Shown here: piece after piece, positions 1 to 64,000 of the stretch
Layout: each line of letters opens with the position of its first letter
Position numbering within the stretch: position 1 is the first letter of the stretch
Assembly: GCA_965285935.1 (NCBI GenBank)
Contig: OZ260665.1
Span: 25,792,001 to 25,856,000, forward strand
Length of the DNA stretch: 64,000 bases
Direction: 5' to 3'
Origin: Ophelia neglecta
Lineage: Eukaryota
Notes under the pieces: model-generated
Told to the model about the DNA's origin: nothing
Database searches by the model: none
The model's input: the letters and a program-made list of their open reading frames with translations, nothing else
Translations under genes and position numbers: made by a program

Positions 1-1039
1 CGATAGCTTTTCTAGCAAGTTATAAACAGGTCTAATGACCTTTCGAAGTAATAATTAGGACAGAAAACTAGGCATGAATGGTCGTATCGACGGAAAATAG
101 TGTAGTCTTTCTAACCGCTGTTCGGGAGAGTACAGTTTTCTTTTTGACACATAATAAGATGTTATGGTGGATGCATTCTGCAAAGGGATAAAACATTGAG
201 CATTTATTAAACTGAAATTTCCTCCCTTGATTTCCTTCAATGAGGATACCAGCGCGGTATTTTATATATATGCAAATGTGGTTGAATATGATTGGACGCC
301 GTATTGACACGACTTGGTGTATGTAAGAGGCCACTACAATTAGCTATCCAGTGGAACTGGTTTAAGCGCCGAAATGCCAGTGTTCATGTGCATACATCCG
401 CCGAGAAAAAATGAAGTCACTGGCATATGACACTCACTGGTATTCGTCGATGGCCCATAATCCCCTGTGTGTCCATCAATATCTAATTTTTGGCACCATT
501 GTCTGCACTGAAATCACCCTGCGCCATTTGCACCAGTTCTTACCTGGCTCTTTGCCCTATACCCTATAGCCTACAAAGGAAAGCTTATTTGCTTTAACGA
601 ACCGATGTTTATAACCAAGATCTCTCAGTGATAGGGAAAGTGATCGTAGACAATTATGGTACATGTAAGAAGTCCAGGTAATGACACAGAGACTGCTCAT
701 AGATGCCCTTTACAATGCTACCCCCAAATGGCAAATCGTATAAATGTATATCCACAAATAGTACCCAGGACGAAAAGACCTTTGTTTTCACCTTATTTCT
801 ACACTTTTGGGCCGATATCAGAATATTTTGGTAATCAAACCCATTCAGCCCTGCCTTTTCAAACGACGCCAAAAAGAAATGATTTCACAGCACAGTGACT
901 ATTAACCGGCAATACGTTTAAGGAGCTTAACTTTTTCTGGTGTAAATACCAGAAATTATATAATTTATCCTTTAAATATATTTATTGATTGGGTCTGTTG
1001 TTATTTAATCCTGCACCCTTACAATTGTATAAAATTTCC

Positions 1040-1124
1040 TTTTATGTAAAGCGCTTTGAGCGTTTTAAGGTAAGGCGCTATACAAATATCTTAAATTATA
1101 TTGTAAATAATAATAATAATAAAA
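1040..1124 (+). mobile_element. 3' tail remnant of an L2/CR1-group LINE or related SINE
   Basis: TGTAAAGCGCTTTGAGCG...GTAAGGCGCTATACAAAT followed by (TAA)n resembles the stem-loop plus short-repeat tail of L2-clade elements. Confidence 0.5.
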
Positions 1125-4100
1125 TAATTTCGTTGGCGTTGTCTGCTTCAATGATATACACCAGCATGGCCTAGACCTTAATTTCGCGGTCCTATTAGTG
1201 TAACTTACCCTACAAGGTTAACTAGAATTGACCGCGTTTTCCCTTCTGGAGTTTTTTTTATTTATTAGCGTGACAAACATAGTGAAAAAGTAAATCTTGG
1301 CGATGTTTACATATTCGGCTTACTAACTGACTACTTTGCTCGAGCAAGCGTCGAGATTTTCTTTACATTCTATACGTTTATCAACCCTGACTTATTTAGA
1401 ATTCTTCTGTTGCACCGAGAGCGATTTCTCCCGGAATTAAATTCCTTAGTAAATAAATGAGGTACACATTATGTGTTTGAAACTTATTAAGCAGGCCATG
1501 TAAATATTCTAATAGAGAATTCCAATGTGGAATTGCGGTTCTATCGTAACCTATTTGCTACGTTTGACAAACATAGATAAATTCAAGAGGGCAGTAGTTG
1601 AAAATAACCACTCGATGGGGAATTCTTTACTGTTGTGTATATTTTCTGCAGCCTGGTGTTTATAAACACAGGAAAACATTCTACTCCTCCTTTTCTCTGC
1701 CTCAGGCTTAAGAAAGGCGGTAGGGAAAGTTTCTGGTTCTCATAGAGTTCGTCATGCTTCTCTCAAGTTCGGAAGTTTATGTTTATTTGGTGGACATGTC
1801 ATCCGGCGTAACTCAATAATAACCTTGTATATACATACTATATCAACACAGACTGCCCTGATGGTACTTTGTTTACCAACTGAGTATAGGAGAAAACTCT
1901 GCAACAGAATATATAACTGAATATATAGTCGCTTTTTCTACCAAGACCTTCAATAATCCATACTATCTCTTGATACGATAATACACATCAATTACCGATG
2001 CCTTTTCTACACAATAAAGTGGTATTTAATTGTGCATTAATCTATTTTTTTGCGTGGACTTGGATAAAGCTCTTCTTAACACCTGGTAATTAATACATTT
2101 TACCATGCACATGAATGCATATACGACCAAAGTTATATTACCAAATGACATTGTTATCATGCAGGATTCTTATCAATATAGAAAGCATATGTCTGTCCAA
2201 GACAAACACAAGAATTCTTGGGAATACCTCGTAGATCTTGCCTATTAATTTAGCGCAATTACACTGGGTTTGAAACATTAAAGTTTTCATTCAATTAAGG
2301 AAAAATTCTTGCTAACATTTATGAGCTTTTTGTTCCTACTGACTAGTTTCCTTACAATGAGTATTAGAAAATATAAATAAATGATAGTTGACATGTATTC
2401 TAAGGTATGCAAATTATGCTCGTTTAAAATTTAAACACTTTATTAAGCCTTCGCTACGGAAAATGATTTATTGTTCAAATAAATGGCAATATCAATATGA
2501 TGTATACATACCTGATGGGTTAGTGAATAGAGGCTGCATTTTAGGTAAAGGCAATGAAGTGGGTCACATTGACTTGTGGCATACCCATATACAGTGGAAT
2601 TCAGAGATGTATATATATATATGCTGTGACACGGACTTTACTTCAAATGTAAGTTAATGTTTTCGAAAATGTTTTTCCTCTAATGACTTTTATCGTCTCC
2701 CTGAGCTTTTAATGTCTTACATAGAAAGCCTATTTTGTAACAAAAGCATCATGCTAAGCGCCAGAAGAGCATCGATCTATTGTGAGCTTTCTTTGAATAA
2801 AAATCTTATCGGGAAAATGTACCAACATTCTTAGTCAGGGTTTAATTTAATGCCGAAGGCACATTCTGTATCTCAAAAAATTGGTTATTTGCTTTGGATA
2901 GTCACGTTAGTGCGGCTTACATAGAAGGCTGATTATAAAATGTAGCTAGATGAATATTCAATTAGGATAATTGGTTTGGCTGCCATGCAATGGACACCTT
3001 TTAAACCCTCTACCTTGAGTAATTTGTTGGTCACGTAAAAAGCAAAAATTGAATCCATTGTCACAGCCAGTCACATAAACCCTCGGAAGCCAAGTGATTG
3101 TTGAGGCAAATCACAAGGACTCTTGCCTGTCTGGAAGTATAAAAACATTAAAGAACACTGAGTGATTATAGAAATTGCAATGATGGTTCAGGATAGGGCA
3201 GCGTGAGGAAAGCATTAAAAAAAGTAAATAAGTAATTTGCTTTTGATATTGCGGTCATTGTCAATATCAAAACGATTTAAATGGTAATTTCTCAAGGGGC
3301 ATAGCTTGCGATATCTTTCTAACTGACTGATTAACCGACAGGCAAATGACTGTGTCTAGAACGGAAAATAATCAACTGGCTACAGAAGAGCGTAGGTGAA
3401 ATATACCTGGCGTTGAGAAAGCAAGATTTCTCTCTTTCTCTCAAAGCATCAAATAATATGTTTCCATTACATGTATATCAGCAGAAACGAATTTTTTTAT
3501 ACCGACGATTACGGAGGGTTGTTTTTAATTTAAGGTACTTTCCCGGAAGCGGTGGCGCTTCGAAAGATTTAAGCGTGTGACACCTTTTGTTTCACATTCA
3601 AGAAAAAATCACATAGTAGACCCATCTGGTACTAAAAAAAAGGCTGGTTCCACTGTGTGTGGTGCTGCCGCTGCCCGGTCCTGATAATTTCAGATCAATT
3701 CAATGGATTTGACTTTGTCTGACAGGTATGCACTCCCGTTTTAAATGCTTGGAGGGACAGGGCAGCTGATGGGGTTATTACCACAGGCCTATAAAGTTCA
3801 TATTTACATCTTTTTACGATGAAATTCTTTTTAATCCTTCATTTATTTACCTGTACCTGTATAGTTCATCTTACATAAGTAAATTAAGGATTAATAACGA
3901 AATTATTTAATAAAACCGGTATCTAGCATCTCTGTCTCGTGGTGTTCCCAGCTGTTCAAAAGTAGCCTATGAAAATACCGGCGTTGGTTATTAGTCTTCC
4001 ACCATAGCGGCTCACCCAACGTTAGTTGGCAGGGAAGACGGTATATGTAAAGTAAGTTAGTAATTGCACTTGTGAATATCTATCATTGACTATGGTAGAA

Positions 4101-4386
4101 TCCTACAGCGCGGTGTCTAAAAATCATTTCGGGACAGCAGCTACACCTAGTGAAAAACAAACTGCTTAGTTCGATACCTATAACTTCCTGGTCAAGATCC
4201 TGGATTACCAGTGCTGTGTGGAATGCTTTGGGTTGCAGGGCATGACTCGCAGCTCCAGCAGCACAGAGCATGAAATATAGCACAAAACAGTCACCACAGT
4301 ATACAATTCCTGCAGGAAAGGCCTCTTCAGGAAAGTAAACTGCAAACATCGACATGAATTTCAGCCCGTTGGAGGCTTAGACCTAT

Positions 4387-4519
4387 AGGGTCCTGAATGA
4401 AGAGACCCTTGGGTTTGTCACCGAGATTCTGGTCGGGGGCCAACCCGAGCTGCATGATGTCATGTTGAAACTTTGATTTTTATTATTATTAATGTCAGGC
4501 GTCTCTTCAATTGGACCCT
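4387..4519. mobile_element. Small degenerate MITE-like element
   Basis: Imperfect terminal inverted repeats AGGGTCCTGAATGAAGAGAC / GTCTCTTCAATTGGACCCT about 130 bp apart; no clear TSD. Confidence 0.35.
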
Positions 4520-7500
4520 CTCATAGATGTGAGATGTGTAGAGGGAAAGCTAAAATGGCTATCAGCCTGTAGGTAGTCAATGCAGTGCATGGCAAAGAAC
4601 CTTGTCAAAGATACAACAGCTGAACAGGGGCCGGTTGTTGAAAGATTCTTGATTTAAAATAAAAAATATTTGGAATTGAGTAAGTCTTATTTGGGACTTA
4701 AGTATTTTGCAAATTAAAACCAAGTCACTATTCGAAAAAAGAAAACCTATTGTATCCCACAAATTTAATACAGTTATTCTTTCCAAATTCTCTACGAATA
4801 TTTTTGTGTTGCTAAGGAAAAACTAGAAAAAAAATCAATGTTATATTGCGGGGGGGGGGGGGGGGCTCTTGTGTCAAAGGAAATAGTAGGGGTGCTGGTT
4901 CATGGTGATTTCGGACTGTTTAATAAACTATTCTAGATTAAGGATTTGGCTTTTTCTCCCGGATATCCACCTCCTTTTTGTACAAGAACTGCCATATTTT
5001 CTGACGAAATTACTTTCCAGTTCGTTCGAAAGTGACACCTTTTCAATGTCAAAATAACTTATTAGTTTTGAATACCAAAGGGGGGACACAAATATGCTGA
5101 AAATTGACAAGTGTACTGAAAGATAGGAGTACAACTGGAGATAACCATTTGTATAGTTTAATGTGATTCGTTTTCAGCTGGATAAACCTAAGCTGTATAG
5201 AAAATAGATTAGATTGTAGCTAAAAACTAAATTTTAAGTTTTTTCTAACGTGATTATATCAAACTGGTCGACTATAATTATATTCATAACTGATAGAATC
5301 CACAACGGACTCACATCGATTGTTTTCGCGAAGCCTATATGGTCTTCCCGGTAAGCACCTGCTCCTCCTACCAACCAATATTGTGAAAGAACGCTAATAG
5401 ACTATGTTTCTTCCATTGCCATGGAAACCAACCCGAAAACACGAAATGAGAATTTCCAGACTGTGTCAAATTTCCCTTGGCGACTGTTTGAAGCCCTTAA
5501 CCAGATTTTATAGCCCAATTACGGCATAGTTTTTGTCAACAGTTTCCTAGTCTTAGACAGAGAACAATATTAAGCATTGCACTAAAACATTTCCAGGTTG
5601 TCCAGGGAAACTACTGTAGGTAATAATAAATGAACATTTCCACACGCATTTAATGAAACTTGTTGATGGGCTGCTGAGTGTTTAGATATTACTTCACAAG
5701 ATGTTGTACACATTGAATCAACAATAAAAAGTATTTCTATGGAAACACGCCCTGATCTGATTCTGGCAGCGTTTCAAATAAATAACTTTGTTACTTGTGT
5801 TAAATTGTGCATACATGTGTTAGATATTAGTCATGTGTACAATCTTTCGATGACACTCGTAGAAAGGAATACAATCTTGTTAATAATGATAGAAATGATG
5901 TTTGTCTTTCCCAGACTGCAGCGACAAGGTCTCTCGACAACTTTCTCCAGCAGTACGGTTCTAGGTTTCGTTTGAGTTCTTGTGCAAATATGTAATTGGG
6001 CCAACACATATTTGGCTCAAGATGACATGCCAAATGAATCTAAAGTGTATATGTCAATATTAGTTAATAATGCATCTCTTCGATAAACCAGTGAGATAAA
6101 TAGGTACATACTTCCATTCCGAGTTATGCTCCTACAATAACTTGTAGCATGATAAAAGAATAGGCGAATGTTTTTCCTTTTTTCTACGCCAGTTTTAATG
6201 ACCCAGTACTTCCAAATAAAGATTGAAACTGGTTATGAGCTTCAAGCGATAGCATGACTTGGAATGAATAATGGAGAAATATCTTGGTTGCAATTTTATC
6301 ATTTTCGCAAGATGAAATTTAAACAATTGAGTTTATTTTACATTAGATATTTATCTTGCATTAATCAATTGATGAAAGATATCTATAGCCAATCAATATC
6401 ATATCATAAGGGGAATTAAAAAAAAAACAGTACAGTAACTAACTGACATCTTACTAAACCTATGATATATTTGAAAAATCTGGAGTGGATACTCTGTAGG
6501 CAAAGAGAAATTATAAGTCAAGAATAGTCCATAACTCGGTCCGAAATCATCAGAAAGCCAATGCCACAGCCCAAAACAAACTAATTACAATAAATCAATC
6601 TCCAGATCACAAAGCAAAAGAGTCAATGGTTGAAGTAGGGTAAAGATGTAATCATCCCAAGAGAGGCATTGATAGCGATGATATACTGTGGATGATATCT
6701 CTGGATGCATGTTGAAACATCCCCGTTGTGCGTTAAAATAATATAAGTACTGCTTTATTGCTTTACCTTGCGAAAAAGAAATATACTGAAGGCATCAAAT
6801 TAGATGGCCTGCACGTCTACACAGTGTATTGGCCGTATAGGACCAGGAATAAATTGCCACTGCTTCTCAATAACCTATTTGTCATCGCGACAAGCTGAAG
6901 GGTCTACATTGATGTGTTCATGATGGAACAGATTGATAATAACAATAATGAATACAATTATGGAAAAGATTAATAATAGGAACATGTAATGATACAAATA
7001 ACTGTCATCAAAAATCATGTCATCACTGTCACTGTCATCACTTTTCTTTGTAATGCCCTTGATTTTTAGTGCAGAACAGATAAATATAAAAACTTTTATG
7101 ACAGTATACTTCTGATGAAATGAGACAGGGAACTAAAATGTGCCCTGAATTAGCTGACCGGCATATACAAAATAATAATTCAATAAGACAAACCAAAAAT
7201 ATTTACTGTCTACCTCTAGAATTCCATATATACACAGCAAGAACTTCTGAATTGGCAAACAAGGAGATGATTAAGAAGTTCTGTGGTTTTGATATTAACA
7301 ACAATTAAGCTCTTTTCAATGCTGCAGTAACTGAAACTTGGACTTTCAATGCTCGGTTTGAAATAGCGCTAAATGGATTAGGATCTTATTCCAATCAGTA
7401 AAAGCATACGATGCGAAACGATACGGAGGGTTTAGTTAACACAATCGTTGTATGAAAGGTGGCGCCTGCCGAATGATTAATGCTTTGAGACAGGATGTGG

Positions 7501-7873
7501 CATTTCGAAGTCACGTTTACCTATAGCCGGCTCGGGAATCACAATCCCTATCTGGTTATGCAATGTTAACAAATAATGTAAACGAAAGTACTCGTTGTCT
7601 ATGCCTTAACGCCTAGGTGCCAAAACAATATGGTTGCTCAACCCATTAACCTGGGCGTTTGAGCCATTATGATGAATGGTTACAGCGCATCGTACATCGG
7701 ACATTTACCCCTACCCGTCTGATTCACGTTGCAATATGTACAATATACAATCAAAAGTACAGGGCTGAATTTCCCATGAACCAAAATAATACCGGAATGA
7801 AAACCAGATGTAGCTTTTCTCTCTGCAGAATGGATCAATCAGGGAGGGCATACGTGCAGAATGGATTTATATA

Positions 7874-8040
7874 TATGTGATTTAGCCCAGTCTTGGATAG
7901 GACCGAAAATCAGTGAGTGAAATGAATACAGGTTTCATCGGATTTAGCAAATCTTACAAATCACAGCTAAATCCGATGAAACCTGTGTTCATTTCACTCA
8001 CCTATTTTCGGTCCTATACAAGACAGTGTTAAATCACCTA
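7874..8040. mobile_element. Fold-back (palindromic) MITE
   Basis: Arms of about 75 bp (GTGATTTAGCCCAGTCTTGGATAGGACCGAAAAT...CATCGGATTTAGC and its near-perfect reverse complement) around a spacer of about 17 nt. Confidence 0.7.
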
Positions 8041-9632
8041 GCAGTCATAGCACCAGACCTCAGACACCTATACCCCGGGGAAAGTTTGTTTTATCACACA
8101 GAAGCTGCAATACTTCAAGCTACTATAAAGTTGTGTGTTTACTGTTGATTTACCGGCCATGCCATCTGGTGTAACTCAGCACTAAACATAGACGGGCTAT
8201 GTCAACAGAGCCTGCTCTGGGCAAGCCCACTGGCAATCTCTAGCAGAGGTATATCCCACGCAGCAGACGACACAGCTTCTTCTTGTTCCTGGTTATGGGT
8301 TTTGGATTGTGTATCGGGTATCCAATCGCGTCTCTTTAAAGCATGAACATGCATCTCTATGGCTAGTTGTGCTCTTGCAACATAAATAGTGAGTGGATAC
8401 AAGGCAGGTAAAGCAAAATCATTAATCGAGAACGGTCCATTTAATCGGTCCGAAATCATCAAGAATGACCCACATATATTAATCATAGATCCCAAGCAGT
8501 AAATAAACGCAAAGAAAATGAGATCCTTTCAGGAGGATTAGTCAGAACAAACGAGTCAGTGTAGAAAAAACTTGGGATCCTTGGTGTAATTGCCTCAATA
8601 CAAATTAACTACAAACAAGATATGAATACACATAAAAAACAAAAAGGACACTCAGTGGACGAAACAAATAGCACACACCCTAGTTGTATAATGCACATTA
8701 GTTTCATGTGTACAATAGCCGCCTTCTTGACACTGGCGTACGCCGGTGATTAACCCATACACATAGGAGGCGAATTTTTCTTTACGATGACTCTTTTTTA
8801 GACTGTAGGTTCTAATTACGTTTGTTTTAAAAGCTACGCAGCAAAACATTGTAATAAGTTATTTTACACATTTAAGGAAGAGGATTCTGGAACTCAAAAT
8901 TTTGAAGTGGTAAATGAGATTCTTTTAGATACTTCTAAACGGCACCATCGCAAGGCGAGTATGTTCCATTGACAAATGAACATCAAACATGAACAGGCAC
9001 TCAACACCTAGCCTTTTTAACCGCATGAACTAATGGCACTGCAAAAACAGGCTATTTAAAGTCTTTATATGTATCTCCCCGCTTGTAGGACCTGCTAATT
9101 TCACCAGAGCATTTATTGATATCTCAGGTGTAGACAAGCATCTGTCGTGTGTGCTAATTGTGCATATTCCATCACCTCTGTTCAACAAATACCCATTTCC
9201 GTGGGTGGAGAGAGGGGCGTGTGAATGTAAAAGTCCTTGCATATCAGGCATCCACAAATTAAATGTTTAAAACTTTACTAGTGACCATAACACCTGGGAG
9301 CTTCTATGGTTCCACGGGGCAGAGGTGAATGCTTGGATTAAAGTCTAAAGATAAAAGCTTCAAAAAAAAACATCAGTAGTCGTATACATTCTCACTAAAT
9401 CAACACTTGGCTTTAACAACTGTTTATTACTCAGTCCAGGTCATCGAAAAACAGTGTTCTAGTCAGAATGCAAGCACCATGTGCATAGTTAAAATCGTGC
9501 GTTTGTTTATGGAGACAATTAGATCTGTTGCCACTATTTATGAGAAATTCGGCTTATACCTAACTTTTCTAGGCGCAATTGCATCTTCGTGCTAAGATGG
9601 CCAACGTTCTCTGGTTTAGCTGTCTGGCTCAC

Positions 9633-9857
9633 AGGCTTTTTATTTACAGCAAAAGCGAAAGGTAGCGGCGAAAGCAGCATTGAAAGCACAATAATCTATG
9701 ATATCCGTCATATTATAACCGATCCCTTACCCAAACATCTCGGATTTTGTTCTTAAAAACAAGGTGGTAAGGGCGGGGATATTATTGTGATCATACTAGC
9801 TCATTTTGAGAGGCCCAGCTGCTTTCGCCGAAGCTTTCGCATTTAACACAAAGCCGG
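9633..9857. mobile_element. MITE family A, copy 1 (PIF/Harbinger-like GGC termini)
   Basis: TIRs GGCTTT...GCGGCGAAAGCAGC / GCTGCTTTCGCCG...AAAGCC; the interior is clearly homologous to 26200-26426. Confidence 0.75.
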
Positions 9858-11693
9858 CTCAAATTATTAGTAATTACCATTGCCCCTAATAGCGCATGTT
9901 TTTATTTATATCACTAAATATTTACAAGTTTACTTGCACTTAAAGGACTAGTGATTGATGTTTTTGGACCAGAAGCTGACGCGTCCTGGTGGATTCGGAA
10001 AATGTCCATGTTTGTCATTACTTTTCTTTTGGATGCTGATTTACCTGCTGACTGTCCGCCCTTCTGTTGTATGTTTGGTGGATATAAATGTCCATGGCAA
10101 GACTGCTTTTGCCTTTTATAATGAGTTCTTTGTAATGACTTTCTGCGCAAAAATCTAATATTGTAGAGCAATGTCTTTTTCGAGAACAAATCTAGTATTT
10201 ACTGTGTAATGAAGAGTATATATCTATAGCAAAGCCAGCTGAAGAAAACAAAGAGTAATATCGTCTGTACGTGAGCAAGTATTTTCTTCAAGAACTTTTT
10301 CGAAAGGAAATAATGTAAAAGTAATGACATGCCCATTTAATGTGAAACTACTGCTCAGAACAAGGAACCAATTCGTGAAGGAGAACAGCCACTGGCCAAG
10401 TTAACCTCCTTATACAATAGAAACCCCCAGACATGTACCCTGACACCAACAGGTAAGGAAGTGGCAGAGTCGTTTCTTGATATCATGTAAATTCATGATG
10501 TAAGATTAGTAATGTCTTGGTAAAGGGGCCTTTACAACACAATTAAAAAGCACAGAAGGAGTCACAGAGCTTTTTATCGGTAACATTCGCACCTGGTACA
10601 CCAGGTGTCGACTGACATGACAAGTATATATGGGAACCTAACTACTACTTAAAATTCAAATTTCGCAAGGATCGGGATTGTCGTGTTTCTATGGAGACAA
10701 CGCCGCATATTTCACATCGTACACTCCTGAATGTATCCTACTCTCGGGCTCTGTTTTGAGCCGTTTAAGAAAATGGTTTTTCTCAACTAGCTTTCCAGCA
10801 ATTGGCCTTCCAAAATGCATAGTCCTAATATCATATGCCACCTTGAATCTGCAAAATGCTTATTATCTCATTTACAACAGTCGTAGATGTGAAAGCATAT
10901 ATTAAATGTCCGCTTCAAATGAAACCGGACGGATTTCCTTCTAGGTGTCGGCCATTCCGATAAGTCTCTTAACATTGAAAACAGTAGTTGATCATTGAAT
11001 GAGATTGAGATAAAATCGAAGGAAAAACAGCAATGGATACCCGGCAGTCAAAATGTATCAAGAATAACCTCTTAAATCAGTCCGAAGTCATTAGGGGCCG
11101 TCGGAGCTGCGTCTATGATAGTACGCTTGTGGTATGCATCTGCTAGCGAAAAGCAGAGCAGTTCAAAAGTCCAATTCCCACGAGTACATGTCTGTGAGTA
11201 TTACCTCGACTCGAAAAATGCATCATACATCCCAAATGTTCGTGTTGGAAGAAAAAGTAATATTACGCTGTCTGTACGGCTAAGAACTGACACATTATAT
11301 CTTGGGGTGGCATGCGAAACGGGTCTGATTTTATAGAGAATAGCGGCTCTACACCTGATAAACAGCATCAAAGTAGAATCGCATTAACCTGCCACTTCGA
11401 CAAAACATTATTTTTAACTTAAATTAATATTACACTATAGCTCCGAAGCTATAGGTTGCACAAGGGCATATTTCGAGAAAAATGATTAAATAAAGATTCG
11501 TAAAGTGATAAATAATTTGATTGTTTTGGACCAAATGTAAATAGAAAGTGGGGTTGAGGCAATATTTGCCCCTTTTGCCCTTGATCCCGTTTATTCACCA
11601 ACTTCGACCTATATTTTCAATTCTAATTTTTCAAGCGAGACAATTTAAGCTAGAAAGTAATGTCATTCCCTATATTTGATAAAAACCAATGTT

Positions 11694-12886
11694 TTTTTTT
11701 TTTTTTTTGAATTGAAATTGTTTATTGAGTCTAGATTAGTACAGACCGTTTACATATCATCCACATCATGACCAAATAACAAACAAATACCCATATGCAA
11801 AAATTATGTATATACTGTTTTGTATATAAGTAAACATATCATCACCTGCAGAGGATGCTATAGTAGATTGTATTTAATCTGCACACAAGAAACTCTTTAC
11901 ATTATAAACAAATATTTAATTAAAGAATCGTGAAGGTAATTGGATCCCGACAGGGAGGCTTGTGATATTTTTTTTCAATGTTGTAAATATAGAATAGCGA
12001 GTTATTTCATTCTTTCATATACAATGAAGAGTACAATGTTTCTTTACTTTCAAATGCCCCCTCCCTGCCCCACCCCAATATTGTCAAGCCCCAATAGTTG
12101 GCTAAAACCCCAACTTCCGAATGTGTTTCTCCCGTTGATAAATTAGCTCTAACTGGCCATTAAACTCGCGTCCATATTTATATTTTGAAATACACATATG
12201 GCATCTCTTTCCGAAATTACAACCTGCATGTGCAAGTGATTAGCAATGTCCGATTCTACCAGCCGCCATATGTGACGTATGTATCTACAGGAATAAAAGA
12301 AATGTTCATATGTATCTAGGATATTACAAAAAATACACAGGTTGTCTGGTCTCTTGCCCATTGTGTGCAAAAGATTTCCAGTTGGATATATACACTGCAA
12401 GATTTTCCACTGTAGGTCGACCAATCTGGCTTCACCTATAGTCGCATGTTTTGCAATATAATATGATTGTGATACTATGTCCCCATACTTTCCATACCAA
12501 TACTGAGGAAAGTTTTCTGGCTTCTTTCTCAATGATACCAGCAATTTCCGTACACAAGATGTAGATACATTAGTCATGTCCAAATTAGACAGGGTAATAT
12601 TTCTTTGTTCTATGCAAGGTAAAATTTTATTAATATTTGAACTAGTTAAAGCGTACTTTGCAATATTAATTTCCCATTGCGTGGCCGGGGAGTCCCCTAG
12701 GGCATTACGCACAATAGTTTCCGAAAAAGTACCATTCTCTAGCACGTCGCTAACCCAAACTATATCTCTGTCGATCCAACGTGGCAAGAAAATAGGTCTC
12801 CCCCGATACATAATATCTTTGTTGTTACACAAAACATCACTTCTTTCATTTAGGCCTACCTGACTTTTAATATTCAGCCATATTTT
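11694..12886 (-). mobile_element. 5'-truncated L1/Tx1-clade non-LTR retrotransposon
   Basis: Minus-strand poly(A) (T-run 11692-11708) preceded by AATAAA; 15-bp TSD ATAAAAACCAATGTT at 11679-11693 and 12887-12901; ORF2 C-terminus with a zf-RVT knuckle. Confidence 0.9.
12149..12886 (-). pseudogene. LINE ORF2 C-terminal fragment (zf-RVT CCHC zinc knuckle)
   Basis: Frame is open from the truncation point (KIWLNIK...); contains LQWKILQCIYPT and CIFCNILDTYEHFFYSC; RT domain absent. Confidence 0.85.
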
Positions 12887-13733
12887 ATAAAAACCAATGT
12901 TGTCTTCACAGGAATTAATGAAGAAAAACAGACGAAATCATACCTTGACCTTGATCAGGTTTTTTTACAGGTGTCGTATTCAGTCTGGTGCTGTGTGTAG
13001 GCTTGATTACACATGCAAAATTTCGGGTTATTTAAGTCTTTTTAGCTTCATCTGGTAAGTTGGTTCGTTTTACAAATATATCATTCATTGAAGACACTTC
13101 GGTTCACATTTCCTAAAGCCCCGATACGTTTACAATAATAAAAGGGCATGGACTGAGAAAATTCGAACTAGGGAAAAACATTGGTTTATGGCATGAATGA
13201 GTGAAATCAGCCAGTAGATAACCAACATCAGTGAGAAGGTACTGTACATTTCAATCTCTCCGAATTTATCGAATTCGGCAAACTACAGACCCAAAAGTAC
13301 GACTCATTATTACAAATAGCAACAAGAAATTGTTACATTTACGATGAGAAATTTTCAAAAGTTTTCCATCGGCCTATTCGGAAATTTCGCCAAGATACAA
13401 ACAGCTAGGGGTGCTGGACTTATTTCAAACAAATCGTCTTAGTTGAGTTAATAAAATAGCACGATAAGACAGAGCAATTTTGAAGGTTGATACCTAAACC
13501 GGAAGCTAATCCCCGGCTTAACATCACGTGAATCGCTGAAAGCAACCCTGAGCTGGAGCCATCCACTAAAGGGACATACAAATACAATTCCAAAGTTCAG
13601 GAAAATGAATCTCTTCGAAGAGCGCACATGGTGGATGCACCCTGCAAGATTTAAAGTAATGTTCACCTGTTCAGGCGCCAATGTCTACTGCTGAAAGTCT
13701 CATGCGGTTAATGACGACAACAGGGATGAAATA

Positions 13734-13734
<1 letters not shown>

Positions 13735-13797
<63 letters not shown>
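13735..13797. repeat. (CT)n microsatellite
   Basis: About 30 CT units, directly visible. Confidence 0.95.
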
Positions 13798-16700
13798 TCT
13801 TTAATCAATTACTGACTAAAAAATGCCCAACTATCAATTGCTGAAAACAAAAAAATAGCAGAAGACGTTTCCTAGTATTCACTGCTGCACTGTTTGGAGT
13901 TAGGCTATGAGAGAACAATAGCATAAACCTACCCTAACGTGTCAACTCGGTCCAGGCCCTCAGTGCGTAGTAGTAGTTGTGTATAAATAATAATGGAATA
14001 GTTTAAATTTGTTTGGCAAAGAAACTTTTAATGCTTTCTCACTATTCCAATGTAAAAGGTTAGACATATTGACAAATTTGACCACTCAGCATTCGATTTT
14101 AGATCAATGGCATTCCTGTTGGTTTAAGAATTGTTCCGCATGCTTATCAAAGAGTAGATGATAGATTTTCGACAAATAATTCCGTTTCACGAGCGGATAC
14201 AATTAACATTGTATTGAACACAATACCTCTTTAGACAGGTCATTCGTCCTTTTTTTCCATCAATACGCATTTAGACAGGTGGCCTCCTTTTCCCTAAAGA
14301 AATGGGTTTTGATACTATAAACTTTAACTACCTAAACATTACAAACACGCTTATAAAATATCCAATGATAGGAACTGGCTTCAGATATGGTATACTTACT
14401 TTGGTTAAAAGCAGGTAGATTTTGCTTTTACTTGTCTGTGAAAATCGTCTTCATTTATTAGCTATCATAAAAGTGAATTGACCTTACTGGTAGCTAAACG
14501 TATACCAAAATTAAATATTCAACAATAACAAAATTCAAGTTTATATAATTCCTCGAAAAAAATAGAAATGTATTATAGAGAATCGTATGGACATTCTATG
14601 AGGAAATGGACTTTGATATTGTGATGGTACATCCTTTCCCCTTCCCAAATTATTGTTCGAAACGAAACTTCCGCGATTAATTCATAAAACGCTTGATAAT
14701 GCTAACGATTCTCCCAGTGAAACTACTGTCCCATTCATTAGTTATTTGAAAAAAACAGGTATGAATATCCAAGTCAGGATATCCACGTCAAAAGTACAAT
14801 AAAGGGGCTCTCAATTTAATAGATGGCAGGTGGCTTATATTGACGAAATACTAACACACTAGTTAACTTTTATCTTTTTAGGAAAGATCCTGATGTTCCA
14901 CATTGCTCGAGGTCCTACGTGAAAAGGTTGTTGCGGTAATAATCGGACCTTCGCTTGGGGAAAACTGCGCTAACCGTACTTATCTTTGGAGAGGCACACC
15001 CAATAAGCAATAAGGACCACAGCTTCGAGGATAAATGAAATTACCACTTGCGAGGCAAAAGAATATAGGCCTCATATGACTGGTGATACCTATATTCGTA
15101 AAAAGCAATGGAACAACCAATACAGTCAATCAATACGTCTTACGTGATGATGTGGATATATCAGAATGTTGATAATTGAAGAAATGTATTTCTTGCATCA
15201 ACTTCAAACTCTGAAGATTACTGAACAGCCAAATTATGTATATCTCTGAGACTTATGGCATGAGCCGTCACGTCCAATCAATGTTTAATGCTAAAGACAA
15301 AGCCTCTACTTAAAGTCATTGCTCAATAAGCCGTGAGCCTTTTCGGCCAATCAAGCTTTAATGTTAACGACAAACTTAGACAGTCGGCAACTGCTCTACG
15401 TGGGGTGACACTTCTCTGCCAATCAATTTTCATTGTTAAACCGCGAGGAACTGCGCAATTTACCTCTTATGAAACGACCAACATAAATTCTTAGAACAGG
15501 TTTTACTCGTGCCTGAAATAGACTTCCTCCCACACTTCACCATATTGTTGTTAAGGAAGTAACACAGCGTTGAGTCGCTCTAAAAATTGACTGCTCTCCC
15601 CGCAGTCATATATAAGACAACAGCCTTATGCAGTCAATAAAATTTACATTGTAATTAATTCTTCCTATCAAATGAAATACAATGTTTAGCACCTCTGCCG
15701 AAGGCACCAAGGCAAGTACTTTAGACAGCGACCACAGCTGCTGTCGACGATTCAGCACAAATGTTACTAAATTCGGAACCTTTTTACTTGACAAACATCA
15801 AGCAGGAACCGATTTGACTGGTCTACAAATTGCATTCGCCGATGTCAAAAAATTAATGATATTCTATTTGCGTTGCATTCACTTTTCTCACTTATAAGCT
15901 GCAAATTCATTAGAAGATGGTGATACTACTTGCCTTTTTGAGCCATTGCTTGATAATTAACTTGTAAGACAAGATCACCTCTAACGACGACGGTTACTTA
16001 AACCCTTGATAAATATGATTATACATCACCGTTTCTTGAAATGGATAAACTCTTCATGGAGTTTTCAATTTGATAGCAGTAGTCTATATGGTCGACGTAG
16101 CCCAAAATGGAAAGCTGTCGATTTCATTTAGTAGGTATGAATAAACAATTTGATATCAGGCAATGAACCAATAAATAATATGGTAAATATTGTTAGCTTT
16201 ACAAATGGGGCATGCTGAATCAAAATATGTCCTTCGAACTTATGTAACTAAATAGAAAGTCTCGCGAAAGAGAATTGTGAGATTCATGATCCACGTGATT
16301 GTTTCCCACAATAATTGCTGGTTATAGGATTTGAGAATCCTCAATCTTCTAGGACAAAACGTATCGCAAGAAGATTGTGTGACACTTCTAGTGCGCCACG
16401 TAGTCATCTGGAAAAGGCATCAAAACCAATGCAAAAGTATACAACATAGGAAAACTCATTACCCGTCTGAAGTGGACAACAGCTTTCGCAGAAGGACTTG
16501 GGCCACGATCATTACTCATTTGATACTCTTTAAAAATTCATTTTATACTATTTCTTTTTTCGGACAATAATTTGGCTCGGGATTATATTGGAAGGGTTCT
16601 TCTTGCAATTGACAAAAATTCCAAGATTGGCATAAATTAAGATATCGCCATGATTAAGCTTGCGGTAAGATTGGGCAAGATGGTGAAGGTATTTGTCTTT

Positions 16701-17495
16701 ACCAGGGTTGGAAAAACCCGCCTGCCCGTCGGCCCGAGGCCGATAAATATTGCATCGGGCCGATACACTTCTCACCTAAGTGGCCCTGCGTGCCGGTGAC
16801 CTGTCAGTGACTGATTTCATTAACTTTTTATGATTTCCTAGACAAAAAAAGTTGAATCTTGCAACTCGTGGATATAGCTTGCTGCTGTCATGCATGTTTT
16901 TACCTCTATGGAAGGAGCGATCTGATTGCCCTAGCCGGGCATGCCCCTGATCTCTTGGCCAATCACGCTGTTTGTAGCTCCTGACCTCCGGCACTACCAC
17001 GTTTTGAATCAGTTCACCGTTGGAAATTTCTCTGCTCTTCTCCACAGGTACGCGAGTCAATATGCTACTACCTATATTAACTAAAGGTTTGCAACTCCGC
17101 AGTTCGCCCAGTATCAACACCCCACCGCTACACTGGAAACTTGAAACTTCCCTGCATTAGGTCCCCGATATCGGGCCTTAGTCGTGTTTACTCGGCTGCC
17201 AAAAAAATGCCATTGATATGTTTTTATTAGCAAACATTTTTTTCTTCAACTCCGCAGTTTAACATTTTAAAATGTTTGCTAATAAATACATATCAATGCC
17301 ATTGATATGTTTTTATTAGCATTTTTTATTAACATTTTTTTTATTACACGGCGCTCACAAAATAAGAGAAAGCGAATTGCCAAGATTTCGATATAGTAGT
17401 GCTCTGTTTTACTGTATGTTGTTAAGGGAACAAACATTCCAGGTTTTAATTCCGTCGGTACAAACACTCTTTAGGAACAATTTTTACTTAACACA

Positions 17496-19173
17496 CAGGG
17501 TCTCTACGGGACAGGGAAAACAGGGAAAACAGGGAATATGGCAAAAAAAAATTCCCTGCAGGGAAAATTCAGGGAATTTGATTTTGGAGGGCTGAATTCA
17601 GGGAAAATACAGGGAATTTCATTTGGGTGTGTAAAATTCAGGGAAAAATCAGGGAATTTCATTTTTGTGAAATAAAATCACAAAAAATGTGAGGATGATG
17701 AGAAACCCTACAGCATCAGTAATTTAATGAAAGTAATAAATAGCTACTGGTGATTTCTAGTGCATTTTCTAAACTCTTCTGTTTCTGTAAGAGTCCTGCT
17801 TATTTTCTCTTTTTTTTTAGTCAACCATGGTAAAAGACCAGTTAAATACAGTTACATGTAATAACCTACTATAAAATACTGTTTTTCCAGCTTTGTTTTT
17901 GTACTGTGCAAGGCACTAGAACTCAAAACGGAATTGAGCAACCGTTGCTCCAGAGCTCATTTCATGTATATCAGAAATGGTGATGCTCCATGCACCTTTC
18001 GATATTATCAGGGTATTCAGAAGTGAGGGTTTGTTATTTTCTGGGATATATTGCAATAGTGTATAAGACATTTTGGTAGTGCTGTGTTGCATTTGCTTTC
18101 ATAACATTTCTGATATACATTTTCTTTAATACAGAGTCTTGCCTAGTAGGCCTAGTTCTCATAGTATGCATGCTACATTTCAGGTGGAGGTTGCTCAGTA
18201 TGCTACTAGATTTGTGATTATTTCTAAATTCAAGTAGACTTTGACTGGGAACCAGTTGATCTTTACCATCATGTCAAGCACATTCAATCTTGCATGGCTT
18301 TCACATCCAGAATACATAGGCTGGCTCACATCTGCACCTGATAACCCAAATGCTGCTTTCTGCACAAAATGCCAAAAGATTATTTCTTTGAGTAACATGG
18401 GTAAGAGGGCTATCACAAGCCATATGACTTCAAAGAAACACCAGCAATCTACTAACACTAAGAACATTGTAGGTATTTCTGCCTTTTTCACCAATAAGGC
18501 CAGTTATCCAACAGCTTGCTCTAGTACAGCATCTTCATCAAGTTCCATACCAGCTGATGAGATAGGGATTCAGGAACAGTCTTTTCAATGTACTGAAGGT
18601 GCAAGTAATGTGCCACTACAGGCAGATATTGAGTGTGGACAAGAAGATATACCTCATCCACCAGCACCAAATGTGGCTAGATATCTTCAGACAAAAGAAA
18701 CCAGGAAAGCAGAAATACTCTGGGCCCTCAAATGTGTCATGAGTCATTTTGTCAAACCTTGAATTCACCAAGCAGTATCATTTTATGCAATATATTGTAA
18801 TAAGCAATCTGAAAACGATATGTTTCCACAGGTTTTATTTATTACTGGTCAAAATTTATTAGGTTTTACTGTCTTTTAAGCTTGAAATTTTGTTAGGCTT
18901 GATGCTTAGTACATGTATGGTTGATTATGGTGTATTTGGAGGTGAAGGCAAGGCTATTGGGGGAGGCTGGAGGCCATTGCACACAATAAAAAGCATGATG
19001 TGACAAATGTTAATTTTGGTATTTGGAGTTGAATGCATGCCTGTTCGGGAAGCTAGAGGCCATTTTACACAATGAAATTATCAAAAATATCAGACAGGGA
19101 AAAATCTGGAACAACAGGGAAAAATCAGGGAAAATACAGGAAATTTCTTTTTAAAAAGTGTGTAGAGACCCTG
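17496..19173 (+). mobile_element. Internally deleted hAT-superfamily DNA transposon with 6-bp TSD
   Basis: TIR CAGGGTCTCTAC / GTAGAGACCCTG; AACACA on both flanks (17490-17495, 19174-19179); many subterminal CAGGGAAAA/CAGGGAATTT repeats; truncated BED-finger transposase inside. Confidence 0.85.
18271..18762 (+). pseudogene. Truncated transposase N-terminus (BED-type zinc finger)
   Basis: WL...AFCTKCQKIISLSNMGKRAITSHMTSKKH and AEILWALKCVMSHF are typical of hAT-like transposase N-termini; the ORF stops before any DDE domain. Confidence 0.75.
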
Positions 19174-22100
19174 AACACAGAAGATAAAAGCTAAAATTTG
19201 CTTATTCACGATTTTTTGGCCTTATAATCGTCTAACAACTCATACATCATCAGTGTCATGGCGTGTCTTGTTGGACCAACAATTTTTTGTAAAGGATTGA
19301 CTTCATTTATATGTTCAATTACTTTAAATTTATTACTTAATATTTGGCTAGGCCCAGCTACAAAGCTAGAGACAACTGTTTGGTTGCAACATTGGTTGCT
19401 CGCCATAGAAATCAGTATTATTGTCTTTCACCTAGGTGAACACCCTCTTGTGACACCGAACTCGTGCATGTCTGGAGGCAGCTGCCTCCTCTTGCCCGGG
19501 ACCACTTGCAGGTCTTGCCCGAAATAGTGTCAGGAAAACAAATGTCTGACGCACGATAATGTGATTGTCAGCAAATGTCACCAGTCGCTTCCATTTATCT
19601 TCACAGATTATGGTCTTTAGACCTAAGGGAAAACGAAAAAGGCTTCGTCCGATGTATCTATAGTATTGTTGTATCAACATCTGCGGCACCTTTCACAGTT
19701 ACATTTGGATACAGGTTGTGAAGTTTAAAGGTTGATGAAAGTTAAAATGTTACAGGTCTTTATTATCATTTTTCATTTTTCTGAATACTTACATGAAATG
19801 CGCAAATAATCAAATATTCCTTCAATAATGGAAGCAAACGACCAGACTAAATAAAATAAGAAATGTGTAAGTCGCCAGATAATGCATAAATGATTAAAAC
19901 GGATTATTCACGAGTAAACAGACCACTGAAAGGGCGGCAGATGTAGAACATATACCACTGAATGGTTAAGTTTTCGAATACACAATTAATTATTCATACG
20001 TATTTACCAATCTGACAGGGCTTAAACAAATGGGACTTTTTCTAATCGAACCAACTCAGAATGTCTCCGACTGACAAACCAAAGAACTGACCAATAAATC
20101 AGCTTTCAAAATGAAAGTCCACCTAATTGGTTCCAAGTATAAAAAACACTACAATTGCGCACCAAAACCACATTATGTCCTTGCTGAATAGCTAAAAATA
20201 AATCCTTTGTCTAACTTGAAAAGATTGAATACATAGTTTCTGAAAACCTCTTGCGAAGGGGACAAAAACGGAAATGAGAAAGAATCAGATAATAATTGTC
20301 GCACATTTCCGCTGCTGCAAACCGTCCCAAGACTCCTAGAACTGCCGCGCCGCGCTTCAGGATAACAGAATCCCAGTTTCAGGAATGATTCCGGTACATA
20401 AAAATGGGCATAATACTCAATCATGGGGTAGACAACAGTTCAAATGCTTCAACGTCTTACTCTTAGAGACAACCCATTTGAAATCAGCTTAGGGAATACT
20501 AATAGCTAATGTATAGGGACAGACAAAATGATATAGGGTTCATATACGGATCGTAGGGGCAGGCAGGGGCTGGGGGACTTAGTACGTACAATGGGCTTAA
20601 TAGCTCAGAATGATCATTTATATTAGCTGAATTAAATCCATCAACTATTGGGTGATACTTTGAAAGAATTTTTCTTCACTAGGGCCATTTTTTATTACAA
20701 ATGTCCATACAAAGCCATTATATGAACACATGAGACATTTTGTTGTTCATGTGCGAAAATTAATCATTAGTTCTTTAAATTGGTGATTATCGTCGATGTA
20801 ATGAGCCAAAAGGTGATGACTGTCTAAAGGTATTCATGTCTATAATGAAGTCTCCACGTTCTTCCTACAATGTCTCTAACATATGGCAGCTTTTCCGCCT
20901 TATAAATTGTCAGAATTGTGTGTAATGCCCTTGATATTAAAAGAGGAAGACCCGTTCTATCACATATTGATATGCATTATTGGATCATAAGTATGTAAGA
21001 GAGTTGAAGAAATCTCCATTTATGTTATCCAACTTCAAAGTGCACTATGTGTCTAATCGATCTCATAAGTTTATGATCAGAATGAGTCATTTAATGTTTT
21101 TTAGCAAAATTAATCAATTCCGATTTCATTCCACAGTACAGAATGATTCCCGAAGTCAATGTTATCTGAGCTAAATGTCTATTTCCTATAAATTCCTCGT
21201 TTTTTAAAGTAAAACTTCATGCCTCTATATCGATACTCATTTTGTAATATCAACACTGTCGGACAACAACAAAAACGGTCTAAGTCTGAACAAGCTGAAT
21301 TTATTGTATATAATTGCAGAAGGAATCGGCCAAGTCGTTAAACTAATGGAAACTTTCATTTATCACCAAATGTGCTTCATCGGTTGGGGAAATAATAGAA
21401 CTTCCCGAAGAAGTTGTCAATATCAGATTTCGATTAAGGTTTGAATAGAACTTTTTTTTACTTAATTTGAACACTCGTTTGTCAGAATAAAGTTAAGTTT
21501 TTGTTTCATATTTTTTCCATATGTTTAAAGTGGCTAGTGCATTTTGCGAAAAAAAAGTTATCAACATTTTTTGACCTGTAAAACGCCCGCCACATTGAGC
21601 CGTTTTTACAGTAAAAGGAAGGAAAAAATTAATTAAAAATATTTCCTTTAAATTATTAATGACAATCTCATGAAGAAATTATAGGCCTAGCATGTCTAAA
21701 GCCGGTTTGACATGACAAACAATCATATGTCCTAGATATTTTTGGTTTTGCAGTTGTGTATGGCAAAAAATATTTTGAAGCATAAAAATGGGTTCATTTG
21801 TGGAAGACTAAATTGCTAACTTAATCCTAAACACAGGGATACGATATATATCATAACCCATAGCATTACACTTTGAACTCTTTTATTAAGCATATTAGAT
21901 TCGAAATGTAAGTAACATATACACATTAAACCGACAAGATTGGCTAATCGTTATTTTTTATCATGCAAGTGAAACAGAGAAAGCAACCAACGCAAAATCG
22001 ATTGCGCGGGAATTTGCATACACATCGCGGTAATGTAGAGCGGGTGGGTAACGGGGGAGGGGGGATTCAGATTCATGTCATGGAGGAGGGATCAAAATGT

Positions 22101-25100
22101 TTGACTTCAGCTTCGAAATACTCCTAGCAAGTGCGATAATCTGCAGTTTCTATCTGTTATCCCTGCAATATATCCACTGATCTCGAACAGGCAATGGTGC
22201 ATATAGTCCCCTGGCCACCTAAAACCCTCACTTCGATATGCAAAACACATTCAGAGGCAAAACCAATTGAACGAGAATTGTCAAACTTAATACTCTTAGG
22301 ACAGGCTGAGGGATGGGGTGGAGTATTATTACCTCTTAAGGGCGCGAGGTGGAAGGCCGATTATATACATAATTATCCCTTTCTTACGCAAGGGGGAGGG
22401 ATTGTCAAAGTTTTCTTCATTCTTCCGAACCCTCATGAATTGGTTGTCTCTTGACTTAGAGATAATTATTTTAAATGAATTATGTTAACAATCCCGGTGT
22501 TATGATAATGAAAAGATTCTATGATTATGAGAAACAGTTTAAGGTCATGAACTATGTACATTCGACACTGATCCAGGATATTTATGTTATTTGTTTTCAG
22601 AATCAACAACGATGTGGGTAGGCCTTTTCATAGAAGAATATAGGAAAAACTAATCATTTTGTCGCAGATATTGACAAGTAAACAAAAAAGATCTCGGGAC
22701 AATTGGTTGATATGCCTAATATATTTTATATCAGAAGCTACATCACCCATGATTTCGTCCCGTTCAGCAAATTCTTAACACATGTACAACTAAGTTGACT
22801 AGCTGTTAGAAGTATTTGGAGCATGTTTAAGTTATTGAATATGATATAATCTGCAGGGATCGACATTGATATGCTTATTTAATTTAAGGGTTTGGTAATA
22901 CTCTAAGCAGACATAAGTCGATACACCAGAATTATACGATATTAAGCACGATAGAATTGATGCCAAGCTAGATAAATCTCGTTACAAACATGTAAGTGAA
23001 AATTGACATTGAACCCCCCGAACATTTTGAAAACAGTATATTCAACACAAAAATAAGGTAAATATAGGCATACTGGTCATGAAAACGGTTTATTGAAGAA
23101 TACTCTCAGAAAGGTAGGAATCAAAAAATTCATATTTGGGACTCTTATTCGACGGCTTATACGGGCATTATATCAAGCGAATACCTGATTCTGTCTCCTT
23201 TTACTGCATGTGCATGGCAATCATACCAGAAATACAACATTACATTTTAAAATTATAAAAGTAACCTTTTTGAAAGGTTTTTATCAAATGTACGTAATGT
23301 AGCAACATTTTTATACAAACTTATTCGAAATTTTTCATATTCCTGTGATTGGTCCATTCCTGCAACTGCAGGGCCGCCAAGTGGAATACATAAAATGGCA
23401 TGTACATTTAGAACATTATTATTTGGGGAGCTAACTGAGCAGTTCAAACGCTTATATAGTAAAGCTGCTGCGTGGTGAATTTAAACTGACTTTTAATTTC
23501 CACACGAACTTCTAAGAAAGTAATTAAAGGCAACAGCCAAACAAGGCGTAAGAACACAGTTAATCCTGAGTGAGTGAGATTTGTTCCGAAATGACACAGC
23601 TGGATCTAGGCACGGCATGTAAATGTTCTATGAGGGGTCCCACTTGCCCATCATGTGGTTTCTTTGTCGCTGTGACTTATGGAATCTCGGTTCCAGTGCA
23701 ATAAAGGCACACCAAGCAGGGGCAAGTGCTGCTGATTTGCCTTTTTCTTGTGAAATGACAGTCTGGCGCTGGCTGTGATTTATCGTTTTCGTCGTGTAAA
23801 TTTAAATCTTTGCTGCCTGCCGTTGATGTTCAAAAAGAAGCGAAACTATCCCTAGACCCTATTATTAAATAAAAAGTATATCGCTTTATGTGATAGAATC
23901 TCCCGACAATGGGCTTAGGAAGTGAAAAATGTATGATCTTCATAATCATAGAATGTTTTTCACAATCATAACACTGGGATTGTAATCATAACCCATACAA
24001 AAGGTTGATTTATAAGTCAATGGACGATTAATGTTCCATCAAAAGATAATGGTGTTTTATATACTATTGTTATCAAGGAAATGACATCATTTCATGGGCG
24101 AAAATACAACGATGGAGTATAATAATAGAGTGGGAAATGGTTTGACGCCCAATTGATCAACTCCCACCCCTTCCTTAATATCAGCCACCCTATCAATCCG
24201 CTCCTGCCCCGGATGTCAGTAAACACCAGTCGGGTATTTGATGACCATCTGACATTGTGAGTTCTGATAGGCCTAAGCCTATGAACAAAAACGAACTTTG
24301 TTTTTGCTTATAGCGCAACTTTTTATTTGTAGACCAGTCTCCTAGGCAGACACTTGGTGATTAAATCCAGGCTTCTATTTTCGCGTGACACTAATCATGG
24401 AGTCTCGACAATGATAATTCGAGTCTCGAGCATTTCATGGATCAGATCTAGTCTGCAGGTATTAACTAAACCATGGCTCAACTTTTCCCCAGACAAATTA
24501 CGAACACTCGTCAGACAAGCGACCCAGACTGCACTTCTAAATTACATTGCTTTACTATATGGTAATGACATTGGTTATCGGCTCAAGCATAAACCCATTT
24601 ATTACTATTAACATTTGTTGTTGTAAAAATATGGCAACCTCACAATGAAGCATTTAGTTGCAATAGTTGGCTGATATAATTGAGTACAAACCAAAATTAA
24701 CATGATTATACAATAGCAAGGTCAATATAGCAAGAATTTTATGGTGACATCAAATTAGAATATAGATATTTGAGATGTTCAGTCGCGTTAAGATATTTAT
24801 GTAGGCTTATATAGACAAGTCCTGGGGGTGGGGTGGGATGGGGAATGAATATTCTACTTGGAGCATCACTGATAATAAACTCTGTCTTACATAACATAGG
24901 CCTAGTACAAAATCTAATGTTTTTAATTTATTTATAGCTTTTAAAGTGGAAAAACAAACCACTTTTAAGAGTGAGGTCGAAAATTGATTCAATTTAGCTT
25001 TAATGTAACCGCCGGAGGCCCTCAAATGGAGGACGAGAGAAATGACATGCAAAAAATGGCTTTTAAATAGCGAGCATAATATTGGGGGCTAACTTACGGG

Positions 25101-26199
25101 TTCTAGATGGCAGTGTCCCTCCCCCCCCCATCCCCACCCAAGTAGCAAGTTTATATATCAAGCGTAAGCATATTACCCCACTCTCGGCCCTTAACTGGCA
25201 GTCTGTGGCCATTGACCCCCGTCCAGGTTATTCTATACCTTGAGTTAATCAAAATAAGTAACGCACATGTAATACATGCTCGTTTACGTTCTATGTCGTC
25301 TGAAAACATGATACTGGACATGTTTTTTACTTTTAAAAAGGCTAGCTACCGACCATAAGGGTGCTACAGATTAACATAGAACCTGAGAGATGAAAAATAG
25401 GATAAATGGTTTTGCCGAGGGAGAAACATAGCCTACACTTCCTTGTCTGCGCTGTATAAGAGGGGGGGGGGGGGTGTGTGTGAAAAATCTCGGCACCAGG
25501 TTCATGGACATGGCCCTGGTCCCTGATCTTTATGAGTGGACAGGTCATTGTTCACTCCCAAAAAACATGTACATACATAGGATGACAGTTATCATTAGGC
25601 CTACCGAAACGGAGATAGGGGCCAATTGTCCGAACATGAAACATGGACCGGGGATGTAAAATCCCAGGATTCCAGACCGGTTCCGTAACATACTATGGAT
25701 ATTAGACCGGTGGACTTTAAGCGTTTGAAGACGAGACCCCTAACAACCCAATTTCATGCCTGCCTAAATAGCTAAAATAACAAATTATATAAAGGCATAT
25801 GTACAAAGAGAACACTTGATGCTTCTTCAGGCATTATCACACTGAAAATGCTCTCAGCCAACTTTTAGAGTGATTATAGTCGATCAGAAAAGCCGACCCT
25901 TAGTTAGGGAAATTTGTTAAGAAGCGACCCTTGGTTAGGGACATTAGCTTAGAAATCGACCCTCCCACCCGCACACGGTTAGTATAGGCCTAGTATTGCC
26001 AACATAAGAAAAGTGGCCACACCCTTGAGAATTTCACAGGTCAGTCCCTTAGGAGAAGGCTACGGACGTGCGTTTCCTTCTTGGATCCTGTACAAGACGT
26101 CTGCATCCTTTTTATGGTAAATTGATGAGGTTCATGTAAGTCATACCACACCACCTGATGCATTATACAACGTGCAGGGTCACCGTCGCCCCTTGTCAG

Positions 26200-26426
26200 G
26201 GGCTTTGTGTTAACAGCGAAAGCGAAAGGTGCGGCGAAAGCAGCATTGGTAGCACAATAATCCATAATATCCGTCCTTTTATAACCCAACCCTCACCCAA
26301 ACATCTCGATTTTGTTCTTAATACAAGGGGTTAAGGGTGGGGTTATTATTGTGATCATACTAGCTCATTTTAAGAGGCCCAGCTGCTTTCGCCGCAGCTT
26401 TCGCTTTCGCTTTTAATACAAAGCCC
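26200..26426. mobile_element. MITE family A, copy 2
   Basis: TIRs of about 45 bp, GGGCTTTGTGTTAACAGCGAAAGCGAAAGGTGCGGCGAAAGCAGC / GCTGCTTTCGCCGCAGCTTTCGCTTTCGCTTTTAATACAAAGCCC; homologous to 9633-9857. Confidence 0.8.
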
Positions 26427-27719
26427 TTTTCTGACCACTAGACTTTAAGCGTGTTCATGGTAATTAAAATACTCCCTTCCATGCCTTGTCTAATTTTGCT
26501 TTGTACAGCTTCCGATATGAGACTGGACTTTGTGCCCTTTAAAACAATTATTGGAATGGTACGTTTCCAATCACGTGTACTCATATCGGCAAACTGTACA
26601 ACAAACCAAGTAACATGGAATGCTGCAATTTTTTGGCGCGAATAGAGACATCCCTAAGGTCAGAGGCAGACGAGATCTGAACCCGCTTTTATAATGATCC
26701 CCGAGCGACATAGTGATCAGTCCAAGGTTACTATACGCAGGGTACGTCAGTAACTGATACAAGAAACCTGAATATGATTCAGGTCAAGTGTTGCCCCAGT
26801 GCCCCATGCGCACTTTTAAACAGTTAGTTCGCAAGATAATGGTCCGAAAAACGCTTATAGCTAAAAGAAAGAAAACAGGGTACTTTGCGGTAAATATGAA
26901 GGCATGAACACATTCTCGCCCCTCGTGTTAGGCAAAATAAATAAATAATAATTGATGGTATGTTATATTAATAAATAAATGAAAAAATTATAAGATAGTG
27001 AGCTAATATATGAATATAAGGGTGTTTTCCTTGTTTTGGACTTTTTTCTGATCATGGTGTCAATTAAACCAAACTAATACTTTAATAAATTACTACTACA
27101 GCAACAATTAACCACCTTCGCGAACTGAAATCATACAAAAATTTCCGCCAAATTCGTCAATATTTAAACCTGCCCATAGCGCATTGTTTATGAAACGTTA
27201 TATATAATATTTAGGGCAGTCGCGACAAGGATTTTAAGCTTAAATTTAGCATCTGGGTCCAACGAATGCCTTTTACTTTTACAACTTAATTATATTTAAG
27301 GATGTTTTTGCTGATGTTAACACTGAGAAAGGTCTGATATAATTTTTAGGTTAATTGGTATTTTTATATATTGAGATTTTACTTATAAATATAGGTTTAT
27401 TTGCTATTAAAGGCCACCGACCTCCAGTGCTTCTGGAAATACATGTATACAGTACAAAAACATACAAGATCACAAACACAAATGAACAAAAAACTGATAG
27501 GCTGCAGCTTCCTAAGTGCCTCTTCCCTCATTTAATTAGGCCTATAGTCAAATCCGTTCATATATACATAAAATGCATTCATAAATGACCTTTTTGAAAG
27601 TAGGATATAAATGAAAGGTGCTGATAAACATAATGTTATTATCACCTTATTTAAAGGCGATATTTGAACAATCGCTGTTACACCGGTTATGTGCGATTCT
27701 GTAACTTGGTTTTAATATT

Positions 27720-28626
27720 TCAAATATTGCAAAACGACCTTAACTAATTTTATTGAGGTCATTATTAAAGTTTGCTAGTTATCTTATTACACAGATTGTA
27801 GTAGGTTCTATATGACCTCAATAATACTGCAAAACGACCTTAACTAATTTTTTTCAGAACATTAATAAAGTTAACTAGTTAATTTATTACACAGATTGTA
27901 GTAGATTCCGTATGACCTCAATAATAATGCAAAACGACCTTAACTAATTTTTTTTCAGGTCATAAATAAAATTAACTAGTTAACTCATTACACAGTACTA
28001 GTTAACTTATTACACAGATTGCAGTAGGTTCTATATGACCTCAATAATTATGCGGGTCATTAATAAGGTTGGTTCCAGATGACCTCAATAATAATGCAAA
28101 ACGACCTTAACTATTTTATTTTCAGGTCATTAATAAAGTTAACTAGTTAACTTATTACACAGATTGTATATAGTTATTACATGAATCATAACACAAAACT
28201 TCAAGCCAATATCATCTATACTTTCGAATATTTGATAGAAAATGTTTTGTTTTTATAAACAAATTAATTGTTTTAACTAATTAATAATTATCCGAAATTC
28301 ACCAAAATTTATCCAGTTCTTTCCCTCAATAAGGGATATGGCTGTGTCAAATTTGAGAAAAATGTATCAAATATATTTTGTGTAATTGCAGTAAATGCTT
28401 TTCTGACATAATAAAATAATTGTTTAAACTAACTAATTAATAATTATTGGAATTTCACCAGAATCTAATCAGTTCCTCCTCTCAATAAGGCCTATAGCTG
28501 TGTCAAATTTGAGAAAGATGTACGAAATGGTTTTTGAGTTATCGCGTTAACAACTAAAATCTGCTGCAGCGGCGGCAGCGGCAGTGCTGCTGATTGAATA
28601 ATATCCACATTTCGAGGATATAATTA
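27720..28626 (+). mobile_element. Non-autonomous Helentron/HINE-like element with internal tandem repeats
   Basis: 100-bp unit (TGCAAAACGACC at 27728, 27828, 27928, again at 28095), 156-bp unit x2 (GCTGTGTCAAATTTGAG at 28341, 28497), a GCG-rich microsatellite and a terminal hairpin ATATCC-N9-GGATAT. The repeats are seen; the family assignment is inferred and the left boundary is uncertain. Confidence 0.55.
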
Positions 28627-28886
28627 GTCAAAAACCTAGTTCGTCATCTAAGTAACTTAGTCAAGTATCTAGCCTTTATTAGTCACAGACATCCAATAAG
28701 TTACAATGACCAGAAATGTACCTGTGGGTATATACATCTCTGCAATGACTAGATTATCAATCTGTCAACTCTAAAGATTTAGTCTTTCAGGTAACTAAGT
28801 CAAATGCCTAACTTTAATTAGTGACAGACACTTCAATAAGTTTCAAAATATCAAGTTTGTCAAACTGATCATGTTAGCTTTCTGAT

Positions 28887-28934
28887 ATTAAACTGTATCA
28901 ATGAAAGTTAATTAAACTGTATCAATGAAAGTTA
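28887..28934. repeat. 24-bp tandem duplication
   Basis: ATTAAACTGTATCAATGAAAGTTA x2. Confidence 0.9.
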
Positions 28935-29205
28935 ATAGTCTTAACTCACTTGATATCACTAGGAGTGTTACTAATTAATGTCCGCGGTGACTTCAATAAG
29001 CACATATATTTCAAACTAGTGACAGTGACTAGCTTATCATTCTGATAATGTTGTGAATGCATCGAAGTAATATATTATTAGTCTAAAATCATTTGACATG
29101 ACTAAGGAAGGGTTGCTTAAATTATTTATATATCCCAGGTGCTATTATTTATCGACAAGACTCTGCTTTGCACACCAGTAACAATGACATCAGTGATATC
29201 AACTA

Positions 29206-29380
29206 CAGTAAAACCTGGCCTAAAGGACACCTGACAATTAGGAACACTAACTATTAAGGACATTGTTTTTAGTACAGTTGTAATACTGTACATGTAAAGT
29301 AACCTGTGAAAGAAGGACAACTGAGAAAAGAGGACAGATTTCCCAGTCCATTGGCTGTCCCTAATTGTCAGGTTTCGCTG
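29206..29380. mobile_element. Tc1/mariner (pogo/Tigger-type) MITE
   Basis: TA|CAGTAAAACCTG ... CAGGTTTCGCTG|TA: imperfect TIRs with TA TSD. Confidence 0.7.
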
Positions 29381-31744
29381 TAGTCCAATTGTACTAATGG
29401 AAAAAGATCATGTGGCTCCGCTCTGGACAAAGAAAAAAAAAGGGTCGGGCCGGCCCACTGTTCATCTAATTTACTGCTGAAACAGCCTAATTTACCCTGC
29501 ACACGGCTCTTATTTTCCATATATATTGTGCCTAACTCTCACACACACAAATGTTGCTCTAAAGCAGTGCACTAAAGATGAGTTTTTGAGTAAAAATTTA
29601 AAAAGCAAATAAATGCCTTAATAAGATGAATGAAAAGATAAAATCAACTATTGATATAATTATAAAAGAACAAAGTGACAATGAACCAGATAATAATGAA
29701 GCAGCATTTATGACTGGTTTATTATTAGCCATGTCACTATTTCTTAAAAACCTTTTTAAACAATTCATGCGGTATGGAGAACTTTTATCCAATCGAGAGA
29801 ATAAGGTGAGACCGACCTCCTTCTAAAGTTGATGTGCCACATCACCACTAATAAACACAGTACATTTATGACTCTGCAAAAATGTTAAACAAATGTAAAG
29901 CAGTTGTAAAAAGATAACTTTGCAGAAAAGTCCATTTATTTATCCAATAACTGAGATGAATAATGGGAAGCTAGTATAAATAAATTGCTCTGTGAAAGAT
30001 GTAAAGAAAAACACTTCATTCATATGTCTTGAACTATTTTTCATATATTAACATTTTTGGAAAATGCAGTACTCTTAGCTAAAATATTGAGTGATAGCGA
30101 GCCTCTGGGACAACCATTCTTTTATTTAAGAATAGTAGTTGTCTGGAAGAATGACCTCGCCATTGGTCGTTTGGTTATTTTGTCTATGTATAGAACTAAC
30201 TACTAAAATTGGAATTGTAACATGGGCAAGAGAAGAAAGATCAATCTAACCTAGTGAGGACAGCTTGTCTTGGTAGATTCATCTAAATTGACTCATAAGC
30301 TGGCATGTAATATGTCGCAGAGGAAGGAATAGGAACAAGATGATACTTCTCTTCCCATTAGACTAATAATAGAAGACAACTCAGGGGTGAGCTGAATGAG
30401 CCTAACACCATTGATATATTTGATATGATATCAATCACATAAAATATGTTACATGTTCTAACCCTATAAATCCCTAGACATTATGTCTAAACCATATATG
30501 GAAATTCCATATATGGAAATAGGGAATGCCAATCGCTGTGGAGGCATCCATTCAAGAATACAGTTCTTAATCAGAGAGCCGCTGTTTTTTTGGTTGGTCG
30601 TTTGCTAGTGGCTTCCAAAAGCAATGATAAAAATGTCTCCCAAAGACAATAATACAAAATGGGGGTAATCCATTCTCAGCCCGAAGGAGGTAGACCAGGA
30701 ACTACATGTAGTCCTATTTCGGTAAACAAATTGGAGGAAGTTGCAATTGCAGACGACATATATAACCAATATCAGAGCATGTCAGATCTCTTTAGGCATA
30801 GATGTGTACCCGATTTCAGTAGACAGACTATAAAACTAAGACTGTTTAAAATCAGTTTATTTGTGATAAACAGGAGGCACAATCTAGCATGTAATGTACA
30901 TAAAGAGTACCTGTTACCCAGGTTTACTTTTACATACGTTTCATGATGGCAAATAGTACATAAAATTATTTTTAAAAAGTTTCCTGAACACAATGAAATT
31001 AATAAAATCATGAAAGGCAGTAATATTTCTAACATGCTACTCATTAATTACACATCAAGGGATAAACTATGCACACTTATGGTAAGTAAAATGGTATATT
31101 GAAAAATATAAAAAAAACTACAAAGAAAATACTTATTTTATTACATGTAAACATGAACACATATTGATGTAGATGAACACAGTTAGGTGAGAACATCAAG
31201 ATATGCCCTGCTTCTGGCAGCTAGACCATATAAAGGTTGTTTGTTGGCCCTTCACCATAATATTTACGGCCTGTAGATGCAGCAGGATTTACCAAAAATA
31301 GAATGACATCTGGTTTTTTGGCTACTGGGAGCAATGAACTAAGGAGCCAGCAGCCAGACTTATTTCTCTTAGAGAAGCCATAAACCATGGCACCTTCTAC
31401 TCATAGCATGCTGGACTCTCACACCTGTGTTATAATAATATGTCGAGAGTATTAGCAATGCCATAATAAAAACACACAAAATAATGCACCCTCAAACATG
31501 TTAATCTCAATATGAAACAGCTATTTATGACCCTGCCTAGTTTATGATTATTTTCCATTTTGCATCCACTGTGTATTTGTTGGAATAAGGCAGATACCCA
31601 CATCAAATTGTAATGTTTGAGGCATCTTAGAATTGTACTTTGCAGACAAATACAATTTGCTAAGCCCATTAGTTCATGCCAGTAGGGCTTTTCCTATGGG
31701 TTAAGTATGTAAGGTTTCCACTTTGCATCTTAAAAGGTCTGGCA

Positions 31745-32160
31745 AGTTTTTCCTATGGTTGTCATTAGCCAGGTTTTTTCTATGGGTGTTATCAGTCTGG
31801 TTTTCCCTATGGATGTTATCAGTCTGGTTTTCCCATGGATGTTATCAGTCTGGTTTTCCCATGGATGTTATCAGTCTGGTTTTCCCATGGATGTTATCAG
31901 TCTGGTTTTCCCATGGATGTTATCAGTCTGGTTTTCCCATGGATGTTATCAGTCTGGTTTTCCCATGGATGTTATCAGTCTGGTTTTCCCATGGATGTTA
32001 TTAGTCTGGTTTTCCCATGGATGTTATCCGTCTGGTTTTCCCATGGATGTTCTCAGTCTGGTTTTCCCTATGGCTGTTGTCAGTCTGGTTTTCCCTATGG
32101 CTGTTGTCAGTCAGGTTTTCCCTATGGCTGTTGTCAGTCAGGTTTTTCCTATGGGGGTTA
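31745..32160. repeat. 26/27-bp minisatellite in the PMS2 3' UTR region
   Basis: About 15 copies of ATCAGTCTGGTTTTCCCATGGATGTT; the core is homogeneous and the edge units are diverged 27-mers. Confidence 0.95.
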
Positions 32161-32166
32161 TCTTCA

Positions 32167-32241
32167 CTAAGATTGTGGTCCATCAGAAATCATATTCAAG
32201 TTCACCAGGTGTCTCATAGTCGGTCTTCCATGGGGACAGTT
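32167..32241 (-). CDS. PMS2: PMS2 coding exon 22 (terminal)
   Basis: [24 protein letters not shown] (CPHGRP zinc-binding motif). Confidence 0.95.
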   Translation of the reverse strand, partial: NCPHGRPTMRHLVNLNMISDGPQS

Positions 32242-35200
32242 CTGTAAGGAAAATATCGAAAATAGAATAGACAGGTTAATTATTTATAATTGTGCAGGAG
32301 TTATTAATTATTTATCTGTACACTGAGACAGGGTCCCATGCAATATGTCTCCAAGAACACAGCAATTCAATCAGAAAACTGCAAATAGCACACAGGCAAA
32401 CACAGAATGACTGAGAAATTATAATTAAGCGGGCTACAACGTGTATGTTATAATATTATAGTACCTCAAGAAATCAGAATAAGTCAAGAATTGTGGATGA
32501 AGTCATTTATATACAAGATAATACATGTACTCGCAAAAGCAGAGAAAAGTTAAAAAGCTGGTAGGTTTTTTAAGTAATAGTAGTAACTGTAGTGTCCTGC
32601 CATTTGAAAATGTTTAAGACAATATGGCATTTTGCACGGGCTAGCATTACTATGTCATCATCCTTCGTTTGGGCTGAGTGATAATAAGTGCAGTATTATC
32701 AGGTATCTGGTATCAGAATCGTCACATCCATTTTCCTTTTTTTTTGCCTCTGTGTGATCGATATAGTCTGGAAACTTTGGACTTACCCAGGGTTGTTCAA
32801 TTTCACCCATGTGGTTTACAACCTGCAGAAGAAAAGGCAAGTACACGTATGAGCTGGGTATTCAATAAGTTAACACCCTAACGGCACCTTCAAATGGAGA
32901 TTTAAGAGGACTTCATAGCATAGCATGATAACTTGACAGGGTAACCCTGTGAAACTGCTCTGGTCGATCAGCATATGAAGTCCCATGTGAAGTAGTTATA
33001 GGCATAAGCACTGCGCCTCATTGGCTAAAGGTAATTGGTCTTACTCTTAAATGCAAAATGACCATCGCAGGTACGGAAATGGTCGTTTTCATTAAAGCAT
33101 GGCTAGGGTAATCTGACATGAAAACCTCGAGGCCAAATAAGTACCCAAGATATTAACTTTGAAAAATGGTAGGAGACAAAAAACTGCAAGGACTTTCTCT
33201 TTATTACACAACAAAGTACTGTGGCAGCTGGACCCTGGAGCCCTTTAATCACAAAGAGTGACATCATAATTTTTGCACAAACATACCAAGAATAGTGGTA
33301 GGTTTGAATATTGACTTAAATGATTCATTGATGTCCATTTTACCAATCAGGTGTAATACAGATATACCATGACAGACCTTTTTTTCTTGGCGGAGGGGAG
33401 ATGTAATATAGTATAGTGGGGTCCACTTGGAGGAGCTTGTTTTAAGACAAGGAGGTATGATGGAACCCCCTCCCCCCTCCCCACACTGCTGTGGCTGTGC
33501 CTGCCCAGAGCAGGGACCACCACCATCTGAAAGGGAATGTGCACTTGTCGCTCTTAAATAAAAGTAAAACCCCAACCCCCTAGTAAAATCCCAGCTCTGT
33601 CCCTGGCCACTATTAACCCAAATACATATTCAATATGTATATGTGTACCTTCCTCATTTCACTGTTGTTGAGAGCCGTTCCTATCATGATAGACTTACGA
33701 CAAGCACGGGAGGCGAACATTTGGCGAATCCTTGATGGTCTGCACATCACTCCCTACATGGCAATTAAAGAAATGAACAGGCAGTTAGTTTAGACTAAGA
33801 ACAGTGTTTGCTCCCATTACAGGCATAAATTCAATTGCAGAGAAGTTTAGTTCCTCATTAAAATGCAATCTTGTAGTTATAGCAAAAGAATATATAGAAC
33901 TTAACATGCAATTCAGAAGTAAGAAATTACCGGAGAGTCTGTCAGCATGAAAATCATTTCCTCAATGTCTGTTGAAGAAAAAAGTACAGTAAAGGCAATG
34001 AACTGACTTGGGTACCCAACAGGCTAAACTTTGTACGACAACTTTATTTGATGAACTTATGCACAAAAGCTGAAATGACAAGAAATAACCCTGCAAAAGG
34101 ATTTCCTTAAAAACATATGAATACTGTGGTTCGAGCTAGTGTTATATTATGCCTTGTTAAAGACCCAATACCAATAACGAACAGCCTGACTTGTCATTAG
34201 CACCGCGAGGTTTCAATTAAGGCACATTTAATGTGCCTATATTGAACAACTTTTGAACCCAATAAATGTCAATTTATAAATAAACGAGATATAATCATAC
34301 TGTAGATGTAAATCATCTGTGGAACCATGCACTAAAGTTTTGGGCATAAGGTAGGCTGAAAGGATTATCACTTTTGTTTCTTATCACATGACTATTAACA
34401 GGTCTTCAGAGGCAGATAAAGAGAAAAACATTAACAAACATGAGTTAGACAGAGCAATGTGTGAGTGTTTCTTACCTATGGAAGCACTCTATAGTTACAA
34501 TAAGTCATGCAATGTGCATCATAGTATGTTGCAAACTTTTCATTATTTCATTATCAATGTATATCTGAAAGCTGGAATTTTCATACCCACTAAATCTGGG
34601 TATAACTCTCGGAGGTAGTATGTTACGAAAACATCCAAACTCTGAAGTCATGGTGATAAATGTATATCACACACTGTATATGTAATGGACTCTGTAAATG
34701 CAGTCAAATTATTAAAATACGACAAACCTGATGGTAATACCGATCATTTTAAAAATCATTTGTCTAATGGTACATTATTCTGCTATATTTCACTTTAAAT
34801 TTATATAAAAACATCATTAGTCATGGATTTACCCCTGTCAATATGTTGCTTTCTTCCATGATACCGATTCCTTAAAACAAACGTAAATCACTCAATGAGT
34901 CTTAAAACTACTGAGCTATATTGCTCTTAGCAGGGTTCTAGGTATACCACCTGACAAGATTCTCTTGGACAAATGCAAATTTTTATCACGTCTGACTATC
35001 AATATGGTTTCAAAAGCAACACTAAATGAAATTATCTAATAATATCAGAACACTGATTCAACGGTTTTTGTTACACCTACTGGATGCCTCTAAATCGTCT
35101 GATTGTTTAAAATATGTTAAATTGGTTAGTATTTAATGTCAAAGAATATATGTCTAGTGATTGCTAGATTTTTTGTTAGCTTTTATACAAATGAGAAGTT

Positions 35201-38200
35201 ACCAATCATGTGGGTAACACTAGGGGACAACTTTCTGGTATATAATGGTGTCAAACAGCGGATGTACTGTCCCTCTTGTTATTTACTGATCAGCTACGCT
35301 GTAGACTTAAAGAAGCTCCCTGTGGTTGCCATGTTAGTCAGGTGTTCTGTGGAGCCTTCTGGTTAAGATGATGATGTGACACGTTTATGTCCCACTGTGT
35401 CAAGTCTGAAATGTCAGTTGAGCATTTGTTCCAGGTTTGCAACAGAATTCAATATCATATTCAATTCTTCCACGAGCAAGATGTTTTTGTCTAGTCCAGC
35501 CGGTACATCAGTAAATCCCCCTGCAGTTGAGTACATGGGTGTATCTATCGACTGTTTAAAATTTGAAAAACACGTAGGTAATTTTTGGGCAAAATATGTG
35601 ACATTATAACTGGTATCACAAAAGACTTCCTGGCTACATCTAATATGGTAAAGGTCATGTGAATGGTAAAGGTCAACTTTGGGTGACTTCCTGTAGACAT
35701 TATATATACTTCTCTTATTGTATGCCTCTGTATGGATCTGTACTATTGGACATCAGCTCCTTGGCCACAGAGTGGTTTAATGAACCCAAAGTACACTACT
35801 TTATTTTATATGTAAGGATGTACCAATCTCCGTGCAACTTGGCAGTCGCTTCCCGTCTTTCCTGAAGAGTTAAGTGAGCAGCAAAATCGTTTGTGCCAGG
35901 TTAAGTATCATGCTGGCTCTCTGAGGGAGCAGGTCTCCATCAACTTCTAACAACATTACACATGTATCTGGTCTTCTCGGTTGCCCAAGAACTGCATTAA
36001 CTCAATAGAGTCGGAAACATGTCACCTCTTATGAAGAATTTGATGTGAATCAACCAAAAATATATTTCAGGCGAGTGTACATGTAATTCGGGACTTGCTA
36101 CCTATGAGACCCTACAGGTTTTTCTCATGTCATTCCAACCCAAGAAGTAGGGTATGACTTAACTGCAAATTTACATTGTTCCTGCAAAAACTGTCCATAC
36201 ATTTACATAACAGGAGGTCTGCCCAAGATAGGACCTATTCTACAGCCCTTCATAATCAGATTGCTGATTTTAAGTAGCTTTGTTATACATACTCCCCATG
36301 TGATTAAGCTGTGTGTACAAATAATGCTACAGAAACTTCATTATTTGTTAAAGCAGGGTTGAGCTACTGGCACATATGACTTTTGAATATGGGTAGAGGT
36401 GGCAGTAGTAGTAGCCGTCCCCAGCCAGGGGGACTGATAATTGCTGCAGGTTGCAGACGGGCAGAGCAACCCATAAATTACCTCCCTGATGATATATATA
36501 GATACAGTACAATACCATGAGTCTTCTTTGTGGTAAAAATTTATACCGGGAGAAAATACATACCGGGAGAAGACAGCTGAAATGTCCTTTGTTATGAAAC
36601 CATAAACAATGCTTAGCTGACACACTGCTATGTCTATAAAACACACACTGTCAGCTAGAATACCCATCGCGCTTACCAAACTCTGTTTACACAGACCCTT
36701 TTTTTTTGCATAATTCCTTCTGGAAACACGCTGTCTCACCTTCTTTCCCAAAGGACCAATTTTTGCTCACTGGCATGGAGCTAAGACCAACTCTTTCCCC
36801 ACAAGGAGCTGAAAATATGAAGAAAGACAGAATTTAATGTTAAAGATAGATATTTGAATGGAAAAAAAGACACATAGAGGTGCAAAGAGGAACCAATTGG
36901 TATTCCCTAGGATGCAAGAACATTCTAATCATGACGGCCTACATGTATATGTGTATTCAAAAATCCCTGGGTTGTTATGGTAGTAAGGATCTGTACAAGC
37001 ACACATTGCTGGGCCCTTTTTCCTAACAGCTAACTGGTAGGCAAGTCTAAAAAAGTACTGATAGAAAATAGGTCTTAACAATCTTCCAGACTCATAGCTC
37101 TACAAAATATATAGAGAGTCAAGTCCAGGGAAAGACACTGTTGTAAAGCACAAACGAGGCTGTTTTATATATTGAGCCTTCAATACAAGCTCCAAAAATC
37201 TCGCCTATACTCTGTGGTGAAAAATATTGGAAATATAAAATACACTCCACTGGGCTAAGTACCCTAACTATAGTCTGAGGTCATAAAAAACCATCCCCCC
37301 TGCAAACTATATTTATTTAAAAGATACATTTAGATTTCCTTTCATGACATTGTACATGTACATTGTCTGCAATCTTCATCACCAAAACATTAAAGCAAAA
37401 ACTTGTGAACAATTAAGAAAAAAGCACATACTTGTGTGACACAAGTATGTGCTTTTTTAAGTTGTGTGGTGTCATTGTAGAGACATTTCCACTTGAAGCT
37501 GGGGTAAGGCTTTCAGCAATGATGCCATTGTCGCCCTTAAAATTACCAGCTTGTTGGTAATGCACCTGGGAACTACATGTTCATGTACATGCATATTGCC
37601 ATGCATTAGTCAGTCACAGGGTAATTTCTCAAATACTAAATGATCATAGTCGTTCTGTAGCTTGATACCATCCGGAGTGTTAAATTACATGGCCATCAAA
37701 CAGATTAGGGTGATAATATCTTGGTTTAATAGTCATCTGAGCTCAATATGACTGAAGAAGATTGTGTGTCTCATTTCCCCTTTAAATGGAAGCTTTTAGA
37801 CATACAACTTCACATTGATATCAAGGTGCAGGCTCCTCTTTCATGATTATAACTGTTGTTAGTATCATTTTCTACTTTTTTTCACTCTGCATCCTGAATC
37901 CCTCAAATAGAATTAACAACAAACAGCCAAGTTGATTAATGACTCCATTTACACATTCAGTGTTTCAAAAACATCCCGGTACTAAATTAACCCCAAGCAC
38001 AGGTTTATATCATGATAATACATTGACAAAAGAGGACGCATTCTGACACTGCATTGCTTACCTAACAGAACTCAACAGGCAGTGTTTTACAGCATCTAAA
38101 GGTGGGTTTAATGAAATGTGAGTGAAATTAATATTAAAGTTGAGAACCTTATTCTACGCTTCACAATGTGAGAGCAGAGGATTTGACTATATATAGTAAC

Positions 38201-41200
38201 GGCATTACAATATAAAAATATCTGCCTGGCACGTTTTTTGTCTGCGGGATGGCTGCAAAATGATAAAGGAAGGTATATCAAATTAGAGCACAGTTCATAA
38301 ACAAGTCAGCACTGAAAAGGCTTGTAGCTTAAGCTAAAAGGCCACATGCCAGTAAGATCAAGGGTTAAAATTCTATCATTCAAAATGCTGTATTACTAAA
38401 GTTATAAAGTAGTATGACAGAACTCTAGCTACCATCTTCGTTGATTATAAATTCAAATCCATTTGATTTCAGTATGTCCAAGTTGTCTAGTAGTATAACC
38501 TCATTCATGGCAGTCAGTTGAAGATTTTGTGGCCTGTGAAACACATTAATCGACAGCATTAATCAGGGTACTTACTCTGAGAGAAATGAACATAAAAATT
38601 AAAATCTATAATTCAATACATATCACTAGGACCAGATCAATTTTGAGGGAATTTAATAAGTCAATAGGACAGAGTTTACTGACATAAAGGTTCTGATACT
38701 GTTTCAGATAGTAAGACGTCCAACTGCTTGCTATGCATTTAAAAAGTGTCAATAGTCCTCAAAATCATCTGCAGTAAGGCAAGCTAACTTGAGCCTCTGC
38801 ACTAATGGGAAAAGAATTTTCCTTATTACCTTATCAGCTTTTGTCCATGAAGTATAGTGTGCCTCTGTAGCATCTCAAAGTTATACTTTTCGTCTGTAGC
38901 ATGCTGATCAATGATAAACAGGTCTGGGCCTAATTTTCCGATGATGAAGCCAAGATTGAACTGCAAATTGAAATTCTGTGAAAAGTCACTCAAACACAGC
39001 ACTTAGCATAGATGATGTGGGTGGTGACCTCGGGTTACTGGCCTGTTTACTTGTTGTTATGGGACAGGTGACATTATGCTAGCATATTATCAATTAACCA
39101 GGCAGGATGGGAACATTTGGACATCTCCCTTTTGCAATCATGCTACATCTCGTTGCCTAGCGACCACATGGCTGCCTTGTTATGAATAGAGGCTTATCAA
39201 TCAAACTTGGTTCAAGAAACTTTCACTTTTATCATAACACAATAATAATGTTTATTTTGAATCAGTTGCTCGCCTTACTTTTATGAGGCATAAAATGGTA
39301 GCATTAACTTTGATAATAGTCTTTAATACTTCATCGCCTGGTATTTCATCATAACGTTAACTTAACATAATGCAGTTAGGCCAACTTGGGTCTATCACAA
39401 TTTTGTAATATTGTAAATAACATCATTTAAATCAGCCAATAGAAAAATGATAACTGCCGGAATCCAAGATGGCAGACGGGAAGCATGATAAATGACAATC
39501 AGTGCTTTAAAAATCTGTTTCTTTCGGAAATTATGTCTTCCATATTATAAACAGAGATCATGAACAACCAAATGCTTATGTGCCTTGCTGTTTAGCTCAA
39601 ATTTGCATATTCTCATGGCATTTTGATAAGTACAAATTACCAAGTTTGATAATTAAACTCTCTTGCAGGCCCCAGCCTTAACTGATCAATGGACCCCAGA
39701 AATTAAATATTCACGTTTCTTTTGAAAACTCACAAAGAATCTAGGGTATTCTGGGAAAAGCCTTTTAAAAGTTTCTTTGGTACAAATGTACATTAAATAA
39801 GTCCAAAGCTGAGAAGGTTAAAAATTCCCATGCAATTTTCCAAGGATACATAATTGTCGTATTGGTGGCCATGCTGTTCCATGCCAGATGAATGGAGAGT
39901 GTCGGTTACATGTTTTGACCGATAGGCAGTGAATCGTTTATGTCACCACCTGCTAGTCACAGACTACGGGGACCTTAATGACATGACTGTCACACATGAA
40001 GATGTACAAGCTATAGCATATGGCAATTAAGCAGTATTTCTTGTTATTCATTGTAGCTTCAGATTGTTTTTTAGCATGTCTTCAAAGGGCAAAGCTTAGA
40101 AAATCACCTGTCCAAGGATTTCCATACTGGGAAACATGTCCTTGCTGTAAAACAGAAAAAAAAAATCTTTTGACTGATTCCATGTTAACAAAGTATAATA
40201 TAGGCAAGGAAAATGTCATGCAGAAATAAAAACACTAATTTCACAAGTAATATTAAATTCCCACCAATATTATTCTCCATATTTATAAGACGCACAAAGA
40301 CTTGATGCATTGAATAACTGACAAAACAAAAATCATGACAATCAATACTTTAAAGACATTTTCATGAAAATTATGTCTCCCATATGATAGATAATGATCA
40401 AACAAAGGTTTTGTTCTTCGCTTCTTTGGCTCAAATTAAAATATTTTTCATGGCAACTTGACAGCACATATTGTGAAATCTGAAAAAAAAAACCTAAAAC
40501 TAGCTTTATTGGTCCCACTAATGTCACTGTGCCATCATTACCAATCACAGGTAAAACACACTGATACTACCCTGGTCCCTGGGCGGTGGGCTGGCTTATG
40601 TCCTGCTTTACAGAACTTGCTGAGTAATCCAGAATAAGAGCATTAGCAGTGCATCTTTGAAAATAATGCACAAAAATCATAGAACTGAAAAATAAATGAA
40701 TCTTCTTAGATTCTGTTCCTTTCGTAATTTAATAAGACAAAACCAAGTGAGAGGTTCTTAGGAATGAAACCTTGATCCAGACATCTCCCTAGGCAGAGGT
40801 AAGGGGATGTTCACTTGATTGAATTGCTGAATACCTCATTCATTGTTCCCAAGAGGAAAAAAATCTTATACAATTCAGGCATTACTGTTTGAATCAATAA
40901 ATTTTAGTATATTGTGTTTAAGTAGATTAGTCAATGGGATACTTTTTGTGCTCCCAGTTTATCTCCTAGAGAGATCCCTGCTCAATGTCAAATACAATAT
41001 AAATCTATTTATATAATCTATTTACACGACAACACACTAATGAGAATCAGACACACAGAAAGGCTTCAGGCCAGTGGCCATGTTTCTGGCCAGCGGCCAT
41101 GTTTCTGGCCAGCGGCCATGTTTCTGGCCAGCGGCCATTGTCACTGACCTAATCTCCTTTTTTAGCTCCTCCTCTGCCGTCTGATTATCACCAGGGCTGA

Positions 41201-44200
41201 TCTGGGCCCGGAAGTTCCGACAGAGCACCTGCCCTGCTTCCTGCCCTGTTTTAGACCGCCGAGAAAGACTTTTTTTCAGGGCTGCCATGGAAAAACAAAT
41301 CCGCTTTTCCTTTCTTTCAATCTTCTTGTCTTGAGCATCCTGAGTTTAATAAGAGAGTTGTATCCATTAGGATCTCTCTAGAGATTCCTGGGGAGGGCGA
41401 CAGGGACTGATCAATATTAACCTTAAAGATTTATCAGGAAAAGCACTCTGGCATCATGGGTAGTACTCAATTGACAAAATGTTTCCAACCAATCTGTTGG
41501 ACTTCATGCAACTGATGGAAAAGGTAAAAAATGAATTTGGCATAAGGCTCAATATTATTGGATTGTACTTAGGAGCAATTTACTTCTTAATTTCTTCCCT
41601 TTAACAGGCAACTCTTTTTTTTTGGATAATAATAGTCTTTTTCCCAAGTAATGCGCACCTATGTGATCTTAAAAAAACCACTGAGCCCAAATAATGCCAG
41701 TCAATGGGATAGATAGATTCAATCGGCCCAGTTGTTATGGATTTTCACATATTTTTGGGTGCTTTCAATCAGATATGTATCAACCTCAACCAACTCTGGC
41801 AAAAAAACGGCAAACTAAAGGGAAGAAGCACTATCATGTGACCACGCCAACCCTATAAACTCAATATAAGTTGTGCTTAGCACAACGAGTAAGGATGCTA
41901 ATAATAATCAAATATAAATACAAATTAAAACAGTTATATAAATAATTTGCAGATTAGATTTGTTAATTGCAGATTAATTCAAGATTTAAAAAAATATTTT
42001 TAAATCGTTTGAATATACATCAGGACATAGACGGAAGTGTTTTGGTTTACCAGGTGACCAGTGAATGATCAGAAGGCTGGTTTTGGTTAAGTTGGTAAGA
42101 TCCTGCACTCCCATTGATGATAAAAACAACATTTAAAACTGTGAAAATATCATTTCAGGTGCAACACAGCTGTAAACAGATTATAGACAAGTAACATGGC
42201 TACCTTCAAACATCTAATTCATATTGATAGCTCAATTACATTGAAAGTTATTGATGTTTTCTTAGCACTAATTCAAGTACGAAATTTTTTCCAATTTGCC
42301 ATATCTTGGTGACTTTTCAATCTCTGAAATATATTGACGCAGGCCCTGCTTAGAAGAAATCAGATTCCTGACTATTAATATAATATAGTGTATTTCTGAT
42401 TTTTCAGTTACTAGTTACTAGCCAACATGTCCAAAGTTTCTATAGAACCGTCTATTTAATTCAAAGGACAGATATTGACAAGACTGATTGTCACTACACG
42501 GAAAAAAGACATCTGCTTAAGTCATGCAAACACAGGCACCTAATGGTTGTCACATCACAGGTGATCAAACTTCACAGTACATAGACTAAAAAAATGCATG
42601 TACATGTAACTGTAAACTTGACTTACATATTCAGTAACTGTAACTCCTACTTCTGAATGACTCTCAGTGCTTGCCCCTGTAGTAGTATCTTCCAGTTTCC
42701 TTGATGTAGTCAGCCTATTTTCTGGTACATTTTCATCTGAGCTACTTGTAGCAATGCTATCGGAATGTTCTGAGATGCTTACGGTAAATGCAGACTTCTT
42801 CAACGGACTATTTTCTTCTTTGTTTGTTCTTTTATCACTACTCAGAGCTCTTTCTTCTGTCACAATAACCCCCTTCAGATCCATGGTGCGTAATTTACTA
42901 ACATCATTTATTTGTGGGTCCACTGATACCTCTTGGCTCGTTTTTAGTGATGGAGAATACAACTCACTACTGGAGTAATCAATCAGCAGAGAGTTTGGGG
43001 TTTGATATTCCTCACTTAGACTACTGACTCCTGAGGTTTGTGAGTCGGATGGAGATTGAGTATTAGTAGTTGTGTCTGACACGTCATCGCCGGTTTTGAC
43101 TTTAGTGACTTGGTCGAAGTTTAACAGTGGCTGTTGGGAAAAATCCCGATTCTCAGACTTTCTGACAAAATTGTCAAGTTTTCTTTCTGAAATAACATCT
43201 AAGGTTACTAAGCGTCCACAAATTATGTACATGTAAAAGCCGCAGCCCATAAACATGGTGCATTCAAATCAAAATTGTAACTCATAACTACTTACATATT
43301 TCATTTAAAAAAAAGTACTTTTACAATATAAAATGCAATACTTCCAAAAAGACATGTTTAAATGGCAAGGCATACCCAGGCTACAAACATGTTTTACATA
43401 AATATAACAAAAATAAAGCATCCCTTACGTTTCGAGTCGTTTTCTACTCGTTTGCTGGTGCCACTCCCAGCAGCAGATGGGCTGTCTTTACTAAATGCAC
43501 TTGAGAAGCTTCTCTTCAGACAAGACAGTGTTGATGTTAAGCTCTTCTGTAGAACAGAATCATTAATGTGGAAATGAGGAAACTATCTGAATTTTAGACA
43601 CTGACATTACTTTTTTGCAAGGTGCAGTACTACCCAAAATATTAAAACATGCCAAGCCACATAAGCTAGGAGCTCTTACCCAAAGAATTCCCCCATGTGT
43701 TATACAGAACCAGACTAGACTGGAACACATTCTACCGTCTAAAAACTCAGTAACGGGTCTTTGATTGTAGTGGTTAAATGGATGCCACTCACCAGCCACA
43801 TAATAACAAAGTAAACGTTTCAACAATAATACTTATTAAAAACACTTACAGTTCCGTTAGGAAGCAATATTTAAGTGACAATGATTACCTCTGGAGACCG
43901 GACAGGACAACTGGAGTGTTTCTTCCTAAATGTACAGGAAAAAAATCATAATATAAAGCATGAGAGACTTATAATAGTCGCAAGCCCATTGACTATACCA
44001 AGCACAGTTACACAAGTAGGAGATATTATCTATGCACCAGTTTGGACAATTGTCAAACTCTTTACCAATATCTATTTGGTCTGAGAGAAAATACTTGACA
44101 GACTTCACGCACAAGATTGAGAAGCACAGCCAAAGCAACTTAGAAGAATTTAGGAAGCTGCTTCCCATCTTCCTGCCCCCCCTTCACCCTATTACACTTA

Positions 44201-47200
44201 TATGCCCTTTTTTTACTTTAATTTAAGAGAAATTTATAAGAATAGAAATATTATTGTACAGAATTACAAGCAAGGGTATTTTAGGTTAGCAATGAAATAA
44301 TCCTGACTAAGGAATTCATTAATATCAAATATTTTTAATCAAACTAACTGTAGGGTACTCACAATGGTGACCTTCCTGAGAGGCCTACAGATGGTCTGTT
44401 GACCTGGTACACCGAGGACCTGGGTTCAAACAGGTGTATGAGGGATGCCTTGAGCGTGGCCAGAAGTAACTTCTCTTGTTGTAAGAACACCATCCTCTTG
44501 TCCGGTGTGACATTCACATCCACAGACTCTACAAGGTCACAGAATCAATAACACTACATGTTACATGTACATGGGAAGACCCAGATTTTTGCTGTGGATT
44601 TTTCACCATTGCACTGCTTCCCATCACTACAGGTAGATGTCTCCTAACATACTAATATATGCTAATACATGCAATATAGATATGGAAGCAGGAACCAACT
44701 TACAACCCACGCCTGCAGGGGTCTACACTAACTATTGCCTGATGTCCCGGGGCACCTCAAATCTGCTTGCAGGCACAAAGGTTTTAGTAACTAACTTCTT
44801 GCCGGGCAACCTGCTAAAATTCCCCGAATCGCCGATTGTTGGATATCTTGTATATTGTATATATACAAAAAAAATTGGGACACTAAGCCTATGGTGCGGG
44901 CAAGTAGTTTCCTGGTGCTACTAGGGTTGAAATACATGGCAGGTAGAGTAAAAATATAGCAAACCGTTGTGCAAAAAGGGCTATTTTAGAACATCTCTAT
45001 CATAGACGATATGGATTTAAATATAAATAAGGGTTTAGTCATTCAAAAAGGGAGTGTGTGGGAATATGTCACTGTCTATCCCCCCCCCCAAACTTCACAA
45101 ATGGAATAGCTATAAATAAATTGTAAAAGGCAACACCTAGGCCAACCATTCTTGCAAAACACCCTGAATATGTGCTCTGATAAATTGTAGCTTATGGCTG
45201 ACCAGTAGCTTAGCTTTGCTCAGTAGCCTCAAAGACACATTCAGATGTCTCTCCTTGAGTTTGTCTAACTTGAATTTTAAGCTCTAGCTTACCTTTGTCC
45301 AGTGTGACGTCCAGTAAAACAAAGGGGTACTGGTGTCTGTTGTACATGTGGTACACCTCATTAACCAACTTGGATACCTGCAATTATAAACGTTCTACCT
45401 TCATTCAATATAAGAAGTTATTTCAATTCACTTTTGGCACAAAACATTGTCCCATACTTTGAATCAAGTCTAAGTCAGGACAATATATCAAATTAAAAAC
45501 TTAGCTTCCCAAAACTACAACATCCATGTAAATTGCATTGTCTCATATGGGATATTATAACAATCATGCCGAAAACAATTGTTCCAGTTTCAGACTTTTT
45601 GTCGTAACATCATGAACCTGCATTTCATCGAGACATTGTACTGACGGTGAACTAATGTTTTTTTGCAATTTGAAGTGAATTTAAGTCAATTTTTCTAGTA
45701 AAAAAAACGTTGAAATGAAATGAAATTGAAAAAAAAGGAAATAGGTACAATGTGTGGAATTATTTGGACTATTGGATTCCAGGGGGTTTTTTCCCAGTAA
45801 TTTCCAATACTTGCCTTGCATGCCATGATAACACTGGGGTCCCCATGCCCTTTACATGGAGAAGCTGTAGAATTCTGTTTCATCAATCATAACAATATAG
45901 CCATGCTTGTTAACTCTTAGAGCATGCTTAACCTATTACTCACAAAACACTACACATCAATTCTTACCTTCAGTACATCACAAGGCCTTTTGTTGATGAA
46001 GTAGTATTGCCGATCAGCACTACTTCGTCCACAGCCATGTTCACTGCTGGACACGAACCCTTGCACACTGAAATCATCAGAAGAAAGTATCAGAGACGTT
46101 TCTGGCTAATGAGTAGCATAGAGCATCGTTACCTAAATAACCAATAAACTAATAAACTCATTGGGCATTCTACATTGTGTGAACTGGAGTCCAAGGCCTA
46201 AAATGCACTCAAAACAACCTCTATGATTGTGAGTAAAAAATCACAAAACATACATGTATACATAAATCAATACTTAACAAAATTATTACCAGAAGAGTTT
46301 GCCGTTGTCCTTGTCTGCCGTCTTGACGTTAAAGCTTGAACATAGCTCTTCATTAGGTGAAATTTGTTGGAATGGGATAAGATTCTGCATCTGAAATACA
46401 CGCAGGAACCAGAAATAACAACTGCCATTCAGAATAGGTGCTCGCATGTCAAAGCATAAGACTTGATCCAAGTACCAGTTTTCATATACAATCTTTACTC
46501 CCATAGGATTCAAGGTTCGCATACATCTATCATACAATATTAGTGTAGTTTTTTTTTATGATTTAAACTGGGCGACTTTTATGTCTTTCATAATTTTTTT
46601 ATCAATAACATTCCAAATATATTGGATAGGCATGAAGGGCTCATTGGGTTTTCATCAGTCACCATTATACCATTTAATTTTTAGCCATATTAAAAACATT
46701 TCTTCAATATCAAGTCATATATCATTTTGAAGGATAATATCTATGTAAGTATTGTTTAAAAATACACACTATGATGACCTATTAGCTGGCACAGTATACA
46801 CAGTTCTTCAACACAACCCCATGTTAACTAGTGTACTTCACACTTAATACCAGGGTGTTCATGAAACTTCATAAAATAGTTCACCAGAAATGTGGCAATT
46901 GTCAAATATATTACATCTAGCTGTCAATCAATGACCAGACTTGGGTTTAGAAGTCCAAACTTGTCCATAAAAAGCCTTGAAATCAGAATATTCAGGAAAA
47001 ATAATTATATGTTAATTAGGGCCAGACTTGCTTTATCAGAAGCAACCACTGATTGGATATCTTAATATTCGTCAAGAAATTATCAGCCAGAGAATTCCTT
47101 GGAGAGATTTTGCCATTAGGTTGTCATAACAAAGTCCACGGAAGCATCATTTCCTCTTCTACAGTATTACCTGTTTGGCTCCAAATATATTTGTAATATT

Positions 47201-50200
47201 TTCCTTTAAAGTATTATTCCCTCCCGTGTTTACAACAATATTTTTCTTCCTACAAAACAAAAATATATGTACATCAAAAGTTTAAGAATATATTAGTAAG
47301 AAAAGAGTTAATATATACATCTGTAAAACTGATGTGCCCCATGCGACCAAAACACATTGTAGCAAATTAGAGTATGTTTGTATTTATATGTACGACTTCA
47401 TATGATTGTTTCAACTGTAGAGTACTAGTTGAGAGGTATACATTCTGAGACTTGACGATTTAATGACGGGAATGATAACGATAAGTTTAAGCAACTTTTT
47501 TCATGAATTTCATATAATGGATTTAATTATTTATGATATTCACTTTAATATGGTGTTCTCTTCATTATCGGAAGAAATAACGGTATATATATTTGTTTTA
47601 AAAAGTATCTAATGATATCTTACCCTTTTCCCACCTGGTTGGTACAAGATATTCTCACTCCGGTGCTGATGAGACAGTAGGCATTGAGGACTTGAGCCAT
47701 CTTAGCAAACTCCTTCTTTAAGTTTCTCAAGAACTCCTTGTGTCTGACTGGCAGGGTAGAGAACAGCTGCTCCAGGCTCACCGTGGTGCCCGTCTGAGGA
47801 AAATCAGTAACAGAAATACATACAAATTTGAACACTTTTCCTCAGAACTGATGGACTGTCTCATGCATATATTTTTTATCGTCAAAAAATGGTACGCAGG
47901 TACCTTTGTATTATGTTTTCATTTTCCCACTTTAATCTAAAAAGAATATTTACAAGGGCCTTAAATCTTTTATGTTAAAGGAGTGAGGCAGGGCTGTTTT
48001 CATTTCCCTAATTCATGAAAAAATTATTTTGTCACAGTTTGTCCAAGAATGTAGTTTGGACCTAATAAAAGATCAACTTTTAACAACTGGAGATTTGGTG
48101 TGTGCAGTAAGAATGGCGGAACTTCAAAAACACATAATATTTCATGGCCTATATTTTTACTCTTATTTAATCAAGCCACTTTGGGGAAACACATTGACAA
48201 TACACTAAATGGGAAAAACAGGCATTGTTGGGGGTGTTGAGTTGTACATGTCTACTTACTTGTCTGGGCGAGGCTGTCACTTTGATGATTTTTCCGTTAT
48301 GATTATATTCTATTTTGCTTCCTATTTTTGCTTCTTTGTGGCAAGTGGTGACAGTCAACTTACTGGAATAAATATCAAATGATATGCTTCATTGTTAATT
48401 ATCCTCCTTGTGACTGTATACATAAGATTTATTAGAATTTGGAATAAAATTAAAATGGGAATTTGCCAATTATATCTTTCCCTGCTTGGAAAATGATCAC
48501 AGAACCTAGACCTTTACTTGTCCTTTTTTATGATGAGTTTTAAAACAGTCTTTACTACCATTTTTTTTCCTTCTGCCTTGTCCATGACTTGTCAAAATAT
48601 TTTCAAAAACCAACATATTAAAAGAGGAGGGAAATGATATCTGTCTAAAACGCAAGGATTTCTGTTGTCAACTTACAGTGTTATCAGTGAAAAACTTGGT
48701 TAAAATTGATTTAAGGTGTATACCTAAGTGCACACAGGGAGCTGAGAGCTTCCCCTCGGAATCCAAATGTGTTAACATTCACCAGGTCAGAGAACTCCTG
48801 CAGCTTAGAGGTATGGTGCTTCAAGGCTGTAAAATAAAATGACCTCTTTTACACCACGCCTCTTCAGTCAGAAGAGGAAATAGTGTAAGGCATAATAATA
48901 ACATAAAATAAAAAATCTAAATATAAAGATAATCAGGGCACTGTTCAATACTGCCAGCTGGCACTCACACTACAACCATCTAACGAAATGAATGCATGTA
49001 CAAGAACTCCTGCAGACACCACAGTGCTGGCAAATCTCATTTGTATTTGGCTAACAGTTTTCATTGTGATGGCGCCCATGCCTTACTTAGCACTTACCCT
49101 CCTTTTATCGTACAAAATCATTCCATTTTAGCCTTTTTTGCTATGATTTTGGGGGTTTTAAGTATTCTTGGTTCACATTGATATCTATGTGCTCTGGGTT
49201 CTTATTACAGTGAATATGGTAACCACAATATAAGCTGCACCCCAAATCCCATAAATCACAGCAACAGGATGAACAAAAGATTAAACAGATTAAATTGAGG
49301 TTTATTTTCAGAGTCTATTTATTAATGTGATTTCCAGTATCCAATGGTCAGCCATGTACCCAGTTAGGCCCAGAAGGGACCTTTTGGTGTTTTTTTCTGC
49401 TTTTCAAGCCAGGACATAATACAACTTGTTAACTAGGCACTTAAATCAACTCTTGTTAGGTCTGACCAGGTTGGTAAATTATCCTCGAATGCCTTTTATC
49501 CCAACAGCTGTTTCCAAACAAAGCATTTTTATCTGTACTCCTGATCGACGGATGTAGCACATTCATTTTTGTCAGTTGTCAGTGTCATACCAATAAACAG
49601 GGTACATGTACATGTTCATAATTCAAAACACACTCTGGCCTGACTTCAAATTAAGATAAAAAGTCAATTCAGCCATACATTGAAAGGGGGGGGGGGTTAA
49701 ATAAGTTTGTTGTATCATTCAAATATAAAATGTAGATATAATAATGAGCTTATTATGCCTTATACCTTGGTATTTTCTAATTTCAATGATGCAACAATCA
49801 ACTTTAAGTTTGTATTTAAACTAACTCATCTGTAAATTTATTGTTCCAGGATGTAAATGTTAATACAATGTTATACATGTACCATACCTAGTCCTGCAAA
49901 GTTCCCCTCCTCTACTCCACTGCCGTTGTCAATCACTTCCACCAACTCACTTCCGTATTCCTTCAGTCGTATTTCTGGAGACGGAAAAATATAATGCATG
50001 CAAAGGAGGCAAGAGCTGAAAGCTTTATAAAGTCAAAATGTACATAATATCTGGCTTATACTGCAGTTATTAACCTTAAAAACACTACTCATGAGTGATA
50101 TGCTTATTGTTTTCTTTCCTGCATCATCAACATGGATCTAAAAGGAATCTTTCTTCGACTAGTTTTGACATGACTTTATAATGACAACATCTCCTGTTTA

Positions 50201-50451
50201 TGTAGAGGTTAAAGTTGATTGGGCAATTACTCACCAATATTAGTCGCACCAGCATCAACACTGTTTTCGACCAGCTCTTTGATGGCGGTGGCCAGATTTA
50301 AGACAACCTGGCCTGAACAAATCCTGTGAACACAGCTTCGGTCTATGGCTTGTATACTACTAGCATGACCAGGGGAAGGCAGAGATGCGGCTATGTCAGA
50401 TTTAGTTTCATCTTCACTACAAGGGGGTACAGTTTTCATCTCCTGACTCAT
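32167..50451 (-). CDS. PMS2: Mismatch repair endonuclease PMS2 (MutL-alpha subunit), 22 coding exons, 902 aa
   Basis: Exons 50235-50451, 49888-49974, 48724-48826, 48260-48362, 47624-47793, 47171-47249, 46290-46390, 45968-46067, 45293-45377, 44363-44528, 43889-43925, 43429-43546, 42627-43186, 41149-41339, 40108-40144, 38830-38960, 38433-38533, 36740-36808, 33931-33968, 33649-33753, 32787-32822, 32167-32241. All introns are GT-AG with consistent phases; total 2709 nt. Motifs: [59 protein letters not shown]. Confidence 0.96.
32787..32822 (-). CDS. PMS2: PMS2 coding exon 21 (36 nt)
   Basis: [12 protein letters not shown]. Confidence 0.93.
33649..33753 (-). CDS. PMS2: PMS2 coding exon 20
   Basis: [35 protein letters not shown] (ACR motif). 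Confidence 0.96.
33931..33968 (-). CDS. PMS2: PMS2 coding exon 19 (38 nt)
   Basis: [13 protein letters not shown]. Confidence 0.92.
34690..36100 (+). mobile_element. Old, heavily decayed non-LTR retrotransposon RT region (RTE-X/CR1-like) in PMS2 intron 18
   Basis: Fragments across shifting frames: [44 protein letters not shown]...[27 protein letters not shown]. Boundaries approximate. Confidence 0.75.
36740..36808 (-). CDS. PMS2: PMS2 coding exon 18
   Basis: [23 protein letters not shown]. Confidence 0.92.
37418..37458. repeat. Perfect 41-bp palindrome (20-bp arms, 1-nt centre)
   Basis: AAAAAAGCACATACTTGTGT-G-ACACAAGTATGTGCTTTTTT. Confidence 0.95.
38433..38533 (-). CDS. PMS2: PMS2 coding exon 17
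   Basis: [34 protein letters not shown]. Confidence 0.95.
38830..38960 (-). CDS. PMS2: PMS2 coding exon 16 (endonuclease motif)
   Basis: [43 protein letters not shown], containing DQHA(X)2E(X)4E. Confidence 0.96.
40108..40144 (-). CDS. PMS2: PMS2 coding exon 15 (37 nt)
   Basis: [13 protein letters not shown]. Confidence 0.92.
41069..41138. repeat. 19-bp tandem repeat, about 3.7 copies, in PMS2 intron 14
   Basis: GGCCAGCGGCCATGTTTCT units. Confidence 0.9.
41149..41339 (-). CDS. PMS2: PMS2 coding exon 14
   Basis: ...[10 protein letters not shown]...[23 protein letters not shown], a PMS2-typical motif. Confidence 0.92.
42627..43186 (-). CDS. PMS2: PMS2 coding exon 13 (S/T/E-rich disordered linker)
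   Basis: [15 protein letters not shown]...VTVTEY within ORF 42555-43256; TTTCAG/GTAAGT boundaries. Confidence 0.85.
43429..43546 (-). CDS. PMS2: PMS2 coding exon 12
   Basis: [39 protein letters not shown]; CTACAG/GTAAGG boundaries. Confidence 0.8.
43889..43925 (-). CDS. PMS2: PMS2 coding exon 11 (37-nt linker micro-exon)
   Basis: [12 protein letters not shown]; needed to convert phase 2 to phase 0; TTTAG/GTAATC boundaries. Confidence 0.7.
44363..44528 (-). CDS. PMS2: PMS2 coding exon 10
   Basis: [36 protein letters not shown]...; donor GTGAGT. Confidence 0.93.
45293..45377 (-). CDS. PMS2: PMS2 coding exon 9
   Basis: [28 protein letters not shown]. Confidence 0.95.
45968..46067 (-). CDS. 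PMS2: PMS2 coding exon 8
   Basis: [33 protein letters not shown]. Confidence 0.95.
46290..46390 (-). CDS. PMS2: PMS2 coding exon 7
   Basis: [33 protein letters not shown]. Confidence 0.9.
47171..47249 (-). CDS. PMS2: PMS2 coding exon 6
   Basis: [26 protein letters not shown]. Confidence 0.93.
47624..47793 (-). CDS. PMS2: PMS2 coding exon 5
   Basis: [57 protein letters not shown]. Confidence 0.95.
48260..48362 (-). CDS. PMS2: PMS2 coding exon 4
   Basis: [35 protein letters not shown]; AG/GTAAG boundaries. Confidence 0.93.
48724..48826 (-). CDS. PMS2: PMS2 coding exon 3
   Basis: [34 protein letters not shown] (MutL signature). Confidence 0.96.
49888..49974 (-). CDS. PMS2: PMS2 coding exon 2
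   Basis: [29 protein letters not shown] (GHKL DNGxG motif). Confidence 0.95.
50235..50451 (-). CDS. PMS2: PMS2 coding exon 1
   Basis: MSQEM...[40 protein letters not shown]; donor GTGAGT; in-frame stop upstream of the ATG. Confidence 0.92.
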
Positions 50452-51809
50452 TTTCTCTATAGATAGTTAACTAGTGTCGTTGGAATGGTTGTTCATTTGC
50501 TTGAAGTGCTAGGTCTGCTATGTTGTAGCTTAATTTCGAAGTTGTACTTAGGCCATTCTGTTACTCATACTAACTGAAATATGAAATAAATACCAAATTA
50601 GCCACATCCATGTTTATTGATTACCTGCGAACTCAAATAGTTGTTTTCAAATAGAAATATAGTATCATACGATACCGGTATTTAAGCTAACTTAAGGTTT
50701 GGATTCCCTTAGAATCAGTGTTATCAGTTTTAACACTATGGCTCTCCCCCTTTCATGTTTTCCAGAAAAGTCAGAAGTCACTGGTTTTTGCCTACACGCA
50801 AGTGCCTATATAATAAGACCATTGGAATTTCGTTGCCATAAGTCAAACTTGTTTGTGACAGGGACAAAGTTCAAATTAGTTTCCTCACTCGACACTGACT
50901 ACAGCCGGATGGCTGGAATGGGTTGAGATTTGTTCTCAAAAGGAATTAAACTAAATAATATAATTTTTTTTGACATTATGGTTGTTTGGTATGATTTTCA
51001 GGCACCTCTGTCTCTTTTTGGAAAAGAAACTTCCCTTGTTTGGCAGATATGCCAAATTTGGGTAAATCTGTGTTAAAATATATCGGAAAGTCTATCTGAT
51101 TTCCAAAAGTTATTTAGTGAATAAAATAAGGGTGATAGCAACAAACTTAAAATTTAAAATGTTAACTAAGTACATAAAATACATAAATCAAGTTTTAAAA
51201 AACTTTACCGTACAGTCCATGATCTTTGATTTTAAATATTATATAAAATAATTATACCACTAAATGATTCCTTGCATGATTAAGATTCTTCCAATATTGT
51301 CAAACCAGCAGGGCCGGGTAAAGTATCAGAAATCAGTCCCGAACGAGGTCGGAATCAAACATGTGTGTAATGCTGGCGACTAGTTATACGTTAAAAGCTC
51401 TGGACTAGGCCTGGTGATGTCCTGTCCCACAGGCCCTTTTCAGTTGTTTAATATAGCCTTACACTAGACTTGTAACATAGCTAGGGCAAAAGAACTCTAT
51501 TATCGTTCACCAAGTTTGGAGTACTAAAATTATTAAGTACGAAATCAAATTAGCTGATCCGTGACAGCGACTCGCCAAGTGCATATTATGACAATGGAAT
51601 AACACTCACTACTTTACTCAATGACGACAAACTGTCATCCCTTGTTTGCTGGCCTAATGTCACATTTACTGACACTCTCACCCGGACCTGTGTTAGCGGG
51701 AATTTGGCTAGATATACACCATCAAATCTCGTGTTCCGAAGAGAGATGATTTGGGAATTGGGTCCCTGTCTGGCCAAATTAAGTAGTATCACTAGGGATC
51801 AGCCATATA

Positions 51810-52056
51810 CCGTATTGTCGTGCACATAAGCGCACGCGCCTATAGTCGATTTTTTGCATTTTTGCATAGGGAAAATATAACCTTTATTCGAATATAAGCT
51901 CAGGGTGTGCTTGTAGGGGGTCTGAAAGTAGGCTGGGGAGGGGGGGGGGGGGAGGGGCCTCAGTGAAGGGAGGCTGGAGGGGGGAGGGGGTAGATACAGT
52001 TGTCTGCTCAAAATATATTTCCCCAATACTGTGGGTTTAACAATCGACGAATATGA
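51810..52056. mobile_element. Degenerate pogo/Tc1-like MITE
   Basis: Left end TA|CCGTATTGTCGTGCACATAAGCGCAC resembles CCGTA-type TIRs; the right TIR is poorly conserved. Confidence 0.3.
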
Positions 52057-55000
52057 ATGCATTTCGACAATGTTTTATTTTTATAAATTTGTTTTCTGAA
52101 TTAACATCGATAGCAACTAAACGGTTGGTCACTTTATGTTGGATCAAGATGACAGTTATTCAATGTTTCAAGCCAGGAAATCCGATTTTTTGCTTGTTCC
52201 TTTTCCTCTGCCAACCTGTACATAATAGAAATAAAATATATTAATAAAATAAAAAGATTAAAAACGTGATTGCACGAATTAAACAACTTCCAATACGTTA
52301 AACCACATGTATATATACACTATACGATATCGCTACTAAACTCGCCTTGCATTAGTCCACACAGGTACAAGTGCTTAAATCCAGGTTCTGGTCGCGGCAA
52401 GTCTTATCCCCGCAATCTAAAAAGTGAAATGCATATTATTATTGATACGGAATCAGAAGAACTGTTGTAAGTAGTACTTAATGGGACTACGTATATACGA
52501 TTCTTAATCCCTATATATTTATTCGTGACTAAAAGGAGAAAAGAAATATTTATCATTTTTCTTTTTAGTTTGGTTTAGTTTTAGTATCGTAAGGACCTGT
52601 AGTTTGATACAGTATTTTTAGTAAAGCTGTACTCTTTTTTAGCCAAGTCATGTTAGATGGTAGTATATTAATACGAGTTTACAGTAACATGGATTGAACT
52701 AAATGTTTACTTTAATAAAATATGTCATCAACTATGAAATTTTAAACTAGAAGATTTCATTTTGTAAATTGAATTGATATCTAGATACAACAGTTCCTTG
52801 TGGGAATGAAACATGGTATTTTATACTGTATGTAACTGTCTTAATGGACTTTTCTAACTAGAGCCGTTTTGTGAATACACGAGACGGTCTACGTACCTTC
52901 TGTTCCTTACTTGGTATGTCATTATTAATATTGTCTATATGTATTTGTAAGTATTCTGTTGTTATTTGTTAGTTTGTGTCCACATATCATAAGTAATGTA
53001 TAATGAAATTGTTCTTACTTTTACAGGTTTTGCACCAGCCTGGACAAAAGTCTACTCTGAGATAGGCATATCTACAATGACCCAATTTGATCCTTCTTTC
53101 GCAAAACTCTTCAAGTTTAAATGGTATGAGCTTATCTTTACAGATAACTAGAATAAAAAAACACACATGTCAGTTCCGAGATAGATGACACATGAGAACG
53201 CATATTGTTGGTATTGATGTGATTGCTTATGGTACGAGTGTTCATGTTACTGTTGTGGAGACATGCATGGCGACACACGGTAGCCCTGGAAGATAAGAAT
53301 ATTATACTGCATTGCTTTAAGATTCATGGTAGAAAACTGAAGCAATAAGCCAATGTGGATGTATTTTTAACAAGTTTATGTATTTCATGTATGTCCTTAA
53401 ATAAACATATAGAAAAGAACATATTTATTATGTGTATAATAATATTACTTTTGCAAAGGTATCCCTAATTATCCCACACGGGCAATTGTTAAAAATATTG
53501 GCCCCTAAACTCGACATTGATCCTGGATAATTGTATATAAAAACAAACATAATAATTCGTGGCGCTATACAGCACGGTACACATCAAATTTACGTAGTCA
53601 AGTATTTAGTATTAATTAATAATAGAAAGCGAAAATATATCAGAAAACAGCTCACTGTCGCAGTTAGTTGGATCAATCCAGGGTTGGTCGGAGTAACATT
53701 CGCACTTGCATGTTTCCAAGTTAGGTTTACCATGAACACACTTCAAACCCGGACATACTTCCTAAAATAGGTGACAATAGAATGGATCGCTTTAGATGTA
53801 CCAAGACTGCTCCAAAATGTCATAACACGTTACATAGTTTTCGTTAAACTTGATGACTATACGGCGATATGCCGTAAATTTAAACAACGTTAATATTTAA
53901 AATGTACACTTAAAACGGGTCCGTTGCTGATTACAATGATTTACTTAAAAATCTAAGAACGAAGGTAGGGCAGAGATGGTGGGACCATTTTCATTAATAT
54001 AATTGTTCCTATGTTATCCTATATCGTAAAGTAAAGAACTTTACGACCATTTACTAATCTACGGTGAGCTATTTAATATTGAACGGATAGCAGTGTGGTA
54101 TTGATACGTTAGTGCCTGATACTCACATGCCACTATTTTATACAGTAATAAGCCGAAGCGTCATGCAGCATTTAATACATTTTCTTTCTTGATGCTATCA
54201 GGTCACAAAACCTCAATAACATACTGATATTGGTTTTCGAAAATAACTGATTAAAATGTCAGATTTTCAGTGTGGCTTATCACGTACTAAACATGTAGTA
54301 GATTGAGAGTAAACTAAATTTAGATTTGCCGCTGAACTAACTTCCGTGTTCTCGATGCCGAGTTTCTGCTTATTAGTTATTTCAATGAGGCTATTAGTTT
54401 AAGTATTGCTCGCACTTTCGAGATGCAATTGATACCTATGTAACGGAGGGTCCGAAAAGGAACGACTTAGTTTACACAAACTATTGTGTTATGAAGCTTG
54501 GTGACTCCTGGCAGCTGATTGATCAATTTTTTATTATGTTGATATGAAATATAGCGCATTGTAGGGAAAAAAACTATCGTGGTATGGTTTGAATTAGTTT
54601 TTGACTGTATTTTACCACAGACGTCAGTTAAGTGGGGTTCGCGCTGAGTTTTTAATTAATCACGGTCATGCGAGTTTTCCCGTAAGAGGTATTAATTCGT
54701 ATATTTTGTACTTTTTTTAATTATCAATGTCGCAGTACTTAAAACATCGCATTGGTTGTCCCAGCAAGTGATGAATTTCGATGGAGAATGCTCACCTGCT
54801 ACGAGATGACTTTTAAAGAGGTAATAATTCATTCTTTGTCTTGTGACCTTAAGATTTCAGCGCCTCTCATATTCCTTACATTTAGATAAGTAACACCATA
54901 ATATGTCACATTTTTTCCCCCAAGAACCACTCCCCGGCTCAAAAGCAAAGAATGACAGCGCTCATTGCCCTATATACCCAATTATATTTGTGTTAAAAGT

Positions 55001-55413
55001 CATTACTATTCTTGTATCCTATTCCACTTTTAGTAATTTAACCTAACAACCACGTATGTCCTATTCGTATCTTATATCTCGTATCTGTGTATCTGGTTTC
55101 CAGTATACCCTGCAATATATTTGTTTTCACCGTGCTATTCACCACGAGGTAATCAAGCAAACAATATTTTAAAAAGTCATACAGTTGTCGCTCGCTAAAT
55201 TCATTTGCTTAAAGTAACAAATGAAACGTGAGAACATACACGATACAATAATATTTATTCCGATTATCAACTATTATAATATTATTCGTCTCAGTTCTGC
55301 TAAAGCAGTAATTTCGATTCATAACAAGTTGCCTTGCCTTAGTGGCGATTTTAAAAACTTAGGGTATTCGAAATCCAAGCTTAAAAGATAAAATATATGC
55401 TAATGATCTTTAC

Positions 55414-56985
55414 CTCACAACTGCAATCCTTTTTATTTGGCTTAGTGTAGGCGGAGCATTTGTTGGCTTCACATTTACATTGACAAGTGTTCAAGTCGCA
55501 GGTTTTCATGTCCAAAAGTCCGCCATTCAAACAAGTTTTGCCGTAACATTCTAGATGTGGATACAAAAAGTGTTTGAAGCTTAGTTGAACAGACAAGTAG
55601 TGTGGTTTGGAGACATAGCTTTCCGGGTAGGATCACAATTTGGTTCAAACCGCACGCCGTGAAAGGAACTGTGAAACAGGTGTTTGAAAACAACAGCTGT
55701 TTTTTTTTATAATAAACACTCTGTGTTGATGTACGGCTTTTCTCAACATATTATGACCGCGAATGAATGTTTAAGGTCAAGCAATAAGTTTCCTTCACCA
55801 AGGGAAGCACTGATCCTGGATTTTCTAAGAAAAAATGTTTGAGTTAAGATATTTATACTCCAATACTGGTCTTAGCAAAGTGTGTTTTTCGTGAAATAAA
55901 AGCTGTGTAATAAATGACATTTAGATGCTAGGTAAACATCAAAGTTCGATTCAACGTTTCACTTTCATCAACTTACATTTACTGCTTCGGAAGATTTAAT
56001 TAAAAGACAAGATGTAAGCATATTCTATTAGTATTATCAACGCTTGGCATTTCATCAGCCGTCCTCGCCTGGTGAAACAAATGGGATTGAAAACCCTGCA
56101 GACACGGTAAAATCGTTAAGCAAGAAGAGTCCATTAAGTCGGTGGGAAATCATAAGGATCCAACAGCCACAGGCGCACATACATTAATATCCAGCTATCA
56201 TAAACGAAAATTTACCAGTAATGCAGTGTCCATAAAGTACAAGCTCTCAATATCAAAATATTCTAGTTATATTGCTGTATGCGCACTAAGGCCAACTGGT
56301 GATTCGTCTTTATCTTTGGGTAGACCGTGCAAAACAATAGAATTTGCATTTTTACATGCACAAAACTCGATCATACAAGAGTAAAAGGTACACAAACAGG
56401 TATGGTATTTACCATTTTATATATTGAACTGAATATCTTTTCGTTGTTAGGCGTAAAACTTATATTTTTCAGTTCAATTGAATTCCGGGCAGACACTGTG
56501 ATTCCACGTGCAGTGTGTCGGACGAGGCACATCTACAGCTCTTCAACTGAACTATTCCATCAACAATCTGCCATGGAGAGCTGCCTATTGATTGATCCGT
56601 GTCTTTCCTTGAATGAAAGTGGGGCTGACGTGTGATGGGACAATACAAAAACACGGGGCAAGCCAAGGGATCAACGATACAGAGTAGCGACAAAATTCGT
56701 CGAGTAGCTATAAAATTCGTCTCCAGTACTGGTGTTGCAAGTGGTGGAAGACAGGTCTAATCATGCGAACCCATCATATCTCTACCATAAGAGATCCATT
56801 TTTGGATTTGAGAAAAGAGCAGGGAACTATTACACCCAACGTCAGATCACTATGAATGTATCTTCATCATGTCTCTGAGTAATTTATTCAAATATGATTG
56901 TTAAAATAAACAACTTAATGATTTTTAGAAAGCACTCACCTGTCCACATAATCAGTACAAGATAGAGAAGTGGTCGCATGGTCAT
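55414..56985 (-). CDS. Putative secreted cysteine-rich protein (signal-peptide exon plus EGF/CXCXC-like exon); 3' end unresolved
   Basis: Exon 56940-56985 MTMRPLLYLVLIMWT with donor GTGAGT (phase 1). Exon 55414-55550 (phase-1 acceptor CATCTAG, donor GTAAAG) encodes ECYGKTCLNGGLLDMKTCDLNTCQCKCEANKCSAYTKPNKKDCSCE. TATA-like TATATAA near 57091-57098. Confidence 0.55.
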
Positions 56986-59675
56986 AAAAAGCAATGGAAA
57001 CTGGAATTTTTAGATAACTCGTACCTCTATTACATGTACAAATTGTGACGTCTGATCAGCAAGAGGTGTTCTTTTTAACAAGGTGCTCTATTATATATAG
57101 AGAAGTGTGTGTATTAGGGGGGGGGGGGGGGTGTATTCCAGGGTCCTTATCAATATCTTACCCAGCCGTTACACCATAAACCTGCACTAGCAGAATAATG
57201 CGTGCTCTGGGCATGTCTGATGGTATCTTGATGAATGTCAATGATTTACAAATAATTGAAATAAATTTGAATTGAATTATTGGTGTAGTGCCTGGAATAT
57301 GCTTCCTATGCTTCAAACGTTTGTCTGTCTCACTAACCTAAGTTAAAGTTACTCAAATGCATTATTAACTTATCTATTCTTGGAGGTTGTGTCACTGAAA
57401 TGAAAATAAAACAAACGTATAGGTATATATATATATATATCTTATAGATAATTATGTAAGCGAGTACTAGTTATGTACTTTTGGGAGAATACCATACTTT
57501 GATGTTGTTCACCTAAAAGGTGATTCTTTGTATTCTTTTTGTACTGCGCGAGAACTTTTTAGTCTAGAAGTGAATTATTATACTGTGTCGTATTGTTTCC
57601 TTAGAAAAAAATAAGTTTATCCCTCATTGTTTATACTATAACTGTTATTACAAATCAGTTTATGTATTAGCTTTATTATTCTCTGCGTGAAATTAACCAA
57701 AATACATTGTTCTGAAACTGAGAGACTTTTTGCTCGGTGATCCGTATATTCTAAACCCCGAATACCCATGTGGGACAATATGACACAAACCACGGCTGTT
57801 ATGATAAAACGATATATAATTTCTGCACAAGTGTAAATAACACAGAACGATTAATGCTTATTGATATCCACAAACCTGTTATCGGAAATCGTATGTGCCA
57901 TTATTCAATGATTGTGTGCTGAAAGTCCCCGTGGAATTGTTATGATAATGAGTTCACCTGTCTCGCGATTTTTGATTATTTAGGGGACTTATCACAGATC
58001 AATTGGTGCCCTTAAACGCAAATTACAGTAGTATCCTTGATAAGTTTGCTCGGTCATCTGTTGACCGCTCTAAAATCCAACAATTACAAATACCGTTAAA
58101 TGGATTACTTTTCAAAGTTTCAGTTAAGAAGTATATATATGGTAATCATAAGGTAATGATCTGCAATCTTTAAACTTGTAAAACCGTAATAAAATATATT
58201 TCCTTGATGTTTCCATTGATCTATATTGACAAAACAATAACCTCTAGCTCTGTGCATCAAACAGGCATATTTTTTGTGAATACCTATATCCCAGTCTTCT
58301 TATTAGACTAAATTACAGAAACACGTAAACATTTTTGATGAAAAAGGTTATATATCTTAAATCATGTGCAGCATCTGCAACAGCGATGTACTGCGCGATA
58401 GAAATGGCAACAATTAAAAGTGTTTCAATCTGATTTTGCCTAACCGCTGTGCACTGATGCACCGATAAATGTAAATATGTAATCTACTATTGATACGCCA
58501 TTTGACCGATCAGACCAGAACGAAATGGGAACATCCATTAGCATTTACATTGAATGCATTCACTGGGCTCGGTGATATGTATAAAGAGCCTTTAGGATAA
58601 TTCTATTCTACATGCAACAATAGTTACTGATTATTAAGTAAAGTAAAACCTTCACCACACCTCTGATCTTGCTGCATGTTCCTTCAGGAGGGCAGTGTGG
58701 CATTATAACACAATGTATTGGTGATTACATACACGAATTAATAACAACAGTTTTACCTTCATCTTACCAGGCAGTTTACCAACCTATTTGATGTGTCAGA
58801 GTTGAGCATCTGCGTTATGCAATAAATCTTTCTCAGGTGGCAATGTGCGGATTTTAGAATTTTGGTAGAGGGAGAACTCGTCCTTATTTATGAGGGTAGA
58901 ATTAAGATATCACATAATATAGTCTTCTGCGCCCAGCCACTATTTACGTTACTAAAGCGATGTTGACTTTGGCTAGCTGCTGCTTCGTCCTCAAACTAAA
59001 AATTGTTGGTTGTATCAGCATTACTCGTGAGTTTTTATTAACAATGCACCCAATGCTGGTGACTTAGAGGAATAAATCTACTATGATGATGTTCAGTCAG
59101 ATATTTTCAGAACTGACATAAACTGTTTTCAAATAGACCTGTGTGTGTGTGTCATGGGCATAAACATGTAACCTTAAATAAGGGGAAAATCGGCAACACT
59201 CATTTTTCTTGCTTAAATAGTTACCTTTAAGTTCACAATATAGTATGGAGGATTCGACAATTATATACTTTGGTGATTGTGTGTGCGAGTGTGATTACTA
59301 CTCACTAATTATAAAGTAGTGTCAATTTATATTCGCAAAGGAATACCCAAATAAATAACCCCAATAGATGCCTTAAATACTCAAGACTCCCAGAAAATTT
59401 AATGATGTGGCAGATAATTTAGCGATATCTGCCATGCTCTCAGGGCGTCCGGCTTTGTTACTGACCTTATCTCCTCATTCAGCTCCTCCTTGCAGGTCCA
59501 GTTTTTGCCCATCAGTTCGCCCATGGCTGACTTGTTTATGTCTTGTATAGTAGGCGTTCTCCTTAGACGTTTTTCTAGTGATGTAAGTGTTGTGAAGTTT
59601 TAGTTGGTTTCTTTCACAGTATTTAGAGAAACCACTATATGTAGAGTTCTCATTGGGGGGGGGGGGGGGGGGGGA

Positions 59676-60110
59676 TGTAGCACGGGGATCTTATAAACAG
59701 CCAAGCTTCACTATGTGTTATAATCCGTTTTATTCAAGCACTAGCATGAAACTATACACGACCTTTCTCTCTCAAAGGCAACCAAGAACTCTCTTTCTTA
59801 ATAATCGTACATATTTTATATCTACGTAACTAACAACACTAATGTTTCTAAGCGTATTCAACTACTGCATAAATTAGTTAAATTCGCCTCCTGACGTTTG
59901 CTGGATTCACTACTTAGATATCCATGTTCCGAGTTAATTTGTTTGGATGTGCAATCAATCATATAGATCTGTTTTGACTTGTTTTGTCTTAGGCCTGTTC
60001 ACCTTGACTAAGCATTGTCGTGACCAAGCCTATAGCCAGGTATCACATCTAAAATGGGTGATATCTTCTAAAATATGCCTAAAGTTAAATGATTCTTATT
60101 AATTACAACA
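59676..60110 (-). repeat. 3' LTR (435 bp)
   Basis: Minus strand begins TGTTG and ends CTACA; TATAAAAT at 59813-59820 lies upstream of AATAAA at 59729-59734; immediately preceded by a PPT. The partner LTR is outside the window. Confidence 0.75.
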
Positions 60111-60123
60111 TCCCCCTACGCTT
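60111..60123 (-). promoter_or_regulatory. Polypurine tract (PPT)
   Basis: Minus strand AAGCGTAGGGGGA directly abuts the LTR TG. Confidence 0.65.
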
Positions 60124-61226
60124 TAATTTCAACGTCCTCGTTGATCTAAATGATTCTTTTTAAGAAATAACCAAAACTAAACGTCAAGAGGAGATGTAAT
60201 ATAAAATGAAAATAATATTTATATTAATTGAAATAATTCTTCTAAGTTTAACTTGGATATAATTGTTATATGAGATTTTTCTTTCATCTTTGATTTATCT
60301 CATAATTATAATAGAAATATCTAAAAATTTGAAATAACATATGATTGTATATGCGATATAGATTGATGCAAAAATCTTATATATGATAATCAAACACGTA
60401 TAGAATTCATAATAATTCGTACTGTAAAGCTTAGAATAATGAATCTAGAAATTATATATCATATTAAATTCAATAAAAAACTTGCTAATATTTAATATAC
60501 ATACAACACCGAATTAATAAGTAATCTTTTAGGTATAATAATACAGGTAAATATAATATATCAATATGTCTCAAATAAATAGCCTGGCGACACAACAACG
60601 TCAGCCGCTAGTAGATATTGAAAAGAACTTCGTTGTATTTAATGAAATAGTTAATGAGGAAAGTATATTAATTTATCCATATTTGAAAAAAAAAAATCAT
60701 CGAAATATCATGTGATCCATGTTTATATACAATCCATTTGAATATTTAACTGAAATTGTGAATTTATCCATGTGGAGTATCCTGATAGTGTAATGATTGA
60801 ATGGCACTTTTTTTTATATTTCCCGAATCGTGGTTGTTCTATTGATATACATGTGCGAGGGTGTCCTTGGTCGTGGTCGAGGGGCGGTCGGTCATCATGT
60901 GGGGTTTGTGAGGCGGGAGTAGCATCTAGATGGTTTACTAAATAAATGGGAAGAAAATCAAACCATATCAAACCCAGGTACAAATAGTAAGACATACACA
61001 GGAATGCAATTGGTCAATGCAACGTTAGTTATATAATAAGTAAAGAAGGATATATCATACCTAGTCACTAATGAGAGACGAATGTAAAGTGATTGTTGGT
61101 GGTAAAGTGGTGTTGGATTTATCTAATAACCCAGCGTCATGTGGGGCTGATGGTGAATTGATTGATGTCATGCCTGGCAGAACATATGGGGTGTCAATTG
61201 TTGTATTGTCTGGCCGATCAAAGTAC

Positions 61227-63914
61227 TTAACTCAATATAGGTTGACTCCCCTGGTGGATTTGATAAAAATGTGGTACGCCAGAATATTTAATCAAAAGGC
61301 CATAATGTACATCGGCTATTGAAGTCAGAACTGATCTAGCCTTACACCACAGGGCTGGGGGAATAATAAGTGAAGGTGGAAGGTGTATTTTAATGTCCTT
61401 ATCTTGCAAACGAGATTTTAAAGGGCCATCCCAGGTAAGTGTTAAATTTCTGGTCATCACATTGAAATGAAAATCTGCCAAGACGGGAGCGTCAATATAT
61501 TGGAACAAATTTGGTTCATGGGGAGGCGGCTTAATTGTAGCATAATGCCGGATCCAGATTGCAAATAAACTTTTAGGTACAAAGTCACATTCAATATTCG
61601 TTGGGGGGGGGGGGGGGTCCAAAGCAGCATGCAATTCATTTAGTGCAAATATATGGTCTACTTTTTCCTTGCTTCAGTAATAGGCTGTATGATTTGAAAC
61701 ACATGAATAGGAGAAAAGCGGTCATGCCAACTAGAAAATAGAGTGTATTGGGATTTGTGCTGGGTGGGTCCGGTGTGGCTAGGGGCGTTGGTGGTGGAGT
61801 GGGTGAGATTATTATGAAACAATCAATCGTTTTAATTGAAGCTTTTAATGTTAAAACAGTCAATGTTAGTAATCTATAGCCTCGGAAAAGGTAAAGAATT
61901 ATGGAAATTTGGAAGATATGCAAAGAAACAGTAATAAAGAAGAAGACAACTTGGAAATGTTTACTATCAAGAAAGGGAAAATTGACAAAATCTATATCTT
62001 CATTTGTGGGGGGTTCATATAGCACCTCCTTTTGAGTTTCAATGGCTTTTACTAGAGCTTCCATGTCTATGCCCATACGACGGTCTTCTTTGGTAATGTC
62101 TTTTAAACTTTTAGTAAAAGTATGTAAATTTGGAAGATGAATATGAATGGGGTGCTTATGATGTGCCAATCCGGTTATATTGAATAGTTCATGATCATTA
62201 TTAAATAGTACAACTGAAAATAGATTAATTGGGTGGAGGACTATTTGTTCAGATAAATTAACGGCACAATTTTGTATGCTTCGAGGTTGTAAGTAAGAGG
62301 CCAATCGAATGTCACAGCTACACGGGCTTTGTATTATGGCCGTGGTAGAAATTTTGATGGTCTTGGGACGTTTTGAAGAACAGTCCATGTAATATTTATT
62401 TTCTGGTGATTGAATTAGAATTTGTCCTGAAGATAAAGGGTAAATTAGAGGCTCTATTTTCAAATCTGGAAAATATTTTATTGAACAAAGAGTTTTCATT
62501 TCGTCAATTTTGTCCCAAAATATCGCACTAATACATGTATGTTTTGTCCTTTCTTGCAATGCTATTGGATATATATGGACACATATAATGGGTGGCTACG
62601 GTGCAAATAGCTAATTGGTGTGTGGAGAGAGTGGCATAGTACTGTGCATCTAGCGAGACCAAGAATAAGTCAGGGAGATTGGTAATTTTGGTGACACCTT
62701 TGCTGCCTGGCTCATTGTTTTGCACACTGATCGGGAATGTAAGGACTGAATATAGCTTAAATTCACTTGCAACCGTACTAACGGCGGCCTTTACATGTAT
62801 GTATATTACTTTACGGCCTATGACATATGTACTTATTGGCATGGAATAATAACTGTCTACTTCCTTAATAGTTAAATCCATACGTGAATCAAAATGTTTA
62901 ATTCTAGCCTCTAATTTTTGTAGTGCCAAGGCCATTGTTGCCGGTCTAACCATTGTTATGGGGAGGTGACCTTTCATTAAGGTCCCATAAGCGCCTATAA
63001 AATCTTGAATTGTGAGGATATGCTGTCGGAGTTCATTATTAAGAGGTGCGCTTTGTCGTATAACCAATTTTGTCATATATTGGAAAATGGAGAATCCTGT
63101 ACTATATACAGTAATTTCGTCCTGCATGGATGCATATTGATAAGCGAGGTTTTTAACTTTTGTAGGCCTATATGTTTCAGAAATCATTTTGGCATTATTA
63201 GAAATCGCAACTGTGGTAAGATTTAAACGCTGATCGGCCAGGGACATGTATTCAGTAAATCTATCCTTATGATGCCTTGATTGATCCTCTTGTTTGTGAT
63301 GGAGGTTTTCCAACTGTTTAACATGAGCATAAACTGTTTCCAAATCAGAGTGTCGAGCTAGGCCAAACAAGGCACTGCCCAAATCTCCTGTTAAAACAAA
63401 TTTTATTATATAACCATAGGTTCTTGTTTACTGTGGTATAAAAATGCGTGTTTTATTAATTTCAATTTTGGAATTTTTCAATCGCAAACTAAATGTATGG
63501 CTATGAGGGTAGCTTACCTATAAAGCCAAGGGGTGGTGTGCGTCCAAGCCTTTTATCAGTTCGTTTCTCTATTGTTTTAACCCATACGCTGTATTCACGG
63601 ACAAGCTCGTCTAGTTGTTTTGTAAGATTGCCATGCTCTAGAACCAAATCCTGATATATTTGACGAAGGACTTCATAAGAGTAGATAGCTGCTGCTGTCA
63701 TGTTTAGAGGACAGGTAATTTGTACCAAATCTTGTGTATAGTTTCCAAAATCTGGTTTTGGTACAACCAAAATTAAATCCACAAATGACTCTTCATTATA
63801 AAGAAGTCGCGGAGCACCTTGGAAAATGATTCCTGCATTAACACGTGGAACCAAGTCTGGCGGTTGTGAGGCTATTTGTGGCAGTAGCCATATTGTTAGA
63901 AAGTACCAGAGCAT
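61227..63914 (-). pseudogene. env: Envelope glycoprotein, baculovirus-F/errantivirus-like class I fusogen, intron-containing, with frameshift and nonsense lesions
   Basis: Signal peptide MLWYFLTIWLLPQIASQ (ATG 63914); furin-type RTDKR; spliced fusion peptide LGFIGDLGSALFGLA; heptad region; GHLPITMVRP; Cys-rich F1 (CTVATHYMCP, TCISAIF, CSCDI); TM FQVVFFFITVSLHIFQISIILYLF. Lesions: frameshift in TATATAT near 62570, TGA at 61636-61638, probable frameshift in the C15 run at 61603-61617. Confidence 0.82.
63388..63517 (-). other. 130-nt GT-AG spliceosomal intron inside env
   Basis: TTT ATA G|GTAAGCT ... TTTGTTTTAACAG|GA GAT TTG; AT-rich, contains stops; removal joins ORF 63501-63998 to ORF 62528-63382 in frame. 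Confidence 0.85.
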
Positions 63915-64000
63915 TTCAATATTTATCTGATCCGTGTGAGGAAAATGTAAGTCCGACATCCCTAATGAATAAAGTGAAGCAAAATGAACAAATTCCAAAT

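Follow-up and report, generated by a model that had tools for sequence, protein, structure and literature searches.

Ty3/gypsy elements of invertebrates that carry an F-type env gene have been described as 'ancient errantiviruses' by Chary and Hayashi (PMC13524379), whose account treats env as a single open frame and in whose main text the string 'splic' does not occur and 'intron' appears only in a reference. In Drosophila, according to PMC12992720, the elements gypsy, ZAM, Idefix and springer make Env from a spliced subgenomic RNA, and the first codons of errantivirus Env may be supplied by an exon further upstream; there the intron is the gag-pol region, and the fusion peptide lies whole within the main env exon. 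Cer1 of C. elegans, also a Ty3/gypsy element, produces CERV from a five-exon message while its introns stay in the genomic RNA that is exported and packaged, CERV being a nuclear export factor that has exons in common with gag, not a fusogen (PMC10309623). Functional introns are likewise found in active plant LTR retrotransposons, Ogre and EVADE, in which they tune gag/pol output and which have no env (PMC12786077), and splice sites lie inside env in HIV (those of tat/rev) and in TNV (PMC5220186). Introns in LTR elements and splice sites in env are both known, and no dedicated intron inside the ectodomain of a Ty3/gypsy env was found in the literature that we searched, which lay largely outside subscription journals. 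Foamy viruses, with Env-Bet, provide another case of splicing within env.

Here we describe an env gene whose fusion peptide is interrupted by 130 nt bounded by GT and AG, probably a true spliceosomal intron that was gained in this lineage, is kept in the RNA that is copied and is removed from the env message. Unlike the Drosophila errantiviruses, the element would thus have a small, non-coding intron some 130 codons inside env. It would also reverse the arrangement of HIV, in which the unspliced env region gives the full Env and splicing a side product (PMC5220186). Such a locus would be a natural case of intron gain in a viral fusogen gene that has survived repeated reverse transcription, and it opens to test the question of how a retroelement can leave the RNA that it packages unspliced and yet splice its env message twice.

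The window is a stretch of 64,000 nt (G000:C8:25792001-25856000) of a 762-Mb animal genome, and its features are collected in Table 1. The env gene is part of an element 13.5 kb in length, which has LTRs of ~525 bp (TG...CA), a motif resembling a primer site that begins TGG, a polypurine tract (PPT) and 4-bp target duplications, the last seen in 6 copies; the remainder of the window copy, with its gag, pol, ORF3, ORF4 and 5' LTR, is situated past the end of the window and reaches to G000:C8:25863782. In the pol of a young copy, Pfam places RVP_2 at 64-161 (weak), RVT_1 at 397-559, RT_RNaseH at 649-754, and Integrase_H2C2 and rve at 1034-1205, and Retrotrans_gag is also matched. The order of protease, reverse transcriptase and RNase H followed by integrase, with gag upstream and with LTRs, PPT and duplications, is that of Ty3/gypsy (Metaviridae). 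What the original prediction had called an endogenous retrovirus is an errantivirus in the wide sense, an invertebrate Ty3/gypsy element, and not a retrovirus of the vertebrate type. The copy in the window is decayed, with deletions in gag-pol and in the spacer, an env that lies in four frames, and LTRs that differ at 13 of 472 sites.

In its LTR-gag-pol-env order, its Ty3/gypsy pol, its many near-identical copies and its F-type Env, which has a basic cleavage site, a fusion peptide, a putative signal peptide and candidate anchor segments, the element resembles those described by Chary and Hayashi (PMC13524379). It differs from them in its split env and in the 2.9 kb between pol and env, which hold two extra ORFs, against a maximum of 1000 nt in their non-insect screen, and with both features it would probably be excluded by the filters of that screen (PMC13524379). 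More generally, surveys restricted to env frames that are unbroken and near pol would overlook elements of this kind or count them as dead, and env-carrying retroelements may be undercounted.

Table 1. Features of the env region and 3' end of the element in the window (window positions)
Feature	Position	Strand	Remark
First env frame	63501-63998	-	phase differs from second frame
Acceptor upstream of env start codon, predicted	63962..63985	-	rich in pyrimidines, no AG over 40 nt
Env exon 1, coding part	63518..63914	-	132 codons and one base
GT-AG intron of 130 nt (predicted), phase 1	63388..63517	-	no terminal inverted repeat
Possible second acceptor, intron nt 87	63431..63445	-	predicted only
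Second env frame	62528-63427	-	phase differs from first frame
Env exon 2	61061..63387	-	broken in window copy near 62590, 61630, 61230
Donor-like site overlapping env stop codon	61055..61063	-	identical in 18/18 copies
Polypurine tract	60111-60124	-	from sequence
3' LTR (TG...CA)	59588-60110	-	from sequence
4-bp target-site duplication	59584..59587	-	matched at 5' LTR

The insert begins with GTAAGC directly after AG and ends in TTTGTTTTAACAG, the last letters of which are ACAG, and it splits one codon, inside the env fusion peptide, after the first base. The original prediction that a GT-AG stretch of 130 nt divides the fusion peptide was confirmed in its ends, frames and coordinates; the cleavage site had been placed differently, and the alignment puts it three residues later, after the second arginine (R-x-G-R). 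The frame of exon 1 reaches a stop at nt 15 of the insert, the frame of exon 2 has its sole insert stop at nt 88, and the third frame has four, so that stops are present in all three. Since the stop at nt 15 precedes that at nt 88, a single frameshift cannot link the two halves.

Ends of the form GT[AG]AG and [CT]AG occur in just one of the 12,328 130-nt windows of the element body, the insert itself, and an insert of random sequence would have ends of this form with a probability of ~2e-4 when 4 equivalent registers are allowed. The donor ranks 6 of 515 among sense GT sites by an approximate scoring table, which was used for all donor scores given here. As in U2-type introns, a GT donor in consensus context is combined with a YAG acceptor, and removal restores a conserved frame that is gap-free against homologs with X at the split codon. 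The acceptor is CAG and follows 33 nt free of AG; its pyrimidine tract is only moderate (11 of 20), which counts against the reading as a true intron. The insert has a GC content of 28% in the reference copy versus 38-41% in the exons, and its insertion point, A/G|G, is the usual place for intron gain. An AATAAA is present within it, altered in a duplicated group of ten copies, and use of the predicted second acceptor would give no long open frame.

A query of 651 nt gave 29 matches at 27 places in the genome, which were aligned at the insert site together with one deletion copy. Both GT and AG are kept in all 25 copies that span the site, with an insert length of 123-130 nt, while two tandem copies are without the donor side through an 81-nt deletion and the 28th copy is without the region; there is no clean loss of the insert among the 27 places and the deletion copy. 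A pair of flanking motifs was found separated by 120-145 nt in 23 cases and by 0-30 nt in none. The 27 copies are not independent, as ten have a common nested insertion and four on C1 lie on one flank; by distinct flanks they represent at least 12 separate insertions, in a comparison that leaves out the copies at C7:11.55M and on C17. The LTR search scored 40 of 121 candidates, which makes the family count a lower bound. The LTR pairs of four of the 13 compared copies differ at 0, 0, 0 and 1 sites, and each of these four has its own flanks and duplication and an exon-2 frame open for about 768-782 codons. Retention in 25 of 25 copies, four of them with nearly identical LTRs, bears out the earlier claim that the intron belongs to the active element and not to a decayed copy, a claim that sister copies cleanly lacking the insert would have overturned.

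The insert alone has 27 genome matches, all 27 at the focal env. Its termini match as an inverted repeat at 5 of 20 positions, and it has neither the inverted repeats nor the dispersed copies of MITEs and Introners; that it is not a free MITE-like insertion agrees with the original prediction. It may possibly derive from an old, extinct donor element. Spliced and reverse-transcribed copies were sought among 20 internal deletions, and none was found. Two deletions with GT-AG-compatible ends were rejected as splices, one being 30 nt between repeated donor motifs and the other proving on inspection not to lie at splice ends.

The ten copies with the common nested insertion, which lies in exon 2, are those at G000:C5:58.6M, C7:78.9M and C5:83.2M and seven more. 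The three that were compared have kilobases of common flank at 99.3-99.9%, and together with the common insertion these flanks point to one decayed copy that is being carried along in the multiplication of a larger unit, either duplicated or mobile. Two further loci, G000:C1:121837135-121838255 and C5:32778182-32778825, are LTR-only, with tandem LTRs joined via a short piece of primer site or PPT; reverse transcription may have generated these structures as by-products that then integrated.

When the genome was searched at the protein level, 132 matches were obtained from 202 candidates, and their identities drop from above 80% to 32%, with nothing between. Twenty env loci were fetched, and 13 of them, from ~11 families, were aligned to the focal env, in which X stood for the split codon. 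Each of the 13 crosses the insert site in one frame, most of them gap-free, and eleven other env families of the focal genome are without the insert. The nearest family has an unbroken env frame of 1021 codons that matches both exon 1 (E 5e-9, at residues 20-128 of its Env) and exon 2 (E 5e-114), and it is sister to the focal env with an SH-aLRT of 100 in a quick tree of 57 rows, whose deeper forks are weak. A word-indexed protein search returned none of 5578 candidates; a full HMMER search returned 969 library proteins at E<=0.001, of which the best 150 were examined at the site. Among these, 115 have at least 60 residues before the site and are unbroken through it, 84 of them having G and 20 having S at the split-codon column; 10 begin 20-58 residues before the site, and 25, including a protein of Owenia fusiformis, begin at or after it. 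The latter may be fragments or similar split genes, and since gene calls without intron models render a split env as a short protein, the 115 of 150 overstate the rarity of the intron. Unbroken frames in 13 of 13 loci and in 115 of 150 library proteins are in keeping with the original prediction, which required homologous Envs to read continuously across this point.

No relative with an identity between 32% and about 90% was found in the focal genome, IMG/VR or the JGI metagenomes: 23 pattern matches in metagenomes yielded none that was confirmed, viral contigs held no related locus, and eight further pol-bearing places in the genome had no intermediate env. Judged from these alignments, gain of the intron in the focal lineage would be the simplest reading.

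Exon 1 encodes a signal-peptide-like start, an F2-like subunit, a basic cleavage site and the first half of the fusion peptide, and exon 2 the second half, a heptad helix, a cysteine-rich head, 2-3 hydrophobic segments and a long tail. The N-terminus is only moderately hydrophobic (mean 1.19 over 13 residues), and membrane-anchor segments are clear at exon-2 residues 474-567. The putative cleavage site is a minimal R-x-x-R that aligns with the homologs' R-x-[KR]-R and following [LF]xF[IV][GS]xxxxxLFG, and by this alignment a furin site would precede a hydrophobic fusion peptide as in F-type Envs. A model of the exon-2 ectodomain (pLDDT 87.9, 62 sequences) gave 33 PDB matches at E<=0.001 with low TM-scores (0.2-0.3), and the matches listed comprise F of RSV, hMPV and measles virus together with a single protein from a foamy virus; the ectodomain is accordingly modelled as a class I F fold. 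Baculo_F matches 23 of the 62 aligned members and not the query itself, and Pfam gave no match to the focal env frames themselves. Matches to a coronavirus spike helix profile were rejected as coiled-coil noise. The uninterrupted ectodomain frame of F-type Envs is lacking, the frame being split in all 25 spanning copies. Exon-2 residues 500-768 (~61061-61880) comprise further hydrophobic segments after the first anchor, a proline-rich linker and the long tail, which the focal and sister families have in common up to residue 724.

Selection was examined in 18 copies, with variants classed column-wise as private, which date from after insertion, or as shared, which were for the most part passed on by transposition. 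Exon 2 has 59 silent and 164 changing private variants against 37 silent and 36 changing shared ones (p=2.7e-4), and its shared dN/dS is 0.24 in the ectodomain and 0.32 in the tail, compared with private values of 1.11 and 0.58; for pol the values are 0.20 shared and 0.80 private. Along the lineages that copies share, purifying selection thus acts on env exon 2, a result obtained although three of the 18 copies lie on one flank and add neutral changes to the shared class, which works against it. In exon 1 the dN/dS is 0.20 shared and 0.69 private, not significant on its own (3 silent and 2 changing shared variants, p=0.32), and this counts against the reading as a true intron. Exon 2 has neither a start of its own, its first Met being at 47, nor a signal peptide, yet it is selected, which argues that the halves are joined; from the selection on exon 2, the split env gene appears to work. 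Within the insert, shared changes are found at 3 of 130 sites versus 40 of 604 silent env sites, a difference that is not significant (p=0.06).

If the insert is a spliced intron kept in the copied RNA, as we prefer, env would be expressed from a subgenomic RNA joined at the predicted acceptor just upstream of its start codon, and the second, small intron of 130 nt would then be removed from this message by the spliceosome. The packaged RNA would escape splicing as a whole, as in Cer1, and carry the intron along. That it is fully unspliced is suggested by the copies, which include no clean loss, and by the 20 deletions, which include no splice; the earlier expectation that genomic RNA keeps the intron follows from the same lack of clean losses. 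The earlier premise that an intron in env must be lost was too strong, since it is unspliced RNA that is copied, as exemplified by Cer1 (PMC10309623). No CERV- or Rev-like factor was identified in the focal element. In the simplest version, this would be a routine second intron of the env message with no regulated gate.

The original prediction had gone further and proposed a regulated splice acting as a switch on infectivity, which is supported by no result. Regulation would be added to the explanation that we prefer: with the splice controlled by tissue, stage or a silencing pathway, some cells would make only a short secreted piece and others the full fusogen. By its sequence, RNA that keeps the insert encodes 137 residues only, without an anchor, and the insert lies exactly where retention would remove half of the fusion peptide and the anchor while leaving the signal-peptide and F2-like part, as suits such a gate; the lack of loss among at least 12 insertions, the few shared changes in the intron (short of significance, as given above), and the second acceptor-like site and AATAAA within it, which could be chance, fit as well. 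Packaging of unspliced RNA, however, suffices to account for retention, the AATAAA is altered in the ten-copy group and stands in an AT-rich intron, and an insertion point usual for intron gain needs no function for its position, so we consider regulation unlikely. Were splicing regulated, spread from cell to cell would have a control point of a new kind. A broader version, in which a complex invertebrate retrovirus-like lineage runs its whole 3' half by splicing with the fusion-peptide intron as gate, is similarly improbable; in such a lineage retention would yield a secreted, anchorless Env piece and leave copying cells non-fusogenic, and a regulated second splice, possibly via a factor from ORF4 or ORF3, would turn on infectious particles. 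The sGP of Ebola is a comparable secreted, anchorless glycoprotein piece.

The intron might also be kept for a benefit to the RNA and not for control of the protein, an idea that we regard as tentative and rather doubtful. Splicing near the 5' end of the env message could aid export or avoid surveillance of intronless RNA, such as that by HUSH; alternatively, the donor could bind U1, which protects transcripts, and shield the 13.5-kb transcript from early polyadenylation. Donor-like sites at most 6 nt after the stops of ORF3, ORF4 and env (scores 5.9, 2.4 and 2.5), and a weak one overlapping the pol stop, against a background of 4.8% of all stop triplets, would point to donor use along the whole transcript, but the pattern is post hoc and is also seen at 4 of 21 ORF ends in other families (p=0.016), and the eleven other env families have no such intron. 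It is very unlikely that the insert is a gene-breaking insertion fixed in the family ancestor, leaving env dead and the element moving inside cells only. Env-less and env-deleted derivatives do exist in the focal and sister families, and insect errantiviruses have commonly lost env (PMC12992720); against this stand the exact GT[AG]AG and [CT]AG ends, which chance would rarely produce, the lack of inverted repeats and of any other copy of the insert, and an exon 2 that is open in the four young copies and under purifying selection on shared branches. Joining of the halves by a ribosomal shift or hop, or use of exon 2 alone, is scarcely credible: the exon-2 frame does have only one stop in the insert, but this follows the stop of the exon-1 frame, so that one shift would be insufficient, read-through would add ~43 residues to a fusion peptide of fixed length in homologs, and exon 2 alone would be without a signal peptide.

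The two extra ORFs between pol and env (L030:5862-6836 and L030:4779-5423, minus strand) measure 325 and 215 codons from stop to stop and are partly deleted in the window copy; their shared-variant dN/dS values of 0.45 and 0.48 are not significant. In ORF3 there is a cluster of Cys and His, and a weak lead points to a Sina/TRAF-like protein (score 0.91, below the threshold for recognition), with no match among PDB sequences and an unusable structure model (pLDDT 45). ORF4, for which a similarity search gave no match, has an arginine-rich coiled stretch that, as a guess, could suit a role in RNA export.

About a dozen families of F-type env are present in the genome, several of them with many open copies, and some (L064, L066, L067, L071 and L072) have a further ORF after env. 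In the sister family, at L061 (G000:C9:59725500-59735499) and also at L063, L078 and L076, what appears to be a gene of several exons lies on the opposite strand of the pol-env spacer and has no match to ORF3 or ORF4. This gene has 5 GTAAGT donors in 1.3 kb, versus 0.28 expected, and pyrimidine-rich introns, and one of its exons shows 74% protein identity between two subfamilies whose DNA identity is 67%.
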